DNA of 64,000 nucleotides from Mobula hypostoma (taxonomy: Eukaryota), in the NCBI RefSeq assembly GCF_963921235.1, contig NC_086108.1, forward strand, positions 47,122,001 through 47,186,000, in the 5' to 3' direction. Positions 1-64,000 of the stretch are shown piece after piece (the first letter of the stretch is position 1; the number at the start of each line of letters is the position of its first letter). The translations under genes and the position numbers were made by a program. Under the pieces are notes generated by a model. That model was not told the DNA's origin and did no database searches. It worked only from the letters and a program-made list of their open reading frames with translations.

Positions 1-472
1 ATATCCCTTGCACAGAAATATCCTAAGGCACCTAGTTTTCAGCCATGTGTGGTAATCTTTTCCCATTAAAGCATTGCCTTGTGTTTGAAAGTGGTGAGGT
101 GATAGAGGGTTAGTATTCTAATTTACAAATATTGAACCCTTTAACATTTAGTTAATGTGTAGAAAATTAAGGAGGAGTTATTTTCCCTTAAGTAAGCTAA
201 TTGGGAAATATGTTTTGATGAAAACCATCTGTTGTAGGGGAGGGGTAATTCACTGCTGTGCTGGGATTTATGACCTCCAGTAAGATCTATTTCCTACTTA
301 AATTAGTTCACTTTGCCAGCTTTCTCCTCTTTCTGGTGTGCATAGCTCAAGCACTCACTGAGCTGCATAGACTGGAGACAGAAACAAGGTGAAGTCAGTC
401 ATTATGATTTTGCTTAATGGGCCATTTTCCAAATTGTAATAGAATTCAATCATGGAAAGTAAGATGAGCTGT

Positions 473-979
<507 letters not shown>

Positions 980-992
980 TGAGATTATTTAT

Positions 993-1258
993 TTAGCGAT
1001 ATGGCGTGGATCAGGCCTTTCTGGCCCTTCGAACTGCGCCATGCAGCAACCTCTGATGTAACCATAACCTAGTCACAGGACAATTTAAAATGATTAATAA
1101 ATCTGCTGACATGTACGTCTTTGGACTGTGGGAGGAAACCAGAGAATCCAGAGAAAACCCATGAGGAGGACGTACAAACTCCTTACACAGGACGCCAGGA
1201 TTGTACTCTGAACTCCAGCGTCCCGAGCTGTGGTAGCATCACCCAGGTAACCACTACA
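993..1258 (-). mobile_element. V-SINE (HE1-like) element
   Basis: ttggactgtgggaggaaacc...gaaaaccc...cgtacaaactcc is the reverse complement of the V-SINE central domain. The same motif occurs at about 27921-28050. Confidence 0.7.
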
Positions 1259-1882
1259 CTAGTAAGACGTAGCTCAAAAACGTCCAGGCTCATCACTATC
1301 ATGGGAGGGGTTAAGCAAAGTGAACACTTTCCCCCATATTACTTAATATTGTTATGGGCTTTCTATTAGACAGGGATGGGTATGGTTTCTATCAGTGAAC
1401 AGGCAATGCTTACCTCAGTGATGATTCAGACATTTCCACGAGTCAGTGGAGTATTGCAATTTTTTGGCACATCTTTGAATTTTATCCCCTATCTGCTTTC
1501 ACTGGGTTGCTGTTGCCTCAGCATAAACTGATAGCAAGAGTGACATTGAGGGTATTAGTTATATTACAGACACAAAAGAACTCTGTTGCAGAAATCGGTT
1601 ATCCAGCCCATCTTCTTGTGGAGGAGTATACAGTGCATGGGTGAACCAGTGCACATTTTTGGTTGAAATTCCAACAGCCATTATGACTTCTTTGTATATT
1701 GTGTTTTTAGTATTCACTGGAGAATTATTTTTTAAAAAAGGCAATATTTCTCATGTAAGATATCGGGGTAAATGGAAAGGTGGGCTTCAAGGAGCTACTT
1801 TAAGGAATAGAGGGGTAGAGTCGGGAGATTTTGAGAGTGATTTCTTGAGGTTTGGGCATTGGCTATCAAAGGCATGAATATG

Positions 1883-1990
1883 AATCTTTCTGTATTATTT
1901 CATCCATATGCACAATGCATTTCTTCATACAGTACAGCAAAGTTTTAGAAATTCAGTGTATTTGAAAAGTATTGTAGCTTTTACAACTAC
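1883..1990 (+). repeat. 108-bp perfect direct repeat, copy 2
   Basis: Identical to 473-580, offset 1410 bp. Confidence 0.95.
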
Positions 1991-2789
1991 ATGGTGTGAG
2001 TAAATTCAGATGCTCAAGAGGCCAAAATCACAAGGTGTGTCATGAGAATTTTAAAGCTGGAAGAGATTGCATTGTACATAAATTGTAAGATTTGAAAGCT
2101 TAACTGAGAATTTTTTTTTAAAAGGCCAGCACAAGTCAGAACTGGAGAAATGAGAATGAGTCGGAGCAAGTGCAGTATGTTTAGAGTGACGTTTATGGAA
2201 AGTAGCATGAGGGAGACTGGCCATGCATATAACAGAATAGTGGGCCCTAGAGATAATGTAAACATGTATGAGCATTTAAGCATTCAACAAGCTAAACAAG
2301 GCTGATCTTGAGGATGTACTGAGCAGGAAATATAAAATCTTGAAGAGGCATTGACCTGAGGTCCAAACTTCCTCAACAGAATTCATATGTCTACTTGGAA
2401 AAATGATGTAATTGGTGGTTAGGGAATTAAGATTTTTACTGAAGCTGAAGATAATGAAGCTGTTGATTTTCTTAATATTAGAGCAAGTTTCTGTTTTTTG
2501 CTGAGCTCTTCATTTTTGTTATTGGCAGTAAGAATGGGTGAGAAGGAAGCAGAGTTTAAGACAATTGCTTTCAGGAGAAAAAGAGGAGAGGGTCATCTTT
2601 GCTTTCTGGGATGATTTTGGAAAACCAAGCAGATTTGGCAGATGAAAGTAGGGGGCCAAGAATGCCTTATGAAGTCCGGCCAAATCTAATGTGGACGAAA
2701 CCAGTCATGTGGTGTTCATTTATGTTCAGCTAATGACCTTGCATATTTTAATGAATAGCACACATGCTGTCTCGTGTTAGTACAGTTAT

Positions 2790-3815
2790 TACTAGTATCA
2801 AAGTAGAATTTACAAGTACAGTCAAAGTACAATTTATCATATGCACAAATACACAAATACTCAGGTGCAATTAAAGCTTATATGCAGCAGCATCTCAGGC
2901 ACATAATATCATATGAACAGCATTCACAAGAAAATCATAAGTTAAACATAAAATATGCACACATTTTAGAAACATTAGAACAAAAAAAAGTCCATTTTAG
3001 CGCAAAGTTTCAAAGTGTTCATAGAGTTGCCAAAATGCAGAGATTAGGCTTGTGCAATTGGTTCAGGAACCAAATGGTTGAAAGGAAGTACCTGTTCTTG
3101 AACCTGATAGTGTTGTACTTCAAGGGTTTGTACCTCCTACCCAATGGTAGCTGTTAGAAGATGGCATGGACTGGATGATGTAAAATGTTGCCACCTTGAA
3201 ACTGTAGATTCTACTGATGGTAAGGAGGGATATGTCCGTGACGTATTGGGTAGAGTCCATTACACTCTGCAACTGCTTACATTCAGAATGCAATAGTTAG
3301 GATACTTTCAACAGAATGTATGTTGAAGTTTGTTAAAGAGTATTTGGTAGCAAGTGGAACCTCCAAAGAAAGTAAGATTCTTGGTGCATACTCCTTGTAA
3401 TTACATCAGTGTGTTGGGCCAGAACAGATCGCCTGATATGCCAGGAACTTAAGTCTGCTGACTCACTCTGCCCCCAGTCTCCAATCTAGACTGGGGCATG
3501 TTCTTGCTCTTTCTCCTTCCTGAACTTAACAATCAGCTCTTTAGTTTTAATGACATTGAGTGAGAGGTTGTTGTTGTGGCACCACTTAGCCAGGTGTCTT
3601 ACCTTGCTCCTGTACATGGACATAACCATCTGTAATGGTGGTGTTGTCAGTTAATTTCCATATGGAATTGGAGCTATGCTTAGCCAAGTAATGTATTATT
3701 AGAGAGTAGAGCTGGAGCCGAAGCACGCAGCCTTGAGGCACACCTGTGTTGATGATCATCAAGGAGGGGAAGTTGTTACCAATCCTCACTGATTGACATC
3801 TGCCAATGAGGAAGT
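2790..3815 (-). mobile_element. Degraded Rex1/Babar-like LINE 3' portion
   Basis: ORF remnant INTGVPQGCVL...KLTDNTTI. A smaller related piece lies at about 4325-4640. Confidence 0.7.
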
Positions 3816-3957
3816 TGAGTAGACCAAAAGAACAGAAAAAAGAATGTAAGTTGATGTAACAAAAGAAATCTACATCAGAATATGATCATATTATTTGTAA
3901 TGGCCTTTTAATGTGTGTGTCTACGTATTTGCAATTATGTTTCGTGGCTTATGTTAA

Positions 3958-4116
<159 letters not shown>

Positions 4117-4929
4117 TGACTTGTTTTTTGAACACTTTAAGTTCTTCCCTGCCAATCCTTTGCCTAGGGAATAAGATTCAAGATTGTTTATTGTTATTCT
4201 TCATTAAAGGAGAATGAAATGATTGTTACTCTGAATCTGGAGGATGCTTGTAATCTAGAATACATAGTTGAAGAGAGTGGTGGAGGCAAGTATTCTTACA
4301 ATGTTTCAAAATTATCTAGATAAGCCCTGAATGATTGAGGTCTGGTCCATAATCCTCCAGCTTCTTTATTCTGTAGTCATAAATCATTTCTTTGGTTTTT
4401 GCTGATGTGGAGTAAGAGGTTGTTTTGTCACCATTTAATATCCCTCCTATATGCTTATTTGTCACCACCTTTGATTCAGCCAATAATAGTGGTGTTGTCA
4501 GCAAACTTAAATACAGCATTGCCACTATACTTAGCCATATAATGATAAGTATAAAATAAGTAGAGCAGGGGGCTAAGCACACAGCCCTGTTGTGCACCTG
4601 TGCTAGTGGAGGAGATCTTGTTGCCAACCCAAACTTCCCCTGTATCTTCAAATGCAAATTAGGTGGTCAATATCTTATTGCTTTTCATGACCTAATAGGT
4701 TATAGGACTTTCCACAGCAATAGCGATAAATCCTTTGTTTTTCTTAAATACTTAAGGACAACCTAGCATTATGTGAATAAACATTCGTAAAACATTATCC
4801 TAAGTTTAGGCAATTACGTCTTTATAAAATTCCAAATAAAAATAATGATTTTTTTTTGTGCAGCTGCCCATGAAGTTGCGTAAACACATGGATTATCAAT
4901 GAAAATAATGTGTGATTTTATGTCGTTAG

Positions 4930-5107
4930 GTGTTTGTACTTTGGAACCCCCTTTTTACATCGTTACTGAGTACATGCCACATGGGAATTTACTGGACTAT
5001 CTACGTGAATGCAATCGGGAGGAGGTGAACGCTGTGGTGCTCTTATATATGGCTACACAGATCTCCTCTGCCATGGAGTACCTGGAGAAAAAGAACTTCA
5101 TTCACAG
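4930..5107 (+). CDS. ABL2: ABL2 kinase exon (gatekeeper Thr to FIHR)
   Basis: ttag| acceptor, AG|gtcagg donor, 178 bp. Translates [32 protein letters not shown]...KKNFIHR. Confidence 0.97.
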
Positions 5108-5149
5108 GTCAGGCATACTAAATAATACAAAGTACTCTTGTATTATTTA

Positions 5150-5390
5150 CCTGTGGAATTCGTTGCTGTGGAGGCCAAGTCATTGGATGTACTTAAAGTG
5201 GAGGTTGATAGGTTCTTGATTAAAGATTACAGGGAGAAAGCAGGAGAATGGGGCGGAGAGGGATCATAAATCAGCCATGATGGAATGGCGGAGCAGAATC
5301 GATGGGCCGGATGGCATCGATTGGGTTGGCAAATCGATGGGCCGGATGGCATCAGACTTTGGTCTGCTCTTGTGTCCTATGGTTTTATGC
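5150..5390 (+). mobile_element. CR1 LINE 3' tail fragment with internal tandem duplication (aatcgatgggccggatggcatc x2)
   Basis: Matches the 3' ends of the CR1 copies at 38645-38890 and 47040-47450. Confidence 0.75.
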
Positions 5391-5559
5391 CTTCCAGAAT
5401 TATGGTTCAATAATTGGCTGGAGTCTCTCTCTTTTATGTTGGCATGTTGAGCAACTCTTGAAAATTGCATGGTATTTGAAATTTCCACAAATTCAGTAAA
5501 AAACAACTTATTATGAAATCTACATGTTATTTGCCATATTGTTGATTAAATCTGTTTAA

Positions 5560-5781
<222 letters not shown>

Positions 5782-5829
5782 TAATGATCATTGGATTCAA
5801 GACAAATTGCTTCATTTGTCAGAGATACT

Positions 5830-6575
5830 GTGCTGATTTCAATTTCTGGTACGCTAGAGACGTGCTGGGACGCAGCAACCTCTGCTGGGCCAACCAAAGG
5901 TGTTATTGTCTTTTTAAATGTATTTGTTGCGATCGCAAGACCCTGCTGGACATCAAGAACTTAATGTACTGCAGGTCTACCCCATCAACGAGTTGCTCGT
6001 TGGTGGAGAAACTGAAGGAACTGGACATGATGTGGATCATGCCTTTGTCAGAGAGCTGTCAGTGAGCGAAGGCAGTGTGCAGTCTGACCGCAAGTGATTA
6101 CCTTAGTTACTTTTCTTGTGCTCACAAGATCCTGTTGAACATTGGTAGTGTGGAATGCTGTGAGTCCGATTCACTGCTTTATGAGTTTATGTGGTGGAGC
6201 TGTGTGGCCTCAGTTGTAGCGAGGACTTGGCCTCAAATCGAGGTGTCGCCTGTTTGCATCTGACCAAGAGAGAGGCATCGGAGTTGATGTGCTTCACCAG
6301 AGGCAGTGTGGTGCAGTGTCTTTGCTGGAGTCAGTGCTGCCCTCCAGTGTTTGCCTGGCAGAAGACAAGATGTATTGTGTTTGACTGCAGAATGCTACAA
6401 TGTTCATGGACTAAAGGACCTGGGCTATTTTTTTTATGACTGTATTTTACTGCTGTCTTGTGTGCCTTGTGCTTTGAATGACTGTTGGTACTGTGGTTTG
6501 CACTTTAGCCGGGAGTAATGCTGTATTCTGTATTCATGTATGGTTGAACAACAAAGTTAAAGTTGAACTTGAACA
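5830..6575 (+). repeat. Unclassified interspersed repeat / non-autonomous retroelement
   Basis: CpG-richer than the surrounding intron, has internal diverged repeats (gatcgcaagaccctgctggacat / gctcacaagatcctgttgaacat) and a (ttgaac)n-type tail. Confidence 0.4.
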
Positions 6576-6874
6576 TGCTCACTTTTGAACTCAAGATTAA
6601 TATTGAAACAATTTGTTATTTTGGAATATTGAAGACAAAAACCATTTACTCTTAAAATTCCTCTATTTTATTCAACATTTTCTTCCCAATTCCAGCCCTG
6701 TTGCTGAAATTTATTGTCAGAGTTTAATTTTCTGGTTATGATATGTGATTCTTACAAGCGCAATAAGAGTAAAATCCTAAAAATGTGTTGCTTTATAAAT
6801 GTCATCCTACTTCCACGTAACTTTTTCCATTACCTGGTGGGCATAATTACTGTATGTTTGGAAATTTGGAAAAA

Positions 6875-7160
6875 GTCAGAGTCATGAATAAACACAGAAA
6901 GGAAGCAGGTACTTCGGCCCAACACATCTGTGCCGACAATAGTGTCTTCCTGAGCTCATCCCATTTGTCCCATATCCCTTTGACCTTGTCTTTGGACTGG
7001 TCCACGTGAAGATCCAAATGTCTATTAAACACCATGATTGTACCCACCTCTGCCACTTGCTGTGGTAGCTTGTTCCATTTGCCAACTACCATCTGTGCAG
7101 ATAAACTGACTCCTCTGGTCTCCTTTAAATCTTTTCTTCTCGCCCTACTTTGTATTTGAC
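6875..7160 (-). mobile_element. Old CR1 3' tail fragment
   Basis: Remnant ORF VVGKWNKLPQQVAEVGT resembles the CR1 ORF2 C-terminus of other copies here. Confidence 0.65.
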
Positions 7161-7285
7161 ACCTCAATCAGCAGCAAGGTTGCAATATGTTTAGCTAATT
7201 ATTTTTGAGAGGGATTGACTACCTCGTGATTGCGTTGACAGTGGATGGTTAATTGTTTCAGGTGTTGATGCAGAGGAATTATTAA

Positions 7286-7471
<186 letters not shown>

Positions 7472-8115
7472 TAATATGCTATGATAAATAGTTAGGACAG
7501 ATGTTTCAATTATTTGTTCATGTTGTTAAAAATGTGAATTACTTTAAGTAAGCAAGAATCACATTTTACTTGTGTGTCACCATGTGTGTTAGTGAATCCA
7601 TGGGAAAGGAAATGTGATAAGATTGCAGTGATCCTTTACGTTTGGTGAAATCAAGTAGCCAAGCTATTCTCAACATGTAAATTGCATTAACATGTTGGGA
7701 ATGAAATATTCTGGCCCATATCTCCAATATTCACAAATTTTAAGTGAATGCCTACATGATGTAATGCACGGAAAGCCAGGGCCCATTTTAAAATGACAAT
7801 CCTTTTCATGTTACAGATGTGGTTCTATTTTTGATTAGACTTACTGTACTCTTGTGGAGTACTCCTCAAAGGCAATCAATTAAAGAGTTTAAAAAAAAAA
7901 ATGTGCTTCATATATTTAGCAAACCCACCACTCCAGATTGGAACTATTTGCCGTGATTTAATTTGAAAAAGACAACAACATTTTGTGTTTAACCTTCAAA
8001 CTGGGTGGTACATATTATTGCAGAAGTATGAGTGCTACTCAAAAAGCAAGAACTAACTTATTTCATGGACTGAAGGCACATAACCATGTTTAATGTGTCT
8101 GCTTTAATTTCTAAG

Positions 8116-8205
8116 GCTGGCAGTGGAATCCCATGGAGCGGCCATTGTTCGCTGAGATCCATCAAGCATTTGAGACCATGTTTCATGACTCCAGCATTTC
8201 AGAAG
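8116..8205 (+). CDS. ABL2: ABL2 end of kinase exon ([30 protein letters not shown])
   Basis: ctaag| acceptor, G|gtaaag donor, 90 bp. Confidence 0.95.
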
Positions 8206-8661
8206 GTAAAGTATTGCATTTTGCTAATATTTTCATCATTTATATAAAATTTCATCATTGCTGTTCCTAGAACACACAATATTATTGCCATTAATATCAC
8301 AAACTGAACACAAACTGCTGTTAATTGTAAGCAGAACAACAAGAACTGCCCTGTCTGCTGGTTTGCAGTGGCTACACATAGACATTTACTGATGCATTTG
8401 TGTCATCGATTTATATGGCAAAATGATACTTTTAAATAAACCGAGATCAATGTGAAATAAGAGCAAGTAGACATTCATATTGGAAGAGTATGGAAGAAAA
8501 ATGATACAACCCATCATGGTAACCATGTACATCATTCTTAGTTGTATTTTGTTCCTCCATCACATCCTACCTCTCTATCTTGATTTTTTAATTTTTTTTT
8601 ATCAGTTATGAAGACTAAAATTAGTAATTCACACTTGTTAGTGCTGCTTTTCCTCTTGCAG

Positions 8662-8823
8662 AAGTTGCAGAAGAACTTGGAAAAACGGCCTCTTCGACTG
8701 TGATCACTCAGCACTTTCAGTTACCATTGCTTCCAACTAAAACCAGGACACTAAAGAAAAGTGCAGAAAATAAGGAAAATATGGACATGGATCATCCTGC
8801 TGTAGCTCATACTGTGGTAGCAG
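8662..8823 (+). CDS. ABL2: ABL2 penultimate exon (EVAEELGKTASS...PLLPTKTRTLKKSAENKEN..., PxxP motif)
   Basis: ttgcag| acceptor, CAG|gtac donor, 162 bp, phase 1 at both ends. Confidence 0.93.
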
Positions 8824-9536
8824 GTACTTGTTGCAAGTTGTAGTTTTTTTCCCATTTTGTTCTAATTTTTTTCTCTAACCCTTCTCGTGAAACTTCTGAA
8901 ATAAACTTTCGTGGGGAAGGTAGGTGAACACCTCAGGTCTGCTGCCTCTACTTTTAATTTCATATTGATTATGCTTATATTTACGTAATGAGTTTCTTTA
9001 GTCCAAGTGACAGTGTCCTCATTTCTCTCCAAAAGTTAAATTTGGTTCATGCCTTTCAAAACTTAACATGCGGTAGGATACAAGGTGAATTGAAATATGA
9101 CCGTACTTGGCTGTCTATTTTGTGATTAATTTTTAAGTGCAGTAGTAAATCTGAGTGGGTTTTAAATTCAGCTTTTAAAATCCTGTTGTGTTTTTTTTTG
9201 GAGCAAATGCAAAAAATGTTGTGTTCATAGCCAGAAAGACTTCATTTTCTGTACACTGCTACATTTTTATTAGCACTGAAAATTTAATTGAATGATAACA
9301 TCATAAAATAAGCAATAATATCAGTGAATAGTTGTGACAGGAAAACTTAGAAACTAGAAATTGAGCATAAAGTTTGCAACATGCAGGGAAACAAATATAA
9401 CTACAAAGGGGGAAAATGAGAACATAAAGCAAAAGCTGGAGACAGAAAAAAGATAATAAATATTGAGCAGTTAAAATACACTGTCACCATTTTTGGCTTA
9501 CATTTCCTATCTTTTTCTTTTCCCCAATACGAATAG

Positions 9537-11233
9537 GAACAAGTACAGCCCCATGTAGCATCTCCCCAGCACTGCCTCGTAAGCAGAGAGATAAATCTCC
9601 TAGTGGCCTCCTGGATGATAGCAAAGAGACCCTGTTTACTCGAGATAGAAAAGCTGGTTTCTTCAGTTCCTTCATGAAGAAGAAGACTGTTCCTATGCCA
9701 CCGAAGCGCAGCAGTTCCTTCCGTGAGATGGAGAACCACCCCCACAAAAAATACGAGATAACGGGTAACTTTGCTTCTTTCTCATCTTTTCAGCACTCTG
9801 ATGGGCTTGCATTCGTTCATTCACATGCAGAAGGGAATTTCACACAGTCTAGATGTTGTGGAAGGGGTTCTGTGCAAAGAAATGGAGGTGTAACTAGTGG
9901 AGGGTGGGCAGGATTTGCTGGATTTTTCACTCCTCGCTTAATAAAAAGAACACTTGGCTTAAAACCAGGGAAGCCTTCAAGTAATGATGATTCAAGCTTG
10001 GAAGCCACCAAACCATTTCCTCGGTCAAATTCTACTTCTTCCATGTCTTCAGGGCTTCAGGAACTGGATCGTCTAGCCTTAACCCTTCCTAGAAATTGCC
10101 ACCGCAACAGAATTCAGCTCGAGCACCCAATGCCGTACACTCCCAAGGAGGAAGGACCGGGGAGATTGACAGATCCACTGCACAGAAAAGCAGAAGATGG
10201 AGTTGCTTCATTGAGAGACAAGTCAAAAGCAAAACTTTTGGCAAGATGTGCTGTAGCACCATCTCTCAAGCAACACCATACAGGCAACGGAGATGCTGAT
10301 CTTCCCCAGAATGTCAACACAGTATCAGCTGGACATGGAGAAACTAATAGTAATCATTCTGGTCAACTAGCAATGAAAGAGGATATGGAGAAGACAAGTT
10401 GGTCTTCACCAGTAAAAGTTTCTACAATTCCAGCAGCACATAATCATAAAGTACCTGTTCTTATATCACCAACATTGAAGCATGCGCCTGCGGAAGTTCA
10501 GCTGATTGGAACTGATTCTCTTGGAAACAAATTTAAACTCCTGTCAGAGCATCAGGTTGCATCAGAGAGAGAGAGGCCAAGGCTTGTGAAACCAAAATGT
10601 GCACCCCCTCCACCCCCACCTTCCCTAAAACTATTACAACCACCTCCTAGCACTAATTTCAACAGCACAGAAACGGTGGAGGACTTAGAAAGTGTTTCAG
10701 CAGCACAGGAGAGTGAGGTAAATGGTGAAGGTAGCAAACGACCAACAATAGCAGTGTTTGGGAAGATCCCTAGGCCATCTGTTCCACCCCCTCAAGTGCC
10801 TCCAGGTTCATCCATTCCCACGGCAACTTCTTCTAAACTTGCAAACGGTACCTCTGTATCAACAGGTGCTCGAGTTTCCTTGCGAAAAACCAAGCTCCCA
10901 CCAGAGAAGATGCCAACAGAAAAAATCAGTAAAGAAGCATTATTGGAGTGTGCTGAGCTTCTTTCCAATGTTATTGACAATGATTCAGAGTCCACTTCTA
11001 ACAGCCAGTTAGTTGAAGCAGGACATCGGTTGCTTGATCATTGCTCTGGTTACGTGGACTGTATCACTCAAATGAGAAACAAGTTTGCTTTCCGAGAAGC
11101 TGTGAGCAAATTAGAGCACAGTTTGCATGAACTTCAGGTGTCATCCACAGCTTCTACTGGACCTCCTACAAACCCTGTACTCAGTAACTTACTGACATGT
11201 GTTAGAGAGCTAAGTGATATTGTACAGAGGTAG
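9537..11233 (+). CDS. ABL2: ABL2 last coding exon (PxxP motifs, cytoskeleton-binding regions, C-terminal F-actin-binding domain)
   Basis: First AG after the pyrimidine tract (9535-9536) gives the frame of the 9674-11233 ORF. Contains SPALPRKQRDKSP, PPKRSSSFREME, HNHKVPVLISPTLKH and RNKFAFREAVSKLE, and ends DIVQR*. Confidence 0.95.
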
Positions 11234-14200
11234 CTGAGAAGGTTTGTGAAAGGTTTACTGACTTGTTTATTATCTGAAGTACCTCAGCAAATGTTCAGCT
11301 CTTTAATGTTTACAGATTCATCTCTCTTTGTCAGTTGAGTCATGAGTAGAGCTGTCTATGCATAATCAAGACTGCAGGAGGGGAAGGGAAATGCCACCTC
11401 CAACAACAGTTGCAGGATTGGAAAATTTATGGAAATAGTCCAAAAACAACTTTTTGGGCCTTGGCCCAATTAAGTTCTTTTTGTCCTCCTGGACAGTCCT
11501 AAGGGACTCTTAAACTTTGAATAGCAAGTTAATCTAAAGTGTGAAGATGTGATCATAATTGAAATGAATTACAACAGTGTAATCATTAGGTTTAATTTGA
11601 ATTTTTGGATGGACATACCACAGAAAGCGTTTGTACTTAAAGGCAATTTGCTTTAATGCTATGTCACTGGCTATTAGCTTCACAGTGAGAACTAACTTCC
11701 AGGTATCAAGCTATCATTCACCTGGTGCATGCTGTAAGTACACCAAATTTAGAAGGATAAATTCCCTGTGCCATACCAGGTGTTTTTCTATAGTTCATGT
11801 TGGCACAGTGTGAACTGTAATGCGGCCACTTATTAACCTTTGCTGCATGATTGCTGAATAAAACTTGACTTGTCCTTCATATCTGGTAATTAAATTGCTG
11901 AGCGCAGTTTCCTCTTGAAAACAGCAGAGGGCATCAACTAGACAAAATTGTAATTTCAATTGACCCAAACTTGAATTTGGATTGATGATTATTTTGGTAA
12001 CCCCCAATGAAGCAAGACTCCACCTCTGCAATGCTCTGTATCTTTGTCAACAGTATTGGAATTCTATGAGAATGCTATATCCAAAGTCCCTCAGAACTGT
12101 CATGGAGTTTATAACTTACCTCTGTTGTTGCCTCTCAAAGCAGACTTCATGTTTATATTTTTGGTGAATGGAGAAAAAAATGTTATGCAGCAGAATCTGC
12201 TACGACTCGAGAATGTGAATTGTATTACTTTTTGAATTGCTAAGTGAATCTACTGTGTTTGCTGTGAGTGTAGAAAATGGCATCCTTAATCATGGAAGTG
12301 GATAGTAGGAAAACTACTACATTCAGTGTTTGTAACAAGGAACATTTACCCATAGCCCCACTCCCACCACATGTAATCACCCTGATACAAATAGCAAAGA
12401 AAATGCATACATATCAGAATCACTTCTTAAGCCATGTATCTTAAAGAGATGCTCTAAGTTATCTCAGTGAAACTTATTCAGTGACATGGAGTGCTTGTGT
12501 ATTGCAGTTGTAACAGTAACTGCTAAAAGAATACAAATTCTTAATACAAGCTTATGCCCATAAATTAAAAATAGTAGGTTTGAGAAATAACTGGATCCCT
12601 TCATAATTTTGACAAGTTCATTTAGATACTTTATAAATATTTCTTTACTTTTTAAGATGAGCACAATGAATGGCCAATAAATCCATACTTAGTATCACGT
12701 GCTTCTTTGGCCCATCTCACGCTACTGTTTCTGAAGACATGATTTGATTGTCCTTTTGAGCCATTTTAATTATACTCGTGTTACTGGGGAATTTTTTTCA
12801 TCTCCTGCAGCACTTACCCAGGCATATTACTACCACTCAAAATAGCCATATGCAGGTGCTTTGGTCCAACACTAGATAATTTCTACTAAAGGTTTTTTAA
12901 ATGAGCAAATTTGAAGAAAATTTTGAGGTTTAACTATGCCCGTACCAGGGTGGTGAAGGAATGAGCTACAGAAAAATGTGCATTTTAACAATGGGATTTG
13001 AGGCTGACCATATAAACCCGTCAATAACGTAGTCAAACTTCCTAATACATTGTCAGATTGCATCAAAGAAACATGCATCTTTTTGAATTAGGATCATGGA
13101 TCAGAAGCAAAACACAAAGCCCATGTTTCACTTCCCTCACAGCAACCACCATGTCTGGTGGGACTAAGAAGATTACCTTTTTTGTGTAGAAAGATTGAAT
13201 AACTCTGCTGTGTCCAATGAAATACAGATTTGTCATTTATCATTTGTGAATGCTGTGACCATCTGATCATGTTTGCAGTATTACCTGTGGACTGTCGTTT
13301 CAGACTATCAGCTGCTGTTAATTTGCAGAATTATTCTGTGTGCATTGATACCAAAGGTCACTTGGTTCTGTATTTTTTTTCTGTGCAATTTAAGCTGGGT
13401 CAAACTCACTTTTGATTTCATAGGGACTTCTGAAATTATGATTTATATTTATAGTGATGACAATTTGGTATACATAACAGAAGACCCAGCTGTACATGAG
13501 GCCAAATCCAATAAAATGATTTGGAATAGTACAGTGAAGTCACACTGTCTTATAACCAGGCTTGTAACTTTGATCTTTACTTTCCATTGTAAATTTCTGT
13601 AAAATCTCATTGACTCCCTCACAATTACTCTATTTAATCACCACCTTGTCATATTTAATTCTTCAGTGAAGAACTTCAAAATGTTTTTTCTTGTTCAACA
13701 CAAAGCCATTTGTGGATTTGGAAATAAACCTGAAATATCAATCCTGCTAGCAATGGGCATCTATTAAATTAGTAATATATTATCATTGGAATTTCCTGGT
13801 TTGTGCCTCCTGATAACCTCAGATGATAGTGATGTAAGTGCTATATTTAGCCACAGCATCTTTTGTGCCCTGTTGATCACTTTTACAGAGGAGCCAAGAG
13901 TCAAATCCCACTTCCAGTCTCTTTTTTAAAAAAACTTGAGTCCTGAATTGAGATAATTGAAAAATTAAATGCTGCTGTGATAAACACTGCAGTTTTGAGT
14001 CTAAAGATGAAATTTTAATAATCCATTATGCAATTTATGCAGAATTAGGGAGTAAGTGTCATGATCCTTGGCTGGGCTTGGAAAAATATTGGACTTCAAG
14101 CCACAGGAATGAGCCTGGATTGTAGGATAGGTATTCTATTAATGGGAATAATACAATATAGATGTGATATGGCAAATTTGCTCTCTTTTACACCAGCATA

Positions 14201-16050
14201 GAGGTCAGAAAGAAGAAAGCATTTTTAGACTTAAACAAAATCAGCAAATGTTGGAGGAACAGTTAACTACTTAGGGTTGATGATCAAAAGGTCATCAACC
14301 TGAAACATTACCTGTTTCTCTTTACAGGTGCTGCCTGATCTGGAGTATTTCAAGTGTTTTCTGTTTTTTTTTTCAGATTTCCCACAAATACAGTTTTAAA
14401 TCAATATCTAGCAGAGAAAAATCCTTCAGCATTTTGAATGATTTCAGCAAAGCTCAGCATATGGTATACTTTATGTTTTGGAGCAACAATTCACACAGTT
14501 TAGAGTCCTAGAACTTGTACTTCCACAATAACTTAAAACCATATATTAACCATATTGCTTTGCAATATTTTATCACAATGACACCATGGCATTGCAGGTT
14601 AGAAATTCATATTGTCAGATAAACTTAAATTTGCAACCTGAGTCCACAGTGAGTATACCCAGTAGAGTTTATAATGTTAGAGTTATTTGTATAAATGGTT
14701 ATTCACAGTTCACTTTGGTTATTTTTCCTCCACACATCATCCAAGTTGTAGCTGCATACATGTTCTATGGTGAGGATAAGATAATATACCAATATTAGTT
14801 TTATCTGAGTACAAGCAAATTTTATTAATTTTACGATACAAATTTAAATCAGTAATATTCAATGTATAGATGCAAAAATTCTTCTGGCTTTTAAAATTGC
14901 TTTATTTGAAATTTAATGGCAGAACAACCAGTGCAGGTTACCTGGTCAGCCTTCATTGAAATGTTACTGGAAAAGCATTTATCTTCTCATCCACATTTGT
15001 GAATACAACTACAGGCTTAGTTATCAATAGGAGTTGGACAACTGTCCAGATTTTGAAGCAAAGAGCAGCATTAGGAAAAGAGTCTGTGACTATGAATGTT
15101 CGGAATTACTACTGAATTATTTTTTTGTTTTAGCAGTGCCACTTAACGAGTTTATCATTGCAGTACTGTACTTTTGTATGCCTTGTCATTGGTTTACTCT
15201 GATAAAAATGTAATCTTTCCTATTCAAGGAATGGGTTCATCTTAAATCCGAACTGCAGCCTTGTCTATGAAATGAATCCAAGAGTCTGTTTTCTTCTTTG
15301 CATACTGACAAAATACCTCTTTGTGTGTTTTATGTATTGTGGGGAGAGTGGTAAATTGGGAGGATTGGGTGGCAAATTGTTTCATAACATACAGTATAAA
15401 TGTCAGATTTTACCTTGAAGCAGAAATGAATTTATCCCAGCCTTTTAAACACTAAGATTTGTAAATATGTGAATTACCAGGGGCTTAGGGGGTGGCAGAA
15501 CTACCCCAGAGTGAACACATTAATTGATACAAGCAGTATTTTGTTTTTTGTACTATAAATATGTTTGAGTTTGTAATTAAATTATCACAGAATTATAATT
15601 CAATTGAGTGTTGGCTTGCATAAGTACAGTATTTGATGTATCCACATGGTCACAATTGATCGGCAACCTGGTTTCTGTTACACATTTTAAGTGTTTTAAC
15701 AAAAATACACAATCTATTTTTAAGTAATTTGTAAGTAGTGGAAATTTTTGATAGGTACCTGTTTTCATTTCATTGTCTCATTAATGATCAGCTTTAAAAC
15801 TGCAGAGAAAGTTAGATATTTTAAATCAATGGGCAGTTTAAGATGCTGAAAATTATTTTCATTATGGTTACAGTGATCCGATTCCTTCTCACATATGCAA
15901 ACACTTAATTACATTATTTCAGAAGTGCACCTGCCTGAGCTGTATTTTTTTTCTAAGGAAACAAATTATTGTAATTTAAATTTAATATTTATATCTGATT
16001 CATTGATAAAATACATTATTTTAATATACAAGATCATTCCCTCTTAGTTC
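11234..16050 (+). other. ABL2: Probable long ABL2 3' UTR (3' end uncertain)
   Basis: AT-rich and nearly free of repeats, unlike the flanking DNA. AATAAA at 11857, 12676, 13510 and 13723. The end coordinate is a guess. Confidence 0.45.
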
Positions 16051-17604
16051 ATAAAAACTGCTGGAGACTGCATCGTATTTGAGAATGCCAGTGAACTGGT
16101 TACACGAATTCTATGACTACTCCTGAATCCTACAATGAATTACTGTAACTCTGCCCTTTTCCCCCGAGTACATAATTCTCAGATCACATTGATTCGAGTT
16201 AATCTTATAAACCAATCTTCAAAGCTGAAGGTGAAATTTAGGGTTACAATCATCCTGTGAACATGTCCACATGTTTGTATCCTGATTATTCCTGCCCTCC
16301 TTTGTGCCTCTGAGATTTGGATATCTATCAAGTGCACTTTAAGGCACGGAATGTGATTAATGACCAGTACAGAGGAAAAGATTCAAGGATGTGCCAAACC
16401 CCTTTGTGGACAGGGAGAGAAATAGAACATCCCTATGAGCTTCTAGAAATCCCTGGCCATGATCACTTGGAACATTTGCGATGCCACTGAGAAGGTGAAA
16501 GCCATGAATAGTGAGCTCATGGAAGCCCAGGGCAAACTGCAGAAGGAAAGCACCACTGTACGAGTTGCTGCCTGCCTGTCCCTTCAAGCACATCCTGCCT
16601 GTTTATCTGCTGGTCCAACATTGGCCTTGTCCTCCTTCTCAGAGCTTCACTGGAAACAAAGCAGTCAGGATTCTAGGAGGCCATCTAAAATAGATTATAA
16701 CTTAAGGATATCTGAATCTATCCATTTTGATGAAGCACAGAGCATATTTGCAAATTAAAATCATAGCCATGTACCAAAACATTGGTGATGTCTTGGGCAT
16801 TAGCTAGTCTCCTGAAGAACATCTGAGATTCCAGACTAACTGAACCCACAAGTTTATTGAATCGATAGAAGGATATCTTCTATAGACAGGGAGATAACGG
16901 AGCAGGTCTTTCTGGAAACAAATTTTGTAGTACTATAGCTGGGGGAAGTCTATTGAAAAAACTAGTACAGTAACTATTTTTACACGGTAGTTTTTCAAGA
17001 ATAAAACTGACACCTTACACCAATTTAGTGGTGTTATTGCCGAGATACAGTAGCATGTAATAATTTGTGGCCAAATAAATTTATATTGGATGTGGTGGAA
17101 ACATGTTGCAAAAAAACTTCCTTTGTCCCAATCACTTTGTATATTTTCATGCAATTAAACATTACAGTGAGCAAATGTCTGGATTCTTTGCAAGCAATGC
17201 CACAAAATAGTATCGGATTAGAGCAAATCATACATGTACTAGAAGTTTATTTAACTGCTATAGCCTTCCAAAGATTATTCTTTTTATTCTCCACTTTTGT
17301 AAAAAAAAAATTCACCATAGGTTATTTTAGCTTTAGTTTGCAATGCTCTGAACTGGATGTTGGAGGACTTTGACCCACAGCTTGCTTTTTTTTTAAGGTG
17401 TTCTAATTAAATTTTAAGGTTGGTGATCCAAAATTTTAGCTTTATGAGTCTCTACTATTTTTTGGAAGGGGCGGAGGAGGTGTCAATGGAAAGTTTTCCA
17501 ACTATTGTCATTTCATTTTTATTTGCAAGCACCTCTATAATGGTCTGAAATTGAGCTGAAAACACAAGTCAAAACTTCCAACACCACAACCAGACAGAAT
17601 TATA

Positions 17605-17740
17605 TTAAACACGAGAGATTCTGTAGATGCTGGAAATCTAAAACAAACCACAAAATGCTGGAGGAACCCAGCAGGTCAGGCAGCATCTATGGAAAAGAAC
17701 AAAGAGTCGATGTTTTGGGCCAAGACCCTTCATAAGGATT
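17605..17740 (-). mobile_element. Penelope-like pseudo-LTR fragment
   Basis: aaaatgctggaggaacccagcaggtcaggcagcatctatgg motif shared with the PLE termini at 27710 and 53850. Decayed hammerhead core. Confidence 0.65.
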
Positions 17741-17766
17741 GTATTAACTTTGGTTGTTTCCATGTA

Positions 17767-20179
17767 CAGTGCCTTGAAAATGTATTCAGCCCTCACAACT
17801 ATTTTCACATTTTACTGTCACATTTTATAACTTTAAAATATATTGAAATAGGATTTTTTGAGCTTACCTACAAAACATTGTGCATCATGTCAAATCAAAA
17901 GAAAATTTCCAAAACCTCTCAATATTTTCCTAAAAGTTAAAAACCAAAACTGAGGCTGAAAAAGTATTTATCCCCTTTGTAATTACTTTTTAATTACTTG
18001 TGTTGGCGCGTGGCAAAGTGGTTAAGGCATTCGTCTAGTGATTTGAAGATCACTAGTTCGAGCCTTGGCTGAGGCAGCGTGTGTGTCCTTGAGCAAGGCA
18101 CTTAACCACACATTGCTCTGCGATGACACCGGTGCCAAGCTGTATGAGTCCTAATGCCCTTCCCTTGGACAACATCGGTGGGGTGGAGAGGGGAGACTTA
18201 CAGCATGGGCAACTGTTTTGCGCGCTGGAAACCTTCCAAGGCACAAATCCATGGTCTCATGAGACTAATGGATGCCTGTAATTACTATGCCCATTTTCCT
18301 CAGGAGCAATATATTGCCTTACCAACTCACCCAATTTGTGGGTGAGTTTACAATGAATTCATAAGAATAAATTATCCCTAAGAATAAATTCAACAGACCA
18401 AACAAAAATGAAGATGAAAGAGCACTCAAGAGAAGTCAGGGAGTGATAATAGAGAAGTACATAACTGGGCAAGGGTACAAGAGCATCTCAAAGGCACTGA
18501 ACATACCTCAGGGAGTGCAGTCCTTTGTGAAAAGGTGGAAAAACTATGAAACCACAGCCACACTACCTAGGTCAGGCCGCCCCTCTAAACTTAGTTGCTG
18601 GAGAAAAATGGGACTTGTAAGAGAGTTTGATAATTGCCAAAGGTTAATTAAATTCACAGAGTGCTACAGCACAGAAGCAGGCCCTTCAATCCATCTTCTC
18701 TGTGCAGATGAGGTTTTGCCTAGTCATAAACACCTGCACTGAATCATAGCCTTCCACACCCCATTCATCCATGTACCTATCCAAACATGTATTAAATGTT
18801 GCAATTGAACACATGTCCACCACCTCTGCTGTGTGAAGAAGACCCCCCCCCCCCACCCCCAAGTACCTCTCAAATATTTCATTCTGGTTGTACAGTCAAA
18901 AAGATGCTCTTCTGCTGGATTTCCCAGGGAGTCCAGCAACGAAGTTCAGCATTGTTAAAGTTGCCCAACATTTATGCTGAAGAGTTAGTTCTTCATACCT
19001 GCACCTACTACAGGACCCATGACCCTACTGAGTTCACTGGGGGTTATAGGGCTACAGAGGAAGGTGTAAAAGTCTTGTTAATTACAGTCTGTGTGGTTGG
19101 TTTTTTAACTATTTTATTTTCAGTGGTTTATTTTGGATATGTTGAATGACCCACACCATTAAGCAGCTGCAGGTGGTTTGGTTGGCTGCCAAGACTTTGA
19201 AGGTCAGGGCTCCATCACTGTGCAGTGGTGATGCCAGCAGTTACTCTGAGTGAGCTGCAGACGTCAGTGGCTGCAACTGGAGATAAAGTTCATGGCTCCA
19301 AAATCTCTAAGGCCTTACATAAAAGGGTATTTCTGGACAAGTAGCAAGGGCGAAGCCCTGGCTAAAATATCCTTGCCTGTAAAGGCTCTGCAACGTGTCA
19401 TTTAGAAGATACTGTAAAGGTGTGGAAGAAGGTCTTGAGGTCAGATGAGACTAAAGTGGAACTTTTTGTCCTCAACACTAAGCAGTAATATGGTGTAAAT
19501 CTAATACTGTGCATCAGCCAGGTAACACCATACCTATTGTAAAGTATGGTACTATGGGGATGATTTTCAGCAGCAAGGACTGGAAATCTGGTCAGGATTG
19601 ATAGGAAGAAGAATGCTGCTAAATGCAGAGGGATTTGGATAAAAACCTGCTAGCCTTAGCCAGAAAGCTTAAACTGGAGAGGAAGTTCACCTTTCTGCAG
19701 AACAACAACCCAAAGCACACAGCCAGAGCATCCATGGAGTGGCTTCAAATGAAGAAAATTGATGTCCTTGAGTGGCCCAGTCAGAGTCCTGACCTTAACC
19801 CGATCAAACATTTCTGGCAAGACCTTAAGTTTGCTGTCCACTACCACTCCCCAACTAACCTGACGTAGCTTGAGCAATTTTGCAAGGACGAATGGGCAAA
19901 TCTTGCTCCATCACAGTAATAGAGACTTATTCAAAAAGATTACTGGCTGTAATAGCTGCGAGAGGTGGTTCAAATAAATCCTGAGCTGCTGACATTTCAA
20001 TTTTTGGTTTTTCATGCTTTACAATTTTCCCTGTTTTCTTTGGGTCTCTACTGTGGGAGGAAAAAAGGAGTATGCGATTCACAAATAAAAGTTCTCTGTT
20101 AAATTGATCAAAATGCTTGGTTGTAATACTCATTTATATGAACTAAGGGTTGAGGGCTGAGAACTTTTACAAGACACTG
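17767..20179 (+). mobile_element. Tc1-family DNA transposon (defective, with nested insertions)
   Basis: TA|cagtgccttgaaaatgtattcagccc ... gggctgagaacttttacaagacactg imperfect TIRs. Transposase remnants GQGYKSISKALNIP, LPRSGRP, QNNNPKHT and EWPSQSPDLNPI. Confidence 0.9.
17988..18276 (+). mobile_element. tRNA-derived (CORE-like) SINE nested in Tc1
   Basis: A-box tggcaaagtgg, B-box gttcgagcc, CORE-like ccttgagcaaggcacttaacc. 10-bp TSD tgtaattact at 17978-17987 and 18277-18286. Confidence 0.8.
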
Positions 20180-20181
20180 CA

Positions 20182-20950
20182 CAGTGGATTCTGGTTAATT
20201 GGGCCATCAATTAATCAAGGCTGCCACTTATTTGGGACAACGCTTAAAGAATAAAATTAATTGAAAAAATAGCCATGGTTCCCTTTATTTATTTGGGACA
20301 CTATGCTGCTTAACTGGGGCAGGAGACTTGCCGAACAGTTTCTAACTGGCTTCATACATGTGCATTTGTATGCCTTTTAAACGCTACACAGTGCTTCCAA
20401 CAAACAACCTTTTAAATTGCGTCATTTGTGTGTGTTTATGTTCAGAAAGCACTGATTTCTGTCACTGATAATTTAGGACTGTTTTGCTCACTGCTGTTTC
20501 AAGCATTCAGGTTTGGAGATGCTGGAAACAGCTGTGAGTGAAATGAAATTATTTCACTACTTCAGCAAGGTAGGAATTACAAATAATTTGAAGGTATTGA
20601 CAATCATCTTGAATGTTACAACAACAATGGATATTTATAGGGTGCAATGATTGAAAATTGTATGAAGTCAGTCCATTATCTACAGTGGGTGTCTGCACTG
20701 ATTTTGTTCATTTATAGTCATTCCAAAGAACACAGCAGAGTACACATGATCTGTCTCTAACTATTAGGAATAATGCAGTTTTATAATACTGTAGTAGTAT
20801 TGATAATGTTCCAATTTGTTCTGTATTTCATTCAATCATTTGTTACTCAGTTAAACAATAGTTTGTCTTTTCTAAACCTTTTTAATTATTTTCATGAAAC
20901 TTCGGCTCATTGTACTGGTCCTGATGCATCCCAATTAACTGGAATCACTG
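20182..20950. mobile_element. Non-autonomous pogo/Tigger-like DNA transposon
   Basis: TIRs cagtggattctggttaattggg ... cccaattaactggaatcactg followed by TA. Confidence 0.75.
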
Positions 20951-21314
20951 TACTAGTAAAATAAGCCTATAGCTCATTTCAATATAAAATGTAAAGAGTT
21001 TGAGCAAGTTTCATAAGGAAGAAAGATAGTCTGTATTGATCCTGTGATAAAATCTCCATGTACTGTACAGCCTGGCAATTTCCAAATGGATGTTGGCGGT
21101 GAGGAGAATGCTGAAGGGCACAGAGGTAAGGGTTGGTTGAGTACTTGTTCTGTTGAATTTATTTCATTGGCTCATTTTGAACTTGGTCTTCCATATCCTT
21201 TGTGTATTTATACCCAAAGAACACAGGGTCCTCCAATCCAAGCAAAGTGAGTACAAAGCAGTACTTTAAAATAAAATGTTGCCCACACAGGTTGCACATC
21301 GTAAACACAAGAAA

Positions 21315-23620
21315 TTAGAAACCATAGAAAAACTACAGCACAGAATCAGGCCTTTGGCCCTTCTTGGCTGTGCCGAACCATTTTCTGCCTAGTCCCATAG
21401 ACCTGCACGTGGACCATATCCCTCCATACACCTCCCATCCATGTATCTGTCCAATTTATTCTTAAATGTTAAAAAAGAACCCGCATTTACCACCTCTTCT
21501 GGCAGCTCATTCCACATTCCCACCACTCTGTGTGAAGAAGCCCCCCCACCATGTTCCCTTTAAACTCCCCCACCCTTAACCCATGTCCTCTGGTTTTTTT
21601 CTCCCCTTGCCTCAGTGGAAAAAGCCTGCTTGCATTCACTCTATCTATACCCATCATAATTTTATATACCTCTATCAAATCTCCCCTTATTCTTCTACAC
21701 CCCAGGGAATAAAGTCCTAACCTTTTCAACCTTTCTCTGTAACTGAGTTTCTCAAGTCCTGGCAACATCCTTGTAAACCTTCTCTGCACTCTTTCAACCT
21801 TATTAATATCCTTCCTGTAATTTGGTGACCAAAACTGAACACAATACTCCAGATTCGGCCTCACCAATGCCTTATACAACCTCATCATAACATTCCAACT
21901 CTTATACTCAATACTTTGATTAATAAAGGCCAATGTACCAAAAGCTCTCTTTACGACCCTATCTACCTGCGATGCCACTTTTAGGGAATTTTGTACAGTA
22001 TCTGTATTCCCAGATCCCTCTGTTCTACTGCACTCCTCAGTGCCCTACCATTTACCCTGTATGTTCTACCTTGGTTTGTCCTTCCAAAGTGCAATACCTT
22101 ACACTTGTCTGTATTAAACTCCGTCTGCCATTCTTCAGCCCATTTTTCCAGCTGGTCCAAGTCCCTCTGCAAGCTTTGAAAACCTTCCTCGCCGTCCACT
22201 ACACCTCCAGTCTTTGTATCATCAGCAAATTTGCTGATCCAATTTACTACATTATCATCCAGATCATTGATATAGATGACAAATAACAATGGACCCAGCA
22301 CTGATCCCTGTGGCACACCACTAGTCACAGGCCTCCACTCCTGGAAGCAATTCTCTACTACCACTCTTTGGCTTCCTCCATTGAGCCAATGTTTAATCTA
22401 ATTTACCACCTCTCCATGTATACCTAGTGACTGAATTTTCCTAACTAACCTCCCATGCGGAACCTTGTCAAAGGCCTTACTGAAGTCCATGTAGACAACA
22501 TACACTGCCTTCTCTTCGTCCACTTTCCTGGTAACCTCCTCAAAAAAACTCCAATAGATTGGTCAAACATGACCTACCACGCACAAAGCCATGTTGACTC
22601 TCCCTAATAAGTCCCTGTCTATCCAAATGCTTGTAGATTCTGTCTCTTAGTACTCCCTCCAATAACTTACCCACTATCGATGTCAAACTTACTGGCCTAT
22701 AATTTCCCGGATTACTTTTCGATCCTTTTTTAAACAGCGGAACAACATGAGCCATTCTCCAATCCTCCGGCACCTCACCCCTAGACACCAACATTTTAAA
22801 CTTATCTGCCAGAGCCCCTGCAATTTCAACATTAGTCTCCTTCAAGGTCCGAGGGAATACCCTGTCAGGTCCTGGGGATTTATCCAATTTAATTTGCCTC
22901 AAGATAGCAAGCACCTCCTCCTTTTCAATCTGTACAGTTTCCATGATTTCACTACTTGTTTCCCTTAATTCCATAGACTTCATGCCAGTTTCCCTAGTAA
23001 ATACAGATGCAGAAAACCCGTTTAAGATCTCCCCCATTTCTTTTGGTTCCGCACATAGCCGACCACTCTGATCTTCAAGAGGACCAATTTTATCCCTTAC
23101 AGTCCTTTTACTCTTAATATACCTGTAAAAGCTCTTTGGATTATCCTTCACTTTGACTGCCAAGGCAACCTCCTGTCTTCTTTTAGCCCTCCTGATTCCC
23201 TTCTTAAGTATTTTCTTGCACTCTTTATACTCAAGCACCTTATTTACTCCCTGTTTCCTATACATGTCATACAACTCTCTCTTCTTCTTTATCAGAGTTG
23301 CAATATCCCTTGAGAACCAAGGTTCCTTATTCCTATTCACTTTGCCTTTAATCCTGACAGGAACATACAAGCTCTGCACTCTCAAAATTTCTCCTTTGAA
23401 GGCTTCCCACTTACCAATCACATCCTGGCTAGAGAACAACCTGTCCCAATCCACGCTTTTTAGATCCTTTCTCATTTCTTCAAATTTGGCCTTCTTCCAG
23501 TTCAGAACCTCAACCCTAGGATCAGATCTATCCTTGTCCATGATCAAGTTGAAACTAATGGTGTTATGATCACTGGAACCAAAGTGCTCCGCTACACACA
23601 CTTCCGTCACTTGTCCTAAC
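21315..23620 (-). mobile_element. CR1 LINE, 5'-truncated ORF2 (RT)
   Basis: ORFs with KSPGPD, NYRPVSLTS, SQHGF, SGVPQGSVLGP, SKFADDTK and LVRPNLEYCVQFWSP. Frameshifted. Confidence 0.92.
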
Positions 23621-23644
23621 TAAATTCTGTTGGTGCTGGAAATA

Positions 23645-26600
23645 ACCATATGACCTTATAACAATTACAGCACTGAAACAGGCCGTCTCGGCCCTTCTAG
23701 TCTGTGCCGAACTCTTACCCTATCCTAGTCCCACTGACCTGCACTCAACTCATAACCCTCCATTCCTTTCCTGTCCATATATCTATCCAATTTAACTTTA
23801 AATGACAACATTGAACCTGCCTCAACCACTTCTGCTGGAAGCTTGTTCCACACAGCTACCACTCTCTGAGTAGAGACGTTCCCCCTCATGTTACCCCTAA
23901 ACTTTTGCCCTTTAACTCTCAACTCATGTCCTCTTGTTTGAATCTTCCCCATTCTCAATGGAAAAAGTCTAACCATGTCAACTCTATCAATCCCCCTCAT
24001 AATTTTAAACACCTCTATCAAGTCCCCCCTCAACCTTCTACGCTACAAAGAATAAAGACCTAACTTGTTCAATGTCCTCTGTAACTTAGGAGATGAAACC
24101 CAGGAAACATTTTAGTAAACCTCCTCTGTACACTCTCAATTTTATTGACATCTTTCCTATAATTCAGTGACCAGAACTGTACACAATACTCCAGTTTTAG
24201 CCTTACCAATGCCTTATACAAATTCAACATTACATCCCAACTCCTATACTCAATGCTCTGATTTATAAAGGCCAGCATACCAAAAGCTTTCTTCACCACC
24301 CTATCCACATGAGATTCCATCTTCAGCGAACTATGCACCATTATTCCTAGATCCCTCTGTTCTGAAGCATTCTTTAATGCCCTACCATTTACCATGTATG
24401 TCCTATTTTGATTAGTTCTACCAAAATGTAGCACCTCACATTTTTCAACATTAAACTCCATCTGCCATCTTTCAGCCCACTCTTCTAACTGACCTAAATC
24501 TCTCTGCAAGTTTTGAAAACCTACCTCATTATCCACAACACCACCTATCTTGGTATCATCTGCATACTTACTAATCCAATTTACCACCCCATCATCCAGA
24601 TCATTAATATATATTACAAACAACATTGGACCCAGCACAGATCCCTGAGGCACACCGCTACACACCATCCTCCAATCTGACACACAGTTATCCACCACTA
24701 CTCTCTGGCATCTCCCATCTAGCCACTGCTGAATCTATTTTACTACTTCCATATTAATGCCTAACGATTGAACCTTCCTAAATAACCTTCCGTGTGGAAC
24801 CTTGTCAAAGGCCTTACTGAAGTCCACATAGACAACATCCACCGTTTTACCCTGGTCAATTTTCTTAGTAACCTCATCAAAAAATTTGATTTGTCAAACA
24901 TGACCTTCCACGCACAAATCCATGTTGACTGTTCCTAATCAGACCCTGTCTATCCAGAAAATTATATATACCATCTCTAAGAATACTTTCCATCAGTTTA
25001 CCCACTATTGACGTGTCAGAGCCCCTGCTATTTCTACACTAACTTCCCTCAAAGTCCTAGGGAATATCTTGTCCGGACCCAGAGACTTATCCACTTTTAT
25101 ATTCCTTAAAAGTGCTAGTACTTCCTCTTCTTTAATTGTCATACTTTCCATAACTACCCTACTTGTTTCCTTTACCTTACACATTTCAATATCCTTCTCC
25201 TTAGTGAATACCGAAGAAAAGAAATTGTTCAAAATCTCCCCCATCTCTTTTGGCTCCGCACATAGCCGTCCACTCTGATTCTCCAAGGGACGAATTTTAT
25301 CCCTCAGTATCCTTTTGCCACTAACATAACTGTAGAAACCCTTTGGATTTATTTTCACCTTACTTGCCAAAGCAGCCTCGTATCTTCTTTTAGCTTTTCT
25401 AATTTCTTTCTTAAGATTCTTTTTACATTCTTTATATTCCTTGAGTACCTCATTAACTCCAAGCTGCCTATATTTATTGAAGATCCCTCTCTTTTTCTGA
25501 AACAAGTTTCTAATATCTCTTGAAAACCATTGGCTCTCTCAAACTTTTAACCTTTCCTTTCAACCTAACAGGAACATAAAGATTCTGAACCCTCAAAATT
25601 TCACCTTTAAATGACCTCCATTTCTCTGTTACATCCTTCCCATAAAACAAATTTTCTCAATCCACTTCTAAATCCTTTCGCATCTCCTCAAAGTTAGCCT
25701 TTCTCCAATCAAAAATCTCAATCCTAGGTCCAGTCCTATACTTCTCCAAAATTACACTGAAACTAATTGTATTGTGATCACTGGACCCGAAGTGCTCCCC
25801 AACAAATACCTCTGTCACCTGCCATGTTTCCTTCCCTAACAGGAAATCCAACACTGTCCCTTCTCTAGTTGGTACCTCTATGTATTGCTTCAAAAAACTA
25901 TCCTGCACACATTTTACAAAAACTCCAAACCATCCAGCCCTTTTACAAAATGGGCTTCCCAGTCTATGTGTGGAAAATTAAAATCTCCCACAATCACAAC
26001 CTTGTGCTTACTACAAATATCTGCTATCTCCTTACAAATTTGCTTCTCCATTTCTTGGTCCCCATTAGGTGGTCTATAATACACCCCTATAAGCATCACA
26101 ACACCTTTCCTATTTCTCAATTCCACCCAAATAGCCTCCCTAGACGAGTCCACTAATCTATGCTGCCAGAGCACCGCTGTTATATAATCTCTGACAAGCA
26201 ATGCAACACCTCCCCCTCTTGCCCCTCCTATTCTATCACACCTGAAGCAACGAAATCCTGGAATATTTAGTTGCCAATCACACCCCTCCTGCAACCATGT
26301 TTCACTAATAGCTACAACATCATATTTCCAGGTATCAATCTATGCTCTAAGCTCATCCACCTTTCTTACAATGCTCCTAGCATTAAAACAGATGCATTTA
26401 AGAAACTCTCCACCTCCCACTCCCTATTTATCCTTAATGGAGCAAACAACTTTGTTATCTTTTGCTTCCTTCTCCCCTACATCAACCTCCCCTCTCCTAG
26501 TCTCCTTAATTAGATTCCCTCCCCCCAACCATTCTAGTTTAAAGTCACCTTAGTAGCCCTTGCAAATCTCCCCGCCAGGATATTGGTCCCCCTATGATTC

Positions 26601-27680
26601 AAGTGCAACCTGTCCTTTTTGTACAGGTCATGCCTGCACCAATAGTGGTCCCAATGATCCAAAAACCCGAATCCCTGCCCCTTGCTCCAATCTCTCAGTG
26701 ACACATTTATCCTATATTTCATTGCATTCCTACTTTCACTGTTGCCTAGCACAGGCAGTAATCCCGAGATTACTACCTTTGTCGTCCTTTTTCTCAACTC
26801 CCTTCATAACTCCCTATATTCTTCTTTCAGGACCTCTCCCCTTTTTCAACAGATGTCATTGGTACCTATATGTACCACGACCTCTGGCTCCTCTCCCTCC
26901 CACTTCAAGATCTCTTGGAGGCGATCAGAAACATCATGGACCCTAGCACCAAGGAGGCAAACTACCATCCGGGTCTCCTGACTTCATCCACAGAATCGTC
27001 TATCTGACCCCCTAACTATTGAGTCCCCTATTACTATTGTCCTCCTCTTCCGTTCCCTATCCTCCTTAGCTACAGGGCTGGACTCTGTGCTGGAGGCATG
27101 GCCAGTGTTGCTTCCCCCAGGTATGCTGTCCCCTTCAACAGTACTCAAACAGGAGTACTTATTGTCAAGGGGCACAGCCACAGCAGTACTCTCTATTACT
27201 TTATTCTTCCCCTTCCCCCTCCTAACCGTGACCCACTTGTCTGCCTCCCGTGGCCCCGGTGTGACCACCTGCCTGTAACTTCTCTCTATCTACTCCTCAC
27301 TCTCCCTGATAAGACGAAGGTCATCGAGCTACAGCTCCAGTTTCCTAATGCGGTCTCTTAGGAGCTGCATCTCGACGCACCTGGTGCAGATGTGGATGTC
27401 TGGGAGTCTTGGAGACTCCACTACCTCCCACATCTGGCACTGAGAACAACAAGCTGCCCTCACACTCATACTTCCCCTTTCTTCAAATAACAGTGGAAAA
27501 AAAAGTGAATAACCAAACCCTCTTCGCCTTGCCCATTTCCGCCTAAGCCCGTTTAGCCAAAGCCCTTAAGCCTCCACTCTGCTCCCGGCTCACTCCGCCG
27601 CCCACTGTATAAGGCTGTGTTCCTTTTCAATCTTCCTCATTTCCCTCCATGACTGCACAGTCCTGACTCTCTCGATGCCG
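23645..27680 (-). mobile_element. Near full-length CR1 LINE: ORF1 (27469-26534, zinc finger/leucine zipper plus GDSL-SGNH esterase) and ORF2 (APE endonuclease plus RT), decayed
   Basis: ORF1 reads MSVRAACCSQCQ...CTRCVEMQLL...IVIGDSIVRG...DRLHLN...VTLN* in one frame with internal stops. ORF2 has FNARSI, GDFNFP, SDHN and YADD. Internal deletion near 25012. Confidence 0.92.
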
Positions 27681-28604
27681 ATGGAAAAAAAATCATCAGG
27701 AAATCCAAAAGCAACACATGTAAAATGCTGGCGGAACTCAGCAGGTCAGGCAGCGTCTGTGGAAACAAATAAACAGTCGACATTTTGGGACGAGACCCTT
27801 CTTTTCAGTCTTGAAGGAAGGGGGAAGACTCCAGAGTAAAAAGGTGGGGTGGGGGGGGTGGATGAGAAGGAAAATAGCTAGAATGTGACAGGTGAAGCCA
27901 GATGGATAGGAAACCAGATGGCTTGGACTGTGGGAGGAAACCACACCACCTGGAGAAAAACCACAGTCACTGGGAGAATGTACAAACATCTTACAGGCAG
28001 CAGTGGGAATTGAGCACAGGTTGCCCGTACTGTAAAGCGCTGTGCTCAGACCAAGCAGTGACCCCACCTAACGACAGGTCTCACCAATGTTGAGGAGGCC
28101 GCATCGGGAGCACCAGACACAATTGACCCCAGCAGATTCACAGGTGAAGTGTTGCCTCACGTGAAAGGACTGTTTGGGGCCCTGAATGGAGTTGAATGGG
28201 AAGTATAGCACTTGGGCTGCTTGCAGGCATAAGTGCTGGGATGGACGAATGGACAAGGAAATCATGGGTAGAGCGATCCCTGTGGAAAACAGAGAAAATA
28301 CTTTGGAGGGATCCTTTTGGAGATGGCAGAAGTTGCGGAGGATGATTGTTGAATGCGGAGTCTTGTGGTGGTAGGTAAGTACAAGGAACTCTTATCACTG
28401 GTAAGCCGATGGGAAGATGGGGTGAATGCAGATGTTTGGGAAATGGAGAGAGATGCAGGTAAAAGCAGCATCAATAATAGAGGAAGGGAGCCCCCATTCT
28501 TTGAAGGAGGGCATCTCTGATGCCCTGGAAAGGAAAGCCGCATTCTGAGAACAGATGCAGTGGAGACAAAGGAGCTGAGAAAAGGGAATAGTATTTTTAC
28601 AGGA

Positions 28605-29930
28605 GACCATAAGACATAGGAGCAGAATTAGGCCATTTGGACCATCAAGTCTGCTCTGCCATTCAATCATGGCTGATCCTTTTTTCTTTCTCCTCCTCAA
28701 GCCCAGTTCCCGGCCTTCTCCCCGTAACCTTCGATGCCATATCCAATCAAGAACCTATCAATCTCTGCCTTAAATATACCTAGCGACCTGACCTCCACAG
28801 CTGCATGTGGCAACAAATTCCACAAATTCATCACCCTTTGGATAAAGCAATTTCTCTGTATCTCTGTTTTGAAAGAGCACCCCTCTATCCTGAGGCTGTG
28901 TCCTCTTGTCCTAGACTCTGCCACCATGGGAAGCATCCTTTCCACATCTACTCTGTCTGGGCCTTTCAATGTTTGAAAGGTTTCAGTGAGATCCCCCTTC
29001 ATCCTTCTGAATTCCAGCAAGTACAGACCCAGAGCCATCAAATGTTCCTCATATGAAAGGGTATGTTCCTTGTACCCTTTCATTCCTGGAATCATCCTTA
29101 TGAACCTCCTCTGGACCCTCTCCAATGCCAGCACATCCTTTCTAAGATGAGGAGCCCAAAACTGTTCACAATACTCAAGGTGAGGCCTCACCAGTGCCTT
29201 ATAAAGCCTCAGCATCACATCCTTGCTCTTGTATTCTAGACCTCTTGAAATGAATGCTAACATGGCATTTCCCTTCCTCAGCACCAACTCAACTTGCAAG
29301 TTATCCTTCAGGGTGTTCTGCACAAGGACTCTCAAATCCCTCTGCATAGTCATAGTTATACTTTATTGACCCCGGGGGAAATTGATTTTCGTTACAGTTG
29401 CACCATAAATAATAAATAGTAATAAAACCATAAATAGTTAAATAGTAATATGTAAATTATGCCAGTAAATTATGAAATAAGTCCAGGACCAGCCTATTGG
29501 CTCAGGGTGTCTGACCCTCCAAGGGAGGAGTTGTAAAGTTTGATGGCCACAGGCAGGAATGACTTCCTATGACGCTCAGTGCTGCATCTCGGTGGAATGA
29601 GTCTCTGGCTGAATGTACTCCTGTGCCCAACCAGTACATTATGTAGTGGATGGGAGACATTGTCCAAGATGGCATGCAACTGAGACAGCATCCTCTTTTC
29701 AGACACCACCGTGAGAGAGTCCAGTTCCATCCCCACAACATCACTGGCCTTACAAATGAGTTTGTTGATTCTGTTGGTGTCTGCTACCCTCAGCCTGCTG
29801 CCCCAGCACAAAACAGCAAGCATGATCTGCATCTCAGATTCCTGGATTTTCTCCCCTTTTAGAGAATAGTCTGCACATTTATTTCTACTACCAAAGTTCA
29901 TGACCATGTATTTTCCAACATTGTATTTCA
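28605..29930 (-). mobile_element. CR1 3' fragment nested in the Penelope-like element
   Basis: ORF 28697-29353 (RDLRVL...LVRPHLEYCEQFWAP...GYGEKAG) and a CR1 tail. Confidence 0.88.
29348..29825 (-). mobile_element. Rex1/Babar 3' fragment nested in CR1
   Basis: HPLH...RLIPPRCSTERHRKSFLPVAIKLYN C-terminus. TSD tctgcat at 29341-29347 and 29826-29832. Confidence 0.82.
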
Positions 29931-30369
29931 ATGATGGTGAAAAGTCAAGATAACTGGGAGTCGGTAGTTTAGTAAATGATTTCAGTCAACAGTTTGCCTC
30001 CAGAGAAGAGGCAGAGAGTTGAGAAAGGAAAGGGAGCTGTCAGAAATTGCCAAGTGAATTTAAGGACGGGGTGGAAGTTGGAGGCAAAGTTAATGAAATG
30101 GACGAGCTCAGTCAGCATGGATGCATGAAGCAGCACCAATGCACTCAATAATGTAGCAGAGGAAGAGTTAGGGAGCATTATTGGGGTAGGCTTGGAATAT
30201 GGACTGCTCTACATAGCCAATGAAAAGGCAGGCATAGCAGAGGCCCATGTGGGTGCCCATGGCTACTCCTCGAGTCCAGAGAAAGTGGGAGGAGCGGAAG
30301 GAAAAATTGTTAAGGGTAAGGACCATTTCAGCTGATTTGTGTCGTTTTCTCGTTCCGGTAAAAAGAAAT

Positions 30370-30710
30370 TCGGTCCCCCTCTCCCCCCTCTCTTCTATTC
30401 CCTACTCTGGCCTTATGCATGCTCTCGCCTGCCCAACTCCTCTCTCGGTCTCCTCCTCCTTTAGGTCACTCTCCTCTCCTATCAGATTCCTTCCTCTCCA
30501 GCCCTTTACCTATCATGTCTACCTGGCTTCATTTATCACCTTTTAACTATAGGGTGATATTATAGTTATCACCACCCCAACCTTTTTATTCTGGTGTCTT
30601 CCCCCTTCCTTCTCAGTCCTCATTAAGGGTCTTGGTCTGCAATGTCAATAGTTTATTCATAGATGCTGCCTGACCTGCTGAGTTCCTCCAGCAGTTTGTG
30701 TGTTACTGAG
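30370..30710 (+). mobile_element. Penelope pseudo-LTR in inverted orientation
   Basis: gatgctgcctgacctgctgagttcctccagca is the reverse complement of the motif at about 27725-27757. Confidence 0.75.
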
Positions 30711-31394
30711 GTTGCAATCTGCTTTGGTAGGAACTCTATGAATCCCTGGCAGAAATTCCTGCCTTCCACTAGCTCTTCCAACTGCAATTAATCACCCCAC
30801 ACCTTGACGTGGGGAGGCTGCCTGCGAGACTGCTACTGGGCAATTAGCATGGCCCCTTGACACTGTGATGTGGAGTTAAGAGGTGTACCCTGCCAAGAAC
30901 AGTGAGTGCAGGCCATTGCTGGCAATTTGCATTACCCACTGTTGGATATAATGGCAGCTGCTGACTCCCCCTCTTCTAATTTCTCTGAACAATTCTCAGC
31001 CCAGAGATTTCCTTGTGGTAACTAGCTGTCAGCCATCTCTCTACTTTTAAGATATGTGTGATTCTTTACTGGCTTCTTGCTAAGTTCCTGGCACCCAGAT
31101 GCCTTACACAGTAGCAGGAAGGGTAGAAGTGTTTACCACGCTTCAGGTGCTGGGGAAGCTCCATGGACAACAACCAAACAATTTCCTAATGGATGAAGTT
31201 GTGGCACCGAAATTATAAGTGACTCATCGAGGTGTTGCTGCTATTAGCAGTTTCATGTTTGAGAACACAGCTTGGAAATGAAGTTTGGTCTGTGACCTCA
31301 AAACACCCAACAACTCAGATTCAATCAAAAATGTCGTTACTTTTGCTGCTAATTGCCTCACAGCTCACACCTTTGCATGTTTATCTCTAATTTC

Positions 31395-32555
31395 CTTTTC
31401 TATGTCTCCCTGTCTCCATCTAGTGATAGGCTATTAATAAACATTTGACACACCCATGTAGACTACTGCAGCTATCGTATCAATAATTCCTCCCACTGCT
31501 TCCTCTAAGGACTTCATTCCATTTTCCCAGTTCTCCATCTACAGTATACAGTACAGTATTTTCTGCAATGATGAGATTTTCCACACTGATACTTCTGACG
31601 TTTTCCCCTCATCTACTGTGGTCAGCACTCTTGACCACAACTCATCCATTTCCCATTTCTGTGTTCACCCTCTCTCTAGGGCAGAGCATGGAAAGTGCTC
31701 CCCTGCACCTCACTAACCACTTTTTTCTTTGAAATTGCACCAGGTCTAACAAGATTTCAGCACCAGATGCCTTTTCAACATTTCAAAATGCCCATTAATG
31801 TGTCCTCACTTTCGTCCCTACTCATCACTTTCAATCTTATAGCACTTCCCCAGACAATTGTCGGAGATGCAACACCTGCCCTTTCACCTCTTCCTGCTAT
31901 TCAGGGCTCCCAAATATTCTTTCCAGGTGAAGCAATGATTCATGTGCACTTATACCAAACTAGTCACAGGTAGACAAAGTGGTGAAGGAGGTGTCTGACA
32001 TGATCATTGTCATTAGAGTTGGGATGTTGGGTTGCAGTTGTCCAAAATGTTGATGAGGCCATACTTGGAGTATTATGTAAGGTTTTAGTTACCCTGTTGT
32101 AGGAAAGGCATTATTAAATGGATCAAATGCAGAAAAGAAACCCACAAAGATGCTGTCAGGACTCAGACTGGGTTACAGGGAGAAGGTGAGCAGGCTAGGA
32201 CATTTTTCATTGGAGCTTAGGAAGTGTTTAAAGTCATGACTGACATAGAAAGGCTGAATGCACAGTCGTTTTCTCTGGGAAAGGGAATCAAAAGCTAGAG
32301 TGCATAGGTTTAAGATGAGATAAAAAGATTTTAAAGGGACTGGAGAGACAACATTTTCATGCAAAAAGTGGTGCATTTTTTTGGAACAAGCTGCCAGAGA
32401 AAGTGGTTGAACAAGTGCAAGACACTTGAAAAGGTACATTGGAAAAGCTGAGAGGAATACGGGCCAAATGCAAGCAAATGGGGGTAGCTTAGATGGGCAT
32501 CTTGGTTGGCATGGATGAGTTGGGTCAAAGGGACTATTTCTGTGCTGTATTACTG
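31395..32555 (+). mobile_element. Old Penelope-like fragment (to about 31965) followed by an old CR1 3' fragment
   Basis: ttccaggtgaagcaatgattcatgtgcac resembles the PLE FQVRQxFTC region. Downstream gaggccatacttggagtatt... matches the CR1 3' region. Confidence 0.55.
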
Positions 32556-34084
32556 AACTAGTGTACTGCATGTAGTGTTCATGCTGCAATCAATAAAACA
32601 AATGCAGAATAGGTAATCACCTTGCAAAATGCATATGTTCAATCACCAGGACCAAACATGAGCTTCCCGGGACTTTAATGCTGCATTACATTCCCATGCT
32701 GACCTATTTGTTTGCAGCCTTTAGGTCTGTTTTAACAAAGCCCAGAGCATGCTTGAGAAGCACCATCTCTTCTTCTCATTCCATCTGGGCATGCTGCAGC
32801 CTTCTGGACTCAACATCAAATCTACCAGCTTTGGAAAACTCATTTTTATCTGTATCAGCTAGCCACATCCTTCTATTTTTGGCTCCATCAGTACCATCTT
32901 GCTTGCTGGGCTGTGTCTCAGTCCTGCTCTTTGCAATACATAACAAAAAATGAAACATAGTCACTCTCCAATTATTTCATTAGTCCTTTGACCTCATTTC
33001 ATGCTTTCACAGACATTCCCTTTGTCCTGTCCATCCTGCCTGCTATCACCTTTAGAACCTCAAGTTACTCTTCTTTTCTCAGTTCTGACCAAAGATCGTC
33101 AACCATAAATATGACAGGCAGTCTCCAGATAATGTTCCTGAGTGCACAGCTCTGTGTTGCTCATCCCAGCCTCTGGTTATTGTGGCTTGGAGGGTGGGTA
33201 GGAGTATGTGGAAATATCCTGTTCCCACCCAATGGAAAATGCCTGCAGCAGCCAGTAATTCTATTATTATCTATCGCACCAGTCTCTGAAATGCTCATTC
33301 ATGTGTGTGGGATATCTATCACCTGTCAAACAGTTATAACTCTTTCTCTTCACAGATGCAATCTGACCTCCTGACTACTTCCTGTAATTTCTGTTTTTAT
33401 TGCTGTTGTCTGACCATGGCTATTTATATTATGTAATCTTGGGCATATAACATAAATAAACTAATCAACTGAAAATATTGGTTTTGAGCTAGTAACTCTT
33501 CTGAACTGGAAATGCAAGTTTTCATTAGATAACTATAACTTGTTGAAATATTTAGTCAAGAAATAAGTTGTGCAAGAATGAGATTTTTTCCGTATGCTTT
33601 TTAAATAGTTTGAATTGAATCCCTTTTGAAATATTACTACCATGGTCCTTGTGCAGTGAGCCTCAATATTTCTTGATTGCAGCAAATCATCTAAAGGGAG
33701 ACAAGGGACTGTTTGACCAAACTAAAGAAATGCTTTTGTTGATTGTTTGGCAAATCGTGCCAATTTCACCAAAAGAAAACGTTCATGTCCTAACTTTTGC
33801 TAAAATACAAGCATATTGCCAAATGAGGGAAGGTGTAATGTTCACCCTAATTTGATCGGGAAAAGCAGATACAGTTCTGGTATTAAATAGTTGTGCTAGG
33901 TAATTGATAATGGTTGAGCAATGCTTTGTATTTGGGTAATGTTTTGCCAAAATTTATACTTTCTGGAGATCTTGTGAAACAGGATTGAGATGCTATTTTT
34001 TCATGGTCTGACTTTATGATAAAATTTGACACATTTTAATTTAGGAACACTTATATCAGTTCCCAGATAAGCTACTGAGTGAGA

Positions 34085-36700
34085 GCATACTTGACCACTG
34101 CTGCTCTTCCTTCCGCAATGCTTACAACGTGCTCCTCTGCCCACCATTTGGAAGTTCGGATCACTCCTCCATCTTGCTTCTGCTGATGTACAGGCAGAAG
34201 CCGGAACAAGAGGCGGCCATAGTTAAAACCATCCACTGCTTTGATGGTATCAACTGGAGTGTCTTTCACGATGAGGATGTGTCCAAGTTTACAGAAGGAG
34301 TGACGAGCTTCATCCGGAAGTGTCCCCCAGAAACCGGTCAGGGTCTATCCAAACCAGAAACCCTGGATCAGCAGTTCCGTGCGAGCAGCACTTACTGCAC
34401 GAGACAGAGTTTACGTTGGGGGCACTGTGCATTAAACAAAACATTGAAAATGATAGGGAAACACCAGACAGGATTGTGTGAGGAATGTCAGGAAGAGGAG
34501 TCAGTAGAACATGTAGTTCTGAGTTGCAGGAATTATGGGATACAGAGAGAGATGATGAGAAATAAATTAAGGGAGTTGGGGATGCAGGAATTCACATTAA
34601 AAGGGTTGCTGGGCATGGGTGAGAGAGCACAAGTCTGGGTATTTTTAGTGTTTTTAAGGGGTACAAGGGGTTTTTTATAGAATATGACGAATAAACAGGA
34701 ATAGGATACTAGGATGGTCAAAGATGGGAGGGTGAAGTGTAGGTGTGTGTGTGTGTGTGTGTGAAGGGATTTAGAATGTATGTCTAGTGCACATTCTGGA
34801 GCAGAGGGTGGCGGTAATGCACCATTAAGCTGGATGCCAACCGCCGTAAAACAAGATACAGACAGAGTTTACGTTGCCGGTAATCAGCAGAGCTCAAGAA
34901 ATGCAGCTGCAATCTGTGCAAAGTCATCAAGGCAGCGAAATGGCAATACAGGGACAAGATCCAGTCACAACCCTCCACCGACAACACATACAGCAAGGTC
35001 CACACACCATCACAGACTTCAAAGCTAAGCACAGTGGTGCTGCCAACATCGCTGCCTCTCTCCCAGACGAGCTAAATCGTTTTGTGCTCGGTTTGATGTT
35101 AACAACACTGAACCCCTGATGAGATCTACCGCTGAAGTGACCTGCACCTTGGTCATCTCTGAGGCTGAAATACACAGGTGTTTCCAACAAGTGGACAGTC
35201 ACAAGGCTGTGGGACCAGCCGGCATCCCAGGGCAGGTACTCAGGATGTGCGCGGCACAACTGGCAGGTGTGTTTACAGACATCTTTAATCTCTCCCTCTC
35301 CCAGTGCAGAGTGCCCTCCTGTTTCAAAACATCACCATTGTCCGTGAAGCTAAAAAGACCCAGGTAACATGTCTGAATGACTGACGTCCTGTCGCACTCA
35401 CCTCAATAATAAGCAAATGCTTTGAGAGGCTGGTCAAGGACTACATCTGCAGCATGCTCCCACCCACACTGGACCCCCTACAATTCACCCACCGACACAA
35501 CCGATCGACAGATGACACAACAGCCACAGCTCTACATACCGTCCTTTCACATCAAGAGAAGAAGGATGCTTACGTGAGAATGCTGTTCTTGGACTACAAT
35601 TCAGCATTCAACACCATAATTCCCTCTAGGCTTGGCAAGATGCTCAGAGACCTTGGCCTTCACCCTGCCTTGTGCAGCTGGATCCTGGACTTCCTGTCAG
35701 ATCGCCAGCAGGTGGTAACTGTGGGCTCCCTCACTTCTGCTCCTCTGACCTTTAACACAGGTGCCCCTCAGTGCTGTGTCCTAAGCCCCCTCCTTTACTC
35801 CCTGTATACCCATGACAGTGTTGCCAGCCACAGCTCCAATCTGCTAATTAAATTTGCTGACAATACTACATTGATTGGCCTAATCTCAAATAATAATGAG
35901 GCAGCCTACCGAGAGGAAATCATCTCCCTGACACAGTGGTGTCAAGAAAACAACCTCTCCCTCAATATCGCAAAAACAAAGGAGCTGGTTGTGGACTACA
36001 GGAGGAATGGAAATAGGCTAACCCCTATTGACATCAATGGATCTGGGGTTGAGAGGGTCAACAGCTTATAAGTTCCATGGTATATACATCACTGAGGATC
36101 TCAAGTGGTCTGTATATACTGGCTGCATGGTGAAAAAAGCACAACAGGACCTCTTTCACCTCAGATGGTTGAAGAAGTTTGATTATGGGTCCCCAAATCC
36201 TAAGAACTTTCTACAGGGGCACAATTGAGAGCCTCCTGACCGGCTGCATCACTGCCTGGAATGGGAACTGTACTTCCCTCAATCGCAGGACTCTGCAGAG
36301 AGTGGTGTGGACAGCCCAGCGCATCTGTGGATGTGAACTTCCCATCATTCAGGGCATTTACAAAGACAGGTATGTAAAAGTAAAAAAGGCACGAAGGATC
36401 ACTGGGGACCTGAGTCACCCCGACCACAAACTGTTCCAGCTGCTACCATCCGGGGAACGGTACCGCAGCATAAAAGCCAGGACCAACAGGCTCCGGGACA
36501 GCTTCTTCCACCAGGCCGTCAGACTGATTAATTCACACTGACACAACTGTATTTCTATGTTATATTGACTGTCCTGTTGTATATACCATTTATTACAAAT
36601 GACTATAAATTGCACATTGCATATTTAGATGGAGATGTAACGTAAAGATTTTTACTTCTCATGTATATGAAGGATGCAAGTAATAAAGTCAATTCAATTC
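34085..36700 (+). mobile_element. Rex1/Babar-like LINE (EN end plus RT), decayed
   Basis: PFGSSDH, LDPLQF, YVRMLFLDYNSAFNTIIP, TGAPQ, KFADNTT and RLRDSFF. (caatt)n tail after aataaa. Confidence 0.88.
34419..34859 (+). mobile_element. Nimb/I-clade LINE 3' fragment nested in Rex1
   Basis: GHCALNKTLKMIGKHQTGLCEECQEEESVEHVVLSC CCHC knuckle and a 3' stem-loop. 17-bp TSD agacagagtttacgttg at 34402-34418 and 34860-34876. Confidence 0.8.
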
Positions 36701-38644
36701 TAATTACCCCAAACTGAAAACACCATTTTGTTGATTAACTTTCTATGGGTGGAATATCATATTTTCCAGACCAAATCAATAATCCACTAATGTATTTACA
36801 ATAACATTATTGCAGTTAAGATACCAGTCTATTATTTCTTCTGAGTAATGGTTTCTGTTGGAAGAATTATTGAATTATTGGTACTGGACAGAAAGTTCAA
36901 TGATAAAAGCTTTTACAGAAATGGACGAACACACCCCTGGCAGACTTTATAGGCCTACCCTATCTTTTAAAAAGAACTTGTTTATGTATGTTTTTAGAAG
37001 CAGCTATAATTTGACACCAATCAATTAATTTGCCTGTGAGTACATGATGGCGGCAGGGGTGGGGGGGGGTGGGTTAGATTTAATACTTAAAATAAGTTCA
37101 GCTCTACAGGTCCTTACATATACTTACCAATGGAGAAGAGAAAAATTTAAAGGGGAACTGAGGGACAACTTCACGCAGAGTATAGTGCATACATGGAGTG
37201 AAGTGCCAGACAAAAGAGTTGAGGAAGGCACAATGACATTTAAAATACATTTAGAAAAGTGTATGGACAGGAAAGGTTTCAAGGGATATGGGACTAGTTT
37301 AGGTGGGCACCTTGGTCTGAATGAATGACTTGGGCTGAAGAGCGCGTTTCTGTGCCCTATGAGGCTATGAATGGTGGCCTATTGGTGCATTTGACACCTC
37401 TCTGATCATCTTTCTCTGCTGAATAGAATAGTTCCCCATCATTTAATCATCTATGTGAAAAGGCTTTATTCTAAAGTTCCCAGCCACAACAATTTTATTT
37501 ATTTCAGCTAGAGGTTAATATTGAACAATTTTTTTCTTTCCTATATTTTGTCAGAAGAAAATGGAAATGACAGTATGATTATGACTGATCTATATTTGCC
37601 TCAACTCCCCTCAGTTCCCACAGTCCTCAATCTTTCAATATTTATCTATAACCAGCTTAAATATATCTAATTCTCTGGCTTCCATCACCTTTTGGGATGG
37701 GAATTTCTGAGGTTCCACTGAGAGATGAAATGTCTACACCCCTCAGTGTTGGGTGACCAACACTTCATCTAGTAACTATGTCCCCTTGTTTTTAATTCTC
37801 CCGTGAGTGGAAACATCTTACCATCTTCCCTGTGAAACTTCCTTAAGTCTTATGGATTGAATAAAGTTGCCCATCAGTTTTCTAAACTTCAAGGGATCCC
37901 GTCTCAATCTATCTAGTGTCTTCTGATAGGGCTACCATCTTATCTAAGGTGCTAAATCTAATGTGTACAGGGAGAAACCCTGGGCCTGTTCTTTTAATTT
38001 TGGTCTAGGATGCCTTAAAGTTCTGGGGTAATCTACTTCTTTATACTGTATTTCTATTTTGACAGATTCCTTTCAGTCCGTACCATATTTACAAAGACCA
38101 ACTGCATGGATTTCATGTTTAATACCCTAAGCAGGAAGCTGTGTGATATTGGAGCCCTGCTAGCATGTATAAATATGATAGATTTTAAAAGTATAGAAAT
38201 TATTAGTACTTGGGGAATTAGAGATAAATTGATCAAATTCTCAACAGCATCTCTCTGAACTCAAAGGAATGCTCACCAGGTTATCCTCTCAGACTACTGT
38301 CCAGCAAAGGACACTGGTGGAGAGAAGTGAAAGAAAATAACTGGAACTAGCAAAAGATCTTCACAGACACTCAGATCCTGCAAGTTCTGGTTCAGTTTAA
38401 TAACTAAACTACACAGCTGTATGTCTCACTTTGGTTAGGGAGAAAGGCACTACAGCATCATGGTCAGTGTAGGGGCTATATGTTATTTGAAAGAAAATGG
38501 AAAACTGAGGATGTTAAGTCCAGCAAGAGTGGTCCTCAAGTTGAGATTAACTTGGGATGACCAGTGGTGTTCTTAGGCAACCACTCAGGGTTGAGATTAG
38601 AATTTCTGAGGTGAACTAGTGAGGCCTAAATAAGATCTGCAAAG

Positions 38645-38890
38645 GAGGAATTTCTTTAGCCAGAGGGTGGTGAACCTCTGGAATTCATTACCACCGACAG
38701 TTGTGGAATCCAAGCCATTGGGTATATTTAAATGGGAGGTTGGTCGGTTCTTGATCAGGATGGGTGTCAAAGGTCATGGGGAGAAGGAAGGAGAATGGGG
38801 TTGAGAGAGATACTAAATCAGCCATGATGGAACAGCAAAGCAGACTCGATGGGCTGAATGGCTTAATTCTGGCACTATGTCTTATGGTTA
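38645..38890 (+). mobile_element. CR1 3' tail fragment
   Basis: Similar to the other CR1 tails. Further old tails lie at about 37135-37370 (+) and 37560-37930 (-). Confidence 0.7.
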
Positions 38891-39514
38891 TTCCACAGAG
38901 AGGGCAGGAGGTTCATGATGGAGCAGCCAATGGGTGGTGCCCTCTCCACCACGTCCTTCTTTTAGCCGCCTTGCAACTCCCCTAAAATGGAAAAAGTTCT
39001 TCATTCCATAAAATCATTTTGTAATGATTTTAATTATTTAAAGGTTTTAGGTGGAGTAATCTTAAATATTTATTTTTAGATGTTAATAGTTTGATTCTGA
39101 AGGTCAGGAGCATTCAGAACCATTCGAAAATTGTCTTTACAGAGAACATCAAAGTTGAGCTAACCCTTTGGCTTATGCTTTCCAGCTGTTTGTGGGCGGG
39201 TTTACGTCTGGACAAGCTATGTGAGTGGATTATTTCGTGCAATTGGGTCTTTCCAAGTAGGTCTTTAAATCTCATCCAGCATGTTCAGCCTTCAGATAAA
39301 TTCCAATATCATATGTTAAGAAAATTTTGAGCCGGTCACTGACAACGTTGGTCCTACCTACAATGAGCTTACAATGGTCTTGTTTTTTTTTTGGTAGACA
39401 CGTCAATAGAACACAATACAAATACTGCTTGTAGAGACTGTGAGGAAGGATAGGCAATTGATAAGGCAGAATTGTAGTCATTGGGATGGATTGACATGTG
39501 TCTATTTCAGTGTA

Positions 39515-41230
39515 TTGGGTGATAAGGAAATGGCTGAGGCATTGAACGATTATTTTGTGTCGGTCTTCACGGTGGAGAACACGTCTAATATGTTAAAGAA
39601 GGATGTTATGGACAAAATGGGAGATGAGAACCTCAATAAAATCACTGTCACTAAAGAGACTGATGAGCAAACTAGAGAGCCTGAAGGTAGATAAGTCCCC
39701 TGGTCCTGATGGGATGCATCCCAGGGTGCTGAAGGAATTGGCGGAGGTTATAGTAGATGTGTTGAATGATCATTTATCAAAACTCTCTGGACTCTGGGCA
39801 GGTCCTGGCGGACTGGAAGACCAGCAAATGTCATGCCACTTTTTAAAAAAGGACATAGACAAAAGACAGGCAACTATAGGCCAGTTAGCTTAACGTCTGT
39901 AGTCGGGAAAATGCTTGAAGCTGTCATTAAGGAAGAAATAGCAAAACACTGAGAAAGGAGTGGTTCCATTAGACAGATGCAGCATGGATTCAGAAAGGGC
40001 AGATCCTGATTGACAAACTTACTGGAATTCTTTGAGGACATAATGAGTGCAGTGGATAGAGGGGAACAGGTGGATGTCGTATACTTGGATTTCCAAAAGG
40101 TGTTCGATAAGGTGCCACACAAGAGACTTATAAATAAGATATGGATGCATGGAGTTGGAGGAAGTGCATTGGCATGGATAGTGGATTGGTTAACCAATAG
40201 AAGGCCGAAAGTTGGTATAAATGGGTGTTTCTCCAGTTGGCAGTCAGTGGTGAGTGGGGTGCCGTAGGAGTCGGTGCTGGGCCCACAGCGATTTACCATT
40301 TACATTGATGATTTGGAAAAGGGGGCTGAGTGTAGTGTAGCAAAATTTGCTGATGACACTAAACTGAGTGGAAAAGCAAATTGTGCAGAGGATGTGGAGA
40401 GTCTGCAGAGGGATATAGATAGGTTAAGTGAGGGTGGGCCAGGGTCTGGCAGATGGAATACAACGTTGGTAAATGCAAGATCATCCACTTTGGAAGGAAT
40501 AATAGAAGAGCAGATTATTATTTAAATGGTGAAAGATTGCAGCATGCTGTTATGCAGAGGGACTTGGGAGTGCTTGTGCATGAATCGCAAAAAGTTGGCT
40601 TGCAGGTGGAACAGGTTATTAAGGCAAACGGAATGTTGGCCTTCATTGCTAGAGGGATTGAATTTAAGAGCAGGGAGGTCATGCTGCAACTATACAGGGT
40701 ACTGGTGAGGCCACACCTGGAGTACTATGTGCAGATCTGCTCTCCATACTTGGTTGATTCCATGGCTGAAGGGGTTAACCTATGAGGAGAGATTGAGTCG
40801 CCTGGGACTATACTGTCTGGAGTTCAGAAGAATGAGAGGGGACCTTATAGAAACATACAAAGTTTTGAAAGGGATGGATAAGATAGTAAGTTGTTTCCAT
40901 TGGTAGATGAGACTAGAACTAGGGGACATTGCCTCAAGATTCAGGGAAGAAGATTTAGGACAGAGATGAGGAGAAACTGTTTTTCCCAGAGAGTGGTGAA
41001 TCTGTGGAATTCTCTGCTCAGGGAAGTAGTTGAGGCTTCCTCACTAAATATATTTAAGATACAGTTAGATAGGTTTTTACATGGTGAGGGAATTAAGGGT
41101 TATGGGGAAAAGGCAGGTAGATGGAGCTGAGTTTACGGACAGATCAGCAATGATCTTATTGAATGGCGGGGCAGGCTCGATGGGCCAGATGGCCTACTCC
41201 TGCTCCTATTTCTTGTGTTTCTTATGTTAT
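39515..41230 (+). mobile_element. CR1 LINE, 5'-truncated RT region
   Basis: DKSPGPDGMHPRVLKE, VVYLDFQK, KFADDTKL and LVRPHLEY. A short inverted CR1 piece follows at 41232-41395. Confidence 0.9.
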
Positions 41231-41596
41231 TAAGTACAGGCCCAAAGCTGCCAAATGCTCCTCATATGTAAACCCCTTCATTCCTGGAATCATCCTTGTG
41301 AACCTCCTCTGGACCCTCTCCAATGACAACACATCCTTTCTGAGATATGGGGCCCAAAACTGTTGATAATACTCCAAGTGCAGCCTGACTAGTGTCTATA
41401 TATTTTCGTATCCAAGTTTGGTAACTACCCACTAAGGGTTGTCCCTTATAAGTTGCTGCCTCGATTAACCAATGGCCCAAATTAACATATGGCCCATATG
41501 GTAACAGACATGTTCTTTGATAATAAATTTATTTTGTACCTTGACTTCCATTTAAGGGAGGAAACATGAGCAGTTTTGACAATTCTGTTGAGTGCT

Positions 41597-41625
41597 GGTG
41601 ACCTCTAGTGGTGTTTAAACTGCAG
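41597..41625 (-). promoter_or_regulatory. Candidate CTCF site with upstream module
   Basis: Minus strand reads cTGCAGtttaaacaCCACTAGAGGTCAcc: core close to CCACTAGAGGGCA with TGCAG 8 nt upstream, in unique sequence. Confidence 0.55.
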
Positions 41626-42524
41626 ATTGCGGTTTTTTAAATCAAACTACATTACTATATTTGGCAGCTATGCAGCGTGAAGCACCTGTGAACGTCTGAG
41701 CACCACATATCTTTCTCTGTCACTTTTGCAATTAACAGGGGCTCAACAGGAAGTCACAATTCTGAGATGTGGTCCCTACAGAAAGCAAAACAAAAGACAA
41801 TGTATATTTCACAAACTCTGGTATTCAGTCAGAGAGTTATTTTCGAAGCTCCATGGGATTGTAGCCAATTATTAGGCATTTATCGATCACAAACTACAAT
41901 CGGTTGTTTTGCCAGGTCTGTTTAATAAGAATAATAATCACAGAATTAGTGCTGACCAGAATCATTTGTCTGGCAAAAGAGTGATGAAGACTCTGTTTAC
42001 CGTGAGGCTGTACCTCTGTAAACAGTGTTATCTCTTATTGTGGCCCCAAAATCTCTATCTGGATTATTTTCAGCTTCCTTTTAAACTCACGGGCTTTTAA
42101 CTCCAGCAGGGTATTTATCATCAAGCCAAGAGTGACATCTCCAATATTTCTATTAAATATAAGGTTAACTAAAAGCAGAAGATGCTAAGTACTAACAGAT
42201 TTTACAGCATCTGAGGATAAGCAATAAAATTAACTGGAAGATTGAAGACCCTTCATCAGGACTACGAAGGAGAGAAAACTTTCCAACCCGCCCAGTGTTT
42301 CTGATTTTATTTTATATTTCCAGGATCTGCAGTTTTGTCCAAAGAAGTGACTTGAAAAAACAAATCAGTGTAAGTCTGAATATATATGTAAATATTTAGC
42401 TTTTTATGTGTTGAAAAGTGGTAATAGATCATTTTATTCATCTGATTAGCGGGTATTTTTCAAAAATAAAAAGCAGTCAATAATGTATACACAGGTATTA
42501 GTTTAAAAAAAGTTATGCCCATCT

Positions 42525-44030
42525 ATGGAACATAGAAACATAGACATCTACAGCACATCACAGGCCCTTCGGCCCACAATGTTGTGCCAACCATATAACC
42601 TACTCTAGAAACTGCCTAGAATTTCCCTACTGCATTGCCCTCTATTTTCTAAGCTCCATATACCTATCTAAGAGTCTCTTAAAAGACCCTATTGTATCCA
42701 CCTGCACTACCTTCACTGGCAGTGCATTCCACGTACCTACCATTCCCGGTGTGAAAAACTTACCCCTGACATCCCCCTTGTACCTATTTCCAAGCACCTT
42801 AAAACTATGCCCCCTTGTGTTAGCCATTTCAGCCTGGGTCAAAAGCCTCTGACTATCCCAAAGATAAGTTAGCGCGTTTTTACTCGCATATTAATCCTTT
42901 CTGTGATAGATGTTCGGGGCAGATAGCCTCTTTAACTCATATGTTTTGGTCTTGCCCTACTTTGGAAACTTTTTGGAGAGATATTTTCAATATTATTTCT
43001 AAGGTATTAAATATAGATATCTCTCCTCACCCTATTACTGCTATCTTTGGACTACCTAAAATTTCTAGTAATCTTTCCCCTTCAGCCCGTAGAATGATTG
43101 CATTTCTTACTTTAATGGCGAAAAGATGTATTTTACAACATTGGAAAGAGCTTAATGCTCCAACTACCTTTTTTTGGTTTTCTCAGACGATTTTATGTTT
43201 GAATCTGGAGAAAATTAGAAGTAACCTTTATGATTCTTCATTTAAATTTGAACAGATTTGGGGACCTTTTATTCGATATTTTCATTTAATGTAATATTTA
43301 CCCTTCTTGTTTTTTTTTTCACTGTTTTAATGGAGGTCGGGATTGAGGACGTGATTTTAAGTTTAACTCTGTTTGGTTTCAAGTTAGCCCATTGCTTTGC
43401 TTTGCTTTTAGTTAGTTGCACGGTGGGTTTTTTTTGGGGGGTTTTTTTTTCTTTTTTTCCATTGATATATATAAAATCTAGTATACTATTATGTTATCTT
43501 GGTTTCTTATGCTTAAATTACATTGTTTGTAGTATTTTCTTTTTGGTATTGTTATCTTTTGGAATTTTATTATACTTTAACATTGTATTAATGTTTATAT
43601 GGCTTATCTTTTTTGTATACTTACTCAATAAAAAGATTTAAAAAGAAAGAAAGAAAAGCCTCTGACTATCCACATGATCAGTGCCTCTCATCATCTTATA
43701 CACCTCTATCAGGTCACCTCTCATTCTCCATCGCTCCAAAGAGAAAAGGCTGAGTTCAGTCAACCTATTCTTATAAGGCATGCTCTCTAATCCAGACAAC
43801 ATTCTTGTAAATCTCCTCTGCACTCTTTCTGTAGTATCCACATCTTTCCTGTAGTGAGGTGACAGGAACTGAACACAGAACTCCAAATGGAGTCTAACCA
43901 AGGTCTTATATAGCTGTAACATTACCTCATGGCTCTTGAACTCAATCCCATGGCTGATGAATGCCAGCACACCGTACGTCATCTTAACAAAACTGTCAAC
44001 CTGCACTGCAGCTTTGAGCGTCCTATGGAC
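42525..44030 (-). mobile_element. CR1 3' fragment interrupted by an L1-like insert
   Basis: ORFs 43638-44006 and 42642-42842 are consecutive parts of the CR1 ORF2 C-terminus. (aacatag)n tail. Confidence 0.88.
42859..43653 (+). mobile_element. L1/Tx1-clade LINE 3' fragment
   Basis: CDRC...THMFWSCP cysteine-rich domain, T-rich 3' UTR, aataaa plus A-rich tail. 18-bp TSD aaaagcctctgactatcc at 42841-42858 and 43654-43671. Confidence 0.88.
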
Positions 44031-44438
44031 ACGGAGCCATGTTTCCTCAATTATCTATTACATACTCCCCATGACAACTTGTGCAGCTCTTTCTCTTTTC
44101 CAGTTGTATAGTGACTTTCTGCCGGAATTAAGCCTTTGGAAATCATTTTAGGCTGCTCCTTCAGTGCAGATGTGAAGCTATGCAATCATGATGGAGATGC
44201 CTTTTTGTTCTGGGAACCAGCACTTAATCAAGGTTCAGTTAACCCAAGACCAAAACCATTATGTGAAGAGCAAAGATTGTATTGTCTTAGTTCATATTTA
44301 TCTATCAAACATCTTTGCACATGATATTAAATGATAAAGTAACCACTGGCTTATTGACTACTTCTATACTGCCCTTTGCTACACTGATTTTACTGGTTAT
44401 GAAGATCTTCCAAAAATGTACAAGATATGAAAGTGTAA

Positions 44439-45357
44439 TGTTACGTACCTTGTGGGTATCTTGTGACTGTCTTATGACCATAATGTAATTAAGTATCTTG
44501 TGAGCATGCTGTAATTGTCTTGGAATGGTGGGGTGATGTAATCTTCCCGCCAGTGTGAGGTCGCATGACGTAATTTTCCTGCCGGTGTGAGGCCACGTGA
44601 TGGCATGTTCCATCAGGTGTATAAGGGGAAACCCCTGTTGTCACGCAATTAGTTCATTAGTTAGTTTTGCTGCGTATTCATCTCATGACGCAGTTTCGTT
44701 TTAAAGTAGAGTTTTACTTTCTATTTTAAGGTGCAAAGGTTGTTGCCGGCAGTTTCGGCAATCACTGCCAGTTTGTGTTTGTTGCGCCTTTGTTTTACCC
44801 TTACAGTCTAGTATTGGAGAGTGAAGACTTTACCAAAGTACGGGAACCTGAAGGATTGAGTGAAGTTGGTGTCGTTCGGCGGTTTTATAAAGGATCGACC
44901 TTATTGAATCTTCGTTCATGAATAGTGGCCTGCATCTGAGATAACCCCTGAAAGATCAGGAAGGATTGTGCAGTGTTCACCCTCCAGGAAAAAGGTCAGT
45001 TCCTTTAAGCTGTTTTATTTCTTTGGTCGTGAATCCTTTGGACAAGGCATCTCTCGGCTGGGATCAGCAGTAACATCACGTCTTTGAAGAAATTAGTTTT
45101 CAGGGAAGTCTCTCCTTACTGACTGTATAAATCACTTGGACTTTTGAATTTACCACTTTAAGACCGTGTTCGAATTTACCACTTTAAGAACTATTCCAGA
45201 GTTTGTCTGTTTGTTAAATTGCCGTATAGCAGTTAACTTCCGGTTAAGTTAGTCGTTTGTTTACTTTTCACTATTGTTGAGCAGAGTTTAATAAATGTTT
45301 ATGTTTGTTTATAAAACCTGACTCAATTCTATATTCATTGTTGCCGACCACGTAACA
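44439..45357 (+). mobile_element. Solo LTR (probably Gypsy-type)
   Basis: Inverted termini TGTTACGT...ACGTAACA, CpG-rich, tandem U3-like repeats, TATA-like gtataag near 44619 and AATAAA at 45290. No clean TSD. Confidence 0.75.
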
Positions 45358-47176
45358 GAAGAAACATGAACCTTTTAAATTCAGGTTTGTGTAAAACATT
45401 AATTTATCATAATGTTATGTTTACATATAGAAATCTCATTCATTGCTGCCAGTCTCAATCTTCCACCAGCTCGCACCAAGATTCTTGCTTGTAACTTGCT
45501 ACATCCACCATTGCAAAGCTTTCAGATGGAAATATAGCAAAGAATAGACATGTTAAAAATATGTATCAGTTTAAGGATAATTTTTCTTAGTCTCTAGATT
45601 GAAAATAGAACCTTCAACCTCTTCACTTTTCTGGCTGTATGATAGATTAATGGTCAAATTTTGTTGACTAGCAGTGTGCCAGATGTTGAAGGGTGTGAGG
45701 GAAGAGAAGTGAGTGCAGTTACTATGACAAGGTGCTCAAAAAGCTGAAAGACCTAAGGGTAGATAAGTCACCTGGACCAGATGAACTTCACCCTAGGGTT
45801 CCGAAAGAGGTAGCAGTAGAGATTGTGAAGGCATTAGGAATGATCTTTCAAAAATCATTGGACTCTGGCATGGTTCTGGAGGATTGGAATATTGCAAATG
45901 TCTCCATTCTTTAAGCAAGGAGAAAGACAACAGAAAGGAAATTATAGACCAGTTAGCCTGACCTCAGTGGTTCAGAAGATGTTGGAGTCTATTGTTAAGG
46001 ATGAAGTGATGGAGTACTTTGTGACATGGGACAAGATAGAACAAAGTCAGCATGGTTTCCTTCAGGGAAAATTTTGCCTGACAAACCTGTTGGAATTCTT
46101 TAAGGAGATTACACATAGGATAGATAACGGGGATGCAGTGGATGTTGTATATTTGGACTTTCAGAAGGCCTATGATAAGAGCCCATGGTATTACAGGGAA
46201 GTTACTGACATGGTTAGAGCATTGGCTGATTGGTAGGGGGCAGTGAGTGGGAATAAAAGGATCCTTTTCTGGTTTTGCTGCCAGTTACTAGTAGTATTCC
46301 ACAGGGGTTAGTGTTGGGACCACTTCTTTTTATGCAGTATATCAAATGATCTAGATGATATAGATGGCTTTGTTGCCGGTTTTGCCAGATGATACAAAGG
46401 TTGGTGGAAGGGCAAGCTGTTGTTGAGGAAACAGGTAGGCTGCAGAAGGACTTAGATCAGGAGAATGGGCAAGACAGTGGCAAATGAAATACAATGTTGG
46501 GAAATGCATGGTCACAGAAATAAATGTGCAGATTATTTTCTGAACAGGGAGAAGTCCTTTTGCAAGACGCCCTACAGGTTAACTTGCAGGTTGAGTCGAT
46601 GGTGAGGAAGGCTAATGTAACGTTAGCATTCATTTCAAGAAGTCTAGAAGCAGGGATGTAATGCTGAGGCTTTATAAGGCACAGGTGAGGCCTCAACTTG
46701 AGAACTGTGAACAGTTTTGGGCTCCTCATCTAACAAAAGATATGCTGCCATTGGAAAGGGTTCAGAGAAGGTTCACAAGGATTATTCCAGGAATGAAAGG
46801 GTTATCATGTGAGGAAAGTTTTGGTAATTGTGGGTCTGTACTCACTAGAATTTAGAAGGATGGTGGGGGGGGGCGCGGGGTATCTCATTGAAACCTTTTG
46901 AATGTTGAAAGGCCTAGATGAGGAAAGGATGTTTCCCATAATGGGGGAGTCTAGGACAAGAGGGCACCCATCAGGTTAGAAGGGCATCCATTTAAAACAG
47001 AAATGCAAAGAAATTTCTTTAGCCAGAGGGTGGTGAATTTGTGGAATTTGTTACCACAGGCAGCTGTGGAGGCCAGGTCATTAGGTGTATTTAAGGAAGA
47101 GCTTGATAGGTTCTTGATTGGACATGGCCTCAAAGGTTACGGGGAGAAGGCTGAGGAGGGGCAATAAGGATCAACC

Positions 47177-47366
47177 CCTCCCCCTCCCACTTTCAGATCT
47201 CTTACTAACTCTTCCTTCAATTAGTCCTGACGAAGGGTCTCGGCCTGAAACGTCAACTGTACCTCTTCCTAGAGATGCTGCCTGGCCTGCTGCATTCACC
47301 AGCAACTTTGATGTGTGTTGCTTGAATTTCCAGCATCTGCAGAATTCCTGTTGTTTACGTTTTTAA
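47177..47366 (+). mobile_element. 190-bp Penelope pLTR-derived insertion in a CR1 3' UTR
   Basis: 11-bp TSD aaggatcaacc at 47166-47176 and 47367-47377. Carries the pLTR motif gatgctgcctggcctgctg. Confidence 0.8.
47223..47259 (+). ncRNA. Minimal type I hammerhead ribozyme motif
   Basis: agtc-CTGACGA-a-gggtc tc ggcct-GAAA-CGTC-aactg. Core intact, stem II present, palindromic ACGT stem III, GUC cleavage triplet, one stem I mismatch. Confidence 0.7.
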
Positions 47367-50300
47367 AAGGATCAACCATGATTGAATGGCGATGCAGACT
47401 CAATGGGCCAAATGGCCTAATTCTGCTCCCATGTCTGGTGGTCTCATAGACAGATTGGTATATTGCTTGTTACAAAAAGCTGCTTTGCATATATAGTTTT
47501 CATTGCATTTTGAAATCAACCTGAACCTTGTGCTCCTTTCTGCTTTCACTTGCTAGCTTTAAATCATTTTGAACAATGTCAGTGACAGGAATGCATGTTT
47601 ACCTTTGTCTGCCAACCGGTGAAACCGTCAAGGTCTTCCAACTGTAGCCTTTATTTGCTGTCTGATTATGGTGCCAGTGACTGACCTAGCTGTGCTGCAG
47701 TCTATCAGCAAGAAGGGATCACAGGATCTCTTGCTATGCAAAAAGATTTAGATCACATTACAAAATATTATCAAGACTTATTATTGATCAAATCGAGTGT
47801 GAAAGTATTCTAAGAGCACTAATCCTCAGAAGATCACAGGATTGGTATCCCGAGCTGCATTAATTTCAAATCTCTCATTATCTGATGAAGAACCCAAATC
47901 CAATGCAGGTGTAGTAGTGTAGGAGTGTGGCCAGGGAGAGCAATCAATGATGGACGTGCCTTTGTTAAAAGGAATTTGCTCCAAGAACTCATTTTTAAAA
48001 AAAATAAGATTAGTGTTCAGTTTCCTGCCTGGAGGTGAATGGGCATGTTAATATTTTGGATATGCGAACATAGAAATACAAAAGCATATTGCCATTCATA
48101 ACAGATGGGCCATTACCATTAGCTACACATCATTTTTAAGCAGATTTTGGTTGAGGTTGAATCATAGTGCCATTTACACTTCACTGAGACCACTTAAGTG
48201 TCTCTATTTTGTTGGATGCACTGGCAGTTAGTTAAATGCAGATAATAACATCATAAAAAAATTAATACATCATATTATATTTCTAACCCAAAATCTGTCA
48301 ACCCTCTGTTAAACATAGATGATGTTTAGAAGTAGGTGTGGAAGGACAAAGAGTTTCCAAATGTTATCAGAGTGGCAATGATACTAAAATAAAAGCAACA
48401 TTAGGCAGTCCAAGCCAAGGGTGCTAATCTAGTTAGACTAATTCCTAAAAATGCCCAACAGGCTATTTCATTGCGGTTAATTTGAAGCCAGATATCCAGG
48501 AAGTGGACTTTAATGATACTTTCTTGATGGTACAGTTTCAGTTAGACCTTGTTCTACTAATTAAGAACAGTTGTTTTCAGTTTAGGATCATAACTGAGTA
48601 GCTAACCTTAAAGTCGTTTCCCTTTGGAATAAGATGATCAGTTAAGGTTCTCTCTCTGCCCTTGTTTTGGAAAATACCACACTTGTTGTGTTTTCCCCCC
48701 ACAGTTGAGAAGGAGATTGGTAGACCTGATGTAGCTTAACATCTCAAATTTCATCTTGATGGAGTTTCCAGTAAACTTCAGGAGCTGCATGCATCCCAGT
48801 TCTAATTGAACATGGGAAGGCACATTTAGCCAGAGGACATTAGCCAAATACAGTGTGATGGAGATTCACTGTCCAGAGTCAGGGGGAGGGAGGAGATGGG
48901 GGGGGGGGGGGAGTTTCTTTGCCAAGCTCAGCTTTCTAACACAGCAGCTAACACTTCTAGAGATCAAAGTGTTTTTTTTTAGTAAGTTAAACTTCCAACC
49001 AATATTCTCTATTCAGCTTCTTGTCATAAACGGGAGTCAGTCTTCAGTTCTTGATGCAAATTGAAAGCATTAATCAGTCTGAAGTTAAAAGGACAGTTTT
49101 GCAAACAAATGGCATCGTCAATAGAGCATGGACTGTTGGCCCACAGGACGGGCCTGACTGCTCAAGAGAGATGCAGTGTATGACAATGAGTTTATGGTAA
49201 TTGGACCTGAATCCAATCAGACAACACTGGCTAAGTTATTTAGTTCAAAGAAGCTTGCAGATCAGACTGATACTATCATTAGCACATCAAATAGCTAGTT
49301 TATCAATAATTGGGAGATTTGTGTACTCAGTGAGTCACGTCTCACAACATTAATTTTGAATGTCTGGGATTCTTACCCAGAAGCTTGTAGACCACCGGTA
49401 TAATAGATTATGTGAAAAAATATCATGTGTGTGAAGTTCCCCAAGTGACACAAAACAGTATAGATGTAAGAGAGCAGTCAGTTTTGTTAGGAGTGGTCAA
49501 GGAATGGTAAAACAGATGACAGAATGATGGGGTGAACTACAATCCCTTTCTCTACCTTTGATTTCCGTGACAGACGACTCATTCATGTGCAGCTCATTAG
49601 TATGCCTTTTTAGTTTAACGGAATTGTACCTGTGTTTTGGAAATCCTTTGTGTTTTAGGAATCATTTGTAATTTGGAAATCTGTCACAGGATAGAAATCC
49701 TCTGAGAGTATTAAATGTGGTTTAAGAATTTTATCTGAATTTAAATATGTATCACTAAAAATAAATGAATTACAATATGTTTAAACTACTTTGATAGCTG
49801 GAAGTATTTCCTCCTTGGTAAAGCACGAAAATGCCCGACGCAGGCCTCTCATGGTCTGAGTGGACGTCGTTCCCCTAGGGAGGTGCAACCCACTGCACAA
49901 ATAGTGGGTATTGGCAGCTAAATGCACCATGGCAGATAAACAGGGAAGTAATGTAACTCTGAAGAGTAGCTGGCTACAATATAGTTTCCCTTTAGAGACA
50001 GTAGCTGTAGCTATCTATATTGTATAGGGTTTAAGACCCTTGAGTTCAGAACTTCATGGACAGCAAACTTAATACCATCACAATAGTCGTCTGCCAACAC
50101 CATTGTTACTTCTATTGATACAGTGATTTTCTTTTCTTCTGAATTTACGTACGGATTTTAAACTGATTTTGATCTGCAATGTTTAGAATTGAGCATGTGT
50201 TCTTTTCGTCTGGTAAGGTTACCACCCTTCTATAACCAAAACATTGATTTTGTGTTTCAGATATGACAGTGTCCAGGATGACCTTGATTTTAGAAAGCAA

Positions 50301-51089
50301 TTAATATCAATTATACCTGATAAGCTTATTGATAGTCACTTACAAAAACAAATTACTGAAGGGTGTTCAAATAAGAACAAAGTTTAGAAAGAATTAATGT
50401 ATTGGTTACGTACACAAATATACTCTCCCTTTGCAGACCTTCTGTTTAATTAAAAAGGCATCTGCTTCTTTTACGGAGCATTCCCAGTAGGTGACCAACT
50501 TTCATACGAATGACTTAAGAAATATCTTGTCACCCCCCAATTGATATGCTGCAGCTATCTCCTGTGATGAGCTGATCTATTGGATTGTGACTGGGTGAGA
50601 AAACTCTGAGTCCTCTCTTGGTGGTTAGTATTAGATTATGAAGACACGCAGTCCTCTTTTATTGTCATTTAGTAATGCACGCGTTAAGAAATGATGCAAT
50701 GTTTTTCCATATGGGTTAGTATTTTCCATATGGGTTAGCAAAGTTTCAATTAAGTGACAATGAGCAGATCCTTAACTGAATGGCACATAATTTCTCTATT
50801 GCCTAAGTGATCCTTGGTAGATTTGGTTGAGTCCTAGTCCAGAACTGCATATTAATGACTTCTAGCAACAGGGTGTTTATCCAGGAGTAAATGTTTGCCA
50901 GCAATCAAATACATTAATCTGGCTGAAATAGTTAATGCAGAGGCAAAGAATAGAAATCATTTTAAAGGTCATTTCTTCAAGAAAAATAATATAGTCATTG
51001 TAGAACAAAACAGAGAAAATCTGCAGATGCTGGAAATCCAAGCAGCGCACACAAAACACTGGAGGAACTCAGCAGGCCAGGCAGCAAGA

Positions 51090-53700
51090 TTATTGGTTTA
51101 AATTTAGGGGTATCAAGAGGCCAGAAACAGAGGAGCACATATTTTGGGAGGGTTTTTGCGGTAATGGAGGGGGCAGAAAATAGGCAGGACAATGTGTGAA
51201 ACTGACAGAAACAAAACGACTGGGATTGGAAGTGCCCATGGACGACACCTCGGAGGAAGTACGGGTGTAGATTGAGGTTACAAGTGCGTTTAAGGACACG
51301 GGGCTTTAAACTCCCTACACCGACTATCTTGCTGGCGAACGTGCAGTCTCTGGTGAATAAAATCGATGATCTCAGAGCCAGGGTGCTGAATCAGAGGGAC
51401 ATTAGGACTGCATGCATTCTTTGTTTCACGGAATCACTAAGCAACTACTATCAACAGATCACTTGCAATACCAGAGGAAACAACACACTAGATCATTGCT
51501 ACACCACCATCAAGAATGCCTACCGTGCTATTCCACACCCTCACTTTGGGAAGTCTGATCACCTGGCTGTACTTCTACTCGCTGAGTATAGGCAGAGACT
51601 GAAGACTGCAACACCAGCAGTGAAGACCAAGAAGGTATGGACAAGGGAAGCACAGGAGCACCTACAGGAGTGCTTTGAATCAGTATTCAGGGATTCCTCT
51701 TCAAACCTGGATGAGTAAGTTGTTAGTGACTTCATTAAAACTTGTATGGATGAGTGTGTGCCCACAAAGACTTACTGTGCATTCCCAAACCAAAAGCTGT
51801 GGATGAACCAGGAGGTATGTCGTCTGCTGAAGGCTAGCTCTGTGGCATTCAAGTCTGGCGACCCGGGCCTATACCAGAAAACCAGGTATGATTTGCGAAG
51901 GGCTATTTCAAGGGTGAAGAGACAATTTTGCATGAGGTTTTTGAGGAGACGTTGAATGCATGGCAACTCTGGCAGGGTCTGCAAGACATTACTTCCTACA
52001 AAGCAAAACCCAATAGTATGAATGGCAGCGATGCTTCACTACCAGATGAACTCACGCCTCCTATGCATGCTTTGAAAGGGAGAACACAACTATGGCTGTG
52101 AAGATCCCTGCTGCACCTGATGACCCTGTGATTTCCATTTCAGAGACCGATGTTAGACCGTCTTTAAAGAGAGTGAACCCTTGCAAGGCTGAAGATCCCG
52201 ATGGAGTACCTGGTAAGGCTCCGAAAACCTGTGCCAACCAACTGGCGGGAGAATTCAAGGACATTTTCAACCTCTCACTGCTACGGGCAGAAGTTCCCAC
52301 TTGCTTCAAAAAGGCAACAATTATAACAGAGCCTAAAAAGAATAATGTGAGCTGCCTTAATGACTATCGCCTGGTAGCACTCACATCTACAGTGATGAAA
52401 TGCTTTGGGAGGTTGGTTATGACTAGACTGAACTCCTGCCTTAGCAAGGACCAGGACCCATTGCAGTTTGCCTATCACCACAATAGGTCAACAACAGACA
52501 CAATCTCACTGGCTCTTCACACGGCTTTAGACCACCTGGACAACACAAACACCTATGTCAAGATGCTGTTCATCGACTATAGCTCAGCATTTAATACCAT
52601 CATTCCCACAATCCTGATTGAGAAGTTGCAGAACCTGGGCCTCTGCACCTCCCTCTGTAATTGGACACTTAACTTTCTAATCGGAAGACCACAATCTGTG
52701 CGGATTGGTGATAATATATCCTCCCCGCTGACGATCTACGCTGGCGCACCTCAGGGGTGTGGGCTTAGCCCACTGCTCTACTCTCTATATACACATGACT
52801 GTGTGGCTAGGCATAGCTCAAACACCATCTATAAATTTGCTTTGTTGGTAGAATCTCAGGTGGTGACGAGAGGGTGTACAAGAGTGAGATATGCCAGCTA
52901 GTGGAATGGTGCTGCAGCAACAACCTGGCACTCAACGTCAGTAAGACGAAAGAGCTGGTTGTGGACTTCAGGAAGAGTAAGATGAAGGAACACAAATCAA
53001 TCCTCATAGAGGGATCAGAAGTGGAGAGAGTGAGCAGCTTCAAGTTCCTGGGTGTCAAGATCTCTGAGGACCTAACCTGGTCCCAACATAAAGAAGGCAA
53101 GACAGTGGCTGTACTTGATTAGAAGTTTGAAGAGATTTGACATGTTAACAAATACACTCAAAAACTTCTATAGTTGTACCATGGAGAGCATTCTGACAGG
53201 CTGCATCACTGTCTGGTATGGAGGGGCTGCTGCACAGGACCGAAAGAAGCTGCAGAAGGTTGTAAATCTAGTCAGCTCCATCTTGGGCACTAGCCTACAG
53301 AGTACCCAGGACACCTTTAGGGAGTGGTGTCTCAGAAAGGCAGCGTCCATTATTAAGGACCTCCAGCACCCAGGGCATGCCCTTTTCTCACTGTTACCAT
53401 CAGGTAGGAGGTACAGAAGCCTGAAGACACACACTCAGCGATTCAGGAACAGCTTCTTCCCCTCTGCCATCCGATTCCTAAATGGACATTGAATCTTTGG
53501 ACACTACTCACTTTTAAAAAAAAATATACAGTATTTGTTTTTGCATGTTTTTTAATCTATTCAATATAGGTAATTGATTTACTTGTTTATTGATTATTAT
53601 TATTTTTATTCTCTCTGCTAGATTATGTATTGCCTTGAACTACTGCTGCTAATTTAACACATTTCACTTCACAAGCTGGTGATAATAATTCTGATTCTGA
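51090..53700 (+). mobile_element. Rex1/Babar-like LINE, near full-length with internal deletions
   Basis: ILLANVQSLVNKID, TLDHCY, FGKSDH, DPLQFAY, MLFIDYSSAFNTIIP and RFRNSFFPSAIR. (ttctga)n tail. Preceded by a pLTR fragment at 51003-51085. Confidence 0.9.
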
Positions 53701-53804
53701 AAGCAAGGTAAGGTTCTGCTTAACCATGAACCAGTGTGGATCAGCAGGTGTAGATCACAGATAAACCTGAACTACCACAAGCCTTCCAAAGCAAATATTC
53801 TATT

Positions 53805-55280
53805 TAACAGACTCGAGAAAATCTGCTAATGCTGTAAATCATAGCAACGTGCACAAAATGCTGGAAGAACTGAGCAGGTTAAGCAACATCCATGGAAAAG
53901 AGTAAACAGTCAATGTTTCGGGGCGAGACCTTCATCAGGACTGGAAAAAAGAGAAGTCAGAGTAAGAAGGTGGGTGGAGGCAAGGAATAAGTTCAAGGTA
54001 GTGGGTGATTGGTGAAACGGGGAGGGGGAGGGATGGCATGAGAGCTGGGAAGTTTGGTGAAAGAGATAAAGGGCTGGAGAAGGGGGAATCTGATAGGAGA
54101 GGGTAGAAGACCATGGAAGAAAGGGAAGGGGGAGGAGCACCAGAGGGAGGTGTTGGGCAGGTAAGGAGATAAAGTGAGAGAGGACAATTACCGGAAGTTC
54201 GAGAAATCAATGTTCATGCCATCAGGTTGGAGGCTACCCAGATGGAATATAAGGTGTTGCTCCTCCAACCTAAGTGTGGCCTCATTGCAGCGGTAGAGGA
54301 GGCCATGGACTGACATGTCAGAATGGATGGCCACCGGGAGAGCTCATTTTTGCTGGCGGATGGATTGTAGTTGCTTGGCAAATCGGTCTCCCAATCTACG
54401 CCAGGTCTCACTGATATACAGGAGGCCACATCCAGAGCACTGGGCTACAATAGATACTTAGAGCATCACCTCACCTGGAAGGACTGTTTGGGGCCCTGAA
54501 TGGTAGTGAAGGAGGTGTAGGGGCAAATGTGGCAAGGATAAGTACCAGGAGGGAGATCAGTGGTGAAGGACAAATGGAAAAGGGAGTTGTGTAAGGAGCA
54601 ATCCCTGCAGAAAGTAGGGGAGAGGGGAAGGTGGTGGATACGCTTAGTGCTGGAATCCTGTTGGAGGTGTCGGAAGTCATGGAAAATTATGTGCTGCACA
54701 TGGAGGCTAGGGGGTGTGTTAGGTGAGGACAAGGGGAACCTTATCCCTAGTGGGGTTATGGGAGGATGGAGTGAGGGCAGAGGTCCATGAAATGGAAGAG
54801 ATGTGGCTGAGGGCAAAGTTGATGGTGGAGGAAGGAAAACTCCTTTCTTTGAAGGAGGACATCTCATTAGTTCTGGAATGAAAAGCCTCATCCTGAGAGC
54901 AGATGCAGTGAAGATGGAGGAACTGAGAGAAGGGGATGACAGTTTTACAAGTGACAGAATAGGAACAGGTATATTTCAGGTAACTGAAAGAATCAGTGGG
55001 TTTATATCAGTAGATAAACTGTCTCCAGATATAGGGACAGAGACATCGAGAAAGGGGAGGGAGGCGTCGGAAATGGACCAGGTAAATTTGCGGGTAGGGT
55101 GGAAGTTGACTGCAAAGTTAATGACGTCGATGAGCTGAGCTTGGGTGCAGGGAGCAGCACCAATGCAGTCATCGATGTAGCATAGGAAAAGTTGGGGAGT
55201 GATACCGGCATAGGCTTGGAAAACAGACTGAAAGCCAACAAAAAAGCAGGCATAGTTGGGACTGATCTAAGTGCCCATGA
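53805..55280 (-). mobile_element. Penelope-like element, 5'-truncated
   Basis: GPKQSFQVR, RT C-terminal remnants and a pLTR with a hammerhead motif at the left end. Collinear with 27710-30325. Confidence 0.8.
53907..53943 (-). ncRNA. Minimal hammerhead ribozyme motif (partly decayed)
   Basis: Minus strand reads cagtc-CTGATGA-aggtctcgcccc-GAAA-catt-gactg. Perfect stem I and core. CGTC has decayed to CATT. Confidence 0.6.
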
Positions 55281-56439
55281 GATAAAATCAATCTCAACAT
55301 GCTTACATCTCTTACTGATTAGTCTTGCCAGTGGCATTGAAACAACAAGATTTTTTAAAATATAATGTTTATTTGTTTAAACTAATGTTGCCAAAATCTA
55401 ATGTTCAGAAGTACCAGGAATTTTTAATGTCATATTTTGGATTGGCATTTTGAACACAAAACTTTGTTTTTGTTTTTGTCATCAGGGTCAAAGCATTTGT
55501 ACTAAAAGGAGTGTTCAAATTGCATACTTTGGCAATGACGTGAATGTTGGAAATGCTGTGCTAGGGCAGATGATCCTTGAACATTATGCTGTTGCTAGGA
55601 GGAAAGAAATATGGGCTGAAATTTTTTGAAATAGTGACATTTTCAATAATTATTTTTCAGACTGTTCTGAGAAACTATTATTAAACACAGACAACAGAGT
55701 AAAAATGCCTAACCTGCTGTGAGACTCAACTGAAGAAGGAAAATATTTTTATCCTTTAAGTCATTTACATTTCCTAGTGCCTTTTTTTCTAATATATCCC
55801 TAATTCAATAGATTAAATACAACTTTCCTGCAATTTTCTCTTGGATCTCTTTGGCAATGAGCCAATTCTGTCCTCGTGCATTTATGGTTCCTTCAGTCTA
55901 CCATTAGTCAGTGTACCTGTGGCTGTTGTAGATTTGAATCTATTCCCTCCCTGAACCTCACTGCCTCTGTTCCACTTCCTCCTCATTTGAGAACTTGATG
56001 CTCTGCTGTAACTTCTGGTCACTCGTCCAAGTATCTCCTTTTGCACTTTAGTGCCAAATGTTACCCACAAAGCTCCTGTAAGCAATAGCTCTGTTTGTTG
56101 TAGTGAGGTATTCCTTGTGCTGATAACCAAAGGGAATACATTCTCAGCTGATGATTATCAGTCTTGGTTGGTAGCCTTTTGGCTTATCACTGTATGAGAC
56201 CTTCAGAAGATTTTGAAAATGCCTAATAAATTCTCTCTCCTACTTTGTTCTGGCATATGTGAATGTAAGTATATGTGTATATATGTGCGTATCAGTCATA
56301 TGTGAATGTGACTTAAAATTGTCCACCTTTTGGAAACTAAACCACCCCCACTTTGCCTTGTCTCAGAAATAATTATGATTTTAGTTATGGAAAAAAACTT
56401 GAAAACAGATTAACACTGAAACAATTAAAACTTTCAGGG

Positions 56440-57230
56440 GTGGAAGAATAACACGTCTGTTTTTACCTTGTCTCGGAGTTCCAATCCTGTGGGCTATTTC
56501 GATGTCGGGCAATTGTGAAAATGCCTCAGGAAATAGAGATTGAAACACTTTAGCGAAATAGTCCAGTATATCGGCAGATTCTGATTGCTCTTTCAATCCA
56601 ACAATTCGAATATTATAACGACGAGAACAAGCTTCCAAATCAACAATCAACCCGTGGAGGGTCAGATATCCTGAGCCAATAGACTGGTCCTTGACTTATT
56701 TTCCATTTGGCATAGTTTGCATTTGTTGTTTGATTGTTTGTGATTTTTGTATTGCTATATTTATGCTCTATTCTTGGTTGGTACGGCTGTAACGACACCC
56801 AATTTCCCCCGGGATCAATAAAGTATATCTATCTATCTATCTATAATTTGCCGTTGCGCTTTTTCCAAACAAGAGGAAATATCTGCCGCATTACGAGTTA
56901 CTTCTTTAAGATCCAAGCTCAAAGAATCAATTTTTTCCTCCAAAGGAAGAAGACTTTCTTTTAGGTGGGTTAATTCAGCGACAATAGAGCTCATTTGAGT
57001 CTCTAATCTATTAAACTAGGCTGGCTCTTCAGAAGCTTCGTCAGTTTTTTTAGATTTACCATTACCTGTATCGGGAATTTTTTTAGTGCTTCTCAAGGTA
57101 GCCATAATTATAATTATCACTTTAAAAGATCCGACTGAATAAAGTTAAAATTTCAAAGTTTAAGTCGGGAAAGGGAGAAATTAAAGGCAGACAGAAAGAC
57201 ACTGTGTCTTACATGTCCACAGGCGGACGG
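56440..57230 (-). mobile_element. L1/Tx1-like 5' end with ORF1 remnant, interrupted by a short LINE-tail insert (about 56651-56845)
   Basis: ATG at 57105 (MATLRSTKK). DLEACSRRYNIRIVGLKE and IEIAHRIG are typical L1 ORF1 motifs. Confidence 0.75.
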
Positions 57231-58279
57231 CGGAGTCAGGGGTGGAGGAATGAGTGGTGATCCTATTCTATTGAAAGTGTACTCAGAGCCTTCAACCTGG
57301 TTAACCAGTTTCATATATTTTTTAAACAAGTCATCATAAACTGCAGGTTGTACAAGAATTGTCATCTGATTCTCTGATTCTGACTGAGTCTGAGAACTGA
57401 TGAAGGGTCTCACCCCAAAATATTGACTGCTTATTCATTTCCATAAATGCTGTCTGTCCTGCCGAGTTCCTCCAGCATCTTGTGTGTGTTAGTCTGATTC
57501 TCAGCTCAGGTCACTCTACTATTAACAGATCCTCCATTATTAAGTAATTCCCATGCTCTGACACTTTCTGTCCTTGTGCAGCATTAGGAACTACACCAGA
57601 AAAAAATGCCTTGCACAAGCTGCCACTATCTATTTAGTCACAGGTCTAATGAATGAATTTTAGTTTTTATCACATTATCAACAAAATAGTCTCAATGTAT
57701 AGTCTCATATTGAGGTGAAAGGGGAAAATTGAATCTGATTTTATTGCTAATTTTTTTTATATAGTTTCAACTGTGAATTTTTCATTTGAAGAAATAAATT
57801 GGACTTGTTGAAGAATTTGAAACTGTACTCACCATGCATAAGGCTTTCCACTTCATTCTCGTAAGGCAGCTGCAGTACCAGAGACCTGGTATGATTTGTT
57901 GTATTCCATTGATATTGCGGATACAACCTTTTGAAGATGTTCAACCTAATGCAACCTGTTATCAGAGTCAGGGGTTTGCCAGTCCGTATTGGTGCCTGTT
58001 TTGTGTGAAAGTTAAACAATGGGAAAACCCCTCTCGATGGTATTCAGCTTTGCCCATGTTGTTCACAACTGATTCATCCTGCACTTGATGCTTCGGCTCT
58101 CTGAGAAAGGAACCAGGGTCAAACATGCAGTAAAAGAATGTACTAATGTATCATTGTGTTCGTAGACAATGTGATAAGATTTTAGCATGGAATAGAATAG
58201 GGGTAGTTGAACTTAATCCAAATTCTAGAAAAATGACAAGTCAGCAAATTGAGGAAATGAAATGCAGAGGCGGTTGGAG

Positions 58280-58359
58280 CAAGGATTTCCAAATGGGGGT
58301 CCACAGACTCCTTGCTTAAGGGTATCGGTCCATGGCATAAAAAAGGTTGGGAACCCCTG
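58280..58359. mobile_element. hAT/Charlie-like MITE (80 bp)
   Basis: caaggatttccaa ... ttgggaacccctg TIRs. Imperfect 8-bp TSD ggttggag / gtttagag. Confidence 0.6.
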
Positions 58360-58686
58360 GTTTAGAGGTTGATAGTGCCTTGATATGTTGTGGAGGTGGA
58401 AGGAAGGGCTTTTGGAAATAATGGTTAAAATTTGGCTGTGTTTTGCAAAACCCACTAGGACTTCATGGAGATTAGTTCAAGTTATGGACTTACAAGAGCG
58501 AGATAGATCAATTGGTTGAGTGGTGATGCAAAAACAACCTCACACTCAACGTCAGCAAGACCGAGGAACTGATTGTGGACTTCAGGATAGGGACGGCAGG
58601 AGAATAGACACCTATCCTCAGGGTGGTCAGCAGTGGAAAGGGTGAGCAGCTTAAAGTTCCTGGGCATCAACATCTGAGAGGACCCA

Positions 58687-61600
58687 ACATAGAAACATAG
58701 AAACATAGAAAATAGGTGCAGGAGTAGGCCATTCGGCCCTTCGAGCCTGCACCGCCATTTATTATGATCATGGCTGATCATCCAACTCAGAACCCAGCCT
58801 TCCCTCCATACCCCCTGACCCCTGTAGCCACAAGGGCCATATCTAACTCCCTCTTAAACATAGCCAATGAACTGGCCTCAACAGTTTGCTGTGGCAGAGA
58901 ATTCCACAGATTCACCACTCTCTGTGTGAAGAAGTTTTTCCTAATCTCGGTCCTAAAAGGCTTCCCCTCTATCCTCAAACTGTGACCCCTCGTTCTGGAC
59001 CTCCCCATCATCGGGAACAATCTTCCCGCATCTAGCCTGTCCAATCCCTTTGGGATCTTATACGTTTCAATCAGATCCCCCCTCAATCTTCTAAATTCCA
59101 ACGAGTACAAGCCCAGTTCATCCAGTCTTTCTTCATATGAAAGACCTGCCATCCCAGGAATCAATCTGGTGAACCTTCTTTGTACTCCCTCTATGGCAAA
59201 GATGTCTTTCCTCAGATTAGGGGACCAAAACTGCACACAATACTCCAGGTGTGGTCTCACCAAGGCCTTGTACAACTGCAGTAGTACCTCCCTGCTCCTG
59301 TACTCAAATCCTCTCGCTATAAATGCCAGCATACCGTTCGCCTTTTTCACCGCCTGCTGTACCTGCATGCCCACTTTCAATGACTGGTGTATAATGACAC
59401 CCAGGTCTCGTTGCACCTCCCCTTTTCCTAATCGGCCACCATTCAGATAATAATCTATTTTCCTATTTTTGCCACCAAAGTGGATAACTTCACATTTATC
59501 CACATTAAATTGCATCTGCCATGAGTTTGCCCACTCACCCAACCTATCCAAGTCACCCTGTATCCTCTTAGCATCCTCCTCACTGCTAACACTGCCACCC
59601 AGCTTCGTGTCATCCGCAAACTTGGAGATGCTGCATTTAATTCCCTCATCCAAGTCATTAATATATATTGTAAACAACTGGGGTCCCAGCACTGAGCCTT
59701 GCGGTACCCCACTAGTCACCGCCTGCCATTCTGAAAAGGTCCCGTTTATTCCCACTCTTTGCTTCCTGTCTGCTAACCAATTCTCCACCCACACCAATAC
59801 CTTACCCCCAATACCGTGTGCTTTAAGTTTGCACACTAATCTCCTGTGTGGGACCTTGTCAAAAGCCTTTTGAAAATCCAAATATACCACATCCACTGGT
59901 TCTCCCCTATCCACTCTACTAGTTACATCCTCAAAAAATTCTATGAGATTCGTCAGACATGATTTTCCTTTCACAAATCCATGCTGACTTTGTCCGATCA
60001 TTTCACCGCTTTCCAAATGTGCTGTTATCACATCCTTGATAACTGACTCCAGCAGTTTCCCCACCACCGACGTTAGGCTAACCAGCCTATAATTCCCCGG
60101 TTTCTCTCTCCCTCCTTTTTTAAAAAGTGGGGTTACATTAGCCACCCTCCAATCCTCAGGAACTAGTCCAGAATCTAACGAGTTTTGAAAAATTATCACT
60201 AATGCATCCACTATTTCTTGGGCTACTTCCTTAAGCACTCTGGGATGCAGACCATCTGGCCCTGGGGAATTATCTGCCTTCAATCCCTTCAATTTACCTA
60301 ACACCACTTCCCTACTAACATGTATTTCACTCAGTTCCTCCATCTCACTGGACCCTCTGTCCCTTACTATTTCTGGAAGATTATTTATGTCCTCCTTAGT
60401 GAAGACAGAACCAAAGTAATTATTCAATTGGTCTGCCATGTCCTTGCTCCCCATAATCAATTCACCTGTTTCTGTCTGCAGGGGACCTACATTTGTCTTT
60501 ATCAGTCTTTTCCTTTTTACATATCTATAAAAGCTTTTACAGTCCGTTTTTATGTTCTCTGCCAGTTTTCTCTCATAATCTTTTTTCCCCTTCCTAATTA
60601 AGCCCTTTGTCCTCCTCTGCTGAACTCTGAATTTCTCCCAGTCCTCAGGTGAGCCACTTTCTCTGGCTAATTTGTATGCTACTTCTTTGGAATTGATACT
60701 ATCCCTAATTTCTCTTGTCAGCCACGGGTGCACTACCTTCCTTGATTTATTCTTTTGCCAAACTGGGATGAACAATTGTTGTAGTTCATCCATGCAACCT
60801 TTAAATGCTTGCCATTGCATATCCACCGTCAATCCTTTAAGTGTCATTTGCCAGTCTATCTTAGCTAATTCATGTCTCATACCTTCAAAGTTACCCCTCT
60901 TTAAGTTCAGAACCTTTGTTTCTGAATTAACTATGTCACTCTCCATGTTAATGAAGAATTCCACCATATTATGGTCACTCTTACCCAAGGGGCCTCTCAC
61001 GACAAGATTGCTAATTAACCCTTCCTCATTGCTCAAAACCCAGTCCAGAATAGCCTGCTCTCTAGTTGGTTCCTCGACATGTTGGTTCAAAAAACCATCC
61101 CGCATACATTCCAAGAAATCCTCTTCCTCAGCACCTTTACCAATTTGGTTCACCCAGTCTACATGTAGATTGAAGTCACCCATTATAACTGCTGTTCCTT
61201 TATTGCACACATTTCTAATTTACTGTTTAATACCATCTCCGACCTCACTACTACTGTTAGGTGGCCTGTACACAACTCCCACCAGCATCTTCTGCCCCTT
61301 AGTGTTACGCAGCTCTACCCATATCGATTCCACATCTTCCCGGCTTATGTCCTTCCTTTCTATTGCGTTAATCTCTTTTTTAACCAGCAACGCCACCCCA
61401 CCTCCACTTCCTTCATGTCTATCCCTCCTGAATATTGAATATCCCTGAACGTTGAGCTCCCATCCCTGGTCACCCTGGAGCCATGTCTCTGTGATCCCAA
61501 CTATATCATAATCATTAATAACAATCTGCACTTTCAATTCATCCACCTTATTGCGAATGCTCCTTGCATTGACACATAAAGCCTTCAGGCGCTCTTTTAC

Positions 61601-61857
61601 AACTCTCTTAGCCCTTGTACAATTATGTTGAAAAGTGGCCCTTTTTAATGCTTGCCCTGGATTTGTCGGCCTGCCACTTTTACTTTTCTCCTTTGTACTT
61701 TTTGCTTCTACGCTCACTTTACACCCCTCTGTCTCTCTGCACTGGTTCCCATCCCTCTGTTGTGAACTAACCTCCTCACGCCTAGCCTCTTTAATTTGAT
61801 TCCCACCCCCCAACCATTCTAGTTTAAAGTCACCTCAGTAGCCCCCGCTAATCTCCC
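58687..61857 (-). mobile_element. Young CR1 LINE: last codons of ORF1 plus complete ORF2 with one premature stop, inserted in a Rex1 fragment
   Basis: ORFs 61220-61813 and 58787-61210 share a frame and are separated by one TAA. VNARSI, ITETW, GDFN, SDHN and FADD are present. (ttctatgt)n tail. Rex1 sequence on both flanks (about 58480-58686 and 61858-61935). Confidence 0.95.
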
Positions 61858-61944
61858 TGAAGAAGGCACAGCAGCGGCTCGACTTCGTGACGAGTTTGAG
61901 ATTTGATATGTCACCAAAGAAGCTCATAAATTTCAATTAGAGTC

Positions 61945-63385
61945 AGACAAACTTGGAAAGGGTGAATACAGGACTGAAGATTTTATATTTGAATGTATGC
62001 AGTATATGGAATAAAGTAAATGAACTTGTAGCACAGTTACAGATTGTTATATACGATGTTGCGGGCATCACTGAATCGTGGCTGAAGGAAGATTATAGCC
62101 TGGAGCTTAACATCCAAGGACACACATTGTATCAAAAGGACAGGCAGGCTGGCAGAGGGATGGCATGGGTCTGTTGGTAAAAAATGAAATCTTATCATTA
62201 GAAAGAGGTGACATAGGATAGAAAGGTGTTAAATCATTGCGGGTAGAGCAAAGGAACTACAAGGGCAAATACCTTGACAGAAGTTGTATAGAGAGCCCCA
62301 AACAGTAATAAAGATATGGTCTACAAATTACAATGGGAGATTGAAAATGCATGTCAAAAGAGCAATATTAAGATGGTCATGGGGATATCAATACGCAGGT
62401 AGATAGGGAAAATCAGATTGGTGTTGGATCCCAAGAGAGGGAGTTTCTAGAATACCTACTAGATGGATTTTTAGAGCAGCTCATGGTTAAGCCCACTAGG
62501 GCATCAGCTATTCTGAACTGGGTGTTGTGCAATGAATTTAAATTGATTAGAGAGCTTAAGGGAAAGGAACCCTTAGGAGTCAGTTATCATAATATGATAG
62601 AATTCACCCTGCAAGTTGAGAAAGAGAAGCTAAAGTCAGATATATAAGTGTTACAGTGGATTAAAGGGAATTACAGAGGCACAAGAAAGGAGCTGGCCAA
62701 AATTGATTAGAAAAGAACACTGGCAGGGATGACAGCAGAGTAGCAATGACTGGAATTTCTGGGAGCAAGAGGACCACAACCATGTCATGGTTTGAAGGCT
62801 TGCATGCCTCAATGACCCAGAGAGTTATGCTGGCTGGCATTAGGGCTTTATGCTGTGGCTCTTGATAAGGTCACCCATGCCAAACAGTCAAAGGGTAGAG
62901 GCCAGACCAAGAGTGGTCCACTGATCCTCCAGGCTCGGGGGTTCAGCTCAGGGCTAACAACCCTGACTGGTCAAACAAAACTGTTATGGATACAGCAATG
63001 AAGAATCAGTATCAACAGTATGCAACAGTATCCCGGAGTCTCCACCTGGGGCTTGAATGACTGACATTAAACTGAGCGGAAGCTACTGACACAAAGAAGG
63101 AAGCTGTGAACACCACTGGAGATAGGGGACCTTCATTGCTGCCCTAAATGCCAGCAGTGTAACAAGAAAGAGAAAGAAGTATCCTAAAGACAGGGTGACA
63201 CAATTGTGACTGACAAGAGAAGTCAAAGCCAACATAAAAGCCAAAGAGAGGGCATATAATAGAGCAAAAATCAGTGGGAAATTAGAAGACTGGGAAGCTT
63301 TTAAAAAGTAACAGAAGGCAACTAAATAAGACAAAAATAAGGAAAAGATTGATTACGGAGTTAAGCTAGCCAATAATATTCGAGA
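61945..63385 (+). mobile_element. Decayed CR1 endonuclease region
   Basis: LKILYLNVCSIWNKVNEL...GITESWL, with many stops. Confidence 0.8.
62770..63162 (+). mobile_element. Short non-autonomous RTE-derived element nested in CR1
   Basis: Interrupts CR1 collinearity. The 5' part resembles fish RTE (Rex3/Expander) 5' UTRs and it ends ttcattgctgccctaaatgccagc like RTE 3' ends (family recognised from memory). Confidence 0.5.
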
Positions 63386-63387
63386 GA

Positions 63388-64000
63388 ATACTTTATACTT
63401 TATTGTCGCCAAACAATTGGTACTAGAACGTACAATCATCACAGCGATATTTGATTCTGCGCTTCACACTCCCTGGATTACAAATATTAAATACTAAAAA
63501 TATTAAAAATAATTAAAACTAGTAAATATTAAAAATTTAAATTATAAATCATAAATAGAGAATAGAAAAATGGGAAGTAAGGAAATGCAAAAAAACCGAG
63601 AGGCAGGTCCGAATATTTGGAGGGTACGGCCCAGATCCGGGTCAGGATCCGTTCAGCAGTCTTATCACAGTTGGAAAGAAGCTGTTCCCAAATCTGGCCG
63701 TACGAGTCTGCAAGCTCCTGAGCCTTCTCCCGGAGGGAAGAGGGATGAAAAGTGTGTTGACTGGGTGGGTCATGTCTTTGATTATCCTGGCAGCACTGCT
63801 CCGACAGCGTGCAGTGTAAAGTGAGTCCACGGACGGAAGATTGGTTTGTGTGATGTGCTACGCCATGTTCACGATCTTCTGCAGCTTCTTTCAGTCTTGG
63901 ACAGGACAACTTCCATACCAAGTTGTGATGCACCCTAGAAGAATGCTTTCTATGGTGCATCTATAAAAATTAGTGAGGGTTTTAGGGGACAGGCCAAATT
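63388..64000 (-). mobile_element. Rex1/Babar LINE 3' end (runs off the window)
   Basis: IIKDMTHP...LPSGRRLRSLQTRTARFGNSFFPTVIRLLN. CpG-rich, so probably young. Confidence 0.85.

Follow-up and report, generated by a model that had tools for sequence, protein, structure and literature searches.

A probable -1 frameshift site at the ORF1-ORF2 junction of esterase-type CR1 retrotransposons

Two CR1 copies in the Mobula window

The stretch of Mobula hypostoma DNA analysed here (64,000 nt, hereafter the window) contains many LINE fragments, together with what we take, from the translation, to be exons of an ABL-family tyrosine kinase (539-11233, plus strand), including a last exon of 588 codons. 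Two of the LINE copies, referred to as elements A and B, are described in Table 1. By their sequence they are CR1 LINEs of the esterase type, with an SGNH esterase encoded in ORF1 and an AP endonuclease and a reverse transcriptase encoded in ORF2. ORF1 of A has domain matches to PF13472 and PF17182, and its closest protein match is a protein of Mobula (77%); the ORF1 profile (A2) matches PDB entry 4C1B, 'ORF1-encoded protein', at E=7.8e-40, this being the esterase structure of ZfL2-1, a solved relative. Within ORF2, PF03372 is found in both copies and PF00078 in B. Neither copy has LTRs; B ends in a short tandem repeat of 8-nt units, a 3' tail typical of CR1, and the tail of A is degraded. Junction contexts match consensus-table entries labelled CR1. 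The layout is also that given in PMC4120745 for the vertebrate CR1 group whose ORF1 is of type IV (esterase; CR1 subgroup 7), where zf/lz and esterase are followed by APE and RT.

The initial annotation considered A to be full-length, which is borne out from the ORF1 ATG to the 3' UTR only. Element B occupies the minus strand between about 61857 and 58686, and because it is 5'-truncated at about 61857, comparison of the two copies within ORF1 is confined to some 30 nt. Another 5'-truncated CR1 (21368-23619, minus strand), 72-75% like the ORF2 of A, directly adjoins the 3' end of A. A further CR1 fragment (61900-62770, plus strand) lies head to head with B and is truncated in the linker ahead of any junction, and a fragment at 56381-56695 (minus strand) presumably resembles an L1-type ORF1.

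Table 1. Features of elements A and B (positions in the window)
Feature	Position	Strand	Remarks
Element A, ORF1	26534..27469	-	311 codons with 5 internal stops (decayed copy); N-terminal Cys-pair motifs and SGNH/GDSL esterase
Element A, ORF1 stop TAG	26534..26536	-	abuts the 3' end of the heptamer
Element A, slippery heptamer U_UUA_AAC	26537..26543	-	in ORF1 phase, final 7 nt ahead of the ORF1 stop
Element A, G-run	26517..26530	-	starts 6 nt 3' of the heptamer; may act as stimulator, either as a two-tier G-quadruplex or as a protein site
Element A, -1 frame linker	26403..26543	-	47 codons, none of them AUG; a single stop (26426-26424) from decay
Element A, ORF2 (AP endonuclease and reverse transcriptase)	23725..26402	-	interrupted by stops and indels
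Element A, 3' UTR	23640..23724	-	end approximate, read by eye
Element B, heptamer	61822..61828	-	followed by TAG and the same G-run
Element B, A-like block at the truncated 5' end	61769..61857	-	87.6% identity over 89 nt
Element B, second, older post-junction module within the linker	61677..61759	-	by-eye match to ScyCan_CR1-1a
Element B, -1 frame	58787..61828	-	80-codon linker free of AUG and stops, leading into endonuclease and RT, which a single stop near 61220 interrupts
Element B, 8-nt tandem repeat tail	58686..58715	-	3' end of B

The end of ORF1 and the -1 frame

ORF1 of A ends in GTG ACT TTA AAC TAG, with the heptamer where the initial annotation had placed it and in the X_XXY_YYZ phase; a heptamer and stop of the identical GTG ACT TTA AAC TAG type are found in B. 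The 10-mer comprising heptamer and TAG, TTTAAACTAG, occurs twice in the window, at these two junctions only. As a measure of chance, an X_XXY_YYZ heptamer precedes 44 of the 6859 stop triplets in the six frames of the window, and TTTAAAC exactly precedes five. The -1 frame entered at the heptamer of A is indeed the frame of the endonuclease ORF (25914-26339), and, as had been claimed, it gets there without an AUG: no in-frame Met is present in A or B. The linkers do differ in length as reported, but measure 47 (A) and 80 (B) codons and not the estimated 45 and 75 or so. In the linker of B, the -1 frame has no stops against four and eight in the other two frames (probability of no stop 0.006 in shuffles), and the linker of A has one against two and six. 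The TAG in the linker of A had been ascribed to decay, and an additional stop lies within the first part of the endonuclease (26342-26340). At both positions about 99% of the related-contig depth in run X1 has a sense codon, as do the contigs of runs X15 and X19, so that the two -1 frame stops of A represent decay of that copy.

The end of ORF1 is conserved at the protein level. A Leu-Asn (LN) C-terminus was found in 38 of 60 first-pass homologs. Among 134 ORF1 homologs, 104 contain the esterase block-V motif. It lies no more than 34 residues from the end in 97 of them, and 85 of these 97 end in Leu-Asn-stop; rays, sharks, Xenopus, turtles, lizards and an eel are among the named hosts. The distance from the motif to the end varies from 24 to 32 residues with LN or GN terminal throughout, and the alignment to 4C1B stops at profile position 309, ahead of the LN at 313-314. 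When 50%-identity representatives are added, the motif lies near the end in 193 of 268 proteins, which form 61 C-terminal clusters. The last three residues are able to encode X_XXY_YYZ in 33 of these clusters (one of which, P0186, has a garbled end) compared with 5.5% of internal tripeptides, and in the other 28, which include two entire clades of the tree, the heptamer is not encodable. Four distant homologs (P0172, P0215, P0244 and P0256) end in Phe-Phe-x and could hide a U-rich heptamer one codon ahead of the stop.

The residue ahead of the terminal Leu shows no chemical constraint (A, G, Y, T, S, C, F, D, H or N). In the 131 LN-enders it has codons ending only in pyrimidines in 37 cases and only in purines in two, whereas positions -10 to -4 show the opposite bias (108 pyrimidine-only, 172 purine-only). 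The 10 GN-enders have a pyrimidine-only residue there in no case and a purine-only one in nine, Gln in all nine. At the level of clusters the contrast is 12:0 for LN and 0:8 for GN (Fisher p=8e-6), a p-value that overstates the case since independent switches of the ending are few and the clusters are kin. Two further proteins end in Ser-Lys-Asn. These endings would fit G_GGA_AAC for Gln-Gly-Asn and A_AAA_AAC for Ser-Lys-Asn; together with U_UUA_AAC they are three of the four heptamers rated most shifty for mammalian ribosomes in a frameshifting review (PMC5009743). A tree was built from 63 of the 67 rows chosen, the four without the anchor motif being left out. The clade with the vertebrate proteins of named hosts has the LN ending, as do two distant clades; GN is largely confined to a single clade, in which KN is nested, and in two clades no such ending occurs. 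Some five changes suffice among the four ending classes.

The DNA spelling of the junction could be read in several sources. Seven proteins run past the end of ORF1: in four the sequence is F-K-L, as the heptamer reads in the -1 frame, two are mutated-stop readthroughs after LN and one is uninterpretable. A search for longer proteins gave 12 matches, of which four were read and yielded two more F-K-L models; the two fusions among those read have the look of frame-slipped copies and not of natural single-ORF elements. Four of the six F-K-L gene models continue into the endonuclease through open linkers. A metagenome search returned 15 loci, five of them CR1-like and from one sample (L001, L002, L003, L009 and L015), with three reaching the end of ORF1. 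Locus L003 has T_TTA_AAC ahead of the stop and a -1 frame open to the endonuclease; L015 has T_TTA_AAA ahead of the stop and a -1 frame that leads to the endonuclease with decay stops; L002 is decayed and does not fit the heptamer. The ten other loci are other LINE-like or microbial esterases in which no such junction was seen, scans of viral contigs gave no match, and a scan of prokaryote genomes gave four weak esterase loci.

The widest sample of junctions comes from a consensus table in the supplement of PMC13343379, of which the first 400 nt of each entry were covered in a search conditioned on the motif, so that the counts might change with the remainder of the entries. By eye, 17 of 23 motif matches lie at CR1 ORF1 ends, in entries from alligator, crocodile, bowfin, bullfrog, chimaera, coelacanth, two rays, two sharks and a halosaur fish. 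The ORF1 stop varies across lineages (TAG, TAA, TGA; a lizard entry has the heptamer ahead of TGA) and the heptamer stays constant. Six synonymous spellings gave 54 matches in the same part of the table, and of the 42 viewed none coincides with the end of an ORF1; motifs specific to A and B gave no match there. Conservation of the heptamer at the nucleotide level thus appears to exceed what the protein would need. As far as comparison of sequences can establish it, the junction is a real feature conserved across jawed vertebrates. The cis-acting recoding signal proposed in the initial annotation is thereby supported, although through distant lineages that keep heptamer and stop and not through the near-identity of A and B. 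The site persists far beyond these two elements, so that the condition named there as a refutation, its absence from distant CR1 families, does not hold, even if certain distant clades are without it. Some lineages carry a stop-AUG overlap, and some are without the heptamer site.

Apparent mosaic structure of element B

What does the resemblance between the two junctions signify? The initial annotation described A and B as two subfamilies, but they are more distant than that, with ORF2 windows averaging 57% identity. The block of about 90 nt around the junction is 86-88% identical, and the 50 nt 3' of the heptamer 86%, which exceeds every one of 2604 ORF2 windows (maximum 82%). As evidence of recoding, the near-identity claimed for the junctions is weak, because B looks grafted. 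Its A-like block holds about 30 nt of ORF1, the heptamer and about 53 nt of linker, and extends some 30 nt beyond the part that is common to other shark and ray lineages: summed related-contig depth, a rough measure, is 753,846 in X1 in the bin 26514-26537 against 81,242 in the next, with a like drop past the first 24 nt 3' of the heptamer in X15 and X19.

Downstream of this block, the linker of B at 61759-61677 matches the catshark consensus ScyCan_CR1-1a, the one consensus row on which the mosaic reading is based, at 65 of 83 nt, ungapped and in the same frame (by eye). The matching stretch begins 8 nt past the heptamer in ScyCan_CR1-1a and 62 nt past it in B, a shift of 54 nt or 18 codons. 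Element B thus appears to be a mosaic that received an A-type junction by a graft in which the frame was kept, and the module at 61677..61759 is probably the scar of a frame-preserving graft. The endonuclease start of ScyCan_CR1-1a is A-like, so that the exchanges may have occurred in more than one order. A single X19 contig, in which an A-like junction is joined to a B-like endonuclease start, hints that the mosaic is not private to this copy. The linker of B looks layered from at least two junction modules, and linker length may be a record of successive ORF1 swaps.

Recombinational swapping of ORF1 had been offered in the initial annotation as an alternative to a recoding signal. Swapping of 5' modules that preserved the frame probably explains the length of the match between A and B, and in this part the suggestion holds; it is not exclusive of a recoding signal, and both appear to be true.

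Proposed frameshifting and its alternatives

We propose that esterase-type CR1 probably makes an ORF1-ORF2 fusion by programmed -1 ribosomal frameshifting. Ribosomes on the last two ORF1 codons (UUA AAC) would mostly stop and release ORF1p, and a minority would slip back one base on U_UUA_AAC, read through the variable linker and then translate the endonuclease and reverse transcriptase. The slip, whatever its efficiency, would yield a low ratio of a Gag-Pol-like ORF1p-ORF2p fusion, which might or might not be cleaved later. The closest likeness is to viral and retroviral -1 frameshifting (coronavirus IBV with U_UUA_AAC, gag-pol), where PMC5009743 describes the same heptamers in the same phase and a structural ORF fused to a polymerase ORF. 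CR1, however, is a non-LTR retrotransposon, and a candidate G-run is found in place of a stem-loop or pseudoknot. Dictyostelium TRE5-A and TRE3-A are APE-type LINEs whose ORF2 is said to require a -1 frameshift (PMC5911963), although they belong to another lineage with another ORF1, not that of esterase-type CR1, and no slippery site or assay for them was seen in the accessible text of that paper. Other LINEs differ in mechanism: a +1 frameshift, reinitiation or readthrough has been suggested for those of Paramecium (PMC5405496), which departs from the present proposal in direction as well, and 2A-containing LINEs show recoding at the start of ORF2 (PMC3708506).

Vertebrate CR1 with type IV ORF1 is usually drawn as two separate ORFs, unlike the fusion proposed here. 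The word 'frameshift' is absent from the accessible main text of PMC4120745 and supplement text of PMC13343379, none of the six mentions of 'frame' in the accessible main text of the latter concerns frameshifting, and CR1 is unmentioned in the accessible part of PMC5009743. We found no account of frameshifting in CR1 in the literature covered; an earlier mention, for instance in the CR1 sequence papers of the 1990s, is possible. Frameshifting in CR1 would thus be a new combination of a known recoding mechanism and a known element family.

What could stimulate the slip? Stem-loops and local pairing 3' of the heptamer are no more stable than in shuffles (z-scores -0.4 to +0.6, ordinary folding). 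Long-range pairing of the G-run has no common partner in A and B, the best partners differing between them, for which reason these were taken as chance. The G-run itself, 6 nt past the heptamer in both copies, is predicted to form a two-tier G-quadruplex, and its G4Hunter-type score falls in the top 0.5% (A) and 0.2% (B) of the windows of each element. Four or more consecutive Gs near the stop are found by eye in 13 of the 17 consensus junctions and are absent from four, again within the first 400 nt of the entries. According to PMC5009743, synthetic G-quadruplexes stimulate frameshifting and no natural case was known in 2016. We regard a stimulatory role of the G-run as possible, with somewhat less than even confidence.

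The main rival to frameshifting is coupled termination-reinitiation near the ORF1 stop, either at a stop-overlapping AUG, as in the UAAUG of SART1, or without AUG, as in mammalian L1; it would produce a separate ORF2p, and we think it improbable. Both systems translate two ORFs from one RNA, and the stop-AUG overlap resembles that of some CR1. UAAUG reinitiation is described for SART1 in PMC3708506, and L1 tolerates other sense codons in place of the ORF2 AUG according to PMC1965478; they differ from the present proposal in yielding a separate ORF2p and needing no slippery heptamer. Reinitiation draws support from a bird-like CR1 in L003 (2995-3010), which combines the heptamer with a stop that overlaps an AUG of the ORF2 frame, from three of the 17 consensus junctions (shark entries, within the first 400 nt) with the same overlap, and from in-frame Met in three of the six linkers examined, A and B included: of the four F-K-L linkers that reach the endonuclease, three have Met, at codons 19, 36 and 44 respectively, and the fourth has none. 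The overlap is absent from A and B, however, and their AUG one base past the ORF1 stop is in the +1 frame and opens a mini-ORF that closes after 8 codons (26532-26506 and 61817-61791, minus strand). The -1 codon past the stop is highly variable among the consensus junctions in the part of the table covered. With reinitiation, moreover, one would not expect a heptamer ahead of the stop or its putative G_GGA_AAC and A_AAA_AAC variants, and the stop-AUG lineages retain the heptamer, L003 and the three shark entries alike. In such lineages reinitiation may operate alongside frameshifting.

It is less probable still that no recoding signal exists, the A/B match being a recent ORF1-module swap and Leu-Asn being kept as a protein C-terminus. 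Such a reading accords with the mosaic structure of B and with the ORF1 shuffling among LINEs proposed in PMC4120745, yet swapping cannot account for a site found from chimaera to lizards. Constraint on the protein, for its part, leaves unexplained the preference for TTA over other Leu codons, the bias towards T-ending codons ahead of Leu, the Gln ahead of Gly-Asn and the stop-free -1 linkers. As far as the heptamer is concerned, this reading is largely refuted. We assign a similarly slight probability to the heptamer being an RNA-level element with another job, such as base-adding polymerase slippage, RNP assembly or a template-switch hot spot. The truncation point and the graft point of B do both lie within about 60 nt of it, and G-runs bind proteins; but the heptamer lies in the codon phase of ORF1 and directly at its stop, polymerase slippage would need runs longer than three, and no indel at the heptamer is listed in the contigs of X15 and X19 (which are RNA only by guess). 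The variant list comprises 40 of 133 places, none in 26521-26550, too small a share to weigh as evidence. Splicing of ORF1 or a 5' AUG to ORF2 is the least credible alternative: a donor-like AG|GTGACT stands immediately 5' of the heptamer in A and B, but it is absent from other lineages in the part of the consensus table covered, none of the 15 joints listed, of 27, begins at the junction, and an intron would not require the linker to be open in frame.

Frameshifting as the preferred reading can be extended into a broader and rather doubtful hypothesis. The jawed-vertebrate split dates to roughly 450 million years ago. A virus-style -1 frameshift in esterase-type CR1, by this hypothesis the retrotransposon that dominates in sharks, reptiles and birds, would predate that split, a G-quadruplex or a G-run-binding protein would act as stimulator instead of a pseudoknot, and the need to keep the frame would leave in-frame linker scars after ORF1 swaps, as in B.

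How two-ORF LINEs translate ORF2 is called unclear in PMC3708506, and the cases that have been worked out are of reinitiation. Should CR1 use frameshifting, this would explain how it produces its copying enzyme, with ORF2p made as a fusion to the esterase ORF1p. Vertebrate genomes would then supply natural frameshift sites in large number, perhaps with a G-quadruplex as stimulator; the 2016 review (PMC5009743) foresaw such a class but knew of no natural member. The junction offers an element of 40-60 nt suited to a standard reporter. CR1 ORF2 annotations that begin at a downstream Met would be truncated.

Two database records of ORF1 homologs carry unexpected host names. A shark-type CR1 ORF1 (P0023) is recorded as a hydrolase of Pseudomonas aeruginosa; its 4.2-kb contig is probably host contamination, and P0057, which bears a flatworm name and resembles frog CR1, is probably contamination likewise.

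Follow-up and report, generated by a model that had tools for sequence, protein, structure and literature searches.

CR1 elements are a dominant group of retroelements of cartilaginous fish, reptiles and birds, and to our knowledge the start of their ORF2 has no fixed annotation. The frameshift site of the coronavirus IBV is U_UUA_AAC. Both this heptamer and G_GGA_AAC are counted among the most shift-prone ones in the available part of PMC5009743. The translation of LINE ORF2 is described as open in the available text of PMC3894237, where reinitiation, IRES and 2A are listed and frameshifting is not, while the Dictyostelium elements TRE5-A and TRE3-A, according to the accessible portion of PMC5911963, "require a -1 frameshift". 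The ZfL2-1 type LINEs of the CR1 clade (Schneider et al. 2013, PMC3905857) are, as far as the accessible text goes, similar to the elements considered here in having an SGNH esterase ORF1 and an ORF2 with APE and RT; the word "frameshift" is never used in the accessible main text of that paper. CR1 is not tied to ribosomal frameshifting in the accessible parts of PMC2881922, PMC10275272, PMC3708506, PMC4255032, PMC5006619 and PMC3905857, and "CR1" is absent from the first 300,000 of the 449,034 characters of PMC5009743. No published report of the CR1 heptamer was found in this survey, which did not extend to the first descriptions of CR1 reading frames, where an early remark is possible.

The window, i.e., the whole analysed stretch of 64,000 nucleotides of a ray genome, reads GTG ACT TTA AAC TAG on its minus strand (61834-61800, read directly), and this is the end of a CR1 ORF1 (VTLN*; Table 1). 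As claimed in the preliminary description, the heptamer at 61828-61822 is in phase with the stop adjoining it, the -1 frame is the frame of ORF2, and the nearby ATG (61817) lies in the wrong frame, +1, where MVGGWESN* is read. After the TGA at 61837-61835 the -1 frame reads FKLEWLGGGNQ and, again as described, is free of Met up to LKALCVNARSI at 61588-61556. Beyond that description, the window copy was found to be truncated, with just 41 nt of ORF1 left, and to have a stop at codon 203 of ORF2 (61222-61220). With both defects the copy is inactive, so that the frameshift claim concerns its family. The copy is 98.3% identical to the intact copy L230 over 3177 nt (blastn), and the terminus of ORF1 is placed at the heptamer and stop because the full-length copies L017, L020 and L030 encode an ORF1 of 311 aa.

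Table 1. Features of the CR1 junctions in the window.
Feature	Position	Strand	Basis or remark
CR1 LINE copy, 5'-truncated, young subfamily A	58689..61859	-	blastn to intact copy L230
ORF1 remnant, last 41 nt, …GRLAGATEVTLN*	61819..61859	-	full ORF1 is 311 aa
TGA closing the -1 frame upstream; a start-codon-free overlap of 16 nt results	61835..61837	-	2 codons before the heptamer
Slippery heptamer T_TTA_AAC, in phase with ORF1 codons	61822..61828	-	sequence and conservation
ORF1 stop TAG, adjoining the heptamer; CTA in the -1 frame	61819..61821	-	sequence
Mini-ORF MVGGWESN* in the +1 frame	61791..61817	-	ATG one base past the ORF1 stop
Conserved G-tract GGGGG-NN-GGG, candidate 3' stimulator	61802..61811	-	10 nt after the heptamer
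Linker in the -1 frame, 80 codons, open, Met-free, charged	61589..61828	-	translation
ORF2 (APE endonuclease and reverse transcriptase), premature stop at 61222-61220	58787..61588	-	Pfam on L230
3' UTR, ending in short (TTCTATGT)-type tandem repeats	58689..58786	-	sequence
Second CR1 copy, older subfamily B, heptamer and TAG, 53-codon linker	26534..26543	-	exact junction match

The decamer TTTAAACTAG matches the window exactly at two places, both of them CR1 ORF1/ORF2 junctions; with up to one mismatch it occurs 9 times against 7.2 expected, i.e., it is not rare by itself. The linker of the subfamily B copy at 26534-26543 (minus strand) is broken by one stop. Over the CR1 copies (20000-30000 and 58000-62000 of the window) the GC skew goes down to -0.48, a strong strand asymmetry. 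A short minus-strand frame at 56381-56695, with …SRRYNIRIVGLKE…, presumably resembles an L1-type ORF1 fragment.

The junction region is matched over 258-261 nt at 100% in 39 other places (among 40 scored), and the genome of 3.48 Gb holds many near-identical copies of family A, including intact ones, L230 being open for 1015 codons from the heptamer. ORF1 of 311 aa combines an N-terminal Cys cluster with an SGNH/GDSL esterase (PF13472, E 2e-16; PF00657; protein P0001), and ORF2 of L230 contains, according to Pfam, the APE endonuclease (PF03372, PF14529) followed by the reverse transcriptase (PF00078). In full-length copies of family A the first Met in the ORF2 frame is codon 216, deep in the endonuclease. 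Among named ORF1 proteins the closest belongs to a ray (96%), and relatives of the esterase ORF1 were found from sharks to birds. Both traits of the CR1 clade, an APE-RT ORF2 and an esterase ORF1, are present, which assigns the class by domains and not by RT phylogeny. The 3' end of the copy consists of short tandem repeats without poly(A), and 5' truncation is frequent; short tandem-repeat tails are presumably marks of CR1.

Searches of the ray genome with two DNA queries, four divergent ORF1 proteins and fetched regions gave 12 groups, named subfamilies A-L; H consists of one decayed copy reading TTTGAAC and contributed no representative. The 146 copies were anchored on the DGxH motif of the esterase, not on the heptamer, and 19 of them, out of register or with the stop missing, were dropped. 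TTTAAAC was found in 119 of the 127 in-register genomic copies, and the remaining 8 differ by one base. T_TTA_AAC and a stop (TAG or TAA throughout) end ORF1 in 11 of 11 subfamily representatives, although these counts are non-independent trials because the subfamilies share ancestry, and the heptamer was part of the queries that yielded A and B. The representatives have 51-90% nucleotide identity over 300 nt of ORF1, their four-fold third positions being identical in 105 of 252 comparisons.

The common form of the 11 junctions is NNG NNT TTA AAC TAR. The codon before Leu is ACT, AAT, GCT, GGT, GAT, TGT or AGT; thus, the residue before Leu-Asn varies (T, N, A, G, D, C or S) and the T of its third position is fixed. 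In the upstream parts of the same representatives Leu is written TTA in 21 of 144 cases and Asn is written AAC in 18 of 64, none of the 14 invariant residues having several codons is written with one codon in all 11, and the third base is invariant in 9 of 121 codons, 3 of which are Trp columns (ungapped alignment, with subfamily C off by one residue in its first part). Taken with the protein tails considered below, these codons indicate that the synonymous sites of the heptamer are under constraint. The preliminary description had proposed comparing TTTAAAC-stop across subfamilies; it is kept in all 11 representatives and does not vary freely at synonymous sites. When the same genome was searched with a protein query ending in QGN, 12 further loci were obtained, 11 of them anchored and only subfamily D being returned; the heptamer was in register in 9, mutated in 1 and shifted by a deletion in 1, and 1 locus was unanchored.

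Two side observations concern the same region. The codon two before Leu or Gly always ends in G (NNG NNX XXY YYZ) in the 11 representatives and in the metagenome loci L094 and L095, across V, R, E, G and L codons, which may reflect the 5' context of the site or may be accidental. In one copy of subfamily D (L237) the junction region occurs twice as a tandem duplication.

From the heptamer to the endonuclease motif there is a linker of 49-110 codons. In 12 representatives (11 subfamilies and L094, with A, D and J partly chosen for an open ORF2) its -1 frame has 1 stop in 815 codons vs 60 expected from shuffles, and the other two frames over the same linkers have 51 and 95. The endonuclease motif was located in 91 of the 127 copies and not located in 36. 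It was in the -1 frame in 74 of the 91 (61 open, 13 with stops) and in other frames in 17, which we infer to reflect indels in single copies. In 7 of 11 subfamilies the open -1 frame extends just 1-5 codons upstream of the heptamer.

The ORF2 without AUG, as first described, is real for family A, where none of the 22 copies has a Met before the endonuclease, but it is not a property of CR1 generally. The linker is Met-free in A, B, F, G and L, so that the absence of an in-frame AUG, expected across subfamilies, was found in only 5 of 11, whereas C, D, E, I, J and K (6 of 11) have one to three Met at unshared positions (4, 8, 19, 38, 39 and 54). Counted by copy, a Met precedes the endonuclease in 3 of 15 copies of B and 18 of 19 of D. 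No near-cognate start is shared among the junctions, and no start codon lies in the ORF1/ORF2 overlap of family A. The ATG of the mini-ORF is present in A, B and one H copy and absent in C-G. One subfamily of the 11, E, has CTA ATG, which is an overlapping SART1-like UAAUG in the ORF2 frame; it is absent in A. In the copies L129 and L134 of subfamily E the junction is TTTAAACTAATG, where the heptamer and UAAUG overlap, a natural setting in which frameshift and reinitiation could be set against each other.

In one further copy, L225 (G000:C1:217917600-217922500), ORF1 and ORF2 form one frame of 1097 codons (…AIGGGFKLDLQ…), apparently because one base was changed in the G-run preceding the heptamer, and the copies L199 and L209 of subfamily J have similar fusions in a G7 run. 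These fusions are probably mutations of single copies or assembly slips.

At the DNA level, junctions are available from the ray genome and two metagenome loci, and those of tetrapods are known from protein tails. Among 121 near relatives of ORF1, 74 of the 79 with a full tail end in LN*, and they come from sharks, rays, coelacanth, frogs, turtles, squamates and birds. In a wider set, 163 of 254 proteins have the tail, giving 113 non-redundant ones: 65 with LN, 6 with GN and 42 with neither. The residues E, K, Q, M and W, whose codons never end in T, stand before LN in 1 of 65 tails vs 77 of 455 nearby positions (p=3e-4), and the residue before GN is Q in 6 of 6.

A metagenome scan gave 3 loci, 2 of which reach the junction: CAG GGA AAC TAG in L094 and GCG GGA AAC TAG in L095, i.e., G_GGA_AAC with a stop in both. 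ORF2 of L094 is in the -1 frame, has APE-RT, is open for 946 codons and is 43% identical to that of L230; in-frame ATGs before the endonuclease occur in it too. By this identity and the same domains, L094 is CR1-like only. L095 is too short to show ORF2, and G_GGA_AAC at the DNA level stands at two loci. The change from T_TTA to G_GGA replaces an amino acid in each of the two frames (L to G and F to G), and X_XXY_YYZ is kept; because the swap keeps this form, the heptamer itself appears to be held by selection, which is the strongest single argument of this study.

In 3 of 17 long bird and frog gene models (stork), FKL-D-[LS]-KGEG is in frame with the linker and endonuclease and matches FKL-x-x-x-G-x-G of the ray; when naturally fused ORF1-ORF2 families were sought, 17 gene models turned up, all chimeric and none clearly representing a fused family. 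A dipeptide compatible with slippage occurs close to the same position in 24 of the 42 tails with neither ending and is missing from 18, the background being 180 of 588 windows. In 10 of the 24 tails it is x-K-N, where the codon of x may end in A, and therefore A_AAA_AAC is predicted there at the protein level. A distant ORF1 group (P0171, P0190, P0209, P0227, P0233, P0235, P0238, P0245 and P0249) has x-K-N near the end of the esterase; ORF1 mostly continues past it, and the predicted A_AAA_AAC would have no adjoining stop. The search of genome contigs gave 32 loci, all of bacterial esterases, and was set aside; the plasmid search gave no match and the viral contig scans nothing usable.

Downstream of the heptamer, the G-rich run begins, as had been noted, after 6 nt (61815), and its conserved core of G5-6 begins after 10 nt. 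The positions +8..+12 (GGGGG) and +15..+17 (GGG) after the stop are nearly invariant in 10 subfamilies, including third positions of Gly codons in the -1 frame; for comparison, G makes up 91 of 366 four-fold bases upstream. In 13 of 13 junctions, those of L094 and L095 among them, a run of at least 4 G begins at a distance of 8-12 nt past the heptamer. As to the stimulator suggested in the preliminary description, the hairpin found no support: folds of 45-100 nt from 9 copies were weak and unshared, with energies of -1.2 to -6.1 kcal/mol over 45 nt, and no stable or shared stem-loop was seen 5-9 nt downstream (folding without pseudoknots, in a region very poor in C). For the G-quadruplex, a two-tier pattern is possible in 7 of 13 junctions; it is not universal, no junction of the 13 has a three-tier one, and a fold is predicted in A, B and D only. 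Rfam gave one chance match over the junction (E 0.52) and nothing above noise. Pairing of the G-tract with a CCCC-rich segment of ORF1, located some 640 nt upstream, seemed promising in 5 of 9 subfamilies and was dropped because cognate pairs were no better than non-cognate ones (permutation p 0.57). The sense strand of CR1 is rich in G and A and poor in C and therefore leaves little room for RNA structure; since hairpin, Rfam and long-range pairing are all unsupported, the classical -1 cassette is here without its structure.

The stimulator is the least certain part of the frameshift reading. By analogy, we tentatively favour an unstructured G-tract 8-12 nt downstream, which may act through a bound protein. 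Slow termination at the adjacent stop, as a helper or even ahead of the G-tract, is nearly as plausible, and a G-quadruplex seems unlikely. Stimulators 12-15 nt from a -1 site, structured or linear, are a minority and act with trans-acting factors, linear ones at 11-15 nt downstream act through trans-acting proteins, and a stop codon near the -1 site is needed in pea enation mosaic virus (all from the available part of PMC5009743).

Summarizing these data, it is quite probable, from comparison of the sequences, that the conserved heptamer at the CR1 ORF1/ORF2 overlap drives a programmed -1 frameshift giving an ORF1-ORF2 fusion. The phasing, the frame relation, the conservation and the swap of the heptamer in distant relatives are direct observations, and the site and fusion put forward in the preliminary description have strong comparative support in the synonymous constraint, the open linker and G_GGA_AAC. 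Most ribosomes would decode UUA AAC, meet the stop as the next codon and release the ORF1 protein of 311 aa. A minority would slip one base back, tRNA-Leu moving from UUA to UUU and tRNA-Asn from AAC to AAA, and would go on with CUA GAA UGG…, the junction being …VTLNLEW. The predicted product of about 1,324 aa (311 + 1013) would comprise ORF1, linker, endonuclease and reverse transcriptase, with the linker as a charged tether of 50-110 residues. Such a frameshift would set the ratio of ORF1 protein to reverse transcriptase and tether the latter to ORF1 protein multimers, as in Gag-Pol.

The main competitor is termination-reinitiation, in which ribosomes restart at a nearby AUG or at any codon and a separate ORF2 protein is made. 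L1 and SART1 have been shown to work in this way (PMC2881922 and PMC3708506, in their accessible parts), and reinitiation could make use of UAAUG in subfamily E and of the linker Met in 6 of 11 subfamilies; moreover, the ORF1 stop always adjoins the start of the open -1 frame. However, 5 of 11 subfamilies, the young A among them, are Met-free before the endonuclease, the Met positions elsewhere are unshared in a frame already open upstream of them, and no near-cognate codon is conserved. Reinitiation also leaves the fixed third positions upstream of the stop and the exchange of T_TTA for G_GGA unexplained, and we find it improbable as the general route, while it may add to ORF2 output in subfamily E. 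There is somewhat more room, still on the unlikely side, for a combination of both routes, with an ancestral frameshift and with reinitiation used also or only by those lineages, E for example, in which an AUG arose. UAAUG in E and the linker AUGs in C, D, I, J, K and L094 agree with such a history, yet all AUG-bearing lineages keep the intact heptamer and the open frame 5' of the AUG, and because of this retention the slip site must be still constrained there. The combination is a refinement of the frameshift reading, not an alternative to it.

The motif might also be kept for other reasons, such as a C-terminal Leu-Asn required by the esterase, a signal for splicing or RNA processing, or polymerase slippage, with ORF2 expressed from spliced or slipped transcripts. 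LN is indeed nearly invariant at the protein level, and TTTAAAC..TAG holds an AG that could, we infer, be an acceptor. But the needs of the protein cannot fix TTA, AAC and the preceding third base, and LN is replaced by GN while the form of the heptamer stays. The acceptor AG is missing in 5 of 11 subfamilies, where the stop is TAA, and runs of three are short for polymerase slippage. RNA contigs of 4 runs over the copy L223 cover the stretch and are uninformative on splicing; among the 15 of 42 joints listed, none crosses the heptamer and none has GT..AG ends. In our opinion, explanations of this kind are highly improbable, and the programmed -1 frameshift is retained as the preferred reading.

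A wider proposal, which we offer as a rather doubtful one, is that throughout animals the CR1 LINEs with an esterase ORF1 produce reverse transcriptase in a single form, a Gag-Pol-like ORF1-ORF2 fusion, by an ancient -1 frameshift at interchangeable heptamers (U_UUA_AAC, G_GGA_AAC and probably A_AAA_AAC) without RNA structure, triggered by the adjacent stop and a protein-bound G-tract. If true, it would be the most abundant frameshift signal in the genomes of sharks, reptiles and birds and a new class of -1 stimulator. If the fusion is right, the design of engineered CR1, particle assembly and the reading of gene models over CR1 would all change, and a natural -1 site would be seen that seemingly works without downstream structure.

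Compared with known systems, the CR1 junction is similar to retroviral gag-pol and coronavirus ORF1a/1b in its X_XXY_YYZ heptamer and short overlap, with the structural protein in frame 0 and the polymerase in frame -1. In contrast to this cassette, CR1 is a non-LTR element without a protease domain found by Pfam that could cut the fusion and without a stem-loop or pseudoknot 5-9 nt downstream, and its stop directly follows the heptamer in every lineage. With L1 and SART1 it shares a bicistronic LINE RNA and low ORF2 output, as well as UAAUG in subfamily E; unlike them, most CR1 subfamilies lack an AUG at the junction, and the phased heptamer is retained in all. In the arterivirus nsp2 frameshift, nsp1beta and PCBP act on CCCANCUCC 11 nt 3' of the site (available part of PMC5009743), and the short linear motif that takes the place of a structure in arteriviruses and cardioviruses, 11-14 nt past the shift site, as given in the available text, is comparable to the G-tract 8-12 nt after that of CR1, although the CR1 motif is G-rich and that of arteriviruses C-rich, and a protein binding the former is suggested by analogy only. 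TRE5-A and TRE3-A are, like CR1, APE-type LINEs with a claimed -1 frameshift, but they are Amoebozoan and of another lineage, and a slip site and an esterase ORF1 are unmentioned in the accessible text on them. Thus, a -1 frameshift in LINEs has already been claimed for the TRE elements, and the CR1 case is unusual in lacking structure.
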